The notes under the pieces are model-generated. The model ran no database searches. It was not told the origin of the DNA and saw nothing but the letters and a program-made list of their open reading frames with translations. The translations under genes and the position numbers were made by a program. Shown here piece after piece: positions 1 through 64,000 of a stretch of DNA of 64,000 bases (its first letter is position 1; each line of letters begins with the position of its first letter). This DNA is from an uncultured Chloroflexia bacterium. GTDB lineage: Bacteria; Chloroflexota; Limnocylindria; Limnocylindrales; CSP1-4. The DNA is taken from assembly GCA_963819655.1 (NCBI GenBank), contig CAWFXA010000002.1, positions 1,600,001-1,664,000 on the forward strand. The letters run 5' to 3'.

Positions 1-81
1 CGCGACGTGCCCGAGATGGAGGTAACCGGTCGGCGCGGGCGCGAACCGGGTCAGGGTCGCGGTCGCCGTCGCGCCGTCCAC
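1..81 (-). CDS. Glutamyl-tRNA synthetase family protein (GluRS or GluQ-RS-like), 5' end only; runs off the window
   Basis: Manual translation from GTG at 81: VDGATATATLTRFAPAPTGYLHLGHVA, matching the TRFAPSPTG-HIGH signature of class I GluRS/GluQ-RS; starts immediately after the chorismate mutase stop. Confidence 0.75.
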   Translation of the reverse strand, partial: MDGATATATLTRFAPAPTGYLHLGHVA

Positions 82-82
82 G

Positions 83-439
83 TCACGTGCGGGTCGAGCC
101 GTCGCTCCCGCCCCCGTCGCGATCCTCCCGGTCACGTGCGCGGTCCCGCGCCTCCAACGCCCGCGTCGCGGTGAACAGGCGTCGGTAGAGGGCGAGGAGA
201 TCGGCCTGTGGCATCGGTCCCTCGTTGGCCATCGACACGCGCAGCAGGATCTCGCGCTCCCGCTCGGCATCGCGGATGGCGGTCCTGCCGGCCTCGGCCT
301 TGGCCTGCCCGGCGTCCCGCGCGAGCCGGGCGCGCTCGTTGAGCAGCGCGACGATCCGCCGATCGAGCACGTCGATGCGGCGCCGCAAGCGCCGCAGCTC
401 AGGCGTTTCCGGGACGGCACGAACTCGGCGGTCAGCCAT
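83..439 (-). CDS. Chorismate mutase (AroQ-class, monofunctional)
   Basis: LRRRIDVLDRRIVALLNERARLA...RDAEREREIL CM_2 pattern; ATG at 439 overlaps the aroQ 3' end; in shikimate operon. Confidence 0.85.
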   Translation of the reverse strand: MADRRVRAVPETPELRRLRRRIDVLDRRIVALLNERARLARDAGQAKAEAGRTAIRDAEREREILLRVSMANEGPMPQADLLALYRRLFTATRALEARDRARDREDRDGGGSDGSTRT

Positions 440-872
440 CGTCGCCACCGAACCGCCGGGCGATCGATTCGAGCGCGAGGTGATAGCCGCGGGCGCCCTG
501 CCCGACGATCGACTCGAGCGCGATGTCGTGCACGAAGTTCACGTGCCGGAAGGGCTCGCGGGTCGACGGGTCCGACAGGTGGACCTCGATGAACGGCCGC
601 TGGACGGCGAGCAGCGCGTCTCGCAGCGCCACGCTCGTATGGGTCAGCCCGCCGGCGTTGACGATCGCGACGTCGAAGTCGCGCGCGTGCAGGCGGTCGA
701 TCAGGGCGCCCTCGTGGTTCGACTGGAAGAAGTCGACCTCGAGTCGGAGCTCACGTGCACGCTGCTCGATCCCCGCGTGGATCTCGTCGAGCGTCTCGTA
801 GCCATAGATCTCGGGCTCCCGCGTCCCGACGAGGTTGAGGTTGGGTCCCTGGAGGACGAGCACCCGCGTCAT
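432..872 (-). CDS. aroQ: Type II 3-dehydroquinate dehydratase
   Basis: VLVLQGPNLNLVGTREPEIYG, QSNHEG, NAGGLTHTSVALRDA, EVHLS, REPFRH motifs; ATG at 872. Confidence 0.95.
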   Translation of the reverse strand: MTRVLVLQGPNLNLVGTREPEIYGYETLDEIHAGIEQRARELRLEVDFFQSNHEGALIDRLHARDFDVAIVNAGGLTHTSVALRDALLAVQRPFIEVHLSDPSTREPFRHVNFVHDIALESIVGQGARGYHLALESIARRFGGDDG

Positions 873-2521
873 CGGGCGGTCCCGGCAGCAAGCATCGCCC
901 CAGCCGCATCGACGACGACATCGTCGCCCACGTCGCTGCGCACCTCCGCCGCGTCCGCCGTGGGCAGCACCCAGCGCAGCCGCCCGCCGGCGTGCTTCTT
1001 GTCCGCGGCCAGGTGCCGCAGGACGTCGTCGAGCTGGTAGGGGAGCGGCTCGGTCGCCAGGCCCAGCGTGTCGAGCAGTCGGCCGATCCGTGCCGCGCGG
1101 TCCGGCGGCGTGACGCCGACCGCCTCGCCGATCCGGCACGCGGCGCGCAGCCCGTATGCGACCGCCTCGCCATGCAGCAGCCCCTCGAAGCCCGCCGCCG
1201 CTTCGACCGCGTGGCCCAGCGAGTGACCCAGGTTGAGCGTGATGCGCCCGCTCCCCCCGTTGCGTTCGCGCTCATCGGCGATCACGACGTCGACCTTCGC
1301 CCAGGCGCAGCGCTCGACCAGTTCGGCGACCTCGCCTCGCGCGACCGAGGCCTTGTCGCCCCGGGCGATCTCGTCGCCATGACGCTCGAGCAGCTCGAAC
1401 AGGCGCTCATCACCGAGTGCCGCCATCTTGACCGCCTCGCCGAGAGCCGCCCGTCGCTGGCGCTCCGGCAACGTGGCGAGCAACGCGACGTCGATGACGA
1501 TGTCCGAGGGCTGGTGGAACGCCCCGACCAGGTTCTTCCCCTCCGGCAGGTCGACCGCGGTCTTGCCGCCGATCGACGAGTCGATCTGAGCGACCAGCGT
1601 CGTCGGCACGTGGACGAGCGCGACCCCGCGCAGATAGGTGGCGGCCAGGAATCCGGCCGCGTCGCCGAGCGCGCCGCCCCCGATCGCGACGATCGGCTCA
1701 TCCCGCCCGACCCGGTGCTGGGACAGCTCGCTTGCGGCAGTCTCGATCACGGACAGGCGCTTGGCGGCCTCGCCCTCCGGAAGCAGGACTGTCACGACGG
1801 TGCGCCCGGCGACCTCCAGCGCCTCGGCGATGCGCTGGCCCACCGCGGTCCAGGCGCCGGGCTCCGAGATCAGGATCGCCCGGCGCGCTTCGAGACGACC
1901 GAGCACCCGTTCGATGGCGGCGGCCGCGATCCCGTCACCGATCACGATGCGTCCGATCGGCGTGCTGGCGCTCAGAAGCGTCGTGCCACCCGACGCACGA
2001 TCCGCCGGCTCGGCGAGGTGCGCTTCGACCGCCGCCACCACGCTCGTGACCTCCGCGACGCCGACGATGTGAAGGTCCGCAGCCGCATAGAACCGCTCAC
2101 GTCGCGCGGCCAGGTCGCGGATCGCACCGATCGGGTCCCGCCCGATGATCAGCGGGCGCACGTGCGGCGAGCGCCGCAGGCGCTGGGCGAGGACTTCCGG
2201 CCGCCCATCGAGCCAGATGCTCAGGCGACCGCGATAGAGCGACCAGCGGTTGCGCGGGTCGACGATCGCACCACCGCCCGTGGCCACGACACGCTGGACC
2301 GCCGGCGCCGGATCGGCCTCGCCCAGGTCATCGACGGCGCGCCGTTCGAGCGTGCGGAATGCCGCCTCGCCATCCTCGGCAAAGATCGTCGGGATCGGCC
2401 GGCCGTCGTCGCGCTCGATCCGCTCGTCGAGGTCGATGAAGGTGGCGCCGTGCCGCTGGGCCAGGCGCTTGCCCACGACGCTCTTGCCGCTGCCGGGCAG
2501 CCCGACGAGGACGATGTCCAT
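869..2521 (-). CDS. aroKB: Bifunctional shikimate kinase / 3-dehydroquinate synthase (AroK-AroB fusion)
   Basis: N-terminal GLPGSGKS P-loop, GEAAFR and ATGGG (AroK); C-terminal GGGALGD, PTTLVAQIDSSIGGKTAV, KNLVGAFHQP, LNLGHSLGHA, HGEAV (AroB); ATG at 2521. Confidence 0.93.
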   Translation of the reverse strand: MDIVLVGLPGSGKSVVGKRLAQRHGATFIDLDERIERDDGRPIPTIFAEDGEAAFRTLERRAVDDLGEADPAPAVQRVVATGGGAIVDPRNRWSLYRGRLSIWLDGRPEVLAQRLRRSPHVRPLIIGRDPIGAIRDLAARRERFYAAADLHIVGVAEVTSVVAAVEAHLAEPADRASGGTTLLSASTPIGRIVIGDGIAAAAIERVLGRLEARRAILISEPGAWTAVGQRIAEALEVAGRTVVTVLLPEGEAAKRLSVIETAASELSQHRVGRDEPIVAIGGGALGDAAGFLAATYLRGVALVHVPTTLVAQIDSSIGGKTAVDLPEGKNLVGAFHQPSDIVIDVALLATLPERQRRAALGEAVKMAALGDERLFELLERHGDEIARGDKASVARGEVAELVERCAWAKVDVVIADERERNGGSGRITLNLGHSLGHAVEAAAGFEGLLHGEAVAYGLRAACRIGEAVGVTPPDRAARIGRLLDTLGLATEPLPYQLDDVLRHLAADKKHAGGRLRWVLPTADAAEVRSDVGDDVVVDAAGAMLAAGTAR

Positions 2522-2532
2522 CGCATCCGGCC

Positions 2533-3846
2533 TCAGTCGTCGCCGCCGGAGCCGGCCTCGTCCGAGCCGGTCAGCCCGTGGCGTGCCTCGACCGGCCCGT
2601 CGGTCGTTCCGGCTGCGGCACCGACGACGGGCGAGTCCAGCGGCCGGGCGATCCGGGCCCGATACGTTTCGAGGTTGGCCACGGCATCGGCGATCGTGTC
2701 GCCACCGGTCTTCTCGAGTGCGAAGCGAGCCAGGGTCAGCATGACCATCGCCTCCGCGACGATCCCCGCCGCCGGCACGACGCTGATGTCGCTGCGCTCG
2801 TAGTGCGCCTTCTCGACGGGCTCGCCGGTGATCAGGTCGGCCGATGGCAGCGGCCGGGCAAGCGTCGAGATCGGCTTGACTGCGCCGCGGACGACGAGCG
2901 GCTCGCCGTTCGTCACGCCGCCGGTCAGGCCGCCGGCGTTGTTCGATCGATGGACCCACCGGCCGGCACCGTCCCGACCGGCGATGACGTCATGGACGGC
3001 CGAGCCGAACCGCCTCGTCTGCTCGAACCCCAGCCCGAACTCGACACCTTTGACGATGTTGATGCTCATGACTGCGGCGGCCAGGGCCCCGTCGAGCCGG
3101 CGGTCCCAATGCACGTACGACCCGAGCCCGATCGGCAGGCCGTGGGCGACGACCTCGAACACGCCCCCGACGGTGTCGCCGTTGGAGCGTGCCTCGTCGA
3201 TGCGGGCGATCATGGCGGTCTCGGCACTCGGGTCGGGGCAGCGCAGCGGCGACGCGTCCGCCTCGTCGCGCGAGCGCGTGCAGTTGGCCGGATCGACCGC
3301 GACCCCACCGACCTCCGCCGTGAACGACCAGACCTCGATGCCGAGCTCCCGCAGGAATGCACGTGCGACCGCGCCGGCCGCGACCCTGGCCGCGGTCTCG
3401 CGCGCCGATGCACGTTCGAGGACGTTGCGGACGTCGTTGAAGCCGTACTTCAGGGCCCCTGCCAGGTCCGCGTGCCCGGGCCGCACGCGAGTCACCGGAG
3501 TCGCCCGCTTGTCGCCGCCGTCGGCGAGCTCCGCAAGGTCGCGCGCCTCGTCATCGGACAGCGGCGCGACCTGCATCACCTTCGTCCAGTTCTCCCAGTC
3601 CCGGTTGCGAACGAGCAGCAGGACCGGTGAACCGAGCGTCACGCCGTGGCGGACGCCGCCGAGGATCTCGGCGCGGTCCTGTTCGATCTGCTGCCGCGCG
3701 CCACGGCCGTAGCCCTTCTGCCGACGGGCGAGATCGACGGCGATGGCGTCCTCGGTCAGGGCGAGGCCGGCCGGCACGCCCTCGATCGTCACGCCGAGCG
3801 CCGGTCCGTGCGACTCCCCGGCGGTCAGGAAGCGGAAGGCGGTCAC
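2533..3846 (-). CDS. aroC: Chorismate synthase
   Basis: TAGESHG, RPGHAD, LERASARETAARVAAG, SNNAGG, KPIST, ERSD motifs. Confidence 0.96.
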   Translation of the reverse strand: MTAFRFLTAGESHGPALGVTIEGVPAGLALTEDAIAVDLARRQKGYGRGARQQIEQDRAEILGGVRHGVTLGSPVLLLVRNRDWENWTKVMQVAPLSDDEARDLAELADGGDKRATPVTRVRPGHADLAGALKYGFNDVRNVLERASARETAARVAAGAVARAFLRELGIEVWSFTAEVGGVAVDPANCTRSRDEADASPLRCPDPSAETAMIARIDEARSNGDTVGGVFEVVAHGLPIGLGSYVHWDRRLDGALAAAVMSINIVKGVEFGLGFEQTRRFGSAVHDVIAGRDGAGRWVHRSNNAGGLTGGVTNGEPLVVRGAVKPISTLARPLPSADLITGEPVEKAHYERSDISVVPAAGIVAEAMVMLTLARFALEKTGGDTIADAVANLETYRARIARPLDSPVVGAAAGTTDGPVEARHGLTGSDEAGSGGDD

Positions 3847-4736
3847 TCGGCGGCGGCCACCGCCGGTTCACCGGTCGGCTCGCCCTCGGCTGAGCGAAGA
3901 CCGCCGGCACGGGCCTCGGCCAGCTTGCTCTGCATGAGCTCGAGCGGTGCCGGCTGGCCGGTCCACAACGTGAACGCCGCGGCGCCCTGGTGCAGCAGCA
4001 TCAGTTCGCCGTCCAGCGTCGTCGCGCCGGCCGCATCGGCATCGCGCAGCAGGCGTGTTCGGGCATAGATGAGGTCGAGCACGAGCAGCTCGTCGTTCAG
4101 GACTTCGGGCGGTACCGGGCTGACGTCGGCCGTCAGGCCGATCGAAGTCGCGTTGATGAGGATCTTGGCCTTGGCGATCTCTGACTCGATGATCGACTCG
4201 TGCCACGGCATCGCGCGCAGCTCCATGTGCGCGGCCGTCCGGCCGAAGTGCTTGACCAGCCCTTCGGCGCGGTGCAGGTGACGGTTGAACACGATGACCC
4301 GCTGGAAGCCTTCGCGGATGAGTCCGAAGACGACCGCGCGCGCGCCGCCGCCCGCGCCCAGGACGACGGCCCCCTTCGGCATCTTCTGTCGTCCGACGAT
4401 GCGGTCCAAAGCGACCTTGAACCCGGCCACGTCGGTGTTGTGGCCGATGAGGCGCTTGCCCTCGCGCGTGATCGTGTTGACCGCGCCGGTCGACGACGCC
4501 TCCTCCGTCAGGCGGTCGACCATCGGCACGACCCGCTCCTTGTGCGGGATCGTGACGTTGGCACCCAGGAAGTCGTCGGAACGGAGACCGCTCACAGCGT
4601 CCGGGAGTTCGATCGGGGCCCGATCCCACAGCTCGTAGCGGGCGTCGATCCCGAGCTCGTCGAAGGCGGCCTGTTGCATCGCGCCAGACAACGAATGCGC
4701 GACGGGATGGCCGATGAGGACGACGCGCTTCGTCAT
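3843..4736 (-). CDS. aroE: Shikimate dehydrogenase
   Basis: GHPVAHSLS, GANVTIPHK, GAVNT, GHNTD, GAGGGARA, NATSIG motifs; ATG at 4736. Confidence 0.95.
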   Translation of the reverse strand: MTKRVVLIGHPVAHSLSGAMQQAAFDELGIDARYELWDRAPIELPDAVSGLRSDDFLGANVTIPHKERVVPMVDRLTEEASSTGAVNTITREGKRLIGHNTDVAGFKVALDRIVGRQKMPKGAVVLGAGGGARAVVFGLIREGFQRVIVFNRHLHRAEGLVKHFGRTAAHMELRAMPWHESIIESEIAKAKILINATSIGLTADVSPVPPEVLNDELLVLDLIYARTRLLRDADAAGATTLDGELMLLHQGAAAFTLWTGQPAPLELMQSKLAEARAGGLRSAEGEPTGEPAVAAAE

Positions 4737-6076
4737 GCTCGTACCCCTTCCAGATCGGCGAAGAAGCCGGGATAGGAGATGGCGGCCGAGGCGGGCCGCT
4801 CGATGATCGTGCGATCGGTCGCGACCAGGCCCGCCACGGCGAACGTCATCGCGAGACGGTGGTCGTCGAGGCTGTCGGTGGTGGCACCGTGCAGCTCGGC
4901 GGACCCGTGGACCACGAGATCGTCGCCATCGACCTCGACGCGGGCGCCGAGCGCAGACAGACCCGCCGCGATACCGGCGATACGGTCGGATTCCTTGTGA
5001 CGGAGTTCGCCCGCGCCACGGATCGTCGTGGTGCCACGCGCTCGCGTCGCGGCCAGGCACAGCACAGGGATCTCGTCGATCGCCGAGGCCACCTCGGCAG
5101 GCCCCAGATCGATGGCTCGGAGGTCCGATGACCGCACGACGAGATCGGCGATGGGTTCGCCGGCGTCGGGGTCATCAGTGGTCGGCGACGGACGCTCCTC
5201 GATATCGGCGCCCATCGCGCGCAGAAGGTCGATGACGGCCCGCCGAGTCGGGTTGACACCGACACCGCGGAGGACGAGCTCGGCATCGGGGTGGATGGCG
5301 CCCGCGACGAGCCAGAAGGCCGCTGCCGAGACATCGGCCGGCACGTGCTGATCGATGGGCTGCACCGCCGTCCCTCCTTCCACCGTCCAGGCGACGCCGC
5401 CATCGTCGCCGACCACGCGACTCACGGGCACGCCCCGAGCTCTCAGCATGCGCTCCGTGTGGTCGCGCGTCGCGACTCGTTCCCGGACCGTCGTCCGACC
5501 CTCGGCGCGGAGGCCGGCCAGCAGGATCGCCGACTTGACCTGTGCCGATGGGACCGGCGTCGCGTAGTCCACCGCCCTCAGCGGGGTATGCCCGACCACG
5601 GTGAGGGGAGGGAGGGAATCGTGACGTCGACCGTGGAGCTCCGCGCCCATTCGGCGCAGTGGCTCGATGATACGAGCGACCGGACGGCGTCGCAATGAGT
5701 CATCGCCGTCCAGGACCGCCGTCATCGGCAGCCCGGCAAGCATCCCGGCGATGAGCCGCAGGCTCGTCCCGGAGTTCCCGCAATGGATGTCGTCAGCCGG
5801 TTGGCGCAGACCATCGGCACCTGGCGAGACGACGTCGTAGGCGACGTTGCGACCGTCGTCATCCGGGCGCGCTGCGAGGGTGGCACCGAGCGCACGCATC
5901 GCCCCGGCCGTCGATCGGACATCGGCGCCATCGCCAGCCCCGGTGATCCGGCTCTGGCCGGCCGCCAGCGTCGCGAACAGCAAAGCGCGATGGCTGATCG
6001 ATTTGTCGCCGGGCAGCCGCAGCTCAGCGCGCAGGCGGGCGGCGGGCGTGACCGTGGCGACGTCGGTGGCGATCAA
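4733..6076 (-). CDS. aroA: 3-phosphoshikimate 1-carboxyvinyltransferase (EPSP synthase)
   Basis: [50 protein letters not shown] motifs; probable TTG start at 6076 overlapping the aroF stop. Confidence 0.95.
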
Positions 6077-7164
6077 TGCTTCCCCAGCCCGTCGTCCGCG
6101 CCAAAGCCGGCCCCCGCGCCGGCGCCCACGAGGAACGGGTCGCCATGGAGTCCTCGGACGTGCTCGTGGACCGGCACGAGGGCGTCCATGAGCGAGCGGA
6201 ACTGATCGAGGGTGAGCTGCTGTTCGGCGTCCGACAGCGCCTGGTCGGGGTTGGGATGGACCTCGACCATGACCCCGTCGGCCCCGACCGCGACCCCGCC
6301 GATCGCGAGGGGCTTGACCAGCCAGCGCTTGCCGGTCGCGTGACTCGGGTCGACGATGACCGGCAGGTGGGTCAGGTGATGGAGGAGCGGCACTGCCGCG
6401 AGATCCATGGTGTTGCGCGTGTAAGTCTCGAACGTCCGGATGCCGCGCTCGCACAGGATCACGTTCGGGTTGCCGGAGCTGACGATGTACTCGGCGGCCA
6501 TCAACCATTCCTCGACGGTGGCGCCATAACCGCGTTTGAGCATCACCGGCCGGGCCACTCGCCCGACGTCGCGCAGCAGCGAGTAGTTCTGCATGTTCCG
6601 GGTGCCGATCTGGAGGATGTCCGCGTACTCGGCGACGATGTCGACCTGCGACGGCTCCATAACCTCCGTGATGATCGGCAGGCCGGTCCGCTCGCGGGCC
6701 TCCGCCAGGTAGCGGAGAGCCTCGACACCGAGCCCCTGAAAGGCGTACGGGCTCGTCCGCGGCTTGAACGCGCCGCCGCGCAGGATCGTCGCGCCGGCCG
6801 CCTTCACGGCATCCGCGGTCTCGAACAGTTGGTCGCGGCTCTCGACCGAGCAGGGGCCGGCCATGACCGTGAGCGAACCGTCGCCGATCGCCGCGTCGAG
6901 GACGCGGATGACGGTGTCGTCCGGCTTGAACTCCCGAGATGTCAGTTTGAACGGCCGGCTGATCGGGGTGACGCGGTCGACTCCGGCCATTGCCGCGAAC
7001 GCTTCGAGGAGGTCAGGTTTGCGCGACCCGATCTCGCCCACGACGGCGATGACGACGTGGTCGGTGTCCTGATGGTCGAACGGCGTCAGACCCTCAGCCA
7101 GGATCCGGCTCTTGACTCCCAGGACCTCGGCCTCACTGGCGCCGGAGGTCATCACGACGAACAT
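6073..7164 (-). CDS. aroF: DAHP synthase (type I-beta with N-terminal regulatory domain)
   Basis: [55 protein letters not shown] motifs; GAGGAG RBS upstream. Confidence 0.95.
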
Positions 7165-7199
7165 CGCGGTGCGGTCTCCTCGTTGGATCGAGGTCGGCC

Positions 7200-7230
7200 A
7201 AACAAAAAAGCAGAGGTCTGGCCTCTGCTT
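7200..7230 (-). terminator. Intrinsic terminator in the aro operon leader (attenuator terminator)
   Basis: Minus strand AAGCAGAGG-ccaga-CCTCTGCTT followed by a T-rich tract (TTTTGTTT), located between the leader ORF and the aroF RBS. Confidence 0.85.
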
Positions 7231-7278
7231 CGTTCGCCCGGCACGACCCGTGCCCCCGGTCCTAGTGACCGAAGACGT

Positions 7279-7314
7279 TCATGCCGGGCATCGAAAGTAG
7301 AAGGTCGGGCGCAT
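7279..7314 (-). CDS. Putative aro operon leader peptide MRPTFYFRCPA
   Basis: ATG CGC CCG ACC TTC TAC TTT CGA TGC CCG GCA TGA; tandem Phe-Tyr-Phe codons; lies between the promoter and the terminator. Confidence 0.72.
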   Translation of the reverse strand: MRPTFYFRCPA

Positions 7315-7325
7315 GTGTGCAGCGG

Positions 7326-7354
7326 AGTGTGCCGAGCACGGCCGCGCGTGTCAA
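7326..7354 (-). promoter_or_regulatory. sigma70-type promoter for the aro operon
   Basis: Minus strand TTGACA (7354-7349), 17 nt spacer, CACACT (7331-7326). Confidence 0.7.
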
Positions 7355-7604
7355 CGCACGGCTCCACTCCACCCGGGACGGCCCCGTCGGCCTACCGGGC
7401 GATGCAAGCCATAGATGCCATTTTGTCGATAGCCCTGCACGATCCATGTCCCACTCTGCGATCAATTGTCATCTGGGCTTGGAACCACGCACGGAGGTCC
7501 CGGATGTGCATCTGAGGCTGGCATCGGCGAGGTCGGATGACCGTCGGGAGCGCCGCCCGGAGGGCCTCGGACCCCATGGTAGGATGTCGCCCGCCGCAAG
7601 GGAC

Positions 7605-7696
7605 GGAGAGGTCGCATAGAGGCCTAGTGCAGCGGTTTGCTAAACCGCCATGTGGGGTAACCTGCATCGAGGGTTCGAATCCCTCCCTCTCCGCCA
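7605..7696 (+). tRNA. tRNA-Ser(GCT)
   Basis: GGAGAGG/CCTCTCC acceptor stem, anticodon arm gcggt-tt GCT aa-accgc, long variable arm, GGTTCGAATCC, CCA end. Confidence 0.96.
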
Positions 7697-7780
7697 ATCC
7701 CCGTTCGGATAGGCCCTTCTGAGCACTCCCGACACCTTCCGCGACGGTCCCACGACGACGGTCGCGTATCATCGGCCGGT

Positions 7781-8629
7781 ATGCTGCGCTTCGCGAACCA
7801 GCCGAACACGACCGGGACCGGCGGGCCGATCCGGGATGGTCATGGCAGCACCGGTGACGCGATCGGGGTCGAGATCTACGACCCCGAAACGAACCGGACC
7901 GTCGACACGAACGCGGCCGTGACCCTCACCCTGGGATCAGACTCCGCGCGTGGCACGCTGATCGGCGGCGCCGCCGACGCGGTCGCCGGGGTCGCCACGT
8001 TCCCGAACCTGTCGATCGATACGCCTGGCCCGCACAAGCTCGAGGCCAGCAGCCCGGCCGCCTCGAACACCCCCGTGTCCGACCAGTTCATGGTGTCCGA
8101 CACGGTGGCCATGTGTGAGGGCCCCGGCTGCAGCTTCACCGAGACCAAGGACCAGCACGGCTACACGACGACCCCGGAGCAGGGGTCGGCAGGCGCCGAA
8201 TGGGCCACATCGCTCAACCTGCCGGGCCTCCGGATCTCGTGCGATTTCGCGCCATTCGATTACCCGGACTCACGCCAGCCGAACACCGTCTGGTACAGCT
8301 ACGACGACGGGGACACCGGGTCCGCCAAGACGAACGTGATCGTCATCGACAAGGCGATCGTCTATGAGACGCCGGACAACGGCACGTCCGAGTATCGGGT
8401 CTGCTATTCGTCACCGGCGCCCTTCACCGACCGCACGGGCGACCTCGCCCAGCCGGATCCCTGGGAGGATGGTCCGAGCGCGTACTTCGGGACCACCTGG
8501 TTTACGGGGCTCCTGCCGGACTGCGACGAGAAGGATCCAGTGGCGCCGTGCGTCCTGAGATGGACCGAGGATGGCGGCGACCGCATCGGGACGTTCCTGG
8601 CTCCTCCGGGCGATCCTGGCTTTCGCTAG
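7781..8629 (+). CDS. Hypothetical protein (beta-rich, Cys-containing; Ig-like N-terminal region possible)
   Basis: 282-aa ORF with GC3-biased codons; GVATFPNLSI-like segment; TATCAT 8 nt upstream of ATG; no recognisable catalytic motif or signal peptide. Confidence 0.65.
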   Translation: MLRFANQPNTTGTGGPIRDGHGSTGDAIGVEIYDPETNRTVDTNAAVTLTLGSDSARGTLIGGAADAVAGVATFPNLSIDTPGPHKLEASSPAASNTPVSDQFMVSDTVAMCEGPGCSFTETKDQHGYTTTPEQGSAGAEWATSLNLPGLRISCDFAPFDYPDSRQPNTVWYSYDDGDTGSAKTNVIVIDKAIVYETPDNGTSEYRVCYSSPAPFTDRTGDLAQPDPWEDGPSAYFGTTWFTGLLPDCDEKDPVAPCVLRWTEDGGDRIGTFLAPPGDPGFR

Positions 8630-8728
8630 GTCCGCGGGGCAACCGCCAGTAGATCCGGTCTGGAGCGGACGGCGGGGCGGTCGCTTATGATCGGATGGAC
8701 GTCGCTGGACGATGGCGGACTGGCCGAG

Positions 8729-8767
8729 AGCGGTCTCCTGAACCGCCATGTGGGGTAACCTGCGTCG
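8729..8767 (+). repeat. Degenerate copy of the tRNA-Ser(GCT) anticodon and variable arms
   Basis: 35/39 identical to 7631-7669; stems conserved, loop altered to ct CCT ga; no T-arm follows. Confidence 0.8.
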
Positions 8768-8776
8768 GCATCGCGT

Positions 8777-8852
8777 GCGCCCGTAGCTCAGTGGATAGAG
8801 CGTTAGGTTGCGGACCTAAAGGTCGTGAGTTCGAGTCTCGCCGGGCGCGCCA
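8777..8852 (+). tRNA. tRNA-Arg(GCG)
   Basis: GCGCCCG/CGGGCGC acceptor stem, TAGCTCAGTGGATAGAGC D-arm, ttagg-tt GCG ga-cctaa anticodon arm (8810-8812), GTTCGAGT, CCA end. Confidence 0.94.
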
Positions 8853-8984
8853 GCACTCTATTGAAGAACGGCCGTGCGGCCGGAACGAGCACGATCTCGG
8901 ACACTCAGATCGAGCCACAGCAGGCGACGAACCCCCGGCCCGATGGATTGCAGTCGATCGGCCGGCAGGGCACGCTAGCGCGGC

Positions 8985-9956
8985 ATGGAGCCATCGGAGG
9001 AGATTCGCCGGGTCATCGAGCGATGGACGATCGCGACGGCTCGGGGTGACGATGACCCCCTCGGGCGACTCTCGACGCATCCAGGCACGCTGATGATCGG
9101 CACGGACCCGGCCGAATGGTGGCTTGGTAGGGCCGCGCATGTGATCTGGGCTCGCCAGATCCGTGAGGTCGGTCCCTTTCCGGTCCGGGCGACAGAGATC
9201 GACGCCTGGGAAGAGGGGACCGTCGGCTGGGCAGCCGTCAAGGAGTCGATCGACTGGGAAGGTCGAACCCTGGAGTCGCGCGCGACGTACGTGCTTCACC
9301 TGGAACGCGACGAGTGGAAGATCGTGCAGGTCCACTGGTCGTTCCCCACCGCGAACACGGAAACCCTCGGCCGGGCGCTCACGGTTACGCTCGACGAGCT
9401 CGAGGAGACCGTTCGACGAGAGCAGCCCGACCTCACCGCCTCGCGCGCCGTCGACGGCACGGTCACGATCGTGTTCACCGACATCGTCGACTCGACGCCC
9501 ACGCTTGCGCGGCTCGGTGACGCGGCCTGGCTGGCGATCGTCCAACGCCACAACCAGCTGATCAGCGATGTCACCGCGGCCCATGACGGCGCCGTCGTCG
9601 AGACGCAGGGCGATGGGTCGATGCTCGCCTTCGCGAGCGCTCGCCGCGCGGTCGTGTGCGCGCAGGCCATCCAGCAGGAGATCGCGCGAGCCTTCGCCGA
9701 CCACTCGCCGCCGATCCGCGTGCGGATCGGGATCCACACCGGCGATGCCATCAAGGACGCCGAGCACTTCTACGGGACCACGGTGCACTACGCCGCGCGG
9801 GTCGCGAGCCATGCCGTCGGCGGCGAGGTCCTCGTGTCCAGTGCCGTTCACCTGCTCCTGCAGAGCACTGCCGAGTTCACGTTCCTTCCCGGCCGGGACG
9901 TCGAGCTGAAGGGGATCCCGGGACAGCATCGGTTGTACGCACTCGCATCGCGCTGA
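8985..9956 (+). CDS. SnoaL/NTF2-like domain fused to a class III nucleotidyl cyclase domain
   Basis: N-terminal IGTDPAEWW...RATYVLHLERDEWKIVQVHWS; C-terminal VFTDIVDST, GDG, RIGIHTG, AARV, ELKGIPG cyclase motifs. Confidence 0.88.
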   Translation: MEPSEEIRRVIERWTIATARGDDDPLGRLSTHPGTLMIGTDPAEWWLGRAAHVIWARQIREVGPFPVRATEIDAWEEGTVGWAAVKESIDWEGRTLESRATYVLHLERDEWKIVQVHWSFPTANTETLGRALTVTLDELEETVRREQPDLTASRAVDGTVTIVFTDIVDSTPTLARLGDAAWLAIVQRHNQLISDVTAAHDGAVVETQGDGSMLAFASARRAVVCAQAIQQEIARAFADHSPPIRVRIGIHTGDAIKDAEHFYGTTVHYAARVASHAVGGEVLVSSAVHLLLQSTAEFTFLPGRDVELKGIPGQHRLYALASR

Positions 9957-10115
9957 CCGCGGCGAGCCGGGCGCGCTGATCGGACCGGCCACCGCAGTGG
10001 ACAGAGCGAGGCCGTCCTAAGGCCTGCGTCGGCGGTTCGGTCCGTCCGGGGGCGCCGCGCACTAGTTTCAGGCGGCTGCCCCCGAGTACCACGCCAGAGG
10101 GTCATCCGATTTGGT

Positions 10116-10147
10116 GGCCGTGAGTCCGGGACTCGCCGGGCGTGCCA
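10116..10147 (+). repeat. Degenerate copy of the 3' end of tRNA-Arg(GCG) (att-like scar)
   Basis: ggccgtgagtccgggactcgccgggcgtgcca vs 8821-8852 ggtcgtgagttcgagtctcgccgggcgcgcca, 27/32 identical including CCA. Confidence 0.75.
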
Positions 10148-10217
10148 TCCCCTGCTAGTCTGCGCACGACGTCGTGGCGCGCCGGGAGGGCCTACGGCGT
10201 CGACGGAGGGGGAATCC

Positions 10218-12633
10218 GTGACCCGACGCCACGCATTCGTCTACGCGTCGCTGGCAGCCACTGTGGCCGTGCTGTCTGGTCTCTTCCCGCGCTCGACAGA
10301 GGCCGCGACGACCCTCACCTTCGTGCCGGTCGCCGACGCGCAGGTCAACTCGGGGAACCCCACCGGGAACTACGGCTCCTTGGCCACGATCCGGACGCGC
10401 GAGGCGGCCGGGACTCCGAGCGACCCGACGTACCGCAGCTTCCTCACCTTCGACGTCAGCGGCGTCGGCGGTCAATCGATCACCTCGGTCACGTTGCGCC
10501 TCTATGTGACCGACGCCAGCTCGAATGGCCAGGGCATCCACCGCGTGCCGGATCCGACGTGGTCGGAATCCGCTATCACTTTCGCGAATCCGCCGACATT
10601 CGATCCGTCCGCGCTCGCGACCGCGCCCGTGCCCGCCCTGGGTGCCTACAACGATCTGCCGCTCCCCGTGACCGCCGTCGCCGGCGACGGCCGCATTTCC
10701 TTCGCACTCAAGAGCGTCGGCAACAACTCAGCGATCTTCGCGTCGCGCGAAGCCACCGCCAACCCACCGCGGCTGGTCGTCGTCACCGACGCGGCCGGAC
10801 CGACCCCGACTCCGACCCCCACACCGACGGCCACCGCGACGGCCACGGCGGGTCCCACGCCGACCCCGACCCCGACGCCCACGCCGACAGGACCGCCGAC
10901 GAGCCTCACGATCGCACCGCTGGCCGACGCCCAAGTCCACTCGCGATCACCGAGCACCAACTACGGCTCGCTCTCCTCGCTGCGGACGCGCGAGGACCCG
11001 AACACCGCCAACTCCACCTATCGCTCCTACCTGATGTTCGACGTGAATGGGTTGAGTGGACCCGTGCAATCGGTGCGTCTGCGTCTGTACGTGACCGATG
11101 CCACGAACAGCGCCCAGGGCGTCTACACGATCGGCAACACGACCTGGACCGAGGGCGGTATCACGTATCAGAATGCGCCGGCGATCGGTGGCAGCGCGCT
11201 CGCGTCCGCGACCCCTCGGACGCTTAACGCATACGTCGACATCGACCTGCCCTCCAGCGCGGTCTCCGGCAATGGCAGATATGCCTTCGCGCTCAAGAGT
11301 GCCGGAACCGACAGCCTCATCGTGGCGAGCCGAGAAGCATCCGCCAATCGACCGCAACTCGTCATCAACGGCGGATCGCCGCCACCGCCGACCACTCCCG
11401 TCGGAGCGTTCGCGACGTCACCCAGCTCGGGGAACGCTCCGCTGACCGTGGCGTTCACGGACCAGTCCACCAACGGCCCGACGGCATGGGCGTGGAACTT
11501 CGACGACCCGGGCTCGGGCAGCCAGAACACCTCGAGCCTCCGAAACCCGAGCCACACGTTCGACTTCGCCGGGGTCCTATGACGTCACGCTGACGCCGTC
11601 GAATGGCGCCGGGACCGGCACGCCGGCAACGCACACGATCACGGTAACGACGCCAGGCGGTGGCTCCGGTGACCCGGTCTTCGTCGGTGCGGGCGACATC
11701 GCCAACTGCTCGCGGACCCAGGACGAGGCGACCGCGGTCCTGCTCGACGGCATCGCGGGGACGGTCTTCACCGCCGGCGACAACGTCTACGAGAACGGGA
11801 CGGCGACAGAGTTTGCGAACTGTTATGGGCCGACGTGGGGTCGGCATAAGGGACGCACGCGGCCGGTCGTCGGGAATCACGAGTACCAGACCTCGGGCGC
11901 GACCGGCTACTACAACTACTTCGGCTCCGCCGCGGGCGACCCCTCGAAGGGCTATTACAGCTTTGACATCGGGTCATGGCACGCGATCGTGCTGAACAGC
12001 AACTGTTCGCAGGTCGGTGGGTGCGGCGCCAGCTCAGCCCAGGCGACATGGCTCCGTGCCGACCTGGTCGCCCATCCGGCCTCGTGCACGCTCGCCATCT
12101 GGCACCACCCGCGGTTCACTTCAAGCCGCAGCTCCCCGGACGGATTGACCGCCGCGTTGTGGCAGGCCCTCTACGACGCGGGGGCGGAGCTGGTCATCGG
12201 CGGCCACTACCACAACTACGAGCGGTTCGGTCCCCAGACACCCGCCGGGACCGCGGACAGCGGGTTCGGCGTCCGCGAGGTTGTCGTCGGTACGGGCGGT
12301 GTGGCCCTCGTCGGGTTCTCCGGCGGGGTCATGGCCAACAGCCTCGTGCGCAACAACGCCACCTACGGTGTTCTCAAGTTGACGCTCCATCCGACGAGCT
12401 ACGACTTCGCGTTCGTCCCGATCGCCGGCCAGTCCTTTACCGACACGGGGTCGGGAACCTGCCACGCGACACCGTCGACGAGTGCGCAGGAAGCTGCCGC
12501 GGCCGCGACCGATGTCCAGCTCCGGGCGTGGGCCCGCGACATCGCCGAGCAAACGCGTCGGGGACGGCCGTCGGACGTCCTCGCGGCCGATCTACGGGAT
12601 GCCGCCACCGGATCACGTCCGAGGTCCGACTGA
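10218..12633 (+). pseudogene. Secreted metallophosphoesterase with two DNRLRE/CBM96-like domains and a PKD domain, split by a +1 frameshift at 11571-11574
   Basis: Signal peptide, two ADAQV...RSxLxFDV...LRLYV...SRE repeats, PT linker, PKD (APLTVAFTDQS...WNFDD); removing one G from GGGG restores GSYDVTLT and continues into GAGDIA, GDNVY, GNHEY, WHHP, GHYHNYER phosphoesterase motifs ending at 12633; may be a sequencing error. Confidence 0.8.
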
Positions 12634-12662
12634 CCGAGCGGCCGACCCGTACCATGACCTCG

Positions 12663-13544
12663 ATGGAGAAGGTCGCCTTCCTGGGGCTCGGGACGATGGG
12701 CTCGGCGATGGCCGCCAACCTCGCGCGCGCCGGGTTCCCCGTCACGGCCTGGAACCGGACGCCCGGCCGCGCGCCGGAGCTCGCCGAGCTCGGGGTCGAG
12801 ATCGCGAAGTCGCCCGCCGACGCCAGCGCGGACACGCCGTTGGTCGTCATCTGCGTGTCCGACACACCAGACGTCGAAGCCGTCCTGTTCGGGGAGAACG
12901 GCGTGGCGTCCGGCGCCCGGTCCGGCACGCTCGTCATCGACTGCTCGACGATCGCGCCCTCGGGCAGCTGGGACTTCGCCGCTCGGCTGCGCGAACGCGG
13001 CCTGCGGATGGTCGACGCGCCGGTGTCGGGCGGGAGCGAGGGCGCCAAGAACGCGACCCTAACGATCTTCGTCGGCGGCGACGAGGGGGACGTCGAGCAT
13101 GCCCGTCCCGTGCTGAACGCCCTCGGGCGCACGATCACGCACGTCGGGCCGATCGGTGCCGGCCAGGCGGTCAAGGCCGTGAACCAGGTCATCCTGGCCG
13201 GGACGTATCTGGGCGTCGCCGAAGGACTGGTGCTCGCCATCAAGGCCGGTCTCGACGTGGAGCAGGTCGTGGCCGCCCTCGGCGGTGGCGCCGCCCAGAG
13301 CTGGGTCCTAGCCAACCGAAGTGAGCGGATGATCGAAAACGACTACCCGCTCGGTTTCAAGGTGGCGCTTCATCGCAAGGACCTCGGGATCGCCCTGGAT
13401 CTCGCCGGGCAGCTGGGCGCGGTCCTCCCGGTCAGCGCTCTCGCCGCCCAGATCGAGAACGGGCTCATCGCCAACGGCCACGGCGACGAGGACATGTCCG
13501 CGCTCGCGCGCGCGATCCGCCGGTTGTCGGGCCTCGACGGCTGA
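12663..13544 (+). CDS. NAD(P)-dependent oxidoreductase, 3-hydroxyisobutyrate dehydrogenase / tartronate semialdehyde reductase family
   Basis: FLGLGTMGSAMA, DAPVSGG, GQAVKAVNQ, HRKDL motifs; TACCAT 7 nt upstream of ATG 12663 (alternative start 12654). Confidence 0.9.
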   Translation: MEKVAFLGLGTMGSAMAANLARAGFPVTAWNRTPGRAPELAELGVEIAKSPADASADTPLVVICVSDTPDVEAVLFGENGVASGARSGTLVIDCSTIAPSGSWDFAARLRERGLRMVDAPVSGGSEGAKNATLTIFVGGDEGDVEHARPVLNALGRTITHVGPIGAGQAVKAVNQVILAGTYLGVAEGLVLAIKAGLDVEQVVAALGGGAAQSWVLANRSERMIENDYPLGFKVALHRKDLGIALDLAGQLGAVLPVSALAAQIENGLIANGHGDEDMSALARAIRRLSGLDG

Positions 13545-13566
13545 TCCCGACGCGCCGAAGCGGGCT

Positions 13567-14751
13567 CTAGTCGAGGCCGACCAGCAACATCGGATCCCCG
13601 AGCTTGCCCTCGTACCGCGGGCGGAAGCGCTTCGCGTTGTACATGACGGGGACATCGACCTTGCGCGGACCGAGGGCGGGGTCGGGCAGGGCGGTGTGGG
13701 CGTACTTGCCGTCCTGGATCGCGACCATCCGCCCGGTGATCCCGCTGTGGATCAGGTCCATCGCTACATTGGCGAACGTGGTCGCGACCATCGAATCGAT
13801 CGAGTCGGGCTCACCCGAGCGCAGGTCGTAGGTCAGCTCCGAGGCGAGCGTCTCGATGCCGGTCCGGGCCCGCAGCTCGTACGCGAGGGCCTCACCGACG
13901 TTGGCCTTGTGGCGATGCCCGAAGGCGTCGGCCTCGCCGACATCGCTCACCTTGGCGCCCTTCCAGATGGCGCCCTCGGCGGTAATCACGAACGCGTAGT
14001 GGCTGGGGTTGGCGGCGTGGTCGGCCGCCAGGAGAGCCGCCAGCGCGTCGAGGTCGTACGGCGCCTCGGGGATCACGCAGCGCGCCGAGGTCACGTACGC
14101 GGTGTACAGCGCCGAGAACCCGGCATCCCGCCCGAAGATCCGGAACACGCCGATCCGCTCGTGCGACCCGAGCGTCGTCCGCTGACGGTTGATGGCCTCC
14201 TTGGCGCGCGTGATCGCGGTCGAGAACCCGATGCAGTACTCCGTCCCCTGCACGTCGTTGTCCATCGTCTTGGGGATGGCCACGAGCGGGATGCCGGCAT
14301 CCGCCAGGACCTGCGAGTAGGACAGCGTGTCGTCGCCCCCGATCGTGACGAGGACATCGATGCCAAGGGCCGCGATGTGGTCGAGCACGAGCGGGGTCAG
14401 GTCGTAGATGTCCGTGCCGACGGCCAATTTCTCCCGATCGGACTCGGGCAGCCAGGCGGGCAGTGCCTTCGATGGCATCTTGCGCGGGTTTGTCCGCGAG
14501 GTATGGAGGATGGTCCCGCCGGTGCGCTCGATCGTCCTCGTGTTGATCCGGTCCAGCGGCCGCAGGTACCCCGTGCCGCCGCCGTCGGGCAGATCCGGCT
14601 GGACATGGGTGAGGCCCTCCCAGCCGCGCCGCAGGCCGAGGACGTCGTAGCCGGCCTCGGTCGCCCGGTAGACGACGCTCTTGATGACCGCGTTGAGCCC
14701 CGGCACGTCGCCGCCGCCGGTGAGGACCGCGATGCGTGTGGGGGTCGACAT
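13567..14751 (-). CDS. pfkA: 6-phosphofructokinase family protein, probably PPi-dependent
   Basis: TGGGDVPGLNA, GGTILHTSR, GGDD and PKTMDND motifs; the Asp and Lys at the two specificity positions are typical of PPi-PFKs. Confidence 0.88.
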   Translation of the reverse strand: MSTPTRIAVLTGGGDVPGLNAVIKSVVYRATEAGYDVLGLRRGWEGLTHVQPDLPDGGGTGYLRPLDRINTRTIERTGGTILHTSRTNPRKMPSKALPAWLPESDREKLAVGTDIYDLTPLVLDHIAALGIDVLVTIGGDDTLSYSQVLADAGIPLVAIPKTMDNDVQGTEYCIGFSTAITRAKEAINRQRTTLGSHERIGVFRIFGRDAGFSALYTAYVTSARCVIPEAPYDLDALAALLAADHAANPSHYAFVITAEGAIWKGAKVSDVGEADAFGHRHKANVGEALAYELRARTGIETLASELTYDLRSGEPDSIDSMVATTFANVAMDLIHSGITGRMVAIQDGKYAHTALPDPALGPRKVDVPVMYNAKRFRPRYEGKLGDPMLLVGLD

Positions 14752-14845
14752 GCCGTGGGGAATCCTAGCGTCTTGGTCTCGACGAGGCTGTTGCGGTTCG
14801 GTTGCGGGGGGTTGGGCGCAAACGGGCGTCTGCTAGCATCGCCAC

Positions 14846-15286
14846 ATGAACTACGAGCTGTTCATGGGCGAGGCGCTCGCGGAGGCACAGCTCGCTGTCG
14901 GGCGTGGTGAGCGGCCGATCGCGGCCGTCGCCGTCGTGGACGAGGCGATGGTCGCGCGCGCCCATGACCGAGTCGAGCAGGCCGACGACCCGACCGCTCA
15001 CGCCGTGGTCGTCGCGCTCCGTGATGCCGCGCGTCGGCTCGGTCGGGGACGGCTCGCTGACGCCACGATCTTCACCACCGAGGAGCCGTGCGCGATGTGT
15101 GTCGGCGCGCTCCTGGAGAGCGATGTCGAAGCGCTCGTGTACGCGGTCCCGAACACCCGGGACGGGGCTGCCGGGACCGTCGTCCAGCTCGCCCAGCATG
15201 CTTCGTTGCCGCGCCGGATCAAGGTCGTGAGCGGCATCCGTCGCGACGAGGTCGAGGCGCTCTTCGCCGCCAGTCCGACCGTCTAG
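14846..15286 (+). CDS. tadA: TadA (tRNA adenosine deaminase) homolog lacking the catalytic Glu
   Basis: DPTAHAV (normally DPTAHAE), EPCAMC and GAAG motifs; lies upstream of SRP RNA-dnaX-ybaB-recR as in the Bacillus tadA locus. Confidence 0.85.
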   Translation: MNYELFMGEALAEAQLAVGRGERPIAAVAVVDEAMVARAHDRVEQADDPTAHAVVVALRDAARRLGRGRLADATIFTTEEPCAMCVGALLESDVEALVYAVPNTRDGAAGTVVQLAQHASLPRRIKVVSGIRRDEVEALFAASPTV

Positions 15287-15359
15287 CGGGTCGCCGATAC
15301 GCCCGCCCAAGGGATGCCGGCGAGCGGCTGTCCAAGGCTCGTTTGGTATCCTCTCCCGC

Positions 15360-15445
<86 letters not shown>

Positions 15446-15554
15446 CCACACCCGATCACACGGACCGGTCGAAACCTCGGGCCGATGGCGTCGCGGGGAT
15501 CCGCCGCGGGACTCGGTGCGACTGCGGGAGCACCCCGTTACCCTGTCGACTCGG

Positions 15555-15642
15555 GGAGAGGTCGCCTAGTGGACTATGGCGCCGCACTGGAAATGCGGTT
15601 CGGGGCAACCCGTCGCGGGTTCGAATCCCGCCCTCTCCGCCA
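15555..15642 (+). tRNA. tRNA-Ser(GGA)
   Basis: GGAGAGG acceptor, ccgca-ct GGA aa-tgcgg, variable arm, GGTTCGAATCC, CCA end. Confidence 0.95.
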
Positions 15643-15905
15643 CACTCGCGTCACTCCCGGACGGCCGATGCCTGCGTTGACGCCTGCGGTCCTCGCTCAC
15701 GCACCCCATCGGAGCGCCACTCGCCCGTCATGCCACCCGACCGTGAACTACGCGGACAGGGACGACTTTATGGCGCGCGTAGGGCGGCTTCTGCCTCCAA
15801 TCGAGGCCATCGACGTGCGTAATGCCTGTCCCGATGCGCGGTATGCAGGGTCGACGGTCGTTGGTCCTGCGGCCAGTGGACATACGGTCGTTGCGAAGCG
15901 CGTTA

Positions 15906-15995
15906 TTCAGGGTCGCCCCGGCCGCAGCCGCGTGGTTCACGGTCACCCCGGCCGCACACGCGGTGTTCACGGTCGCCTTGGCCGCAGACGCGGTC
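15906..15995. repeat. Three degenerate 30-bp tandem repeats
   Basis: ttcagggtcgccccggccgcagccgcgtgg / ttcacggtcaccccggccgcacacgcggtg / ttcacggtcgccttggccgcagacgcggtc. Confidence 0.8.
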
Positions 15996-16038
15996 AGGCG
16001 CATCCACGGCCCGCGTCCACGGCCCACGTGTGAGCCCC

Positions 16039-16761
16039 ATGCCTGATATCGAGATCCTGCCGCTCGCGCTGTCCGAGTTCCAGTTCACCGATCCGGCACT
16101 GGCCGACCGGCGTGGTGTCGTCATGGGATACGTCGTCCGGCATCCCGATGGGGTGCTCATGTTCGATACCGGGTTCGGCTTCGGCAACGCCGAGCTCGAC
16201 GAGATGTACGCCCCGGTCGGCCGACCGATCCTCGAGATCCTGAGCGAGGCGGGCGTCGAAAAGGACGAGATCACGGAAGTCGTGAACTGCCACCTCCACG
16301 CGGACCACGCCGGTCAGAACGGAGCGTTTTCGGGCGTGCGCATCCACGTCCAATCGGCCGAATGGGAGGTTGCTCACACGACCGACCACACGGTCCTGGA
16401 GTGGATCGAGGCGCCCGGAGCGACGTACCTCCTCATCGACGGCGACCACGAGATCACGCCCGCGATCCGGGTGATCGCGACCCCCGGCCACACGCCGGGG
16501 CACCAGTCGCTCGCCATCGACACCGATGCCGGCACGGTCGTCCTCGCCGGGCAGGCCTGTTACACGGTCGGGGAATGGGTCGGCGATCCCGACGCCATGG
16601 AGGGCCGGAGCGTCGCGCCGGACCAGTCCGCATACGACCGGTCCATCGAGCGCCTGCGCGAGCTCGACCCCATTCGCGTTCACTTCGGTCACGACCGGGC
16701 GGTCTGGACGGCCGACCCCGCCCGTCCGTCGACCCCTGCTATCCTTCCCGGGCCGTGCTAG
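16039..16761 (+). CDS. Metallo-beta-lactamase-fold hydrolase (N-acyl homoserine lactonase-like)
   Basis: FDTG, HLHADH, TPGHTPGH, AGQA and GHD motifs; the stop codon lies within the 5' end of the SRP RNA. Confidence 0.85.
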   Translation: MPDIEILPLALSEFQFTDPALADRRGVVMGYVVRHPDGVLMFDTGFGFGNAELDEMYAPVGRPILEILSEAGVEKDEITEVVNCHLHADHAGQNGAFSGVRIHVQSAEWEVAHTTDHTVLEWIEAPGATYLLIDGDHEITPAIRVIATPGHTPGHQSLAIDTDAGTVVLAGQACYTVGEWVGDPDAMEGRSVAPDQSAYDRSIERLRELDPIRVHFGHDRAVWTADPARPSTPAILPGPC

Positions 16762-17018
16762 GCGGGGAACTAGCGGTGCCCTGTAGCCTGCAATCCGCTC
16801 CAGCAGGGCCGAATCCCCTCTCGAGGTCTCCGTTCTCGGTCGCCGCCCGTCGGTGCGACGTTGAGGATCGGGTCCCGCGCAGCGGCGAACCGCGAACCGT
16901 GTCAGGTCCGGAAGGAAGCAGCACTAAGCGACCATCGTCGGGTGCCGCGGAACGGCCTGATCCGAGCCGCCCGACGTGGTGGGCCCGGGCGACGGATGAT
17001 CGACGGAGGGTGCACGGC
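16752..17018 (+). ncRNA. ffs: Signal recognition particle RNA, large bacterial type with Alu domain
   Basis: GCCGTGC...GCACGGC terminal pairing, GGGGAAC-AGCGGTGCCCTGT Alu segment, conserved TCAGGTCCGGAAGGAAGCAGC helix 8; directly upstream of dnaX. Confidence 0.92.
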
Positions 17019-17053
17019 ATTTCCGCTCGGCTCACTCTCGACCGGAGGAGGTC

Positions 17054-30674: not shown

Positions 30675-33152
30675 ATGGATCGCTTCGACAAATTCACGGA
30701 TCGCGCGCGCAAGGTCCTGACACTCGCTCAGGACGAGGCGCAGCGGTTCAACCACAACTACATCGGCACGGAGCATCTGCTCCTGGGCCTCGTCCGCGAG
30801 GGCGAGGGTGTGGCCGCGCGCGTCCTCGAGAACATGAACGTCGAGCTGGCCAAGGTGCGGACCGCCGTCGAGTTCATCATCGGTCGCGGCGATCGACCGG
30901 TCGTCGGTGAAGTCGGGCTCACGCCGCGCGCGAAACGCGTCATCGAGCTCGCCATCGACGAGGCGCGCCGCCTCGGCCACAACTACATCGGCACCGAACA
31001 CCTGCTGCTCGGTCTCGTCCGCGAGGGCGAGGGCATCGCAGCCGGCGTCCTCGAGTCACTCGGCGTCAACCTGGACAAGGTGCGCCACGAGGTCATCCGC
31101 GTCCTGTCACAGAGCTCCTCGGCCGGCCCCAGCGCGCAGGAGACGAAGCGCGCCAGCAAGACGCCGACCGTCGACCAGCTCGGGATCAACCTGACCGAGG
31201 CGGCCCGCGCGGGCAAGCTCGATCCGGTGATCGGTCGCGAGAAGGAGATCGAGCGGGTCATCCAGATCCTCGGTCGGAAGACCAAGAACAACCCCGCGCT
31301 GATCGGGGAGCCGGGCGTCGGCAAGACGGCGATCGCGGAGGGCCTGGCCCACCGGATCATCGCCGGCGACGTGCCCGACATCCTGCTCAACAAGCGCGTT
31401 CTGACGCTCGACATCGGTTCGCTCGTCGCCGGCACCAAGTACCGAGGCGAGTTCGAGGAGCGGCTCAAGAAGATCATCGAGGAGCTGCGGAACACGAACG
31501 ACGCCGTCCTCTTCATCGACGAGCTCCACACGCTCGTCGGGGCCGGCGCGGCCGAGGGCGCCATCGACGCCGCGAACATCCTCAAGCCGCCGCTGTCCCG
31601 TGGCGAGCTCCAGTGCATCGGTGCCACCACACTCGACGAGTACCGCAAGTACATCGAGCGCGACGCGGCACTCGAGCGCCGCTTCCAGCCGGTCATGGTC
31701 GAAGAGCCGACGCTGGAGCAGACGATCGACATCCTGCTCGGCATCCGCGAGCGCTACGAGCAGCACCACAAGGTCACGATCACCGACGAGGCCGTGAAGG
31801 CCGCCGCGGACCTGTCGATCCGCTACATCACCGATCGCCACCTGCCGGACAAGGCGATCGACCTCATCGACGAGGCCGCCTCGCGCGTCCGCCTGCGCCA
31901 CTCCTCCGCCCCGCCCGCCCTGCGCGAGGCCCAGAAGGAGCTGGACCGGGTCACGAAGGAGAAGGACGCGGCGATCAACAACCAGGAGTACGAGGAAGCC
32001 GCCACGCTCCGCGAGACCGAGGCGACCGCCAAGGAGACCGTCGACACGCTCCGCGCCGAGTGGCAGACGACGATGTCCGGCGACCAGCCGACCGTCGGGG
32101 ACGAGGAGATCGCCCAGGTCGTTGCGATGTGGACCGGGATCCCGGTCACGCGCATCGCCCAGGAGGAGTCGGAGCGGCTGCTCCACATGGAGGATGCCCT
32201 CCACAACCGGGTCATCGGCCAGCAGGAAGCCATCGACATCGTGTCGAAGGCGGTCCGTCGCGCGCGCGCGGGCCTCAAGGACCCGAAGCGCCCGATCGGC
32301 TCGTTCATCTTCCTCGGCCCGACCGGCGTCGGGAAGACCGAGCTTGCCAAGGCCCTCGCCGAGTTCATGTTCGGCAGCGAGGACGCGCTCATCAAGATCG
32401 ACATGAGCGAGTTCATGGAGCGCCACAACGTCAGCCGACTCGTCGGGGCGCCTCCCGGCTACGTCGGTTTCGACGAGGGTGGCCAGTTGACCGAGGCCGT
32501 CCGCCGCAAGAGCTACGCGGTCGTGCTGCTCGACGAGGTCGAGAAGGCCCACCCGGAGGTGTTCAACATCCTCCTCCAGATCCTCGAGGACGGACACCTG
32601 TCCGACGCGAAGGGTCGCCGGGTCGACTTCCGGAACTGCATCATCATCATGACCTCGAACCTGGGCGCGAAGCAGCTCCAGACCAACTCGAGCCTCGGTT
32701 TCCGGGTGCAGGGCACGACCGACGAGGCACGCGCCGAGAGCTCGTACGAGCTGATGAAGGAAAAGGTTGCGACCGAGCTGAAGAACAGCTTCCGGCCGGA
32801 GTTCCTCAACCGGATCGACGCGACTGTCGTCTTCCGCTCGCTGACGGTCGAGGAGATGACCCTGATCGTCGATCTGATGCTGGCCCGTGTGCGCGATCAG
32901 CTTCGGGCCCAGCAGATGTCGCTCGAGGTCACCGACGCGGCCAAGGAACACATCATCAAGCTCGGGTATGACGTCGCCTACGGCGCGCGACCGCTGCGCC
33001 GCGTCATCCAGAACATGATCGAAGACGTCCTCGCGGAGCACCTGCTCCTCGGCCGCTACGAACCGGGCACGACGATCGTCGTCGACAAGGACCCGGAGGC
33101 CGGCCTGGATATCCACGCCGCCGAGTCCCGGACGCCGGTCGAGGCCCACTGA
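30675..33152 (+). CDS. clpC: ATP-dependent Clp protease ATP-binding subunit ClpC
   Basis: Two Clp-N repeats (HNYIGTEHLLLGL), GEPGVGKT and GPTGVGKT Walker A motifs, UVR-like middle domain, LGF loop; ATG at 30675. Confidence 0.96.
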   Translation: MDRFDKFTDRARKVLTLAQDEAQRFNHNYIGTEHLLLGLVREGEGVAARVLENMNVELAKVRTAVEFIIGRGDRPVVGEVGLTPRAKRVIELAIDEARRLGHNYIGTEHLLLGLVREGEGIAAGVLESLGVNLDKVRHEVIRVLSQSSSAGPSAQETKRASKTPTVDQLGINLTEAARAGKLDPVIGREKEIERVIQILGRKTKNNPALIGEPGVGKTAIAEGLAHRIIAGDVPDILLNKRVLTLDIGSLVAGTKYRGEFEERLKKIIEELRNTNDAVLFIDELHTLVGAGAAEGAIDAANILKPPLSRGELQCIGATTLDEYRKYIERDAALERRFQPVMVEEPTLEQTIDILLGIRERYEQHHKVTITDEAVKAAADLSIRYITDRHLPDKAIDLIDEAASRVRLRHSSAPPALREAQKELDRVTKEKDAAINNQEYEEAATLRETEATAKETVDTLRAEWQTTMSGDQPTVGDEEIAQVVAMWTGIPVTRIAQEESERLLHMEDALHNRVIGQQEAIDIVSKAVRRARAGLKDPKRPIGSFIFLGPTGVGKTELAKALAEFMFGSEDALIKIDMSEFMERHNVSRLVGAPPGYVGFDEGGQLTEAVRRKSYAVVLLDEVEKAHPEVFNILLQILEDGHLSDAKGRRVDFRNCIIIMTSNLGAKQLQTNSSLGFRVQGTTDEARAESSYELMKEKVATELKNSFRPEFLNRIDATVVFRSLTVEEMTLIVDLMLARVRDQLRAQQMSLEVTDAAKEHIIKLGYDVAYGARPLRRVIQNMIEDVLAEHLLLGRYEPGTTIVVDKDPEAGLDIHAAESRTPVEAH

Positions 33153-33159
33153 CCCTCCC

Positions 33160-34590
33160 GTGGCCAAGGCCACGAGCCGCTACGTCTGTCAGAGCTGCGG
33201 CGAAGCCTTCCTCCGATGGGAGGGCCAATGCCGTGCCTGCGGCGAATGGAACAGCCTCGTCGAGACCGTGGTCAGGGCCAAGGCCTCGAGCGCCGCGTCG
33301 GCGCGCGCCCGCACTGGGGTAGGCGGCGGGGTCGTCGAACCACTTCCGCTGCGCGACATCGGTGAGGCCGCCGTCCCACGGCTGCCGACGTCCATCGGTG
33401 AGCTCGACCGGGTCCTCGGGGGAGGGGTCGTCCCGGGATCGCTGATCCTCCTCGGCGGTGAGCCGGGGATCGGCAAATCCACGCTCCTGCTCCAGGCGGC
33501 GGCCGGGATCGGCGGTCCGGTCCTGTACGCCACAGGTGAGGAGTCGGCCGCCCAGGTCCGCCTCCGTGCCGAGCGTCTCGGTCTGCTCGACTCTCCGGCC
33601 GGTGCCGCCATCGAGGTTCTCGCCGAGCGCGATGTCGCGCGGATCGTCGAGGTGGCACGGTCGGCGCGCCCGGTGATGCTCATCGTCGACTCGGTCCAGA
33701 CCGCGATGATCGACGAGCTGGACGGCGCAGCCGGGAGTGTCGGCCAGGTCCGGGAGTCGACGCTTCGGTTCATGGAGTTCGCCAAGGGCGAAGGGATCGC
33801 GGTCGTGCTCGTCGGCCATGTCACGAAGGACGGGTCGATCGCCGGGCCGAAGACAATGGAGCACCTCGTCGACGCGGTGGTGACGCTCGAGGGCGAACGC
33901 TTCGCGGCGTTGCGACTCGTTCGGTCGACGAAGAACCGGTTCGGCTCGACCGACGAGGTCGGCGTGTTCGAGATGGCCGGCGACGGGCTTCGCGAGGTGG
34001 CGGACCCGGCCCGGGCCTTCCTGGCGGACCATCCGGAGGCGGCGCCGGGCAGCGTGGTCGCCCCGACGATGGAAGGCAGCCGCCCGTTGCTCGTCGAGGT
34101 GCAGGCCCTGGTCTCACCGGCCGGCTACGGCACGCCGGCGCGCAAGGCGAGCGGTATCGACCCCAATCGACTCGGCCTCCTCGTCGCGGTGCTCGGCCGG
34201 CGGGCCGGGATCGGGCTGGGATCGCACGACGTGTATGCGAACCTCGCCGGTGGTCTCAGCGTCGCCGAGCCGGGCCTCGACCTGCCCGTCGCGCTTGCCC
34301 TTGCCTCGTCGATGCGCGACCGACCCATGGCTTCGGATGCCGTCGCGATCGGCGAGGTCGGATTGCTCGGTGAGCTGCGCCCGGTCGCCGGCGTCGAGCG
34401 CCGGCTGAGGGAAGCCGCGCGCCTCGGTTTTGCGACTGCGATCGTCCCGCGACCGGGCCGAGGCGGGCACCCGATCGAGGTCTCCGGGCTCCGCGTGATC
34501 GAGGTCGCGACCCTGCGCGAGGCCATCGCCGCGGGGCTGGGAGAGGGGCCGCGCACTCGTGGCGAGGCCGTTCCGGCGATGCTAGGCTGA
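33160..34590 (+). CDS. radA: DNA repair protein RadA/Sms
   Basis: C4 zinc finger, GEPGIGKSTLL, KNRFG motif, Lon-like C-terminus. Confidence 0.96.
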   Translation: MAKATSRYVCQSCGEAFLRWEGQCRACGEWNSLVETVVRAKASSAASARARTGVGGGVVEPLPLRDIGEAAVPRLPTSIGELDRVLGGGVVPGSLILLGGEPGIGKSTLLLQAAAGIGGPVLYATGEESAAQVRLRAERLGLLDSPAGAAIEVLAERDVARIVEVARSARPVMLIVDSVQTAMIDELDGAAGSVGQVRESTLRFMEFAKGEGIAVVLVGHVTKDGSIAGPKTMEHLVDAVVTLEGERFAALRLVRSTKNRFGSTDEVGVFEMAGDGLREVADPARAFLADHPEAAPGSVVAPTMEGSRPLLVEVQALVSPAGYGTPARKASGIDPNRLGLLVAVLGRRAGIGLGSHDVYANLAGGLSVAEPGLDLPVALALASSMRDRPMASDAVAIGEVGLLGELRPVAGVERRLREAARLGFATAIVPRPGRGGHPIEVSGLRVIEVATLREAIAAGLGEGPRTRGEAVPAMLG

Positions 34591-34648
34591 CGCCCCGTCC
34601 AAGCCACTCCGGGTGGACGACCGAGAAGATCCACCGAGGGTGCACTGG

Positions 34649-35707
34649 TTGATCCGCTATATCCGTCTCCTGGGAGCGGCGCTCGGAGGGCTCATCGGGC
34701 TGGTCCTCGCGACTGCCGGCGAGGGCCTTTTCCGGGAGGCCAGCTACGCCGGGTTCCTGCTTGCGGCGTGGGTCGTCGCGTGGGTCGTCGTGGGCTTCGC
34801 GATCCTGCCCTACCTGACGCTCGTTCCAGCGACCTGGCTCATCTCGCGTGTGGAGGATCTGTCGACCGCCGAGTTCGTGACGGCGGTCATCGGCCTGACG
34901 CTCGGCCTCCTGATGGGGCTGCTGCTGGGCGTGCCGCTCGCCAACCTCCCACCGCCGTGGGGCGACGTGCTCCCGCTCGGGGTCTCCCTGTTCCTGGGTC
35001 TCGGCATGCTGGGCCTCACGGTCGCGAAGCGGCGCGACCTGATCATGGCCGCGCAGGCAGTCGGGTTCCTTCGATCGGGTGACGATGTCCGGAACGAGAA
35101 CCTCGCGGGCGAGCCGCGCATCGTCGTCGACACCTCGGCGATCATCGACGGCCGGATCGCCGAGATCGTCGAGAGCGGCTTCATCTACGGCACGCTCGTG
35201 ATCCCACGGTTCGTGCTCGACGAGCTCCAGCACATCGCGGACAGCTCCGACACGCTGCGTCGGAACCGCGGACGCCGCGGGCTCGAGATCCTCAACAGGA
35301 TGCAGAAGGAGCCGGGAACGCCGGTCGAGATCGTGGAGGACGCCGTCCCGTCCGAGACCGAGGTCGATGCAAAGCTCGTCGCCCTGGCGCGGGCGCGCAG
35401 CGGGGTCATCCTCACCAACGACTTCAATCTGAACCGCGTGGCCGAGCTGCAGGGCGTCCGCGTGATGAACATCAACTCGCTGGCGAACGCGGTGAAACCC
35501 GCCGTCCTGCCCGGCGAGGAGCTCCGCGTCCGGGTCATCCAGGAAGGCAAGGAAGCCGGCCAGGGCGTCGGCTTCCTCGATGACGGCACGATGATCGTGG
35601 TCGAGGGCGGCGCGCGACACATCGACAAGGATCTCGACGTCGCGGTCACGCGGGTCCTCCAGACCGTGGCCGGTCGGATGATCTTCGCGCAGCCGCGTCT
35701 GGATTGA
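34649..35707 (+). CDS. PIN/TRAM domain membrane protein (YacL family)
   Basis: Four N-terminal TM segments, VDTSAIIDGRI PIN, TNDFNLN, GFLDDGTMIVVE TRAM; probable TTG start 34649. Confidence 0.92.
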   Translation: MIRYIRLLGAALGGLIGLVLATAGEGLFREASYAGFLLAAWVVAWVVVGFAILPYLTLVPATWLISRVEDLSTAEFVTAVIGLTLGLLMGLLLGVPLANLPPPWGDVLPLGVSLFLGLGMLGLTVAKRRDLIMAAQAVGFLRSGDDVRNENLAGEPRIVVDTSAIIDGRIAEIVESGFIYGTLVIPRFVLDELQHIADSSDTLRRNRGRRGLEILNRMQKEPGTPVEIVEDAVPSETEVDAKLVALARARSGVILTNDFNLNRVAELQGVRVMNINSLANAVKPAVLPGEELRVRVIQEGKEAGQGVGFLDDGTMIVVEGGARHIDKDLDVAVTRVLQTVAGRMIFAQPRLD

Positions 35708-35735
35708 GCCCTCCGAGGGCTGAGGCGACGCTCTC

Positions 35736-36928
35736 GTGAGTCATCAACCCGAGGACCCGGCTCCCGCCGACGCGATCATCGTCGCCGCCGGTGCCTCGTC
35801 GCGGATGGGCGGAGCGGACAAGCTCCTCGCGACGATCGGCGACAGGCCGCTGCTCGCGCACGCCGTCGATGCCCTGGCGTCGTCCCCGGCCGTCGGATCG
35901 ATCGTGATCGTCACGACGCCCGACCGGAGGCAGATGCTCGAGGGTGGTGGCTGGGTTCCGGGCGACCGGACCACGTTCGTCGATGGAGGCGACCGGCGCC
36001 AGGATTCGGTCCGCGCCGGTTTTCGGGCTCTTGAGGAAACGGTTCCAGATCCCAACGGGTCGCGGGTCGTGCTCGTCCACGACGGGGCGCGCCCGTTCGT
36101 CCCGGCGACGCTGGTGGCGGAGGTCGTGGCCGCCACGGAACGGCATGGTGCCGCGATCCCGGTCGTGCCCGTCAGCGACACCCTTAAGCGGGTGGTCGAC
36201 GACCGGATCGAAGCCACCGTCGACCGCTCCACGTTGGCCGCCGCACAGACCCCGCAGGGTGTCCGCCGCTCGATCCTTCGCAGCGCGCTGGCCAGCGACG
36301 TCGCCGTCGATGGGACGTGGACCGATGAAGCCGCCCTGCTGGAGGCCTGTAGAATCGTCGTTCATGTCGTCCCCGGCGATCCGGCCAACCTCAAGGTGAC
36401 GGTTCCCGCCGATCTGGAGCGGGCGACCGCGCTGCTGGCCGGGCCGAACCCGATGCGACGGTCCGGGCTCGGCCGCGATGCGCATCCGTTCGGCCCGGGC
36501 GAGCCGTTGCGGCTTGGCGGCACCGAGATCCCGGGCGCACCGCGACTCCATGGTCACTCCGATGGCGACGTCGTCCTGCATGCGCTCGCGGACGCGCTGC
36601 TCGGAGCGGCCGGTCTGGGCGACCTGGGTCGCATGTTCCCGGCGGGTCCGGAGACGCCCCGCGGAGTGGCGAGCCGAGACCTGCTGGCGGCGGTCGTCGA
36701 CCGACTGGCCGAGGCCGGCTGGCGACCGGCGACGGTGGATGTGACGATCGTCGCGGCTCGCCCGCGCCTGGCCGGCCACCTCGATTCGATGCGCGGCGCG
36801 GTCGCCGACCTCCTCGATATCGACGAGGGAGCCGTCGGCATGAAGGCGTCGACAGGCAACCTCGACGGCCCGGAAGGCGCGGGCCGGTCGATCTCGACCC
36901 TGGCGCTGGCCACCATCGAGAAGACGCC

Positions 36929-36932
<4 letters not shown>
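35736..36932 (+). CDS. ispDF: Bifunctional IspD/IspF (MEP pathway)
   Basis: AAGASSRMG, RQDSV, VHDGARP, QTPQ, NLKVT (IspD); DAH, GHSDGDVVLHA, GDLG (IspF). Confidence 0.92.
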
Positions 36933-38339
<1,407 letters not shown>

Positions 38340-38347
<8 letters not shown>

Positions 38348-40217
38348 CCGGCCCCCGGACGACCGCCGCCGGGGTGGGGGACCCGGTCACGGGCCCCGCC
38401 GCGACGGGCCACCACCCGGTCGCGGCCCCCGCCGCGACGGGCCACGACCCGGTGGTCCGCGGCGCGACGGTCCCAGGCCTGACGGACACCGACCCGGTAG
38501 TCCGCGGCGCGACGGTCCCGGTGAGGTCGGGCCGCGTCGAGGTCCACCGTGGCAGGGTGGCGGGCCGCCCACCGGTCCGCGCCGCTCGTGGCAGCCGGGT
38601 CCTCCCGGCGACCGCCCTCGCCCTGGTCCACGACCCGGTCCCCGTCCAGGGGGCAGCCCGAAACCGCGACCATGGGAGGACCGTTCACCCGAGCGCCGGC
38701 CATACGACCATGGGCCTGACCAGCGTTCCGACCGCGACGATGTCGACCATCGGCCGCCGCGGCCATCCGGTCCGCGGCACTACGCTGGCCCACCTGGTCG
38801 GGAGGCGCGCCCGATGGATCGCGGACCACGACGGTCGAGTGGGCCCTCCGGAGGTCCACGAGGATCCGGAGATCGGCGGCCGCCGTATGACCGGGACCGG
38901 GATCGAGATCGTGGCTGGGATCGCGACCGACGCCCGAGCGGACCGCCGTACGGTCGGCCCGGGACGTTCCGGCCGCCGCCGGCCTATCGCCAGCCGGCCC
39001 TTCCACCGCCGGACGCCCTCGGTCCCGAGGAGGAGCTCGTCGCCGGACGGCGACCGGTCGAGGAGGCGTTCGTCGCACGGCGTCCCGCGATCCGGCTGCT
39101 GGTCGTGCCGCAACGTCGCGCCGCACTCGAGAAGCTCGTCCTCCACGCCACGAACCTGCGCATCCCGATCGTCGAGGTCGAGGGCGGCTCGCTCACCGCG
39201 CTGGCGGGCTTCGACGGCCACCAGGGGATCGCACTCGTGGTCGAGCCTCGTCGGTTCGCGAGCCTCGACGACATCCTCGCGCGCGCCGCAGAGCGTGGGG
39301 AACCCCCGTTCGTCCTCGTCCTGGACTCCCTCGAGGATCCGCACAACGTCGGATCGCTCTTGCGCAGCGCGGAGGCCGCAGGCGTCCACGGCATCGTCTT
39401 CCCGACGCATCGCCAGGCGCCGCTCAGTCCGTCAGCCGTCAAGGCGTCCGCGGGCGCGATCGAGCACCTGCTGCTGAGTCCGGCAGACGACCTCCCGGCG
39501 GCCCTGAGCGATCTCCATTCCCGTGGGCTGCGGATCGCAGGTGCAGACGGCGGTGCCCCCCTCAGCGCGCGCCAGACGGACCTGCGCGGACCGCTCGCGA
39601 TCGTCGTCGGAAGCGAGGGTCAGGGCCTCGGGCCAGCCGTCCGTCGCCGGTGCGACGTCTTCATGCGGATCCCGATGAAGGGTGCCGTCGGGTCGCTGAA
39701 TGCCGCGGTCGCTGGATCGATCCTGCTCTTCGAGGCGCTGTCGCAGCGCGAGGACGTCGAGTCCATGCCGCCACCCGAGTCACCGGAGTCGTCGTCGCCG
39801 AGCGAGCCGTCGACAGGGCCTCCCTCGCCCGATCAGGACGCTCGGGCCGCCGAGAGCGCCACACTCGCTCCGAAGCCGCGCAAGCCTCGCGCCAGGATGG
39901 TCGCCGTCGTGGCGACACCCGCCGAGCCGAGTGTGGCTGATCCCACGCCCCCGCCCGCGGCCGACGCAGACCTGTTGCCCGGCGATGCTGCACCCAAGAC
40001 ACGCAGGGCGCCCAAGGCGCCCAAGACGGCAAAGGCGCCCAAGACAGCCAAGGCGGCCAAGCCACCCAAGACGGCCAAGGCGTCCAAGGCACCCGAGACG
40101 TCCAAGGCGCCCACTCCGACCAAGGTAGCCAATGCGCCAAAAACCCCGGCCCGCCGCCGGACGGCGCGCACCGAGCCAGACGTGGACGAAGAGTCGACCG
40201 ACACCCCCGACGCTTGA
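38340..40217 (+). CDS. rlmB: 23S rRNA G2251 2'-O-methyltransferase RlmB (SpoU/TrmH family) with long low-complexity N- and C-terminal extensions
   Basis: Core GRRPVEEA, HQGI, LDSLEDPHNVGS, KASAGA, GSEGQG, IPM..SLNAAVA; follows cysS. Confidence 0.88.
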
Positions 40218-40290
40218 CCCACCCGACCGCTCGGTCCTATCATCTCCCGGCGCCGAATGGGTCTTTCTGCGGTATGGCCCTGCCCGTCGC

Positions 40291-40366
40291 GCCGACGTAG
40301 CTCAATTGGTAGAGCAGCGGTTTTGTAAACCGCAGGTTCCGGGTTCGAGTCCCGTCGTCGGCTCCA
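40291..40366 (+). tRNA. tRNA-Thr(TGT)
   Basis: GCCGACG acceptor, gcggt-tt TGT aa-accgc, CCA end. Confidence 0.96.
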
Positions 40367-40433
40367 GAGCACGTCCATCGGTGGTCGGATCCGCCACGGG
40401 GCCGCAGTCCCGATCCGGCACCGCAACGTCAGT

Positions 40434-40518
40434 GGGTAGGTTGAGCAGGTGGTGAGCTCAGCTGGCTGTAGACCAGCCGCCTTCGGCTTTGGGGGTTCGA
40501 TTCCCTCCCTGCCCACCA
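40434..40518 (+). tRNA. tRNA-Tyr(GTA)
   Basis: gctgg-ct GTA ga-ccagc anticodon arm, variable arm, GGTTCGATTCC, ACCA end. Confidence 0.92.
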
Positions 40519-40546
40519 CCATAGAGAAAGACCGCGATCGGCCCGG

Positions 40547-40622
40547 GCCCACATAGCTCAGCTGGCAGAGCACTTCCTTGGTAAGGAAGAGGTCATCGGT
40601 TCAAGTCCGATTGTGGGCTCCA
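40547..40622 (+). tRNA. tRNA-Thr(GGT)
   Basis: GCCCACA acceptor, cttcc-tt GGT aa-ggaag, CCA end; directly upstream of tuf. Confidence 0.96.
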
Positions 40623-40682
40623 CCGCCCGATCCCAACCCCTGCGGCGTCGCCCGCACATGATCTAAGGAGTGAACTGGTCAC

Positions 40683-41879
40683 GTGGCCAAGAAGAAGTTC
40701 GAGCGCACCAAGCCGCACGTCAACGTGGGCACCATCGGCCACATCGACCATGGCAAGACGTCGCTCACCGCAGCGATCACCAAGTACCTCGCCCTGAAGG
40801 GTGAGGCCGAGTACCGCGCGTTCGACACCATCGACAACGCGCCCGAGGAGCGCGCCCGCGGCATCACCATCGCCATCGCCCACGTCGAGTACGAGACCGA
40901 CGCGCGCCACTACGCCCACGTCGACTGCCCGGGCCACGCCGACTACATCAAGAACATGATCACCGGCGCCGCCCAGATGGACGGCGCCATCCTGGTCGTG
41001 GCCGCGACCGATGGGCCGATGCCCCAGACGCGCGAGCACATCCTGCTGGCGCGCCAGGTCGAGGTGCCGTACATCGTGGTCTTCCTCAACAAGGTCGACA
41101 TGGTCGACGACGAGGAGCTGCTCGACCTGGTCGAGCTGGAGGTCCGCGAGCTGTTGTCCAAGTACGAGTTCCCGGGCGACGACATCCCGGTCATCCGCGG
41201 CTCGGCGTTGAAGGCGCTCGAGGCGCCCGACAACCCGGCCGATGACGCGTACAAGCCCATCCAGGAGCTGATGGACGCGGTCGACTCGTACATCCCGACG
41301 CCCGAGCGCGCGGTCGATCGGCCGTTCCTCATGCCGGTCGAGGACGTGTTCGGCATCAAGGGCCGCGGCACGGTCGCCACCGGGCGCATCGAGCGCGGCA
41401 TCGTCAAGGTCGGCGACGAGGTCGAGCTGGTCGGCGTCAAGCCGACCCGCAAGATCGTGGTCACCGGCGTCGAGATGTTCAAGAAGCTGCTCGACGAGGG
41501 CCGCGCCGGCGACAACGTGGGCTGTCTCATCCGGGGCATCGAGCGCGAGGAGATCGAGCGCGGCCAGGTGCTGGCCAAGACGGGCTCCATCAAGCCGCAC
41601 ACCAAGTTCACCGCCCAGGTGTACGTGCTGACCAAGGAGGAGGGCGGCCGCCACACCCCGTTCTACAACGGCTACCGCCCGCAGTTCTACCTGCGCACGA
41701 CCGACGTGACCGGCGCCATCGGGCTGCCCGACGGGGCCGAGATGATCATGCCCGGCGACAACGTCGAGATGAGCGTCGAGCTGATCACCCCGATCGGCCT
41801 CGAGGTCGGCCAGCGCTTCGCTATCCGCGAGGGTGGCCGGACCGTCGGTGCCGGCGCCATCGTCACCATCGCCGAGTAG
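40683..41879 (+). CDS. tuf: Elongation factor Tu (copy 1)
   Basis: [34 protein letters not shown]; GTG start with TAAGGAG RBS. Confidence 0.98.
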
Positions 41880-41886
41880 GGACGAC

Positions 41887-42051
41887 ATGGCCAGGGTCGA
41901 GAACCGTCCGACGATCCAGCTGGCGTGCACCGAGTGCAAGCAGCGGAACTACACGACGCGCAAGAACAAGAGGAACGATCCGAACCGGATCGAGCTCCTG
42001 AAATATTGCCCGCGCGAGCGACGGCATACACTTCACCGCGAGGCGAAGTAG
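41887..42051 (+). CDS. rpmG: 50S ribosomal protein L33
   Basis: [30 protein letters not shown]...HTLHRE. Confidence 0.95.
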
Positions 42052-42071
42052 GCCGACGGGCGCGCCGCCGC

Positions 42072-42147
42072 AGGGGTGTAGCTCAATTGGCAGAGCACTG
42101 GTCTCCAAAACCAGCGGTTGTAGGTTCGAGTCCTATCGCCCCTGCCA
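42072..42147 (+). tRNA. tRNA-Trp(CCA)
   Basis: AGGGGTG acceptor, ctggt-ct CCA aa-accag, GCCA end. Confidence 0.96.
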
Positions 42148-42268
42148 GAATCCTCCGACCGAGGGCTGGCGGAGCCTGACCTCGGTCGTCGGAGATGGAG
42201 ACGCAGTCACACTGGGCTGCAAGACCCGGACAACGGTCAACGTACGAAAGAGAGAAAGAAAAGACGAC

Positions 42269-42463
42269 GTGAAGCGACTTCGCCGCTATTTCGATGAGGT
42301 CTGGTCAGAGCTGAAGAAAGTCAGCTGGCCGACCCGTGAGCAGGTGCGCAACCTGACCGTGCTGGTCTTCGCGATCAGCATCGTGGTCGGGCTCTATATC
42401 ACCGTGCTCGATCGAGTCTTCCTCGGGCTTCTCAACCTCATCAGCCCCGCGGCGGCGGCGTAG
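42269..42463 (+). CDS. secE: Preprotein translocase subunit SecE
   Basis: ELKKVSWPTRE motif plus one TM segment; upstream of nusG. Confidence 0.93.
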   Translation: MKRLRRYFDEVWSELKKVSWPTREQVRNLTVLVFAISIVVGLYITVLDRVFLGLLNLISPAAAA

Positions 42464-42469
42464 GAAGCG

Positions 42470-43051
42470 ATGATGACCGACCTCAGCAGCACCACCGAGA
42501 CCAAGGCGACCGAGAAGCGCTGGTACATCATCCACACGTACTCGGGTTACGAGAACAAGGTGAAGACCAATCTCGAGCACCGCATCGAGTCGATGGGCAT
42601 GGAGGACAAGATCTTCCAGGTCCTCGTCCCGATGGAGGACGAGATCGAGATCCGCCAGGGTCAGCGCCACACGGTCCAGAAGAAGGTCTACCCGGGCTAC
42701 GTCCTGGTCGAAATGATCCTCGACCCCGACAGCTGGTTCGTCGTCCGCAACACGCCGGGCGTCACGAGCTTCGTCGGCGGCGCCAACATCCCGGGCGTCC
42801 GCAGCGAACCGATCCCGCTGACGGAGACCGAGGTCAAGCAGATCCTGCGGCACATGGGCGTCGAGACGCCCAAGTACCGCGTCGCGTTCACGAAGGGCCA
42901 GAGCGTCCGGGTCACCGACGGCCCGTTCGCCGAGTTCATCGGGACGGTCGAGGAGATCAACCCGGAGCGCAACAAGGTCAAGGTCCTGGTGAGCATCTTC
43001 GGCCGCGAGACACCGGTCGAGCTGGACTTCCTGCAAGTCGAGAAGCTGTGA
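42470..43051 (+). CDS. nusG: Transcription termination/antitermination factor NusG
   Basis: [44 protein letters not shown]. Confidence 0.97.
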
Positions 43052-43104
43052 GCACCTGCCGGACCGGCCCTGCCGGCGCTCACTAGAAAGGAACCAGCTC
43101 CACC

Positions 43105-43530
43105 GTGGCAAAGAAGATCCGCATCGTCCTGACGCTCCAGTTGCCTGCTGGGGCCGCGACGCCGGCGCCGCCCGTCGGCACGGCCCTCGGCCCGCACGGC
43201 ATCAACATCGTCGAGTTCACCAAGTCCTATAACGAGAAGACGGCCGACAAGCGCGGCCAGATCATCCCGGCACAGATCACGATCTTCGAGGATCGCTCGT
43301 TCTCGTTCATCCTCAAGACACCGCCGGCGGCGGACCTGCTCCGCAAGGCCGCCGGGATCGAGAAGGGCTCCGGCACGACTGGGCGGGAGAGCGTCGGTCG
43401 GGTGACCCGCGATCAGCTCCGCGAGATCGCCACCATCAAGATGTCCGATCTCAACGCCAACGACCTCGAGGCCGCCGCCAAGCAAGTCGAGGGAACGGCC
43501 CGCTCGATGGGGATCGAAGTCTCCAACTAG
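43105..43530 (+). CDS. rplK: 50S ribosomal protein L11
   Basis: [26 protein letters not shown]. Confidence 0.97.
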
Positions 43531-43622
43531 ACATCACGTCCCGCTTGCGGTCGGCACCCCGGGCCGCAGGCTTCCGTTCTTAGGGGAAGGTCGGGTTCGC
43601 CGGCCGCCAGGAGGACAGATCG

Positions 43623-44333
43623 ATGCCCCATCACGGCAAGAAATACCAGGAAGCGGCGAAGCTCGTCGATCACGAGACGTTGTACGGCCCGGCCGATGCC
43701 GCCGAGCTCGTGAAGCAGACGACGACCGTGAACTTCGATGCGACGATCGAGGCGCACATCCGCCTCGGGGTCGACCCGCGCCACGCCGACCAGATGGTCC
43801 GCGGCACCGTCGTCCTTCCGCACGGCACGGGCAAGACCGTCCGCGTGGCAGTGTTCGCCCAGGGCGAAAAGGCCCAGGAGGCGCTCCGCGCCGGCGCGGA
43901 TGAGGTCGGCGGCGAGGACCTGGTCAAGAAGATCGAAGCCGGCTGGCTCGAGTTCGACGTCGCGCTCGCGACGCCCGATTCGATGGGTCTCGTCGGTCGA
44001 CTCGGCAAGATCCTCGGCCGTCGAGGACTCATGCCCAATCCGAAGGCCGGCACGATCACGTTCGATCTCGAGCGGGCGATCAAGGAGGTCAAGGGCGGCC
44101 GGGTCGAGTTCAAGGTCGACAAGGCGGCGATCGTCCATGTCGCGGTTGGCAAGAGCAGCTTCGAGGCGGACGCGCTGGTGGACAATCTTGCGACGCTCGT
44201 GGACGCGGTGAACCGCGCCAAGCCAGCCGGGGCCAAGGGCCAGTACCTGCGCACCCTGACGATCGCGAGCACGATGGGCCCGGGCATCCGGGTCGATGTG
44301 CCGGCGATCCTGGCCGTCGCAAACGCCGCCTGA
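43623..44333 (+). CDS. rplA: 50S ribosomal protein L1
   Basis: [28 protein letters not shown]. Confidence 0.97.
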
Positions 44334-44537
44334 CCCACGCCGGCGGGTCGCCGGCAGCAAATAGACGCGATGGCGGTCGAGAGGCGCGCCATCTGATTGA
44401 ATAGCCGTTCGACGGGCAGCCGTCCGAGATCCGAGGCGGCGTCGAGCACGCGAGCGAGCGCACTTCAGGGTGCGCGAGCGAGCGCGCGGAGGCGCCAACG
44501 AAGGAGATCGGGCGGACGATCGTCGAACGTAGACGGA

Positions 44538-44678
44538 CCGCCGCAGACAGCCTGCGCTTGCGGACCGCTCGGGGCTCATCGCCGCGGACGGTCGAAGCTT
44601 GATCCGTCGAACCGGACCGCTCGATCGCCCGTCAGGGCGCCGATCGGGGACGACGACGAGCACGCCGAGGCAGTCGGT
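44538..44678 (+). promoter_or_regulatory. Probable L10 leader (rplJL autoregulatory element)
   Basis: CCGCAGACAG near 44541 and GCCGAGG near 44664 with complementary flanks resemble the L10-leader kink-turn ends; upstream of rplJ. Confidence 0.45.
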
Positions 44679-44832
44679 GCCTCCACCTTCGCCGGTGGGT
44701 GCGCCCCTGCGAGCCGGGGTCGGCCTCCCTCGGGAGGTTGCCATGGGATCCGTCGCAGGGGAAAACCGGGGTCTTTGCCCCGGGCGACCCACCGCCGCAC
44801 GCCGGTCCGCGTGCCGAAGACGAGGAGGCTGG

Positions 44833-45360
44833 ATGCCGACTGAAGCGAAAGAGGCGATGGTCGCCGAGCTTCGCGAAGAGCTCGCGAACGCACGGACCAT
44901 GATCGTCTCCGAGTACCGCGGCCTCACGGTGAGGGAGATCGCCGAGATCAGGCGAGCCCTGCACAAGCAGGACGTCCGATACCGCGTCGTGAAGAACCGC
45001 CTTATGCGGATCGCCGCCGCCGATACGGTGGGCGACGCACTTTCCCCGCTCCTCAACGGTCCGACCGCGATCGCGTTCGGCACCGACGAGGCAGCGACCG
45101 CAAAGGCCGTCCTGGACGCCACCCGCCCGTACAACAAGGTCGTGCGGATCACCGGGGCGATCCTCGGCGACCGCGCGATCGACGGTGACGCTGTGACGCG
45201 GCTCGCCGCGCTTCCTCCGCGGGAGGTGCTGCTGGCCAGGCTCGCCGGCGGGATGCAGGCACCGGTCGGCACCCTCGCCGGCCTGTTCGCTGCGCCGCTG
45301 CGCAACCTGGGTTACGCCTTGGCGCAGGTCGTCGAGCAGAAGGGCCAGGCCGACGCCTAG
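44833..45360 (+). CDS. rplJ: 50S ribosomal protein L10
   Basis: EYRGLTV, VVKNRL, GPTAIAF, LPPREVLLA; GAGGAGG RBS before ATG 44833. Confidence 0.95.
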   Translation: MPTEAKEAMVAELREELANARTMIVSEYRGLTVREIAEIRRALHKQDVRYRVVKNRLMRIAAADTVGDALSPLLNGPTAIAFGTDEAATAKAVLDATRPYNKVVRITGAILGDRAIDGDAVTRLAALPPREVLLARLAGGMQAPVGTLAGLFAAPLRNLGYALAQVVEQKGQADA

Positions 45361-45435
45361 ACCCCGATCACCCGACAGCCGAATCCGACCGACACGGAAA
45401 CCGACACCGAGACCGACACCGACAAGGAGATATCC

Positions 45436-45837
45436 ATGGCTACCCTGACCCAGGACGACCTGCTCGAGGCCATCGACAAGATGACCGTCCTCGAGCTGTC
45501 CGAGTTCATCAAGCGCTTCGAGGAGCGTTACGGCGTGACGGCCGCTGCACCTGTCGCCGCCGCGGCCGCCCCCGCGGCTGGTGGTGACGGTGGTGCTGCT
45601 GCCGCCGCCGCCGCACCGGAGGAGCAGACCGAGTTCGTCGCCGTCCTCGCCGAGGTCGGCCCGAACAAGATCCCGGTCATCAAGGTCGTGCGCGAGCTGA
45701 CCGGTCTGGGCCTCAAGGAGGCCAAGGACCTGGTCGACGCCTCGCCGAAGCCCGTCAAGGAGGGCATCGCCCGGGACGAGGCCGAGAAGATCAAGGCGGC
45801 GCTGGAAGAGCAGGGCGCCAAAGTCGAGATCAAGTAG
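45436..45837 (+). CDS. rplL: 50S ribosomal protein L7/L12
   Basis: MTVLELSE, Ala-rich hinge, [23 protein letters not shown]. Confidence 0.97.
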
Positions 45838-45917
45838 ACGGACCTCTCCGAGGGCGGAGGAAAGCTCCCGCGTTCCCTCCGCCCGAGGATTCAGGCCCAT
45901 AGCACGTTCGGGGGTGT

Positions 45918-45945
45918 TTGACAAGACTCAAAATCGCGGTACCAT
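45918..45945 (+). promoter_or_regulatory. Putative rpoBC promoter
   Basis: TTGACA, 16 nt spacer, TACCAT. Confidence 0.55.
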
Positions 45946-46006
45946 ACCCCTTCTGTGAGCGCGGCCCCCCATTTCTCCTTCCTCCTCCGTCAAGGAGCGG
46001 TGCTTC

Positions 46007-49486
<3,480 letters not shown>

Positions 49487-49609
49487 TCGACATCACCGTC
49501 ACCCGCATCAACCCACCGTTCCCGCGGGGTCGCGTCCCGGCCGGCTCGACCCCGCTCGCTCACGGTCCGCATCACGTCGCCGAGCCAGGCGGTGACGTGG
49601 AGGAGAACC

Positions 49610-54124
<4,515 letters not shown>

Positions 54125-54150
54125 TCCGCGGAGCCGTCGCCCGCCCGATC

Positions 54151-54178
54151 CGTGACCCCGGGGTGACCCGGGGTCACG
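54151..54178 (+). terminator. Hairpin after rpoC (probable terminator)
   Basis: CGTGACCCCGGG-gtga-CCCGGGGTCACG perfect 12-bp stem with GNRA loop; weak U-tract. Confidence 0.6.
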
Positions 54179-54365
54179 TTCATGCACGGCTCGAACGTTG
54201 CGACCGAGCCGCGCTCGACGGGCGATCGGGTCTCCCGGGCACGTTGCGCCGCCGAATCGGGCTCATATCCGCGACCCGGGGCCATTCTGCAGACTGGGAA
54301 GCACGATCCGGGCTGGTTTGGACCGCCAGCACCGGCGGCAAGCCACGACCCACGCCGCCGCACGT

Positions 54366-54395
54366 TTGACACTGATTCCGAGCCCCCGATATACT
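54366..54395 (+). promoter_or_regulatory. Putative str (rpsL) operon promoter
   Basis: TTGACA, 18 nt spacer, TATACT. Confidence 0.65.
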
Positions 54396-54577
54396 CCGCC
54401 TTCGTGGCCTCGGGAGGGGTCCGCCTTCGGCGCCTGCGCCGACGCCCATTCCGCCACCACCACTCACACCACCGGTCCCGGCCGGACCGCCCTGCGGGGC
54501 GTGACCGGCGACGCTGGACCGGCCCCCGCGGTCGGTGCCGACCGCCCTGCATCGCCAGAAGAAGGAGTCGCGTCTTC

Positions 54578-54988
54578 GTGCCGACGATCAGCCAGCTCGT
54601 GCGTCACGGTCGCCAGCCTAAGGTCAAGAAGGTCAAGGCGCCCGCCATGCGCAAGAACTGGAACAGCCTGCGACGCCGTCAGGTGTCGATCCCGGGCGCC
54701 CCGCAGAAGCGTGGCGTCTGTCTCCAGGTGCGCACGATGACGCCGAAGAAGCCGAACTCCGCGCTGCGCAAGATCGCGCGCGTGCGGCTGTCGAACCAGA
54801 TGGAGGTCACGGCCTACATCCCGGGCATCGGCCACAACCTGCAGGAGCATTCGGTGGTCCTCGTCCGCGGCGGTCGCGTGAAGGACCTGCCGTCCGTCAA
54901 GTACCACATCATCCGCGGCACCCTCGACGCGGCCGGCGTGCGCGATCGAAAGCAGGGTCGCAGCAAGTACGGCGCGAAGGCCAAGTAG
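54578..54988 (+). CDS. rpsL: 30S ribosomal protein S12
   Basis: [34 protein letters not shown]; GTG start after AAGGAG. Confidence 0.97.
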
Positions 54989-54989
54989 C

Positions 54990-55457
54990 ATGCCGCGCCG
55001 AACGAGCATCCCGCGCAAGACCAAGTACGAGGTCGTGCCGGCCAACCGCATCACCCACCGGTTCTCCGTGAAGCTCATGAAGGGCGGCAAGCAGAACCTC
55101 GCCGAGCGGATCCTCCGCCAGGCGCTGGCGCGCGCCGAGGCACAGGCCGGCCGACCCGGCCTGGAGATCCTCGAGGCGGCGTTGCGCAACGCCACGCCGA
55201 TCATCGAGGTCAAGCCGCGTCGCGTGGGTGGCGCCACCTACCAGGTCCCGGTCGAGATCCGGGGCGATCGCCGCCTGTCGCTCGGCGTCCGCTGGCTCGT
55301 CCAGGCGGCTCGCAAGCGCAGCGGCAAGAGCATGAGCGAGAAGCTCGCCTCCGAATTCGTCGATGCCATGAACGGCCTCGGCGCGGCGGTGAAGCGACGA
55401 GAAGACACGCACAAGATGGCCGAGGCGAACCGCGCCTTCAGCCATTTCAAGTGGTAG
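54990..55457 (+). CDS. rpsG: 30S ribosomal protein S7
   Basis: [25 protein letters not shown]; N-terminus divergent. Confidence 0.96.
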
Positions 55458-55479
55458 ACCCGGGAGCGTAGGGAAAACC

Positions 55480-57555
55480 GTGGCACGACAGGTTCCGCTC
55501 GCGAAGACGCGGAACATCGGAATCATCGCGCATATCGACGCCGGCAAGACGACCGTGACCGAGCGGATCCTCTTCTACACCAAGAAGATCTACAAGATCG
55601 GCGAGGTCCACGAGGGCGCCGCGACGATGGACTGGATGCCCCAGGAGCAAGAGCGGGGCATCACCATCACCGCGGCCGCAACAACCGCGTTCTGGGGCGA
55701 CCATCGTATCAACATCATCGATACGCCCGGGCACGTGGACTTCACGGTCGAGGTCGAGCGCAGCCTTCGCGTGCTCGACGGGGCGGTCGTCGTCTTCGAC
55801 GGCGTGGCCGGTGTCGAGCCGCAGTCCGAGACGGTCTGGCGACAGGCCGATCGCTACGGCGTGCCTCGCTTCTGCTTCATCAACAAGCTCGATCGGACCG
55901 GCGCCGACTTCTGGCGCGGGGTCGAGTCGATCAAGGAGCGCCTCGGCGCGAACGCCGTGCCGATCCAGATCCCGATCGGCCGCGAGGACCAGTTCCAGGG
56001 CGTCATCGACCTCGTCGAGATGAAGGCCGTCTACTACCGCGACGACCTCGGCAACAAGATCGACGTCGTCGACATCCCGGCCGAGCTCCAGGCGGAGGCC
56101 GAGCAGCACCGCCACGTCATGATCGAGGCCGTCGCCGACATGGACGACGAGCTCACCCACAAGTACCTCGAGGGCGAGGAGCTGACGACCGCGGAGATCA
56201 AGCGCGGTCTTCGTCTCGGCACCCTGACCACCAGGATCGTCCCGGTCCTGACCGGTTCGGCGCTGCGCAACAAGGGCATCCAGAAGATGCTCGACGCGGT
56301 GGTCGATTACCTGCCCTCGCCGCTCGACGTGCCGCCCATGATCGGACTCGACCCGAAGACCGGTGCCCAGGTCCTGCGCACCCCCGACGACAGCGAGCCG
56401 TTCAGCGCGCTGGCGTTCAAGATCGCGGCCGACCCGTTCGTCGGCAAGCTCGCGTTCTTCCGCGTCTACTCCGGCACTCTCAAGGCCGGCTCCTACGTCC
56501 TCAACACCACGAAGGGCAAGAAGGAGCGGATCGGCCGCGTCCTCCAGATGCATGCCAACCACCGTGAGGAGATCGACACGGTCTACGCGGGCGACATCGC
56601 CGCGGCAGTCGGTCTGAAGGACACGTTCACCGGCGACACGCTCACCGATGAGGCGCACCCCGTCCTCCTCGAGTCGATCACGTTCCCGGAGCCTGTCATC
56701 GAGGTCAAGATCGAGCCGAAGACGAAGGCCGACCAGGACAAGCTGACGGTCGCGCTCCAGCGCCTGTCCGAGGAGGACCCGACATTCCGGGTCCATACCG
56801 ACGAGGAGTCGTCCGAGACTCTCATCGCCGGCATGGGCGAGCTCCACCTCGACGTGCTCGTCGACCGCATGGTCCGCGAATTCAAGGTGGCCGCCAACAT
56901 CGGCAAGCCGCAGGTCTCCTACCGCGAGACGATCCGGCGTGCCGCCGAGGGCAACGGTCGGTTCGTCCGCCAGACCGGCGGCAAGGGCCAGTACGGCCAC
57001 GCCGTCATCAAGCTCGAGCCGGCCGAGAAGGGTGCGGGCTATGAGTTCGTCGACAAGATCGTCGGCGGGACGATCCCGCGCGAGTTCATCAAGTCCGTCG
57101 ACCAGGGCATCCGCGAGAAGCTCGAGACCGGGATCTACGCCGGGTACCCGGTCGTCGACGTCAAGGTGACGCTGTTCGACGGGTCGTACCACGACGTCGA
57201 CTCATCCGAGATGGCGTTCAAGATCGCGGGTTCGATGGCGGTTCAGGACGCGTTCAGCAAGGCCGATCCGGCCATCCTCGAGCCGATCATGCGGGTCGAG
57301 GTCACGATGCCGACGGAGTTCATGGGCGACGTCATCGGCGACCTCAACAGCCGGCGCGGCCAGATCGAGGGCATCGAGTCCCGGATGGGCACCGAGGTCG
57401 TCCAGGCGTTCGTCCCGCTGGCCCAGATGTTCGGGTATGTCACGGACCTGCGCAGCATGTCCCAGGGTCGCGCGACGTCCTCGATGGAATTCAGCCATTA
57501 CGCCGAGGTGCCAGCAAGCCTGGCCTCGGAACTCGTCCAGAAGTCCAAGGTCTAG
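55480..57555 (+). CDS. fusA: Elongation factor G
   Basis: [45 protein letters not shown]. Confidence 0.98.
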
Positions 57556-57569
57556 GGAGCACAACCACG

Positions 57570-58766
57570 ATGGCCAAGAAGAAGTTCGAGCGCACCAAGC
57601 CGCACGTCAACGTGGGCACCATCGGCCACATCGACCATGGCAAGACGTCGCTCACCGCAGCGATCACCAAGTACCTCGCCCTGAAGGGTGAGGCCGAGTA
57701 CCGCGCGTTCGACACCATCGACAACGCGCCCGAGGAGCGCGCCCGCGGCATCACCATCGCCATCGCCCACGTCGAGTACGAGACCGACGCGCGCCACTAC
57801 GCCCACGTCGACTGCCCGGGCCACGCCGACTACATCAAGAACATGATCACCGGCGCCGCCCAGATGGACGGCGCCATCCTGGTCGTGGCCGCGACCGATG
57901 GGCCGATGCCCCAGACGCGCGAGCACATCCTGCTGGCGCGCCAGGTCGAGGTGCCGTACATCGTGGTCTTCCTCAACAAGGTCGACATGGTCGACGACGA
58001 GGAGCTGCTCGACCTGGTCGAGCTGGAGGTCCGCGAGCTGTTGTCCAAGTACGAGTTCCCGGGCGACGACATCCCGGTCATCCGCGGCTCGGCGTTGAAG
58101 GCGCTCGAGGCGCCCGACAACCCGGCCGATGACGCGTACAAGCCCATCCAGGAGCTGATGGACGCGGTCGACTCGTACATCCCGACGCCCGAGCGCGCGG
58201 TCGATCGGCCGTTCCTCATGCCGGTCGAGGACGTGTTCGGCATCAAGGGCCGCGGCACGGTCGCCACCGGGCGCATCGAGCGCGGCATCGTCAAGGTCGG
58301 CGACGAGGTCGAGCTGGTCGGCGTCAAGCCGACCCGCAAGATCGTGGTCACCGGCGTCGAGATGTTCAAGAAGCTGCTCGACGAGGGCCGCGCCGGCGAC
58401 AACGTGGGCTGTCTCATCCGGGGCATCGAGCGCGAGGAGATCGAGCGCGGCCAGGTGCTGGCCAAGACGGGCTCCATCAAGCCGCACACCAAGTTCACCG
58501 CCCAGGTGTACGTGCTGACCAAGGAGGAGGGCGGCCGCCACACCCCGTTCTACAACGGCTACCGCCCGCAGTTCTACCTGCGCACGACCGACGTGACCGG
58601 CGCCATCGGGCTGCCCGACGGGGCCGAGATGATCATGCCCGGCGACAACGTCGAGATGAGCGTCGAGCTGATCACCCCGATCGGCCTCGAGGTCGGCCAG
58701 CGCTTCGCCATCCGCGAGGGTGGCCGGACCGTCGGTGCCGGCGCCATCGTCACCATCGCCGAGTAG
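57570..58766 (+). CDS. tuf: Elongation factor Tu (copy 2)
   Basis: Protein identical to copy 1; follows fusA. Confidence 0.98.
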
Positions 58767-58773
58767 GGACGAC

Positions 58774-59082
58774 ATGGCGAAGCAGCGGATCCGGATCCGC
58801 CTCAAGGCCTACGACCACCGACTGCTCGACCAGTCGGCGGCGCAGATCGTCGAGACCGCCCAGCGCACCGGCGCGGACGTGCTGGGCCCCGTCCCGCTGC
58901 CCACGCGCATCGAGAAGTTCACGGTGTTGCGCTCGCCGTTCATCGACAAGGACTCCCGGGAGCAGTTCGAGATCCGGACCCATAAGCGGCTCGTCGACAT
59001 CCTGGATCCGAGCTCGAAGACCGTCGACGCCCTGATGCGGCTGTCGCTCGCTGCCGGCGTCGATATCGAAATCAAGATGTGA
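58774..59082 (+). CDS. rpsJ: 30S ribosomal protein S10
   Basis: [35 protein letters not shown]. Confidence 0.97.
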
Positions 59083-59092
59083 CGGACGAGTG

Positions 59093-59716
59093 ATGAGTAT
59101 CGGTTTGATCGGCCGCAAGGTCGGCATGACCCAGGTCTTCCAGGACGACGGGACGATGGTCGCGGTGAGCGTGCTCGCCATCGAGCCCAATACCGTCACG
59201 CGCCTGCGCACGACCGAGCGCGACGGCTATACGGCTATCCAACTCGGCACGGAGCCATCGAAGAAGCTGTCCAAGCCCGAGGCTGGCCAGCTCAAGACGC
59301 TGCCCAAGGCCGCCCAGGGGCTGGCCACGCTGCGCGAGTTCCGGGTCGAGAGCGTCGACGAGTACGAGGTCGGCCAGACCGTGTCGATCGGCGACCTGTT
59401 CGATGCGGGCGACGACGTCGACGTCTCCGGCGTCTCGAAGGGCAAGGGCTTCGCCGGCCACATCAAGCGCCACAACTTCCACCGCGGTCCCAAGACCCAC
59501 GGCTCGGACCACCACCGCGAGCCTGGCTCGATCGGTCCGGGCACGACCCCCGGTCGCGTCTATCGCGGGATGAAGATGGCCGGCCACATGGGCGACGAGA
59601 CCGTGACCATCAAGAAGGTGCGCGTCGTGCGCTCCGATCCCGAGCGCAACCTATTGCTGGTCGCTGGGAGTCTCCCCGGCGCGCGCGGCTCGCTCATCCT
59701 CGTGAAGAAGGCCTGA
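59093..59716 (+). CDS. rplC: 50S ribosomal protein L3
   Basis: [32 protein letters not shown]. Confidence 0.97.
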
Positions 59717-59718
59717 CG

Positions 59719-60366
59719 ATGCCCTCGACCCCCCTCTACGACCGAGCCGGCAAGACCGTCGGCAGCGTCGAGCTCAGCGATGTGCTCTTCGCGGCCCCGG
59801 TCAATACGGCCGTGCTTCACCAGGTCGTGACCGCCCAGCTCGCCGCCCGCCGGACGGGCACCCACGATACGCAGACCCGTGGCGAGGTCCGCGGCGGCGG
59901 TCGCAAGCCGTACCGCCAGAAGGGCACCGGCCGCGCCCGGCAGGGCAGCATCCGGGCACCGCACTACCGCGGTGGCGGTGCCGTGTTCGGTCCGCATCCC
60001 CGCTCGTACGAGCAGCGGCTGCCGCGCAAGATGAAGCGCCTCGCCCTGCGCGGCGCGTTGACTGCCAAGCTCGGCGACGAGCAGCTCAAGGTCATCGACG
60101 GCTTCGGGCTCGACGCCATCAAGACCAGCGCGCTCGTCGGCGTCCTGCGCGCTCTCGACGCGAACGGCCGCGTCCTGGTGGTCGCTCCCGGCCGCGACCA
60201 GAACCTCGAGATGTCGGCGCGCAACCTGCCCACGGTCGAGGTGATCCTGGCCGACTCGCTCAACGTCGTGGACCTGGTCAACGCCGATCTCGTACTCATC
60301 GAACAGCCCGCGCTCGCCCGCATGGAGACCGTCTACGGCGGGTCCACGAGGGAGGTGGACGCATGA
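59719..60366 (+). CDS. rplD: 50S ribosomal protein L4
   Basis: [28 protein letters not shown]. Confidence 0.97.
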
Positions 60367-60677
60367 GCGCCCTGACCTCGGCCGAGATCATCCTGCGTCC
60401 CGTCGTGAGCGAGAAGTCGATCGACGAGTCGGGGCGCGGCAAATACACGTTCGCTGTCCACAACGACGCCAACAAGATCCAGATCAAGGCGGCGGTCGAG
60501 GAGCTCTACAAGAAGGAGGGCGTGACCGTCCTCGCGGTCAACGTCCTGACCACGAAGGCCAAGGAGAAGCGACGCGGGACGCGGCGGGGCCGGATCGTCG
60601 GCCACACCACGCCGTGGCGCAAGGCCATCGTCACCCTGGCCCCCGGCCAGAAGATCGAATTCTTCGAGGGGGTCTGA
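60363..60677 (+). CDS. rplW: 50S ribosomal protein L23
   Basis: RPVVSEKS, ANKIQIKAAVE, RKAIVTL. Confidence 0.95.
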   Translation: MSALTSAEIILRPVVSEKSIDESGRGKYTFAVHNDANKIQIKAAVEELYKKEGVTVLAVNVLTTKAKEKRRGTRRGRIVGHTTPWRKAIVTLAPGQKIEFFEGV

Positions 60678-60680
60678 CCG

Positions 60681-61508
60681 ATGCCGCTTCGCAGCTACAA
60701 ACCGACCTCCCCGGGCCTCCGCCAGATGACTCGCTCGACCTTCGAGGAGATCACGACCAACGAGCCGCACAAGCCCTTGCTCGAGCCGCAGAAGCGCGGC
60801 TCAGGGCGCAACAACCAGGGCCGCCTGACCGTGCGCCATCGAGGCGGCGGTGAGAAGCAGCACTACCGGCGCATCGACTTCAAGCGCGACAAGACCGGCG
60901 TGCCGGCCCGCGTCGCGACGATCGAGTACGACCCGAACCGCTCCGCGCGGATCGGCCTGCTCCACTACCGCGACGGCGACAAGCGCTACATGCTGCTGCC
61001 GCACGGGCTGAAGGTCGGAGACATCGTCGTCTCCGGTGCGGATGCCGAGGCGCGCGTCGGGAACGCCCTGCCGCTGGCCAATATCCCGCTCGGGACCACC
61101 ATCCACAACATCGAGCTGACGCCCGGCAAGGGCGGCCAGATCGTGCGCTCCGCCGGGACCTCGGCGCAGCTCCTCGCCAAGGAAGGCGGCTACGCGACCG
61201 TGCGCATGCCGTCGGGCGAGATGCGGCGCATCCCGGTCGCGTGCATGGCCACCGTCGGCCAGGTCAGCAACCTCGACCACGAGAACCAGAACCTCGGCAA
61301 GGCCGGCCGCGCCCGGCACATGGGCCAGCGCCCGGAGGTCCGCGGGGTCGTCATGAACCCGCGTGACCATCCGCACGGCGGTGGCGAGGGCAAGTCCCCG
61401 ACCGGGATGCCGCCCAAGACCCCGTGGGGCAAGCCCGCCATGGGCTACCGCACCCGGCGGTCCAAGACGACCGGACGCCTGATCGTCCGATCGCGGCATC
61501 GCAAGTAG
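60681..61508 (+). CDS. rplB: 50S ribosomal protein L2
   Basis: [35 protein letters not shown]. Confidence 0.98.
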
Positions 61509-61526
61509 ACGGGGAGGTAGGAGTCG

Positions 61527-61811
61527 ATGTCCCGTTCCATCAAGAAAGGCCCGTTCGTCGAGGCCCGTCTCTCCGACCGGATCGAAGAGATGAACAAGCG
61601 CAACGAGAAGAAGGTCGTCAAGACCTGGTCGCGCGCGTCGGTGATCTTCCCGACGTTCATCGGCCACACGATCGCGGTCTACAACGGCAAGAAGCACATC
61701 CCGGTCTACGTGACCGAGAACATGGTCGGCCACCGGCTCGGTGAGTTCAGCCCGACCCGCAACTACCGCGGGCACGGCAGGCACACCGAGCGGTCGACGG
61801 CGTTGAAGTAG
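61527..61811 (+). CDS. rpsS: 30S ribosomal protein S19
   Basis: [25 protein letters not shown]. Confidence 0.97.
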
Positions 61812-61819
61812 GCCACCGG

Positions 61820-62158
61820 ATGCGTGTGTCCGCGACCGCCAAGTACCAGCGCGCTTCGACGCGCAAGACCCGCCTCGTCACGAGTGCCATCAAGGGCAAG
61901 CGCGTCGAGGAGGCGACTGCCCTGCTGCGCTTCATGCCGCAGAAGGCCGCAGCCGACGTGGCACGCGTGCTGAAGAGTGCGACCGCCAATGCCGAGAACA
62001 ATCACAACCTGTCCGCGGAGGACCTCGTGATCGTGGATGCGATCGCCGACGAGGGCCCCACCATCAAGCGATTCCAGCCGCGGGCACAGGGTCGGGCGTT
62101 CCCCATCCACAAGCCCATGACCCACATCACCATCGTCGTCGCGGACCAGGAGGCCTGA
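61820..62158 (+). CDS. rplV: 50S ribosomal protein L22
   Basis: [22 protein letters not shown]. Confidence 0.96.
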
Positions 62159-62159
62159 C

Positions 62160-62843
62160 ATGGGACACAAGGTCCATCCGTACGGCTTCCGCCTGGGTGT
62201 CTCGCGCACCTGGACCGCGAAGTGGTACGCGGATAAGGAATACACGACCTCGCTCAAGGAGGACATCGCGATCCGCACGCTCATCGAGAAGCGTCTCGCG
62301 AATGCCAGCGTGAGCGGCGTCGAGATCGAGCGTGGCATCAACCACGTCACCGTGACGATCCATACGGCCAAGCCGGGCATCGTCATCGGCAAAGGCGGCG
62401 CGAACGTCGAGGTCCTGCGCCAGCAGATCGGCGGGCTCAGCAACCGCAAGGTCAAGCTCGAGATCAAGGAGATCCGCCAGCCCGAGCTCGACGCGCACCT
62501 GGTCGCGATGAACATCGCCGGCCAGCTGACCCGCCGGATCGCCTTCAAGAAGGCGATGAAGCAGGCCATCCAGCGCTCGATGAAGGCCGGCGCGAAGGGC
62601 GTCAAGATCGCCGTCGCCGGCAGGCTCGGTGGCTCCGAGATGGGTCGCCGCGAGTGGGACAAGGAGGGCCGCATCCCGCTCGGCACGCTCCGCGCGGACA
62701 TCAGCTACGGCCAGGTCCACGCCCACACGACCTACGGCCGCATCGGCGTCAAGGTGTGGATCTATCGGGGTGACATCGCCCCAGAACCGGTCCGCCGGCC
62801 CGAGCTCGCCGGCGCCCAGGCACCTGTCGGGCAGGGGAGCTGA
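62160..62843 (+). CDS. rpsC: 30S ribosomal protein S3
   Basis: [41 protein letters not shown]. Confidence 0.97.
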
Positions 62844-62845
62844 CG

Positions 62846-63268
62846 ATGTTGATGCCGCGACGCGTCAAGCATCGCAAGGTCATGCGCGGCCGGATGTCCG
62901 GCCTGGCCAAGGGTGGCTTCACGGTCGCCTTCGGTGAGTACGGCCTGGCCACGATGGAGCCGGCCTGGATCACGAGCCGCCAGATCGAGGCGGCCCGGCG
63001 TGCCATGACCCGCTCGGTCAAGCGCGGCGGCAAGATCTGGATCCGCGTCTTCCCCGACAAGCCGGCGACCAAGAAGCCCGCGGAGACGCGGATGGGTTCC
63101 GGCAAGGGCGCACCCGACCACTGGGTCGCGGTCGTCAAGCCGGGCCGGATCCTGTTCGAGATGGCCGGTGTCGATCACGAATCGGCGGTCGAGGCGATGC
63201 GCCTGGCCGGCCACAAGCTCCCCGTCGCGACCCGTCTGGTCGCCCGGGAAGGCGCGAAGGAGGCGTGA
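62846..63268 (+). CDS. rplP: 50S ribosomal protein L16
   Basis: [25 protein letters not shown]. Confidence 0.97.
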
Positions 63269-63471
63269 CGGTGGACCTCAAGAAGATCCGCTCGCTCTCC
63301 GACACCGAGCTCGAAGATGCCCTGCGCGAAGCGAAGCAGGACCTGTGGGGAGCGCGCTTCGCGCTCTCGACCCGACAACTCAAGGACTACAGCACGATCT
63401 CGCTGACGCGAAGGACGATCGCGCGGATCCTCACCGTCCAGCGCGAGCGCAAGCTCGGCAAGACGGCATAG
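63265..63471 (+). CDS. rpmC: 50S ribosomal protein L29
   Basis: IRSLSDTEL...[10 protein letters not shown]; canonical position between rplP and rpsQ. Confidence 0.9.
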
Positions 63472-63483
63472 GGATATCACGCG

Positions 63484-63987
63484 ATGACAGGAGCGACCAC
63501 CAAGGTGCAGGTAAAGCGGAAGACGAAGGTCGGCCGCGTTGTCAGCGACCGCATGGACAAGACGATCGTCGTGTCCGTCGAGCGACTGGCACGCCACCGG
63601 CTGTACAAGCGGGTCATCCGCCTGACGACCCGGTTCAAGGCCCACGATGAGGAGAATGAAGCCCGTATCGGCGACACCGTCCTCATCGAGGAGGCACGGC
63701 CGATGTCGGCGACGAAGCGCTGGCGGCTGATCAGCGTCGTCCAGCGCGCCGGCGAGCACGGCTTGCCGGGCGAGGCCGTCGTGGGCGAAGAAGACGCGGT
63801 GACCGAGGCCATCCACGCCGCCGCCCATCCGGGCCGGACGCGCGCGACCGACACCGACGCGACTGAGACCGCGAGCGCGTCCGCCGAGGCCGAGGGCTCG
63901 GACGCAACCGATGGTGCCGACGCAAGCAGCTCCGAGGACCGAGGCGACGCTCCGGCGAGCCATCGGTCCGAGGATTCTGGCTCGTGA
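63484..63987 (+). CDS. rpsQ: 30S ribosomal protein S17 with acidic C-terminal extension
   Basis: [39 protein letters not shown], then about 75 extra acidic residues. Confidence 0.94.
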
Positions 63988-64000
63988 TCCAGCCTCAGAC
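63984..64000 (+). CDS. rplN: 50S ribosomal protein L14, 5' fragment
   Basis: GTG ATC CAG CCT CAG = MIQPQ, overlapping the rpsQ stop; canonical gene order. Confidence 0.75.

Follow-up and report, generated by a model that had tools for sequence, protein, structure and literature searches.

The usual substrate of TadA is tRNA-Arg(ACG). To our knowledge, every member of the superfamily characterised so far uses the glutamate of the H(C)xE motif as its proton shuttle. Eukaryotic Tad3 carries valine in place of the HxE glutamate, and ADAT3 functions solely when paired with the active ADAT2 in a heterodimer; its large N-terminal domain binds tRNA, and its role is in the formation of I34. The passages of PMC3239186 that treat Tad3 describe it as the inactive subunit, marked by loss of this glutamate. 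Bacteria that decode CGN codons with another tRNA set are also known: in the Mollicutes, tRNA-Arg(GCG) and tRNA-Arg(UCG) replace tRNA-Arg(ICG) and TadA activity is absent, as stated in the excerpted text of Yokobori et al. 2013 (PMC3711424), and the corresponding excerpt of PMC8007984 gives GCG plus UCG in place of ICG, without TadA activity, for Thermotogae and Spirochaetes. In the Mollicutes paper, weakened tadA alleles precede loss, and the excerpted text describes no conserved Glu-less allele.

The locus studied here lies in a window of 64,000 nucleotides (the whole stretch of DNA that was analysed) from a soil bacterium of the Chloroflexota, Ca. Limnocylindria, with a genome of 3.49 Mb. 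A tRNA-Arg(GCG) gene is located at 8777-8852 on the plus strand, as identified by ARAGORN and by direct reading of its anticodon arm (stem TTAGG/CCTAA, loop TT-GCG-GA). Among the 50 tRNA genes of the source genome it is the sole CGN tRNA with a purine at position 34, the arginine anticodons being GCG, UCG, CCG, UCU and CCU. Neither ACG nor any other A34 tRNA was seen among these 50 genes; the assembly has three contigs and is 91% complete, so that genome-wide absences are to be read as "not found" and not as proven. The source genome has the inosine-free CGN set, with GCG and UCG present and ACG absent, and this set was seen in relatives as well. In such a set tRNA-Arg(GCG) would read CGC and CGU, UCG would read CGA and CCG would read CGG; the shares of these codons among arginine codons in 1561 long ORFs are 42.9% for CGC, 31.5% for CGG, 10.8% for CGA and 9.5% for CGU. 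The tRNA-Arg(GCG) gene is 93-100% identical within the genus and 96% identical to that of family f2, and has tRNA-Ser(GCU) (7605-7696, plus strand, ARAGORN) as its conserved upstream neighbour. As a separate observation on the tRNA complement, the order of the source genome is also without TilS and carries tRNA-Ile(UAU).

The tadA-like gene (14846-15286, plus strand), recognised by ORF translation and profile searches, encodes a TadA-fold protein of 146 aa that reads DPTAH52-A-V54, with Val54 where the HAE motif has its catalytic glutamate. The zinc ligands H52, C82 and C85 are retained and the motif E80-P-C82-A-M-C85 is intact. Canonical TadA was the nearest relative in all searches: the best PDB sequence matches were TadA (E 1e-23 to 1e-27), and the AF2 model (pLDDT 96.9), in which the pocket is kept, matched the TadA structures 7cph, 2b3j and 1z3a in Foldseek with a TM of 0.94 and an rmsd of 0.8-1.1 Å. 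ADAT3 chains were also detectable as sequence and fold matches. With regard to the profiles, the best Pfam matches were MafB19-deam (84.9 bits) and dCMP_cyt_deam_1 (73.6 bits), whereas the NCBIfam TadA model NF008113 gave 107.9 bits, under its cut-off of 150 bits; this cut-off was exceeded in 0 of 121 genomes of the order, and active TadAs elsewhere in Chloroflexota score 135-201 bits. The protein shares with bacterial TadA (NF008113; 1Z3A, 2B3J, 7CPH) the fold, at 33-38% identity, the zinc ligands, the DPTAHA and EPCxMC motifs and the length class, but it lacks the catalytic glutamate, the anticodon-loop contacts and the C-terminal Phe, and the tRNA-Arg(ACG) substrate is missing from the source genome. 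No second TadA was found among the deaminase-fold genes of that genome: the two others, one resembling yeast-type cytosine deaminase and the other a fusion that resembles guanine deaminase, carry HGE and reach TadA-model scores of 62.9 and 48.4 bits. The original prediction had been that the arginine tRNA and TadA loci point the same way, and they do so genome-wide, neither an A34 tRNA nor another TadA having been found.

The same state is seen across the relatives. HAV is present in 20/20 full or near-full orthologues of the genus and H-[AP]-[VI] in 79/79 named relatives' loci, and every HAV-clade orthologue read has a hydrophobic residue (V, I or L) at position 54. In contrast, the 28 f3 genomes read and the single f5 genome all have glutamate at the catalytic position. 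V was found in 51 of 150 library representatives, nearly all of them with at least about 50% identity (one, P0050, at 42%), while the 83 E-bearing representatives all had 56% identity or less. None of the 96 unique HAV-clade sequences deviates at H52, C82 or C85, and the DPTAHA and GAAG loops around the zinc site are fully conserved in the clade. Compared with the HAE sisters, the changes are E54V, N41D (D in 78% and N in 12% of the clade), D103N, K105 to variable, N122 to P, H123 to R and loss of the C-terminal Phe pair, all at positions that are fixed in eight HAE sister proteins. Three of the remodelled positions match D104, K106 and N123 of S. aureus TadA, listed as RNA contacts in the excerpted text of PMC3711424, with residue numbers mapped by inference from a gap-free PDB alignment. 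At the RNA-contact positions the source protein has N103, R105 and P122, without the C-terminal Phe; in the clade as a whole, position 103 is N in 75%, position 105 is variable, position 122 is P, G, A or R, and the C-terminal Phe position varies. As judged from the role of the HxE glutamate and from these contact changes, replacement of Glu54 by valine together with the swapped residues that would hold the anticodon loop should make adenosine deamination by the tadA-like protein impossible.

Among 101 genomes of the class, those in which both states were read gave HAE with ACG in 25, HA(V/I/L) with GCG in 56 and a mixed combination in none, which is the co-occurrence that the original prediction had proposed as its check; kin are not independent, however, and HAV with GCG corresponds in essence to one ancient event, besides which there are one loss (f2) and two independent GCG-with-loss events. 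GCG was read in every pattern-matched genome of families f1 (28/30 matched), f2 (4/4) and f4 (31/33), and the class sample yielded no tRNA-Arg(ACG) in any genome of f1, f2 or f4, so that the normal TadA substrate appears to be gone from this lineage. In the protein tree the HAV clade is monophyletic (24/24 rows, support 100/100) and splits into f4 and f1. This tree has a long stem and a midpoint root, and the clade is not placed specifically beside f3 and f5; the orthology of the tadA-like gene consequently rests on synteny and taxonomy, by which it is a vertical descendant of tadA. The gene has been deleted in the streamlined family f2. Two f3 genomes, G142 (97% complete) and G174 (86%), made an independent switch to GCG, with an f3-type acceptor stem, and TadA was not found in either; where tadA ancestrally lay, G142 has other genes over about 4.3 kb, without any remnant. 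An exception-like f3 genome, G160 (89% complete), has ACG and no TadA match.

On the scale of the phylum, the GCG pattern was matched in 271 of 401 Chloroflexota genomes and is the majority state, and no full-length TadA was found in the sampled GCG-bearing families outside the class. The idea that the rewiring of arginine decoding is in itself undescribed is thus not supported, as it is this widespread and, in the excerpts cited above, already published for Thermotogae, Spirochaetes and Mollicutes. As far as these groups are described there, the likeness lies in decoding CGN by GCG and UCG without inosine, and the difference is that tadA is lost in them, whereas the Limnocylindria orthologue is kept, conserved and, to judge from its residues, dead. 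The same difference exists closer by, since f2, G142, G174 and the other sampled GCG-bearing Chloroflexota families have lost tadA while f1 and f4 keep a Glu-less orthologue. It is the retained dead tadA orthologue that is unusual, the replacement of ACG by GCG being ordinary, and our literature searches found no description of a Glu-less retained TadA orthologue.

The surroundings of the gene are also conserved. tRNA-Ser(CGA) (15360-15445, plus strand, ARAGORN) lies 74 nt past the stop codon, and tRNA-Ser(GGA) (15555-15642, plus strand; ARAGORN and relatives' loci) is the second downstream tRNA of the block. Of the 78 loci with tRNAs, nearly all have tRNA-Ser(CGA) no more than a few hundred bases downstream, in most cases with Ser(GGA) after it; the active HAE TadA of f5 is likewise directly upstream of tRNA-Ser(CGA), and 48 of the 79 named relatives' loci have the Ser(GCU)-Arg(GCG) pair flanking the tadA-like gene. 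On the other side, an extended -10-like box, TGCTAGCAT (14831-14839, plus strand), is conserved across orthologues and ends 6 nt before the ATG, with TAGCAT at 14834-14839 and TGC immediately before it. Most orthologues have TGcTAGCAT or TGTATGAT at equal distance from the start codon, and of 96 unique upstream regions, 89 have TANNNT within -25 to -1. A two-hexamer sigma-70 scan upstream of the gene gave no match, and the box is a candidate promoter of a leaderless mRNA. A TadA homologue that lacks the catalytic glutamate and keeps its fold, frame, zinc ligands and promoter-like box, as originally predicted, is accordingly what the sequence, the model and the 96 upstream regions display.

We consider it likely that this lineage decodes without I34 and that its tadA orthologue, catalytically dead, has been retained as a neofunctionalised pseudo-enzyme. 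After the burst of change that the tadA-like protein would have undergone in the common ancestor of f1 and f4, it has remained under purifying selection, with a conserved signature and a conserved promoter-like box of its own; it is the combination of these three features that suggests neofunctionalisation. Were the gene instead a decaying relic, its DNA kept as promoter or 5' part of a downstream tRNA-Ser transcription unit, one would understand why tRNA-Ser(CGA) and (GGA) lie about 50-300 nt downstream on the same strand at nearly all loci, why no terminator-like site was found between the tadA-like gene and the tRNA-Ser genes, why a few long-read MAGs (G007, G022) have frameshifted copies and why f2, G142 and G174 could do without the gene. 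However, the NG86 dN/dS medians of the HAV clade (0.14-0.31 over dS bins, 0.22-0.31 in the three well-populated ones) are similar to those of the active enzymes in the HAE sister clade (0.24-0.38), all being rough values, since part of dS is saturated and extreme GC3 distorts it. An unbroken frame was seen in the 109 genes extracted from f1 and f4, families whose tadA-like proteins differ by about 40-45% in sequence, and the invariant zinc ligands are accompanied by the clade-specific signature. Expression is suggested by contigs in RNA libraries, which possibly contain DNA; in one such contig, from a relative, 8/8 listed differences from the ORF fall at third codon positions. Moreover, lineages without need of tadA deleted it cleanly yet retained the tRNA-Ser genes. 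These substitution patterns indicate that the tadA-like protein is under purifying selection, and we regard decay as very unlikely. The related suggestion that the lineage is midway through losing TadA is not supported either, as two families conserve the protein, its dN/dS matching the low values of the active sisters, and the true losses are clean deletions.

Still less probable, in our judgement, is that the protein remains an enzyme, a deaminase or zinc hydrolase with another proton shuttle (e.g. Asp41) and a new substrate. The fully conserved zinc site and loops, the Asp for Asn41 in most of the clade and the pocket retained in a confident model are consistent with this, but the candidate Asp41 varies, position 54 is hydrophobic throughout and, as far as is known, the HxE glutamate is the shuttle in every characterised member. 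The conserved surface has another possible explanation. A homodimer model of the protein scored 0.85 against 0.00 for the best of three controls, with at least 96% of contacts common to the runs and pLDDT of at least 92. Among proteins solved as pairs, 20 of 30 reached the mark, compared with 1 of 23 among those solved as single chains; solved TadA dimers exist, so that the prediction may reflect memory. The modelled protein probably still forms a homodimer, and the interface holds much of the conserved DPTAH/PCxMC surface, which means that conservation need not reflect ligand binding. Loss of the glutamate is also what marks Tad3 as inactive in the cited passages of PMC3239186, and this likeness brings up a third reading, to which we give the lowest probability: an ADAT3-like non-catalytic subunit paired with an active deaminase paralogue. 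Both proteins have a TadA-derived domain with the zinc site kept and the glutamate lost, and ADAT3 chains match ours in sequence and fold. Some f1 and f4 genomes have an extra HAE deaminase (about 70-85 bits), and the f4 MAG G173 has a 184-bit HAE copy besides its HAV copy. The extra paralogues, however, occur in a minority of genomes, and the two that were read (f1, f4) are guanine-deaminase-like and align to no more than the initial two thirds of the TadA model; the HAE copy of G173 is on a 7.6-kb contig, groups with f3 and f5 in the tree and may be contamination. The source genome has neither a TadA-type HAE gene, as a counterpart of the active ADAT2, nor an A34 tRNA to edit, and the 146-aa protein is a deaminase domain only, without the N-terminal domain of ADAT3. 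The parallel to ADAT3 drawn in the original prediction therefore holds for the residue change but fails for an active TadA-type partner and for the N-terminal domain.

A repurposed TadA, with a putative new function, is our preferred reading; our guess is that the tadA-like protein acts as a non-catalytic binder of nucleic acids or nucleotides. More tentatively, and less likely than not, the Glu-less TadA could be a free-standing non-catalytic RNA binder, for instance a zinc-pocket reader or a chaperone of anticodon loops, for which tRNA-Arg(GCG) or the co-located serine tRNAs are possible targets. If true, bacteria would have a counterpart of ADAT3 that functions in the absence of a catalytic partner and, with TilS lost later in the same order, the lineage would represent a stepwise stripping of two supposedly near-universal wobble modifications.

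Both loci behind the original prediction were recovered in the window. ARAGORN placed tRNA-Arg(GCG) at 8777-8852 on the plus strand, flanked upstream by tRNA-Ser(GCU) (7605-7696), and direct reading of the sequence gave an anticodon arm with the stem TTAGG/CCTAA and the 7-nt loop TT-GCG-GA. The tadA-like ORF (14846-15286, plus strand) encodes 146 amino acids that read DPTAH52-A-V54 where deaminases of the superfamily carry H(C)AE, and its E80-P-C82-A-M-C85 motif is intact. The product matches the Pfam families MafB19-deam and dCMP_cyt_deam_1 and scores 107.9 bits against the NCBIfam TadA equivalog, below the 150-bit cut-off of that model, with runner-up families under 23 bits. The tRNA call, the ORF reading and the family matches confirm that a GCG tRNA-Arg and a TadA-fold ORF devoid of the catalytic Glu occur in the same window. 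The genes between them are unrelated (SnoaL-adenylate cyclase, CBM96 protein, 3-hydroxyisobutyrate-dehydrogenase-like and phosphofructokinase, the last on the strand opposite to the tadA-like ORF). ARAGORN also located tRNA-Ser(CGA) (15360-15445) and tRNA-Ser(GGA) (15555-15642) downstream on the strand of the ORF and, farther on, an rRNA operon spacer with tRNA-Ile GAU and tRNA-Ala UGC.

The window was placed in family f1, genus g1, of an order that includes the streamlined family f2 (genomes of about 1.1 Mb); MAG contigs that encode close relatives of the protein bear the titles Candidatus Limnocylindrales, Limnocylindria or Chloroflexota, with a few evidently mislabelled bins among them. The window's own genome, G000 (3.49 Mb in 3 contigs, 69% G+C, 91% complete), has 50 tRNA genes, among which no A34 tRNA, ACG included, was found in the assembly at that completeness; the arginine set is GCG, UCG, CCG, UCU and CCU, one copy each. 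Its other deaminase-fold genes number two, both with HGE, scoring 62.9 and 48.4 bits with the TadA model: a yeast-type cytosine-deaminase-like gene, apparently frameshifted near the 3' end, and a fusion of a guanine-deaminase-like domain with a VOC domain. The assembled genome therefore holds neither a TadA substrate nor an active TadA-type enzyme. Arginine codons in 1561 long, high-GC3 ORFs are CGC (42.9%), CGG (31.5%), CGA (10.8%), CGU (9.5%), AGG (4.2%) and AGA (1.1%), and under standard wobble rules the GCG, UCG and CCG tRNAs should suffice for the CGN box. The cytosine-deaminase-like gene (C2:1232368-1232679; 1321-1797 of extracted locus L001, minus strand) carries HGE and SPCDMC with its conserved C-terminal part in another frame, a break that is either a frameshift or an assembly error. 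ARAGORN further reported an unusual 'tRNA-???' of 95 nt whose anticodon has two bases (C2:1366936-1367030) and a tRNA-Sec (C2:1010835-1010931).

The proposed check, co-occurrence of the codon-54 state with the purine-34 tRNA-Arg, was run on 101 genomes of the class at least 80% complete, combining a TadA HMM, a pattern that prints the purine-34 CGN anticodon and a pattern that prints codon 54; the tally is our own. In f1 (30 genomes including G000), codon 54 was Val in 25, Ile in 1 and unclear or absent in 4, with GCG in 28 and ACG in none. The four f2 genomes lacked TadA (0/28 in the order sample, E 1e-10) and all had GCG. The second family with HAV, f4, belongs to a different order of the same class, and its 33 genomes gave Val in 29, Leu in 2 and no codon in 2, with GCG in 31 and ACG in none. 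Among the 33 genomes of f3, a sister family with the canonical HAE motif, Glu was read in 28, one HMM match was unread and four had none, and the tRNA was ACG in 27, GCG in 2 and without a match in 4; the single f5 genome had Glu and no tRNA match. Jointly, 25 genomes (two of them, G184 and G206, unpublished) combined Glu with ACG, 56 combined Val, Ile or Leu with GCG, and none combined Glu with GCG or Val with ACG; because related genomes do not count as independent cases, the whole table comes down to about four events. The expected coupling was borne out.

The two f3 genomes with GCG, G142 (97% complete) and G174 (86%), are among the four of that family without TadA, and their best TadA-HMM matches (47 and 41 bits) are RibD-like. 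Their GCG tRNAs (C26:58188, L225, and C21:4132, L229) have the f3-type acceptor stem GACCCCG, and that of G142 adjoins tRNA-Arg(UCG), as the ACG tRNA does in its congener G182; contamination as the source was rejected on these grounds. The ancestral tadA site of G142 (C26:92000-97600, L237) holds about 4.3 kb of other, ABC-transporter-like genes and no remnant. The comparison points to independent ACG-to-GCG switches in these two genomes, followed by loss of tadA. In f2, the interval from tRNA-Arg(GCG) to tRNA-Ser(CGA) contains the dehydrogenase gene and a PPOX-like gene, and tadA is absent from it. Two genomes run against the pattern. G160 (f3, 89% complete) has ACG and no TadA match, and G173 (f4; loci C60:1472-1915, L207/L241, and C56:3824-4225, L208) has a syntenic HAV copy as well as a canonical HAE copy of 184 bits, found on a contig of 7.6 kb that also bears two tRNA-Ser(CGA) genes; the HAE copy may be contamination, as it groups with f3/f5 in the tree. 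A minority of genomes carry an extra deaminase with DPTAHAE (in f1, G051:C141, G042:C135, G052:C1 and G043:C53; in f4, G149:C2, G205:C91, G199, G201 and G195). These score 70-85 bits over TadA model positions 5-114 only, the two that were read look guanine-deaminase-like, and none was found in G000.

With regard to conservation, an orthologue was present in 21 of the 24 other genomes of genus g1, and all full or near-full copies read HAV; frameshift-like breaks occur in three long-read MAGs. At every one of the 79 named loci the motif is H-[AP]-[VI], although this set is biased because one of the six scan patterns included HAV. Among the best 150 matches of an unbiased HMMER search against 1.84 billion representatives, 51 had Val and 83 had Glu; the Val proteins were essentially those of at least about 50% identity (the exception being library protein P0050, 42%), and those with Glu were all at or below 56%, nearly all below 48%. 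P0050, P0125, P0078 and P0085, metagenomic singletons at roughly 42-54% identity, are likewise without the Glu. They read HAV (alongside a canonical EVPVGAV motif), HPI, HAA (where the first zinc Cys is replaced as well) and HAP; TadA-like proteins devoid of the Glu may occur in other lineages too. Median NG86 dN/dS for the Val clade was 0.14-0.31 across dS bins and 0.22-0.31 in three well-populated bins (4559 pairs), and for the Glu clade 0.24-0.38 (28 pairs), values that are approximate, given the high dS and the extreme GC3. In a maximum-likelihood tree of 60 rows, from which the locus of the unpublished genome G351 was left out, the Val clade is monophyletic (100/100) on a long stem (0.74+0.19) and divides into f4 (99/96) and f1 (97/89), a topology that indicates one old event with a burst of change and then vertical descent.

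The AlphaFold2 model of the tadA-like protein (pLDDT 96.9) matches best the TadAs of B. subtilis, S. aureus, E. coli and others (TM 0.94, rmsd 0.8-1.1 A over about 140 residues); the same TadAs are the best PDB sequence matches, with ADAT3 lower in the list (E 1e-11). We aligned 96 unique Val-clade sequences with eight Glu-bearing proteins, seven from f3/f5 and the HAE copy of G173, which groups with them. Both sets share the zinc ligands, DPTAHA, EPCxMC and G107. From the Glu-bearing proteins to the Val clade the changes are E54V (98%), N41D (78%), D103N (75%), V23R, Y76F and A86V; K105 has become variable, N122 and H123 are replaced by Pro/Gly and Arg, and the C-terminal Phe-Phe is gone. Y3, E4, A29, A34 and F76 are invariant specifically in the Val clade. 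D103N is equivalent to E. coli D108N, the mutation with which the DNA-editing TadA variants began. The protein aligns with the S. aureus structure 2b3j without gaps; with the offset set by the zinc ligands, positions 103, 105 and 122 should correspond to S. aureus D104, K106 and N123. According to Yokobori et al. (2013, PMC3711424), D104 hydrogen-bonds the U33 ribose, K106 and N123 touch the C32-A38 pair, and the C-terminal Phe (E. coli F149) is conserved. Taken with these contact roles, the changes mean that the Val clade has lost the catalytic residue together with several contacts to the anticodon loop. By fold and descent the protein is a TadA, yet it seems unsuited to TadA work. A homodimer model passed its controls, scoring 0.85 against 0.00 for the best of three, with runs that share 96% or more of their contacts and pLDDT of at least 92. 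Among proteins of known structure, the mark was attained by 20 of 30 that were solved as pairs and by 1 of 23 that were solved as single chains; the score may reflect likeness only, because TadA dimers have already been solved. The modelled interface would bury much of the conserved DPTAH/PCxMC surface.

We consider it likely that I34 decoding is absent from this lineage and that the gene, a tadA orthologue without catalytic activity, has been retained for some non-catalytic role. The broken copies in a few MAGs would fit a functionless relic, a reading that the low dN/dS and the invariant zinc ligands make very unlikely; the gene is conserved rather than decaying. The suggestion that TadA is midway through being lost is unsupported in view of the same evidence and of the outright deletion of the gene in lineages that did lose it. 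That the protein is still an active enzyme agrees with its conserved zinc site and confidently modelled pocket, Asp in place of Asn41 being a conceivable proton shuttle, and is highly improbable given the replaced Glu, a position 54 that is hydrophobic in all orthologues read and an Asp41 that is not invariant. A subunit resembling ADAT3 would share the missing Glu, and is scarcely plausible for a protein of 146 amino acids without the N-terminal domain of ADAT3, in a genome where neither a TadA-type HAE gene nor an A34 tRNA was found.

For the dead but retained orthologue, the order of events might have been as follows. With tRNA-Arg(UCG) already there, as in f3, a change of A34 to G34 in the single-copy tRNA gene would have made TadA redundant; on the stem branch the Glu would then have been lost and the RNA-contact surface remodelled, after which a new constraint would have set in. 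Lineages that acquired no new role (f2, G142, G174 and, it appears, most Chloroflexota) would have deleted tadA. Of the original idea that inosine wobble was dropped and TadA repurposed, the joint reading is the one we prefer, on the strength of co-occurrence and conservation, but the new role is a guess, the leading one being that a zinc-containing homodimer binds RNA or nucleotides.

The candidate promoter TAGCAT, proposed 6 nt before the ATG, also proved to be conserved. TGcTAGCAT or TGTATGAT lies 6 nt ahead of the start codon in most orthologues, and 89 of the 96 unique upstream regions have TANNNT somewhere in -25..-1. This would be an extended -10-like box positioned for a leaderless mRNA, an argument made from comparative conservation only; a scan for sigma-70 two-hexamer promoters and terminators around the ORF detected nothing. 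The pfk and tadA-like genes diverge from a gap of 94 nt that has such boxes near both starts (14761-14769 and 14830-14839). On the pfk side, TAGGAT lies on the minus strand some 10 nt from the ATG, and on the tadA-like side TAGCAT lies at 6 nt; leaderless transcripts may be common in G000. As to expression in metatranscriptomes, a 359-nt rhizosphere contig spans 14845-15203 with 10 differences, of which the 8 listed all fall at third codon positions. It comes from a close relative, but is a hint of expression and no more, because RNA libraries can contain DNA and contigs show no ends; in these runs, searched as contigs, 8-11% of sampled words were present, transcript start, strand and level are not readable, and uncovered parts are uninformative.

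In a wider sample of 401 Chloroflexota genomes at least 85% complete (including the unpublished G241, G351, G435 and G498), a strict GCG pattern matched 271 genomes, spread over 137 of the 213 genera. With the TadA HMM (E 1e-18) 100 genomes matched, of which 39 were f1/f4 genomes at 92-128 bits. Another 38, outside f1/f4, scored 135-201 bits (f9 17/18, f19 7/8, f28 5/5, f56, f62, f72, f26 and f3), and none of these had a strict GCG match. The remainder scored 69-92 bits, mostly over the first two thirds of the model, with about 20 outside f1/f4. The six of these that were read (G396, G529, G333, G286, G478 and G285) are HAE proteins of other deaminase subfamilies, and dead or divergent TadAs in other GCG-bearing Chloroflexota were rejected accordingly. 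No TadA-type match was found in the large GCG families f15 (0/25), f21 (0/10), f22 (0/26) and f18 (0/8); f11 gave one in 25, of the weak class (72 bits) with its motif unread. The strict ACG pattern (8/401) is insensitive, missing D-arm variants of most TadA-positive families, and is unusable as an ACG count; a relaxed anticodon-arm pattern found ACG in all five TadA-positive genomes tried (f9, f19, f56, f62). Because GCG is so widespread, the genomes at 135-201 bits lack it and the large GCG families lack TadA, inosine-free CGN decoding with G34 would be the common state of Chloroflexota, and within the sample the retained Glu-less orthologue appears confined to Limnocylindria f1 and f4.

A second rewiring concerns isoleucine. 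G000 carries a tRNA-Ile(UAU) outside the window (C2:118098-118173). Its CAU tRNAs number just two, an initiator-like one and an elongator Met, and PF01171, the PP-loop family of TilS, had no match in this genome. In genomes at least 90% complete, PF01171 exceeded its cut-off in 0/18 of f1 (including G000), 0/3 of f2, 19/19 of f3, 20/20 of f4 and 1/1 of f5. A pattern search found the UAU tRNA in all three further f1/f2 genomes and in neither of two f3/f4 genomes, one each, which had CAU tRNAs only; in both of these a CAU tRNA adjoins tilS. Since PF01171 is absent and tRNA-Ile(UAU) present in the f1/f2 genomes sampled, Limnocylindrales appear to have replaced lysidine decoding of AUA, dropping lysidine after their ancestors dropped inosine. 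TilS-less bacteria with tRNA-Ile(UAU), such as Mycoplasma mobile, are known (PMC3575796).

The claim that the decoding change is an undescribed system did not survive: the coupling is real, but the change is of an ordinary, already published kind. Mollicutes lost tadA and then switched ACG to GCG once tRNA-Arg(UCG) existed (Yokobori et al. 2013, PMC3711424), every sequenced member of the Thermotogae and Spirochaetes is reported to have GCG in place of ACG (PMC8007984), and loss of I in Spirochaetes is counted as unexplained (Diwan & Agashe 2018, PMC6063277). The accessible text of Iyer et al. (2011, PMC3239186) describes Tad3 without the Glu and makes no mention of a bacterial Glu-less TadA. 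A full-text literature search covering main texts found no account of a bacterial TadA that is inactive yet conserved, although supplements could contain such rows; the conserved Glu-less orthologue is a new variant within a known family.

Source pipelines label the Glu-less proteins (the cluster of P0021 and relatives) 'tRNA(adenine34) deaminase', so surveys of tadA presence and absence would wrongly count Limnocylindria as inosine users. TadA is regarded as a near-universal, often essential bacterial enzyme with a single job, and it is the scaffold of adenine base editors, a field to which a natural variant with an altered nucleic-acid-contact surface may be of interest. The phylum pattern, with GCG without TadA, ACG with TadA and two fresh independent switches, offers a comparative framework for the dispensability of I34. 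The Val clade itself is a natural experiment in which a protein was kept over tens of percent divergence after its chemistry and its substrate had both been abolished; it bears on other uses of the TadA scaffold and on the origins of pseudo-enzymes, parallels the origin of ADAT3, and poses a clear, testable question on pseudo-enzyme function.

Follow-up and report, generated by a model that had tools for sequence, protein, structure and literature searches.

The 146-aa protein encoded at 14846..15286 (forward strand, stop codon included in the end coordinate) is probably the product of a true tadA orthologue that turned pseudo-enzyme after its tRNA substrate was remoulded, and that has been retained for a non-catalytic binding role. 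TadA is regarded as nearly universal among bacteria and, in most of them, as essential; the orthologue in the window (the whole 64,000-nucleotide stretch of DNA analysed here) is of the HAV type, with valine in place of the catalytic glutamate of the HAE motif. Across Candidatus Limnocylindria the state of tadA co-varies with the anticodon of the tRNA-Arg that it would edit.

An intact tadA orthologue without the catalytic glutamate

The CDS is defined by its ORF, by Pfam and NCBIfam matches, and by AlphaFold2 and Foldseek. Pfam matches are MafB19-deam (84.9 bits) and dCMP_cyt_deam_1 (73.6 bits), while the score against the NCBIfam TadA equivalog NF008113 is 107.9 bits, below the cut-off of 150 – a value reached in none of the 81 genomes of the order. 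phmmer aligns the protein without gaps to chains derived from E. coli TadA, query residue n corresponding to E. coli residue n+5 (codon n begins at 14846+3(n-1)). His52 (14999..15001), the zinc ligand of the H-A-x motif, aligns with H57; Cys82 (15089-15091) and Cys85 (15098-15100), the zinc ligands of the PCxxC motif (Cys82-Ala-Met-Cys85, 15089..15100), align with C87 and C90; all three are invariant in 28/28 orthologues. The catalytic position, E59 of E. coli, is taken by Val54, encoded by GTG at 15005..15007 on the same strand. Three further positions are replaced (D41 for N46, P122 for N127 and R123 for H128), and the protein stops at about E. coli residue 151, so that the C-terminal FFxxRR helix is absent; this helix and the three replaced residues are, we assume, RNA-contacting elements of TadA. 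The corresponding F143 and F144, conserved in 97% and 100% of 33 HAE relatives, are unconserved in the HAV clade. A preliminary description of this DNA had listed the intact frame, the retained ligands, the GTG codon, the three replacements and the missing helix, and each of these is borne out.

The forward-strand neighbors are informative. Directly downstream lies tRNA-Ser(CGA) (15360..15445), conserved in f1 and f4 (f1 to f5 denote families of Candidatus Limnocylindria, f1 and f2 sharing one order) and found also 3' of the HAE tadA of the f5 genome G124. It is followed by tRNA-Ser(GGA) (15555..15642; tRNA search), the large bacterial SRP RNA (16753..17017; Rfam RF01854, 172.8 bits), dnaX (17054..18844; Pfam DNA_pol3_delta2, DNAX_ATPase_lid, DnaX_C), ybaB/ebfC (18918..19220, start approximate; Pfam YbaB_DNA_bd, 119.7 bits) and recR (19228..19845; Pfam RecR_HhH, RecR_ZnF, Toprim_4, RecR_C). 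The order in B. subtilis is given as yaaJ-scr-dnaX-yaaK-recR, yaaJ being tadA (PMC10454642), and the HAE tadA genes of G124 and of the f3 genome G120 lie upstream of the same tRNA-Ser genes. Because its position is that of tadA in B. subtilis, in f5 and in one f3 genome, the gene is a positional orthologue and not a paralogue, as previously proposed; the gene order described earlier also stands, except that the interval between the tadA orthologue and the SRP RNA holds a metallo-beta-lactamase-fold ORF as well as the two tRNA-Ser genes. An antisense ORF (14765-15451) was considered as a gene and rejected, long spurious ORFs being usual at such GC.

The substrate tRNA and the state of tadA

ARAGORN found no A34 tRNA among the 50 tRNAs of the whole genome (91% complete): the usual TadA substrate, tRNA-Arg(ACG), is absent and the arginine tRNAs are GCG, UCG, CCG, UCU and CCU. 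The replacement, tRNA-Arg(GCG), lies within the window 6 kb upstream of the tadA orthologue (8777..8852, forward strand; ARAGORN and Rfam tRNA; anticodon loop TTGCGGA), near a tRNA-Ser(GCT) (7605..7696, forward strand) that is its conserved neighbor in f1, f2 and f4. The absence of an A34 tRNA explains why catalysis could be lost. The earlier reading of the gene – an orthologue, devoid of the glutamate, and kept – was right at its core, but had overlooked this loss of substrate. Codon usage for arginine, taken from long stop-to-stop ORFs, was set aside because many such ORFs are spurious at 69% GC.

Relatives are encoded by at least 557 stretches of the species-representative genome collection, every tblastn match at E<=1e-3 being counted. 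In f1 and f4, HAV, HAI or HAL proteins occur together with tRNA-Arg(GCG): the 45 orthologue loci of f1, spread over 16 genera, are HAV in 44 cases and HAI in one, and 17 of the 19 f4 loci are HAV, the other two being HAL. Within the genus, the orthologue is present in 20 of 24 other genomes, every one HAV, and was not found in the remaining four (59-91% complete). The GCG gene was detected in 33/41 genus genomes, 17/21 f2 genomes and 29/31 f4 genomes (27/29 when two unpublished genomes, G188 and G194, are left out), with no ACG gene in the loci read from any of the three sets. Genomes of f2 are small (~1.1 Mb) and none of 28 has an NF008113 match at E<=1e-10; at L135, the only f2 locus with ORFs listed, a PNPOx-family ORF occupies the syntenic slot.

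In the sister families f3 and f5 TadA is canonical, all 30 loci being HAE with the C-terminal FF motif (28/28 when the unpublished G160 and G182 are left out). Typing of tRNA-Arg in f3 used IUPAC patterns covering the D-arm and anticodon loop, which leave 8 of 41 genomes matching neither type: an ACG-type gene was found in 30 of the 41, TadA being present in 29 of those 30, and three are GCG-only, none with TadA (their weak matches are RibD). One f3 genome, G130, carries ACG and GCG genes together, along with TadA; the switch may thus have passed through a redundant stage rather than being a change in place. Related genomes do not count as independent samples, and independent anticodon switches are few: a single one shared by f1, f2 and f4, and between one and three inside f3. 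Some backgrounds can dispense with the gene, which was not found in f2, in the three GCG-only f3 genomes or in the four genus genomes mentioned above.

The closest precedent for this arrangement is in the Mollicutes, where tadA has been lost and tRNA-Arg(ACG) replaced by GCG plus UCG (Yokobori et al. 2013, PMC3711424). Shared with that account are the pair tRNA-Arg(GCG) and tRNA-Arg(UCG), the absence of inosine, and the prior presence of tRNA-Arg(UCG) in ACG-using relatives – here f3, where in 5 of 8 genomes it lies <=1.5 kb from the ACG gene. Mollicutes, however, have reduced, AT-rich parasitic genomes from which the gene is gone, whereas the genomes considered here are of 2-4 Mb and 69% GC, come from soil and sediment metagenomes, retain tRNA-Arg(CCG) as well, and in f1 and f4 keep a conserved dead protein. 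A bacterium with a similar tadA locus can live without A34 editing, as the viability of a yaaJ (tadA) deletion in B. subtilis shows (Soma et al. 2023, PMC10454642); that, however, is a laboratory deletion with reported costs in growth and frameshifting, whereas here an anticodon change would have removed the need naturally. The literature surveyed yielded nothing on a bacterial TadA with valine at the catalytic position, nor, for Chloroflexota or Limnocylindria, on tRNA-Arg(GCG). Supplementary tables, such as those to Yokobori 2013 and to Diwan & Agashe 2018, might list tadA-negative taxa.

Origin of the HAV clade

In the tree all 33 HAV rows form one clade (support 100/100), and the branches flanking the split have lengths of 0.64 and 0.59, where terminal branches have a median of 0.25. 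The clade thus has a single origin within Chloroflexota TadA, on a long stem branch. In a sample of 301 Chloroflexota genomes, scores are 215-260 bits for f1, 190-211 bits for f4 and at most 152 bits elsewhere; of the remaining 42 genomes with matches 20 were fetched, and 20/20 are HAE. Judged from these genomes, the HAV type appears to be restricted to f1 and f4. A further HAV protein, P0048, whose lineage might have revealed the order of events, retains EVPVGAV and a C-terminal FLAARR; it is a cluster singleton on a 6-kb metagenome contig, and nothing above 50% identity to it was found among 401 genomes of the class.

Fold, dimer and the comparison with ADAT3

The AlphaFold2 model of the protein is a single domain (pLDDT 91.3) with an N-terminal helix spanning H3-19. 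Foldseek aligns it to B. subtilis TadA (7cph) with TM 0.92, and solved TadA structures as a group (7cph, 1z3a, 2b3j) give TM 0.90-0.92 at 33-38% identity; on the strength of the model, the protein has kept the TadA fold, as it has the zinc ligands, and from the retained ligands it is predicted to bind zinc. Modeled as a homodimer it scores 0.82, as against 0.08 for the best of three controls, where the mark used is one reached by 20 of 30 one-chain-pair structures and 1 of 23 single-chain structures; at least 96% of contacts recur between runs, with partner pLDDT of at least 91. The homodimer is therefore probably retained. The pass may also simply mirror likeness to solved TadA dimers. Many invariant residues are located in the predicted interface, and conservation may largely reflect fold and dimer interface only. 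Relative to bacterial TadA, then, the protein shares fold, zinc ligands, the position upstream of SRP RNA-dnaX-ybaB-recR and the modeled homodimer; it differs in the valine, the replaced residues and missing FFxxRR helix, a score of 107.9 as against 150 bits, and a genome without tRNA-Arg(ACG).

A second point of comparison is ADAT3/Tad3, which in the wobble deaminase of eukaryotes, ADAT2/ADAT3, is the inactive subunit. In ADAT3-type subunits a C-terminal carboxylate caps the zinc as fourth ligand; the AlphaFold2 model contains no metal, and the C-terminal tail varies among orthologues. ADAT3 is described as having exchanged the glutamate for valine while keeping the zinc triad, with a shortened C-terminal helix and loss of tRNA-recognition determinants (PMC8216470). 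The exchange, the triad and the shortened C-terminus are found here too. These parallels – four, if the lost tRNA-recognition residues are counted – together with matches to ADAT3 chains in both sequence (E = 1e-11) and fold, are what speaks for an ADAT3-like non-catalytic subunit that presents substrates to a different, catalytic deaminase-fold partner. We nevertheless consider such a subunit unlikely. ADAT3 works solely with catalytic ADAT2 and has an extra N-terminal tRNA-binding domain, whereas the present protein is a single 146-aa domain whose homodimer model passes, in a genome with neither a catalytic partner nor an A34 tRNA. The search for a second HAE-type TadA, suggested in the preliminary description, was run with NF008113 and found none in the genome: the only other matches are two HGE-type proteins, which, judging from their translations, we take to resemble a cytosine deaminase and a guanine deaminase fusion. 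Extra HAE paralogues occur only in some f1 genomes, at 3 of the 49 loci read. A heterodimer partner of another deaminase is therefore the least supported of the roles offered earlier. Because the HAV clade arises within Chloroflexota TadA, the likeness to ADAT3 is convergent.

Conservation and selection

The 28-sequence orthologue alignment contains 33 invariant columns, among them the segments D48-P-T-A-H-A and E80-P-C-x-M-C (invariant in 28/28, variable x aside). Retention of these segments and of the zinc ligands, together with purifying selection equal to that on the active enzyme, is also what would be expected of a deaminase that is still active on some other substrate (be it a free base or nucleoside, or a different site in RNA or DNA) and activates the zinc-bound water without the HAE glutamate. 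This is improbable: residue 54 is hydrophobic in all 33 sampled orthologues (31 V, one I, one L), as is A86V, the one other position at which both groups are conserved yet differ from each other. Conservation exclusive to the HAV clade is seen at E4, L5, E13, A29, A34, L97, G110 and S129, and the sole acidic residues among these, E4 and E13, both sit in the N-terminal helix. Moreover, ADAT3, with the same exchange, is inactive, and its V225E mutant did not regain activity (PMC8216470). Catalytic inactivity is predicted from the established role of the glutamate in the cytidine-deaminase fold. We know of no active member of this fold that lacks it.

If the protein were instead a neutral relic, slowly decaying since its substrate was lost, relaxation of constraint should be evident. 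Some relaxation is: the gene has been lost outright in f2 and in GCG-only f3 lineages, and 13 positions invariant in active relatives are relaxed in the HAV clade. Three genus copies (G007, G015, G022) look frameshifted; these are few-contig assemblies, of a kind that tends toward indel errors, and real decay in those lineages is conceivable. But ORFs are intact across two families, the invariant columns persist and clade-only conserved residues have arisen. Median pairwise dN/dS within the genus is 0.151 (276 full-length pairs). For the core region, three f1 genera give 0.132, 0.103 and 0.168 and f4 gives 0.176, against 0.156, 0.163 and 0.251 for the active HAE TadA of three f3 genera: 0.10-0.18 overall versus 0.16-0.25. 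Neither a broken frame nor a dN/dS near 1, the marks of a pseudogene, is thus found. Because dN/dS is as low as in active sister-family TadA, the gene appears to be a retained pseudo-enzyme rather than a decaying one, and a neutral relic is very improbable. A role as regulatory DNA – the ORF being kept to drive the downstream tRNA-Ser genes – was rejected, as it would not constrain amino-acid changes.

That the valine codon is a sequencing or assembly error is hardly credible: the assembly has just three contigs and another of its deaminase genes looks frameshifted, but V, I or L was found in every orthologue read from ~80 other genomes, and contigs of three public runs (X1, 519 nt, and X3, 523 nt, from two independent DNA metagenome runs; X15, 359 nt, from an RNA-library run) span 15005-15007 without a difference. 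Both checks proposed beforehand, on the GTG in sequencing data and on its fixation in relatives, were thus answered: V, I or L is found across two families and glutamate in none of the f1 and f4 orthologues. The gene sequence is present in the RNA library (X15, and a second contig, X16, of 207 nt), which, being known from contigs and with DNA carry-over possible, speaks to presence only and not to level, strand or ends of transcription.

Proposed explanation

In the ancestor of f1, f2 and f4 the sole A34 tRNA, tRNA-Arg(ACG), would have been remoulded to tRNA-Arg(GCG), a change that would also have altered the anticodon loop at position 32 (C to U) and position 37 (A to G). With CGA and CGG covered by tRNA-Arg(UCG) and tRNA-Arg(CCG), inosine would no longer have been needed. 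TadA would afterwards have lost its proton-shuttle glutamate (to valine), the C-terminal FFxxRR helix, and constraint on about a dozen positions, while gaining a small number of residues conserved in this clade alone and remaining under purifying selection of the strength seen for active TadA. The loss of the glutamate and the anticodon change may have occurred in either order. The present protein would then be a non-catalytic, zinc-bound dimer that binds some ligand (RNA, protein or small molecule); a dimer of this kind, binding something, is the most likely state that we predict. Since f2 deleted the gene, the role would be dispensable in streamlined genomes.

The preliminary description had already suggested that a bacterial TadA is kept here as a non-catalytic protein, and this is supported by position, by the fixed hydrophobic residue, by dN/dS and by the lack of a second copy. 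Of the specific roles that it offered, RNA binding is weakened by the relaxation of the 13 positions conserved in active relatives. The existence of a new function is suggested by the strength of selection. It is, on balance, probable that f1 and f4 hold a stand-alone bacterial counterpart of ADAT3, freed from editing and selected for a non-catalytic job across two orders. An RNA or protein partner bound via the zinc pocket and the dimer surface would be an example of such a job. Lysidine synthetase TilS was not found in the order that holds f1 and f2; with TilS also missing, the stand-alone counterpart would belong to a lineage that has dropped two wobble modifications, A34 editing and the one made by TilS, usually regarded as near-universal in bacteria.

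The loss of tadA in Mollicutes and the inactive ADAT3 are the nearest known precedents. What the Limnocylindria add is a natural case, in non-reduced soil and sediment bacteria, in which an enzyme and its single tRNA substrate change together, with repeated anticodon switches in one class; it bears on the origin of ADAT3-type inactive subunits and on the rewiring of wobble decoding in high-GC genomes. They also provide a bacterial pseudo-deaminase in which no catalytic partner complicates the study of the function that was retained. There is a consequence for annotation as well: pipelines label HAV proteins as active (IMG names cluster members 'tRNA(adenine34) deaminase'), and the naming of tadA in hundreds of Chloroflexota genomes is affected.

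A valine-bearing orthologue at the tadA position

The open reading frame at 14846-15286 (forward strand) encodes a 146-residue tadA orthologue in an intact frame. The protein matches two Pfam deaminase families (MafB19-deam and dCMP_cyt_deam_1), and among NCBIfam models it scores best with the TadA equivalog NF008113, reaching 107.9 bits where the cut-off is 150. Numbering follows a gapless phmmer alignment to chains derived from E. coli TadA, in which residue n of the query corresponds to E. coli n+5. This alignment bears out the residues listed in the preliminary description: the GTG codon at 15005-15007 (forward strand) encodes Val54 at the position of the catalytic E59 (HAE to HAV); the zinc ligands are kept (His52, Cys82 and Cys85 for H57, C87 and C90); N46, N127 and H128 are replaced by D41, P122 and R123; and the C-terminal helix is missing, the protein falling some 15 residues short of its end in E. 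coli. The AlphaFold2 model is confident (pLDDT 91.3, pTM 0.89) and resembles solved TadA structures (TM 0.90-0.92), with ADAT2 and ADAT3 ranking lower in the list. The GTG itself is confirmed by contigs from three public runs, two of DNA metagenomes and one of an RNA library, which span the codon and show no difference there; presence of the gene sequence in RNA-library contigs falls short of showing transcription.

Downstream lie tRNA-Ser(CGA) (15360-15445), tRNA-Ser(GGA) (15555-15642), an ORF of metallo-beta-lactamase fold, a large SRP RNA (16753-17017), and dnaX, ybaB and recR. An excerpt of PMC10454642 places scr-dnaX-yaaK-recR downstream of tadA (yaaJ) in B. subtilis: apart from the two tRNA-Ser genes and the metallo-beta-lactamase-fold ORF the downstream genes are the same, the proposed synteny with the Bacillus locus holds, and the gene therefore occupies the tadA position.

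Distribution of the substitution

Relatives in the species-representative genome collection comprised at least 557 stretches (any tblastn match at E<=1e-3), and were considered by family (f1 to f5 of Candidatus Limnocylindria, the source genome being in f1). Within the genus the orthologue is present in 20 of 24 other genomes, every copy being HAV, and is missing from four (59-91% complete). Three genus copies are split over two reading frames (L022 in G015, L023/L031 in G022, L024/L027 in G007); their assemblies have 8-20 contigs, and either indel errors or genuine decay confined to individual lineages could account for the splits. Across f1, matches at E<=1e-10 occur in 47 of 52 other genomes, and the 49 loci read include 45 orthologues from 16 genera (44 HAV, one HAI), three HAE paralogues of other types and one truncated copy. 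Family f4, of a different order of the same class, has 17 HAV and two HAL among 19 loci. The loss of Glu is thus shared by f1 and f4 orthologues, which carry Val, Ile or Leu, while HAE with a C-terminal FF motif is found in all 30 loci of f3 and f5 (28/28 without the unpublished genomes G160 and G182). No tadA match at E<=1e-10 was obtained in any of 28 genomes of f2, which belongs to the order of f1 and has genomes of 1.0-1.4 Mb; at the one f2 locus with ORFs listed (L135), a PNPOx-family ORF fills the slot upstream of tRNA-Ser(CGA).

One f4 genome (G149) has a canonical HAE TadA (184.5 bits; L240, in a 3.4-kb contig region of G149:C60) beside its HAV copy. In the tree described below L240 groups with other Chloroflexota, not with f3, and it is probably a bin contaminant or a transfer.

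A profile of HAV proteins, searched against 301 sampled Chloroflexota genomes, scored 215-260 bits in f1 (16/16 genomes), 190-211 bits in f4 (15/15 genomes) and at best 152 bits elsewhere; 42 remaining Chloroflexota genomes had matches, and all 20 of those fetched carry HAE and the FF motif. Among the best 150 of 18,739 matches in a representative library of 1.84 billion proteins, 42 are HAV and 99 HAE; the rest are HGE, HAF, HAP, HPI and HAR (once each) and four fragments without a motif. Several of the odd-motif proteins are fragmentary or arise through frameshifts. Two singletons, both on short metagenome contigs, stand apart: P0048 is HAV yet keeps the canonical EVPVGAV and a C-terminal FLAARR, and P0054 is HPI. 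Judged from their sequences, both may mark further inactive TadA lineages; the lineage of P0048 could not be traced in 401 class genomes. JGI/IMG labels HAV-type proteins (the protein cluster of P0005) 'tRNA(adenine34) deaminase', a name under which public annotation presents them as active enzymes.

Loss of the substrate tRNA

The key to the finding is the tRNA-Arg(GCG) gene about 6 kb upstream (8777-8852), which adjoins tRNA-Ser(GCT). Bacterial TadA has tRNA-Arg(ACG) as its sole known tRNA substrate, according to an excerpt of PMC3711424. In the source genome (3.49 Mb, three contigs, 69% GC, 91% complete) none of the 50 tRNAs found by ARAGORN has A34, and the arginine anticodons are GCG, UCG, CCG, UCU and CCU. 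The ARAGORN output further includes tRNA-SeC(TCA) and a tRNA without an assigned type (two-letter anticodon call 'ct').

A second, HAE-type TadA is likewise missing from the source genome, where the two other NF008113 matches both carry HGE motifs; their translations resemble a yeast-type cytosine deaminase and a guanine-deaminase-like protein fused to another domain. The first gene (G000:C2:1232368-1232679, reverse strand; L002/L028) has an apparent frameshift near the C-terminus, its final ~50 residues running on in another frame; its counterpart in the genus relative G021 (L025) is intact, and either genuine pseudogenisation or an assembly indel could explain the frameshift. The other (G000:C3:964259-964582, reverse strand; L003) has a CHPCPMC motif followed in frame by a further domain, presumably of glyoxalase/VOC type from its translation; the two-domain arrangement recurs in relatives G021 and G024.

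Mostly beside tRNA-Ser(GCT), tRNA-Arg(GCG) was read in 33 of 41 genus genomes, 17 of 21 f2 genomes and 29 of 31 f4 genomes (27/29 without the unpublished G188 and G194), and no ACG gene occurred among the tRNA-Arg loci read in these groups. In f3, 41 genomes were screened by patterns of the D-arm and anticodon loop and the results combined with TadA searches. An ACG-type gene is present in 30, of which 29 have TadA (the exception, G136, is 89% complete); three have the GCG type alone (G118, G150 and G185), and none of these has TadA, the weak matches being RibD; eight fit neither pattern, four with TadA and four without. One f3 genome (G130) has both ACG-type (G130:C21:239814-239835) and GCG-type (G130:C30:84329-84350) genes plus an HAE TadA, and could be a redundant intermediate state en route to the anticodon switch. 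The GCG genes of f3 keep the f3-type acceptor stem and, like f3 ACG genes, adjoin tRNA-Arg(UCG), yet share the anticodon loop TTGCGGA (U32, G37) with the GCG genes of f1, f2 and f4, the loop of ACG genes being CTACGAA; on these features the anticodon arm appears to have been remoulded separately in the f3 cases, each time in connection with the loss of an active TadA. Related genomes do not count as independent samples, and the independent switches are few: f1, f2 and f4 together account for one, and f3 for one to three.

Origin, constraint and quaternary structure

A maximum-likelihood tree of 56 rows, rooted by midpoint only, placed all 33 HAV rows in one clade (support 100/100). Its rows were drawn from f1 (21 of 45 loci), f4 (12 of 19), f3 (12 of 29), f5 (one) and other Chloroflexota (nine of 20 fetched loci), plus the extra HAE copy of G149. 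The branches flanking the HAV/HAE split have lengths of 0.64 and 0.59 changes per site; the median for terminal branches is 0.25.

Simple neutral decay, the alternative raised in the preliminary description, is at odds with dN/dS (pairwise, Nei-Gojobori, medians). The genus median is 0.151 (range 0.03-0.41; full length, 276 pairs). Core-region medians for HAV proteins are 0.132, 0.103 and 0.168 in three f1 genera and 0.176 in f4; in three f3 genera with active HAE TadA they are 0.156, 0.163 and 0.251. By this measure, constraint on the dead protein matches that on the living enzyme. A 28-sequence alignment has 33 invariant columns, including D48-P-T-A-H52-A53 and E80-P-C82-x-M-C85. When 33 HAV and 33 HAE sequences were compared (conserved in HAE meaning at least 85% identical), two positions proved conserved in both groups yet different (E54V and A86V), 13 HAE-conserved positions were relaxed in HAV (V23, G26, G33, E44, W68, A92, R93, S111, N122, H123, L140, F143 and F144), and eight were conserved in HAV only (E4, L5, E13, A29, A34, L97, G110 and S129).

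A two-copy model of the protein scored 0.82 against 0.08 for the best of three controls. Of proteins with a solved structure, 20 of 30 that are pairs of one chain attained this mark, as did one of 23 that are single chains. Agreement between runs covers at least 96% of contacts, partner pLDDT is at least 91, and the modelled interface holds many invariant residues (including 47-50, 52, 59, 82-84 and 86-88). The model supports a homodimer; because TadA homodimers have already been solved, its pass may reflect mere likeness.

A proposed path and its precedents

The best-supported account has three steps. First, tRNA-Arg(UCG) would have been present alongside ACG, as f3 still shows (the UCG and ACG genes are no more than 1.5 kb apart in five of eight f3 genomes read). 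Second, remoulding of the ACG tRNA to GCG would have made inosine unnecessary. Third, TadA would have lost catalysis and its tRNA-contact features, f1 and f4 keeping a zinc-bound dimer under purifying selection, with outright gene loss in the streamlined f2 and the GCG-only f3 lineages. We infer a present-day binding role for the HAV protein solely from the constraint on it. The trait is not class-wide: the canonical enzyme persists in f3 and f5, and in f3 so does the canonical tRNA.

In decoding, the change retraces the route put forward for Mollicutes in the excerpt of PMC3711424, and the protein resembles ADAT3 as portrayed in an excerpt of PMC8216470 (a Val in place of Glu, retention of the zinc triad, a shorter C-terminal helix and loss of recognition residues). 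Two features set the present case apart from these precedents: the genomes are non-reduced and were recovered from soil and sediment metagenomes, and no catalytic partner accompanies the dead protein. No paper describing this was found in a literature search that covered articles outside their supplements.

A further observation concerns AUA decoding. Outside the window, ARAGORN lists tRNA-Ile(TAT) in the source genome, along with no more than two tRNA(CAT) genes. No TilS (lysidine synthetase, TIGR02432) was recovered from the source genome or from the f1 genomes G024 and G068, and an f2 genome (G025) gave a 21-bit match only; TilS is present in an f4 genome (G117, 166 bits) and an f3 genome (G122, 163 bits). 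Thus the order comprising f1 and f2 may read AUA with a UAU anticodon, having dropped a second near-universal wobble modification.
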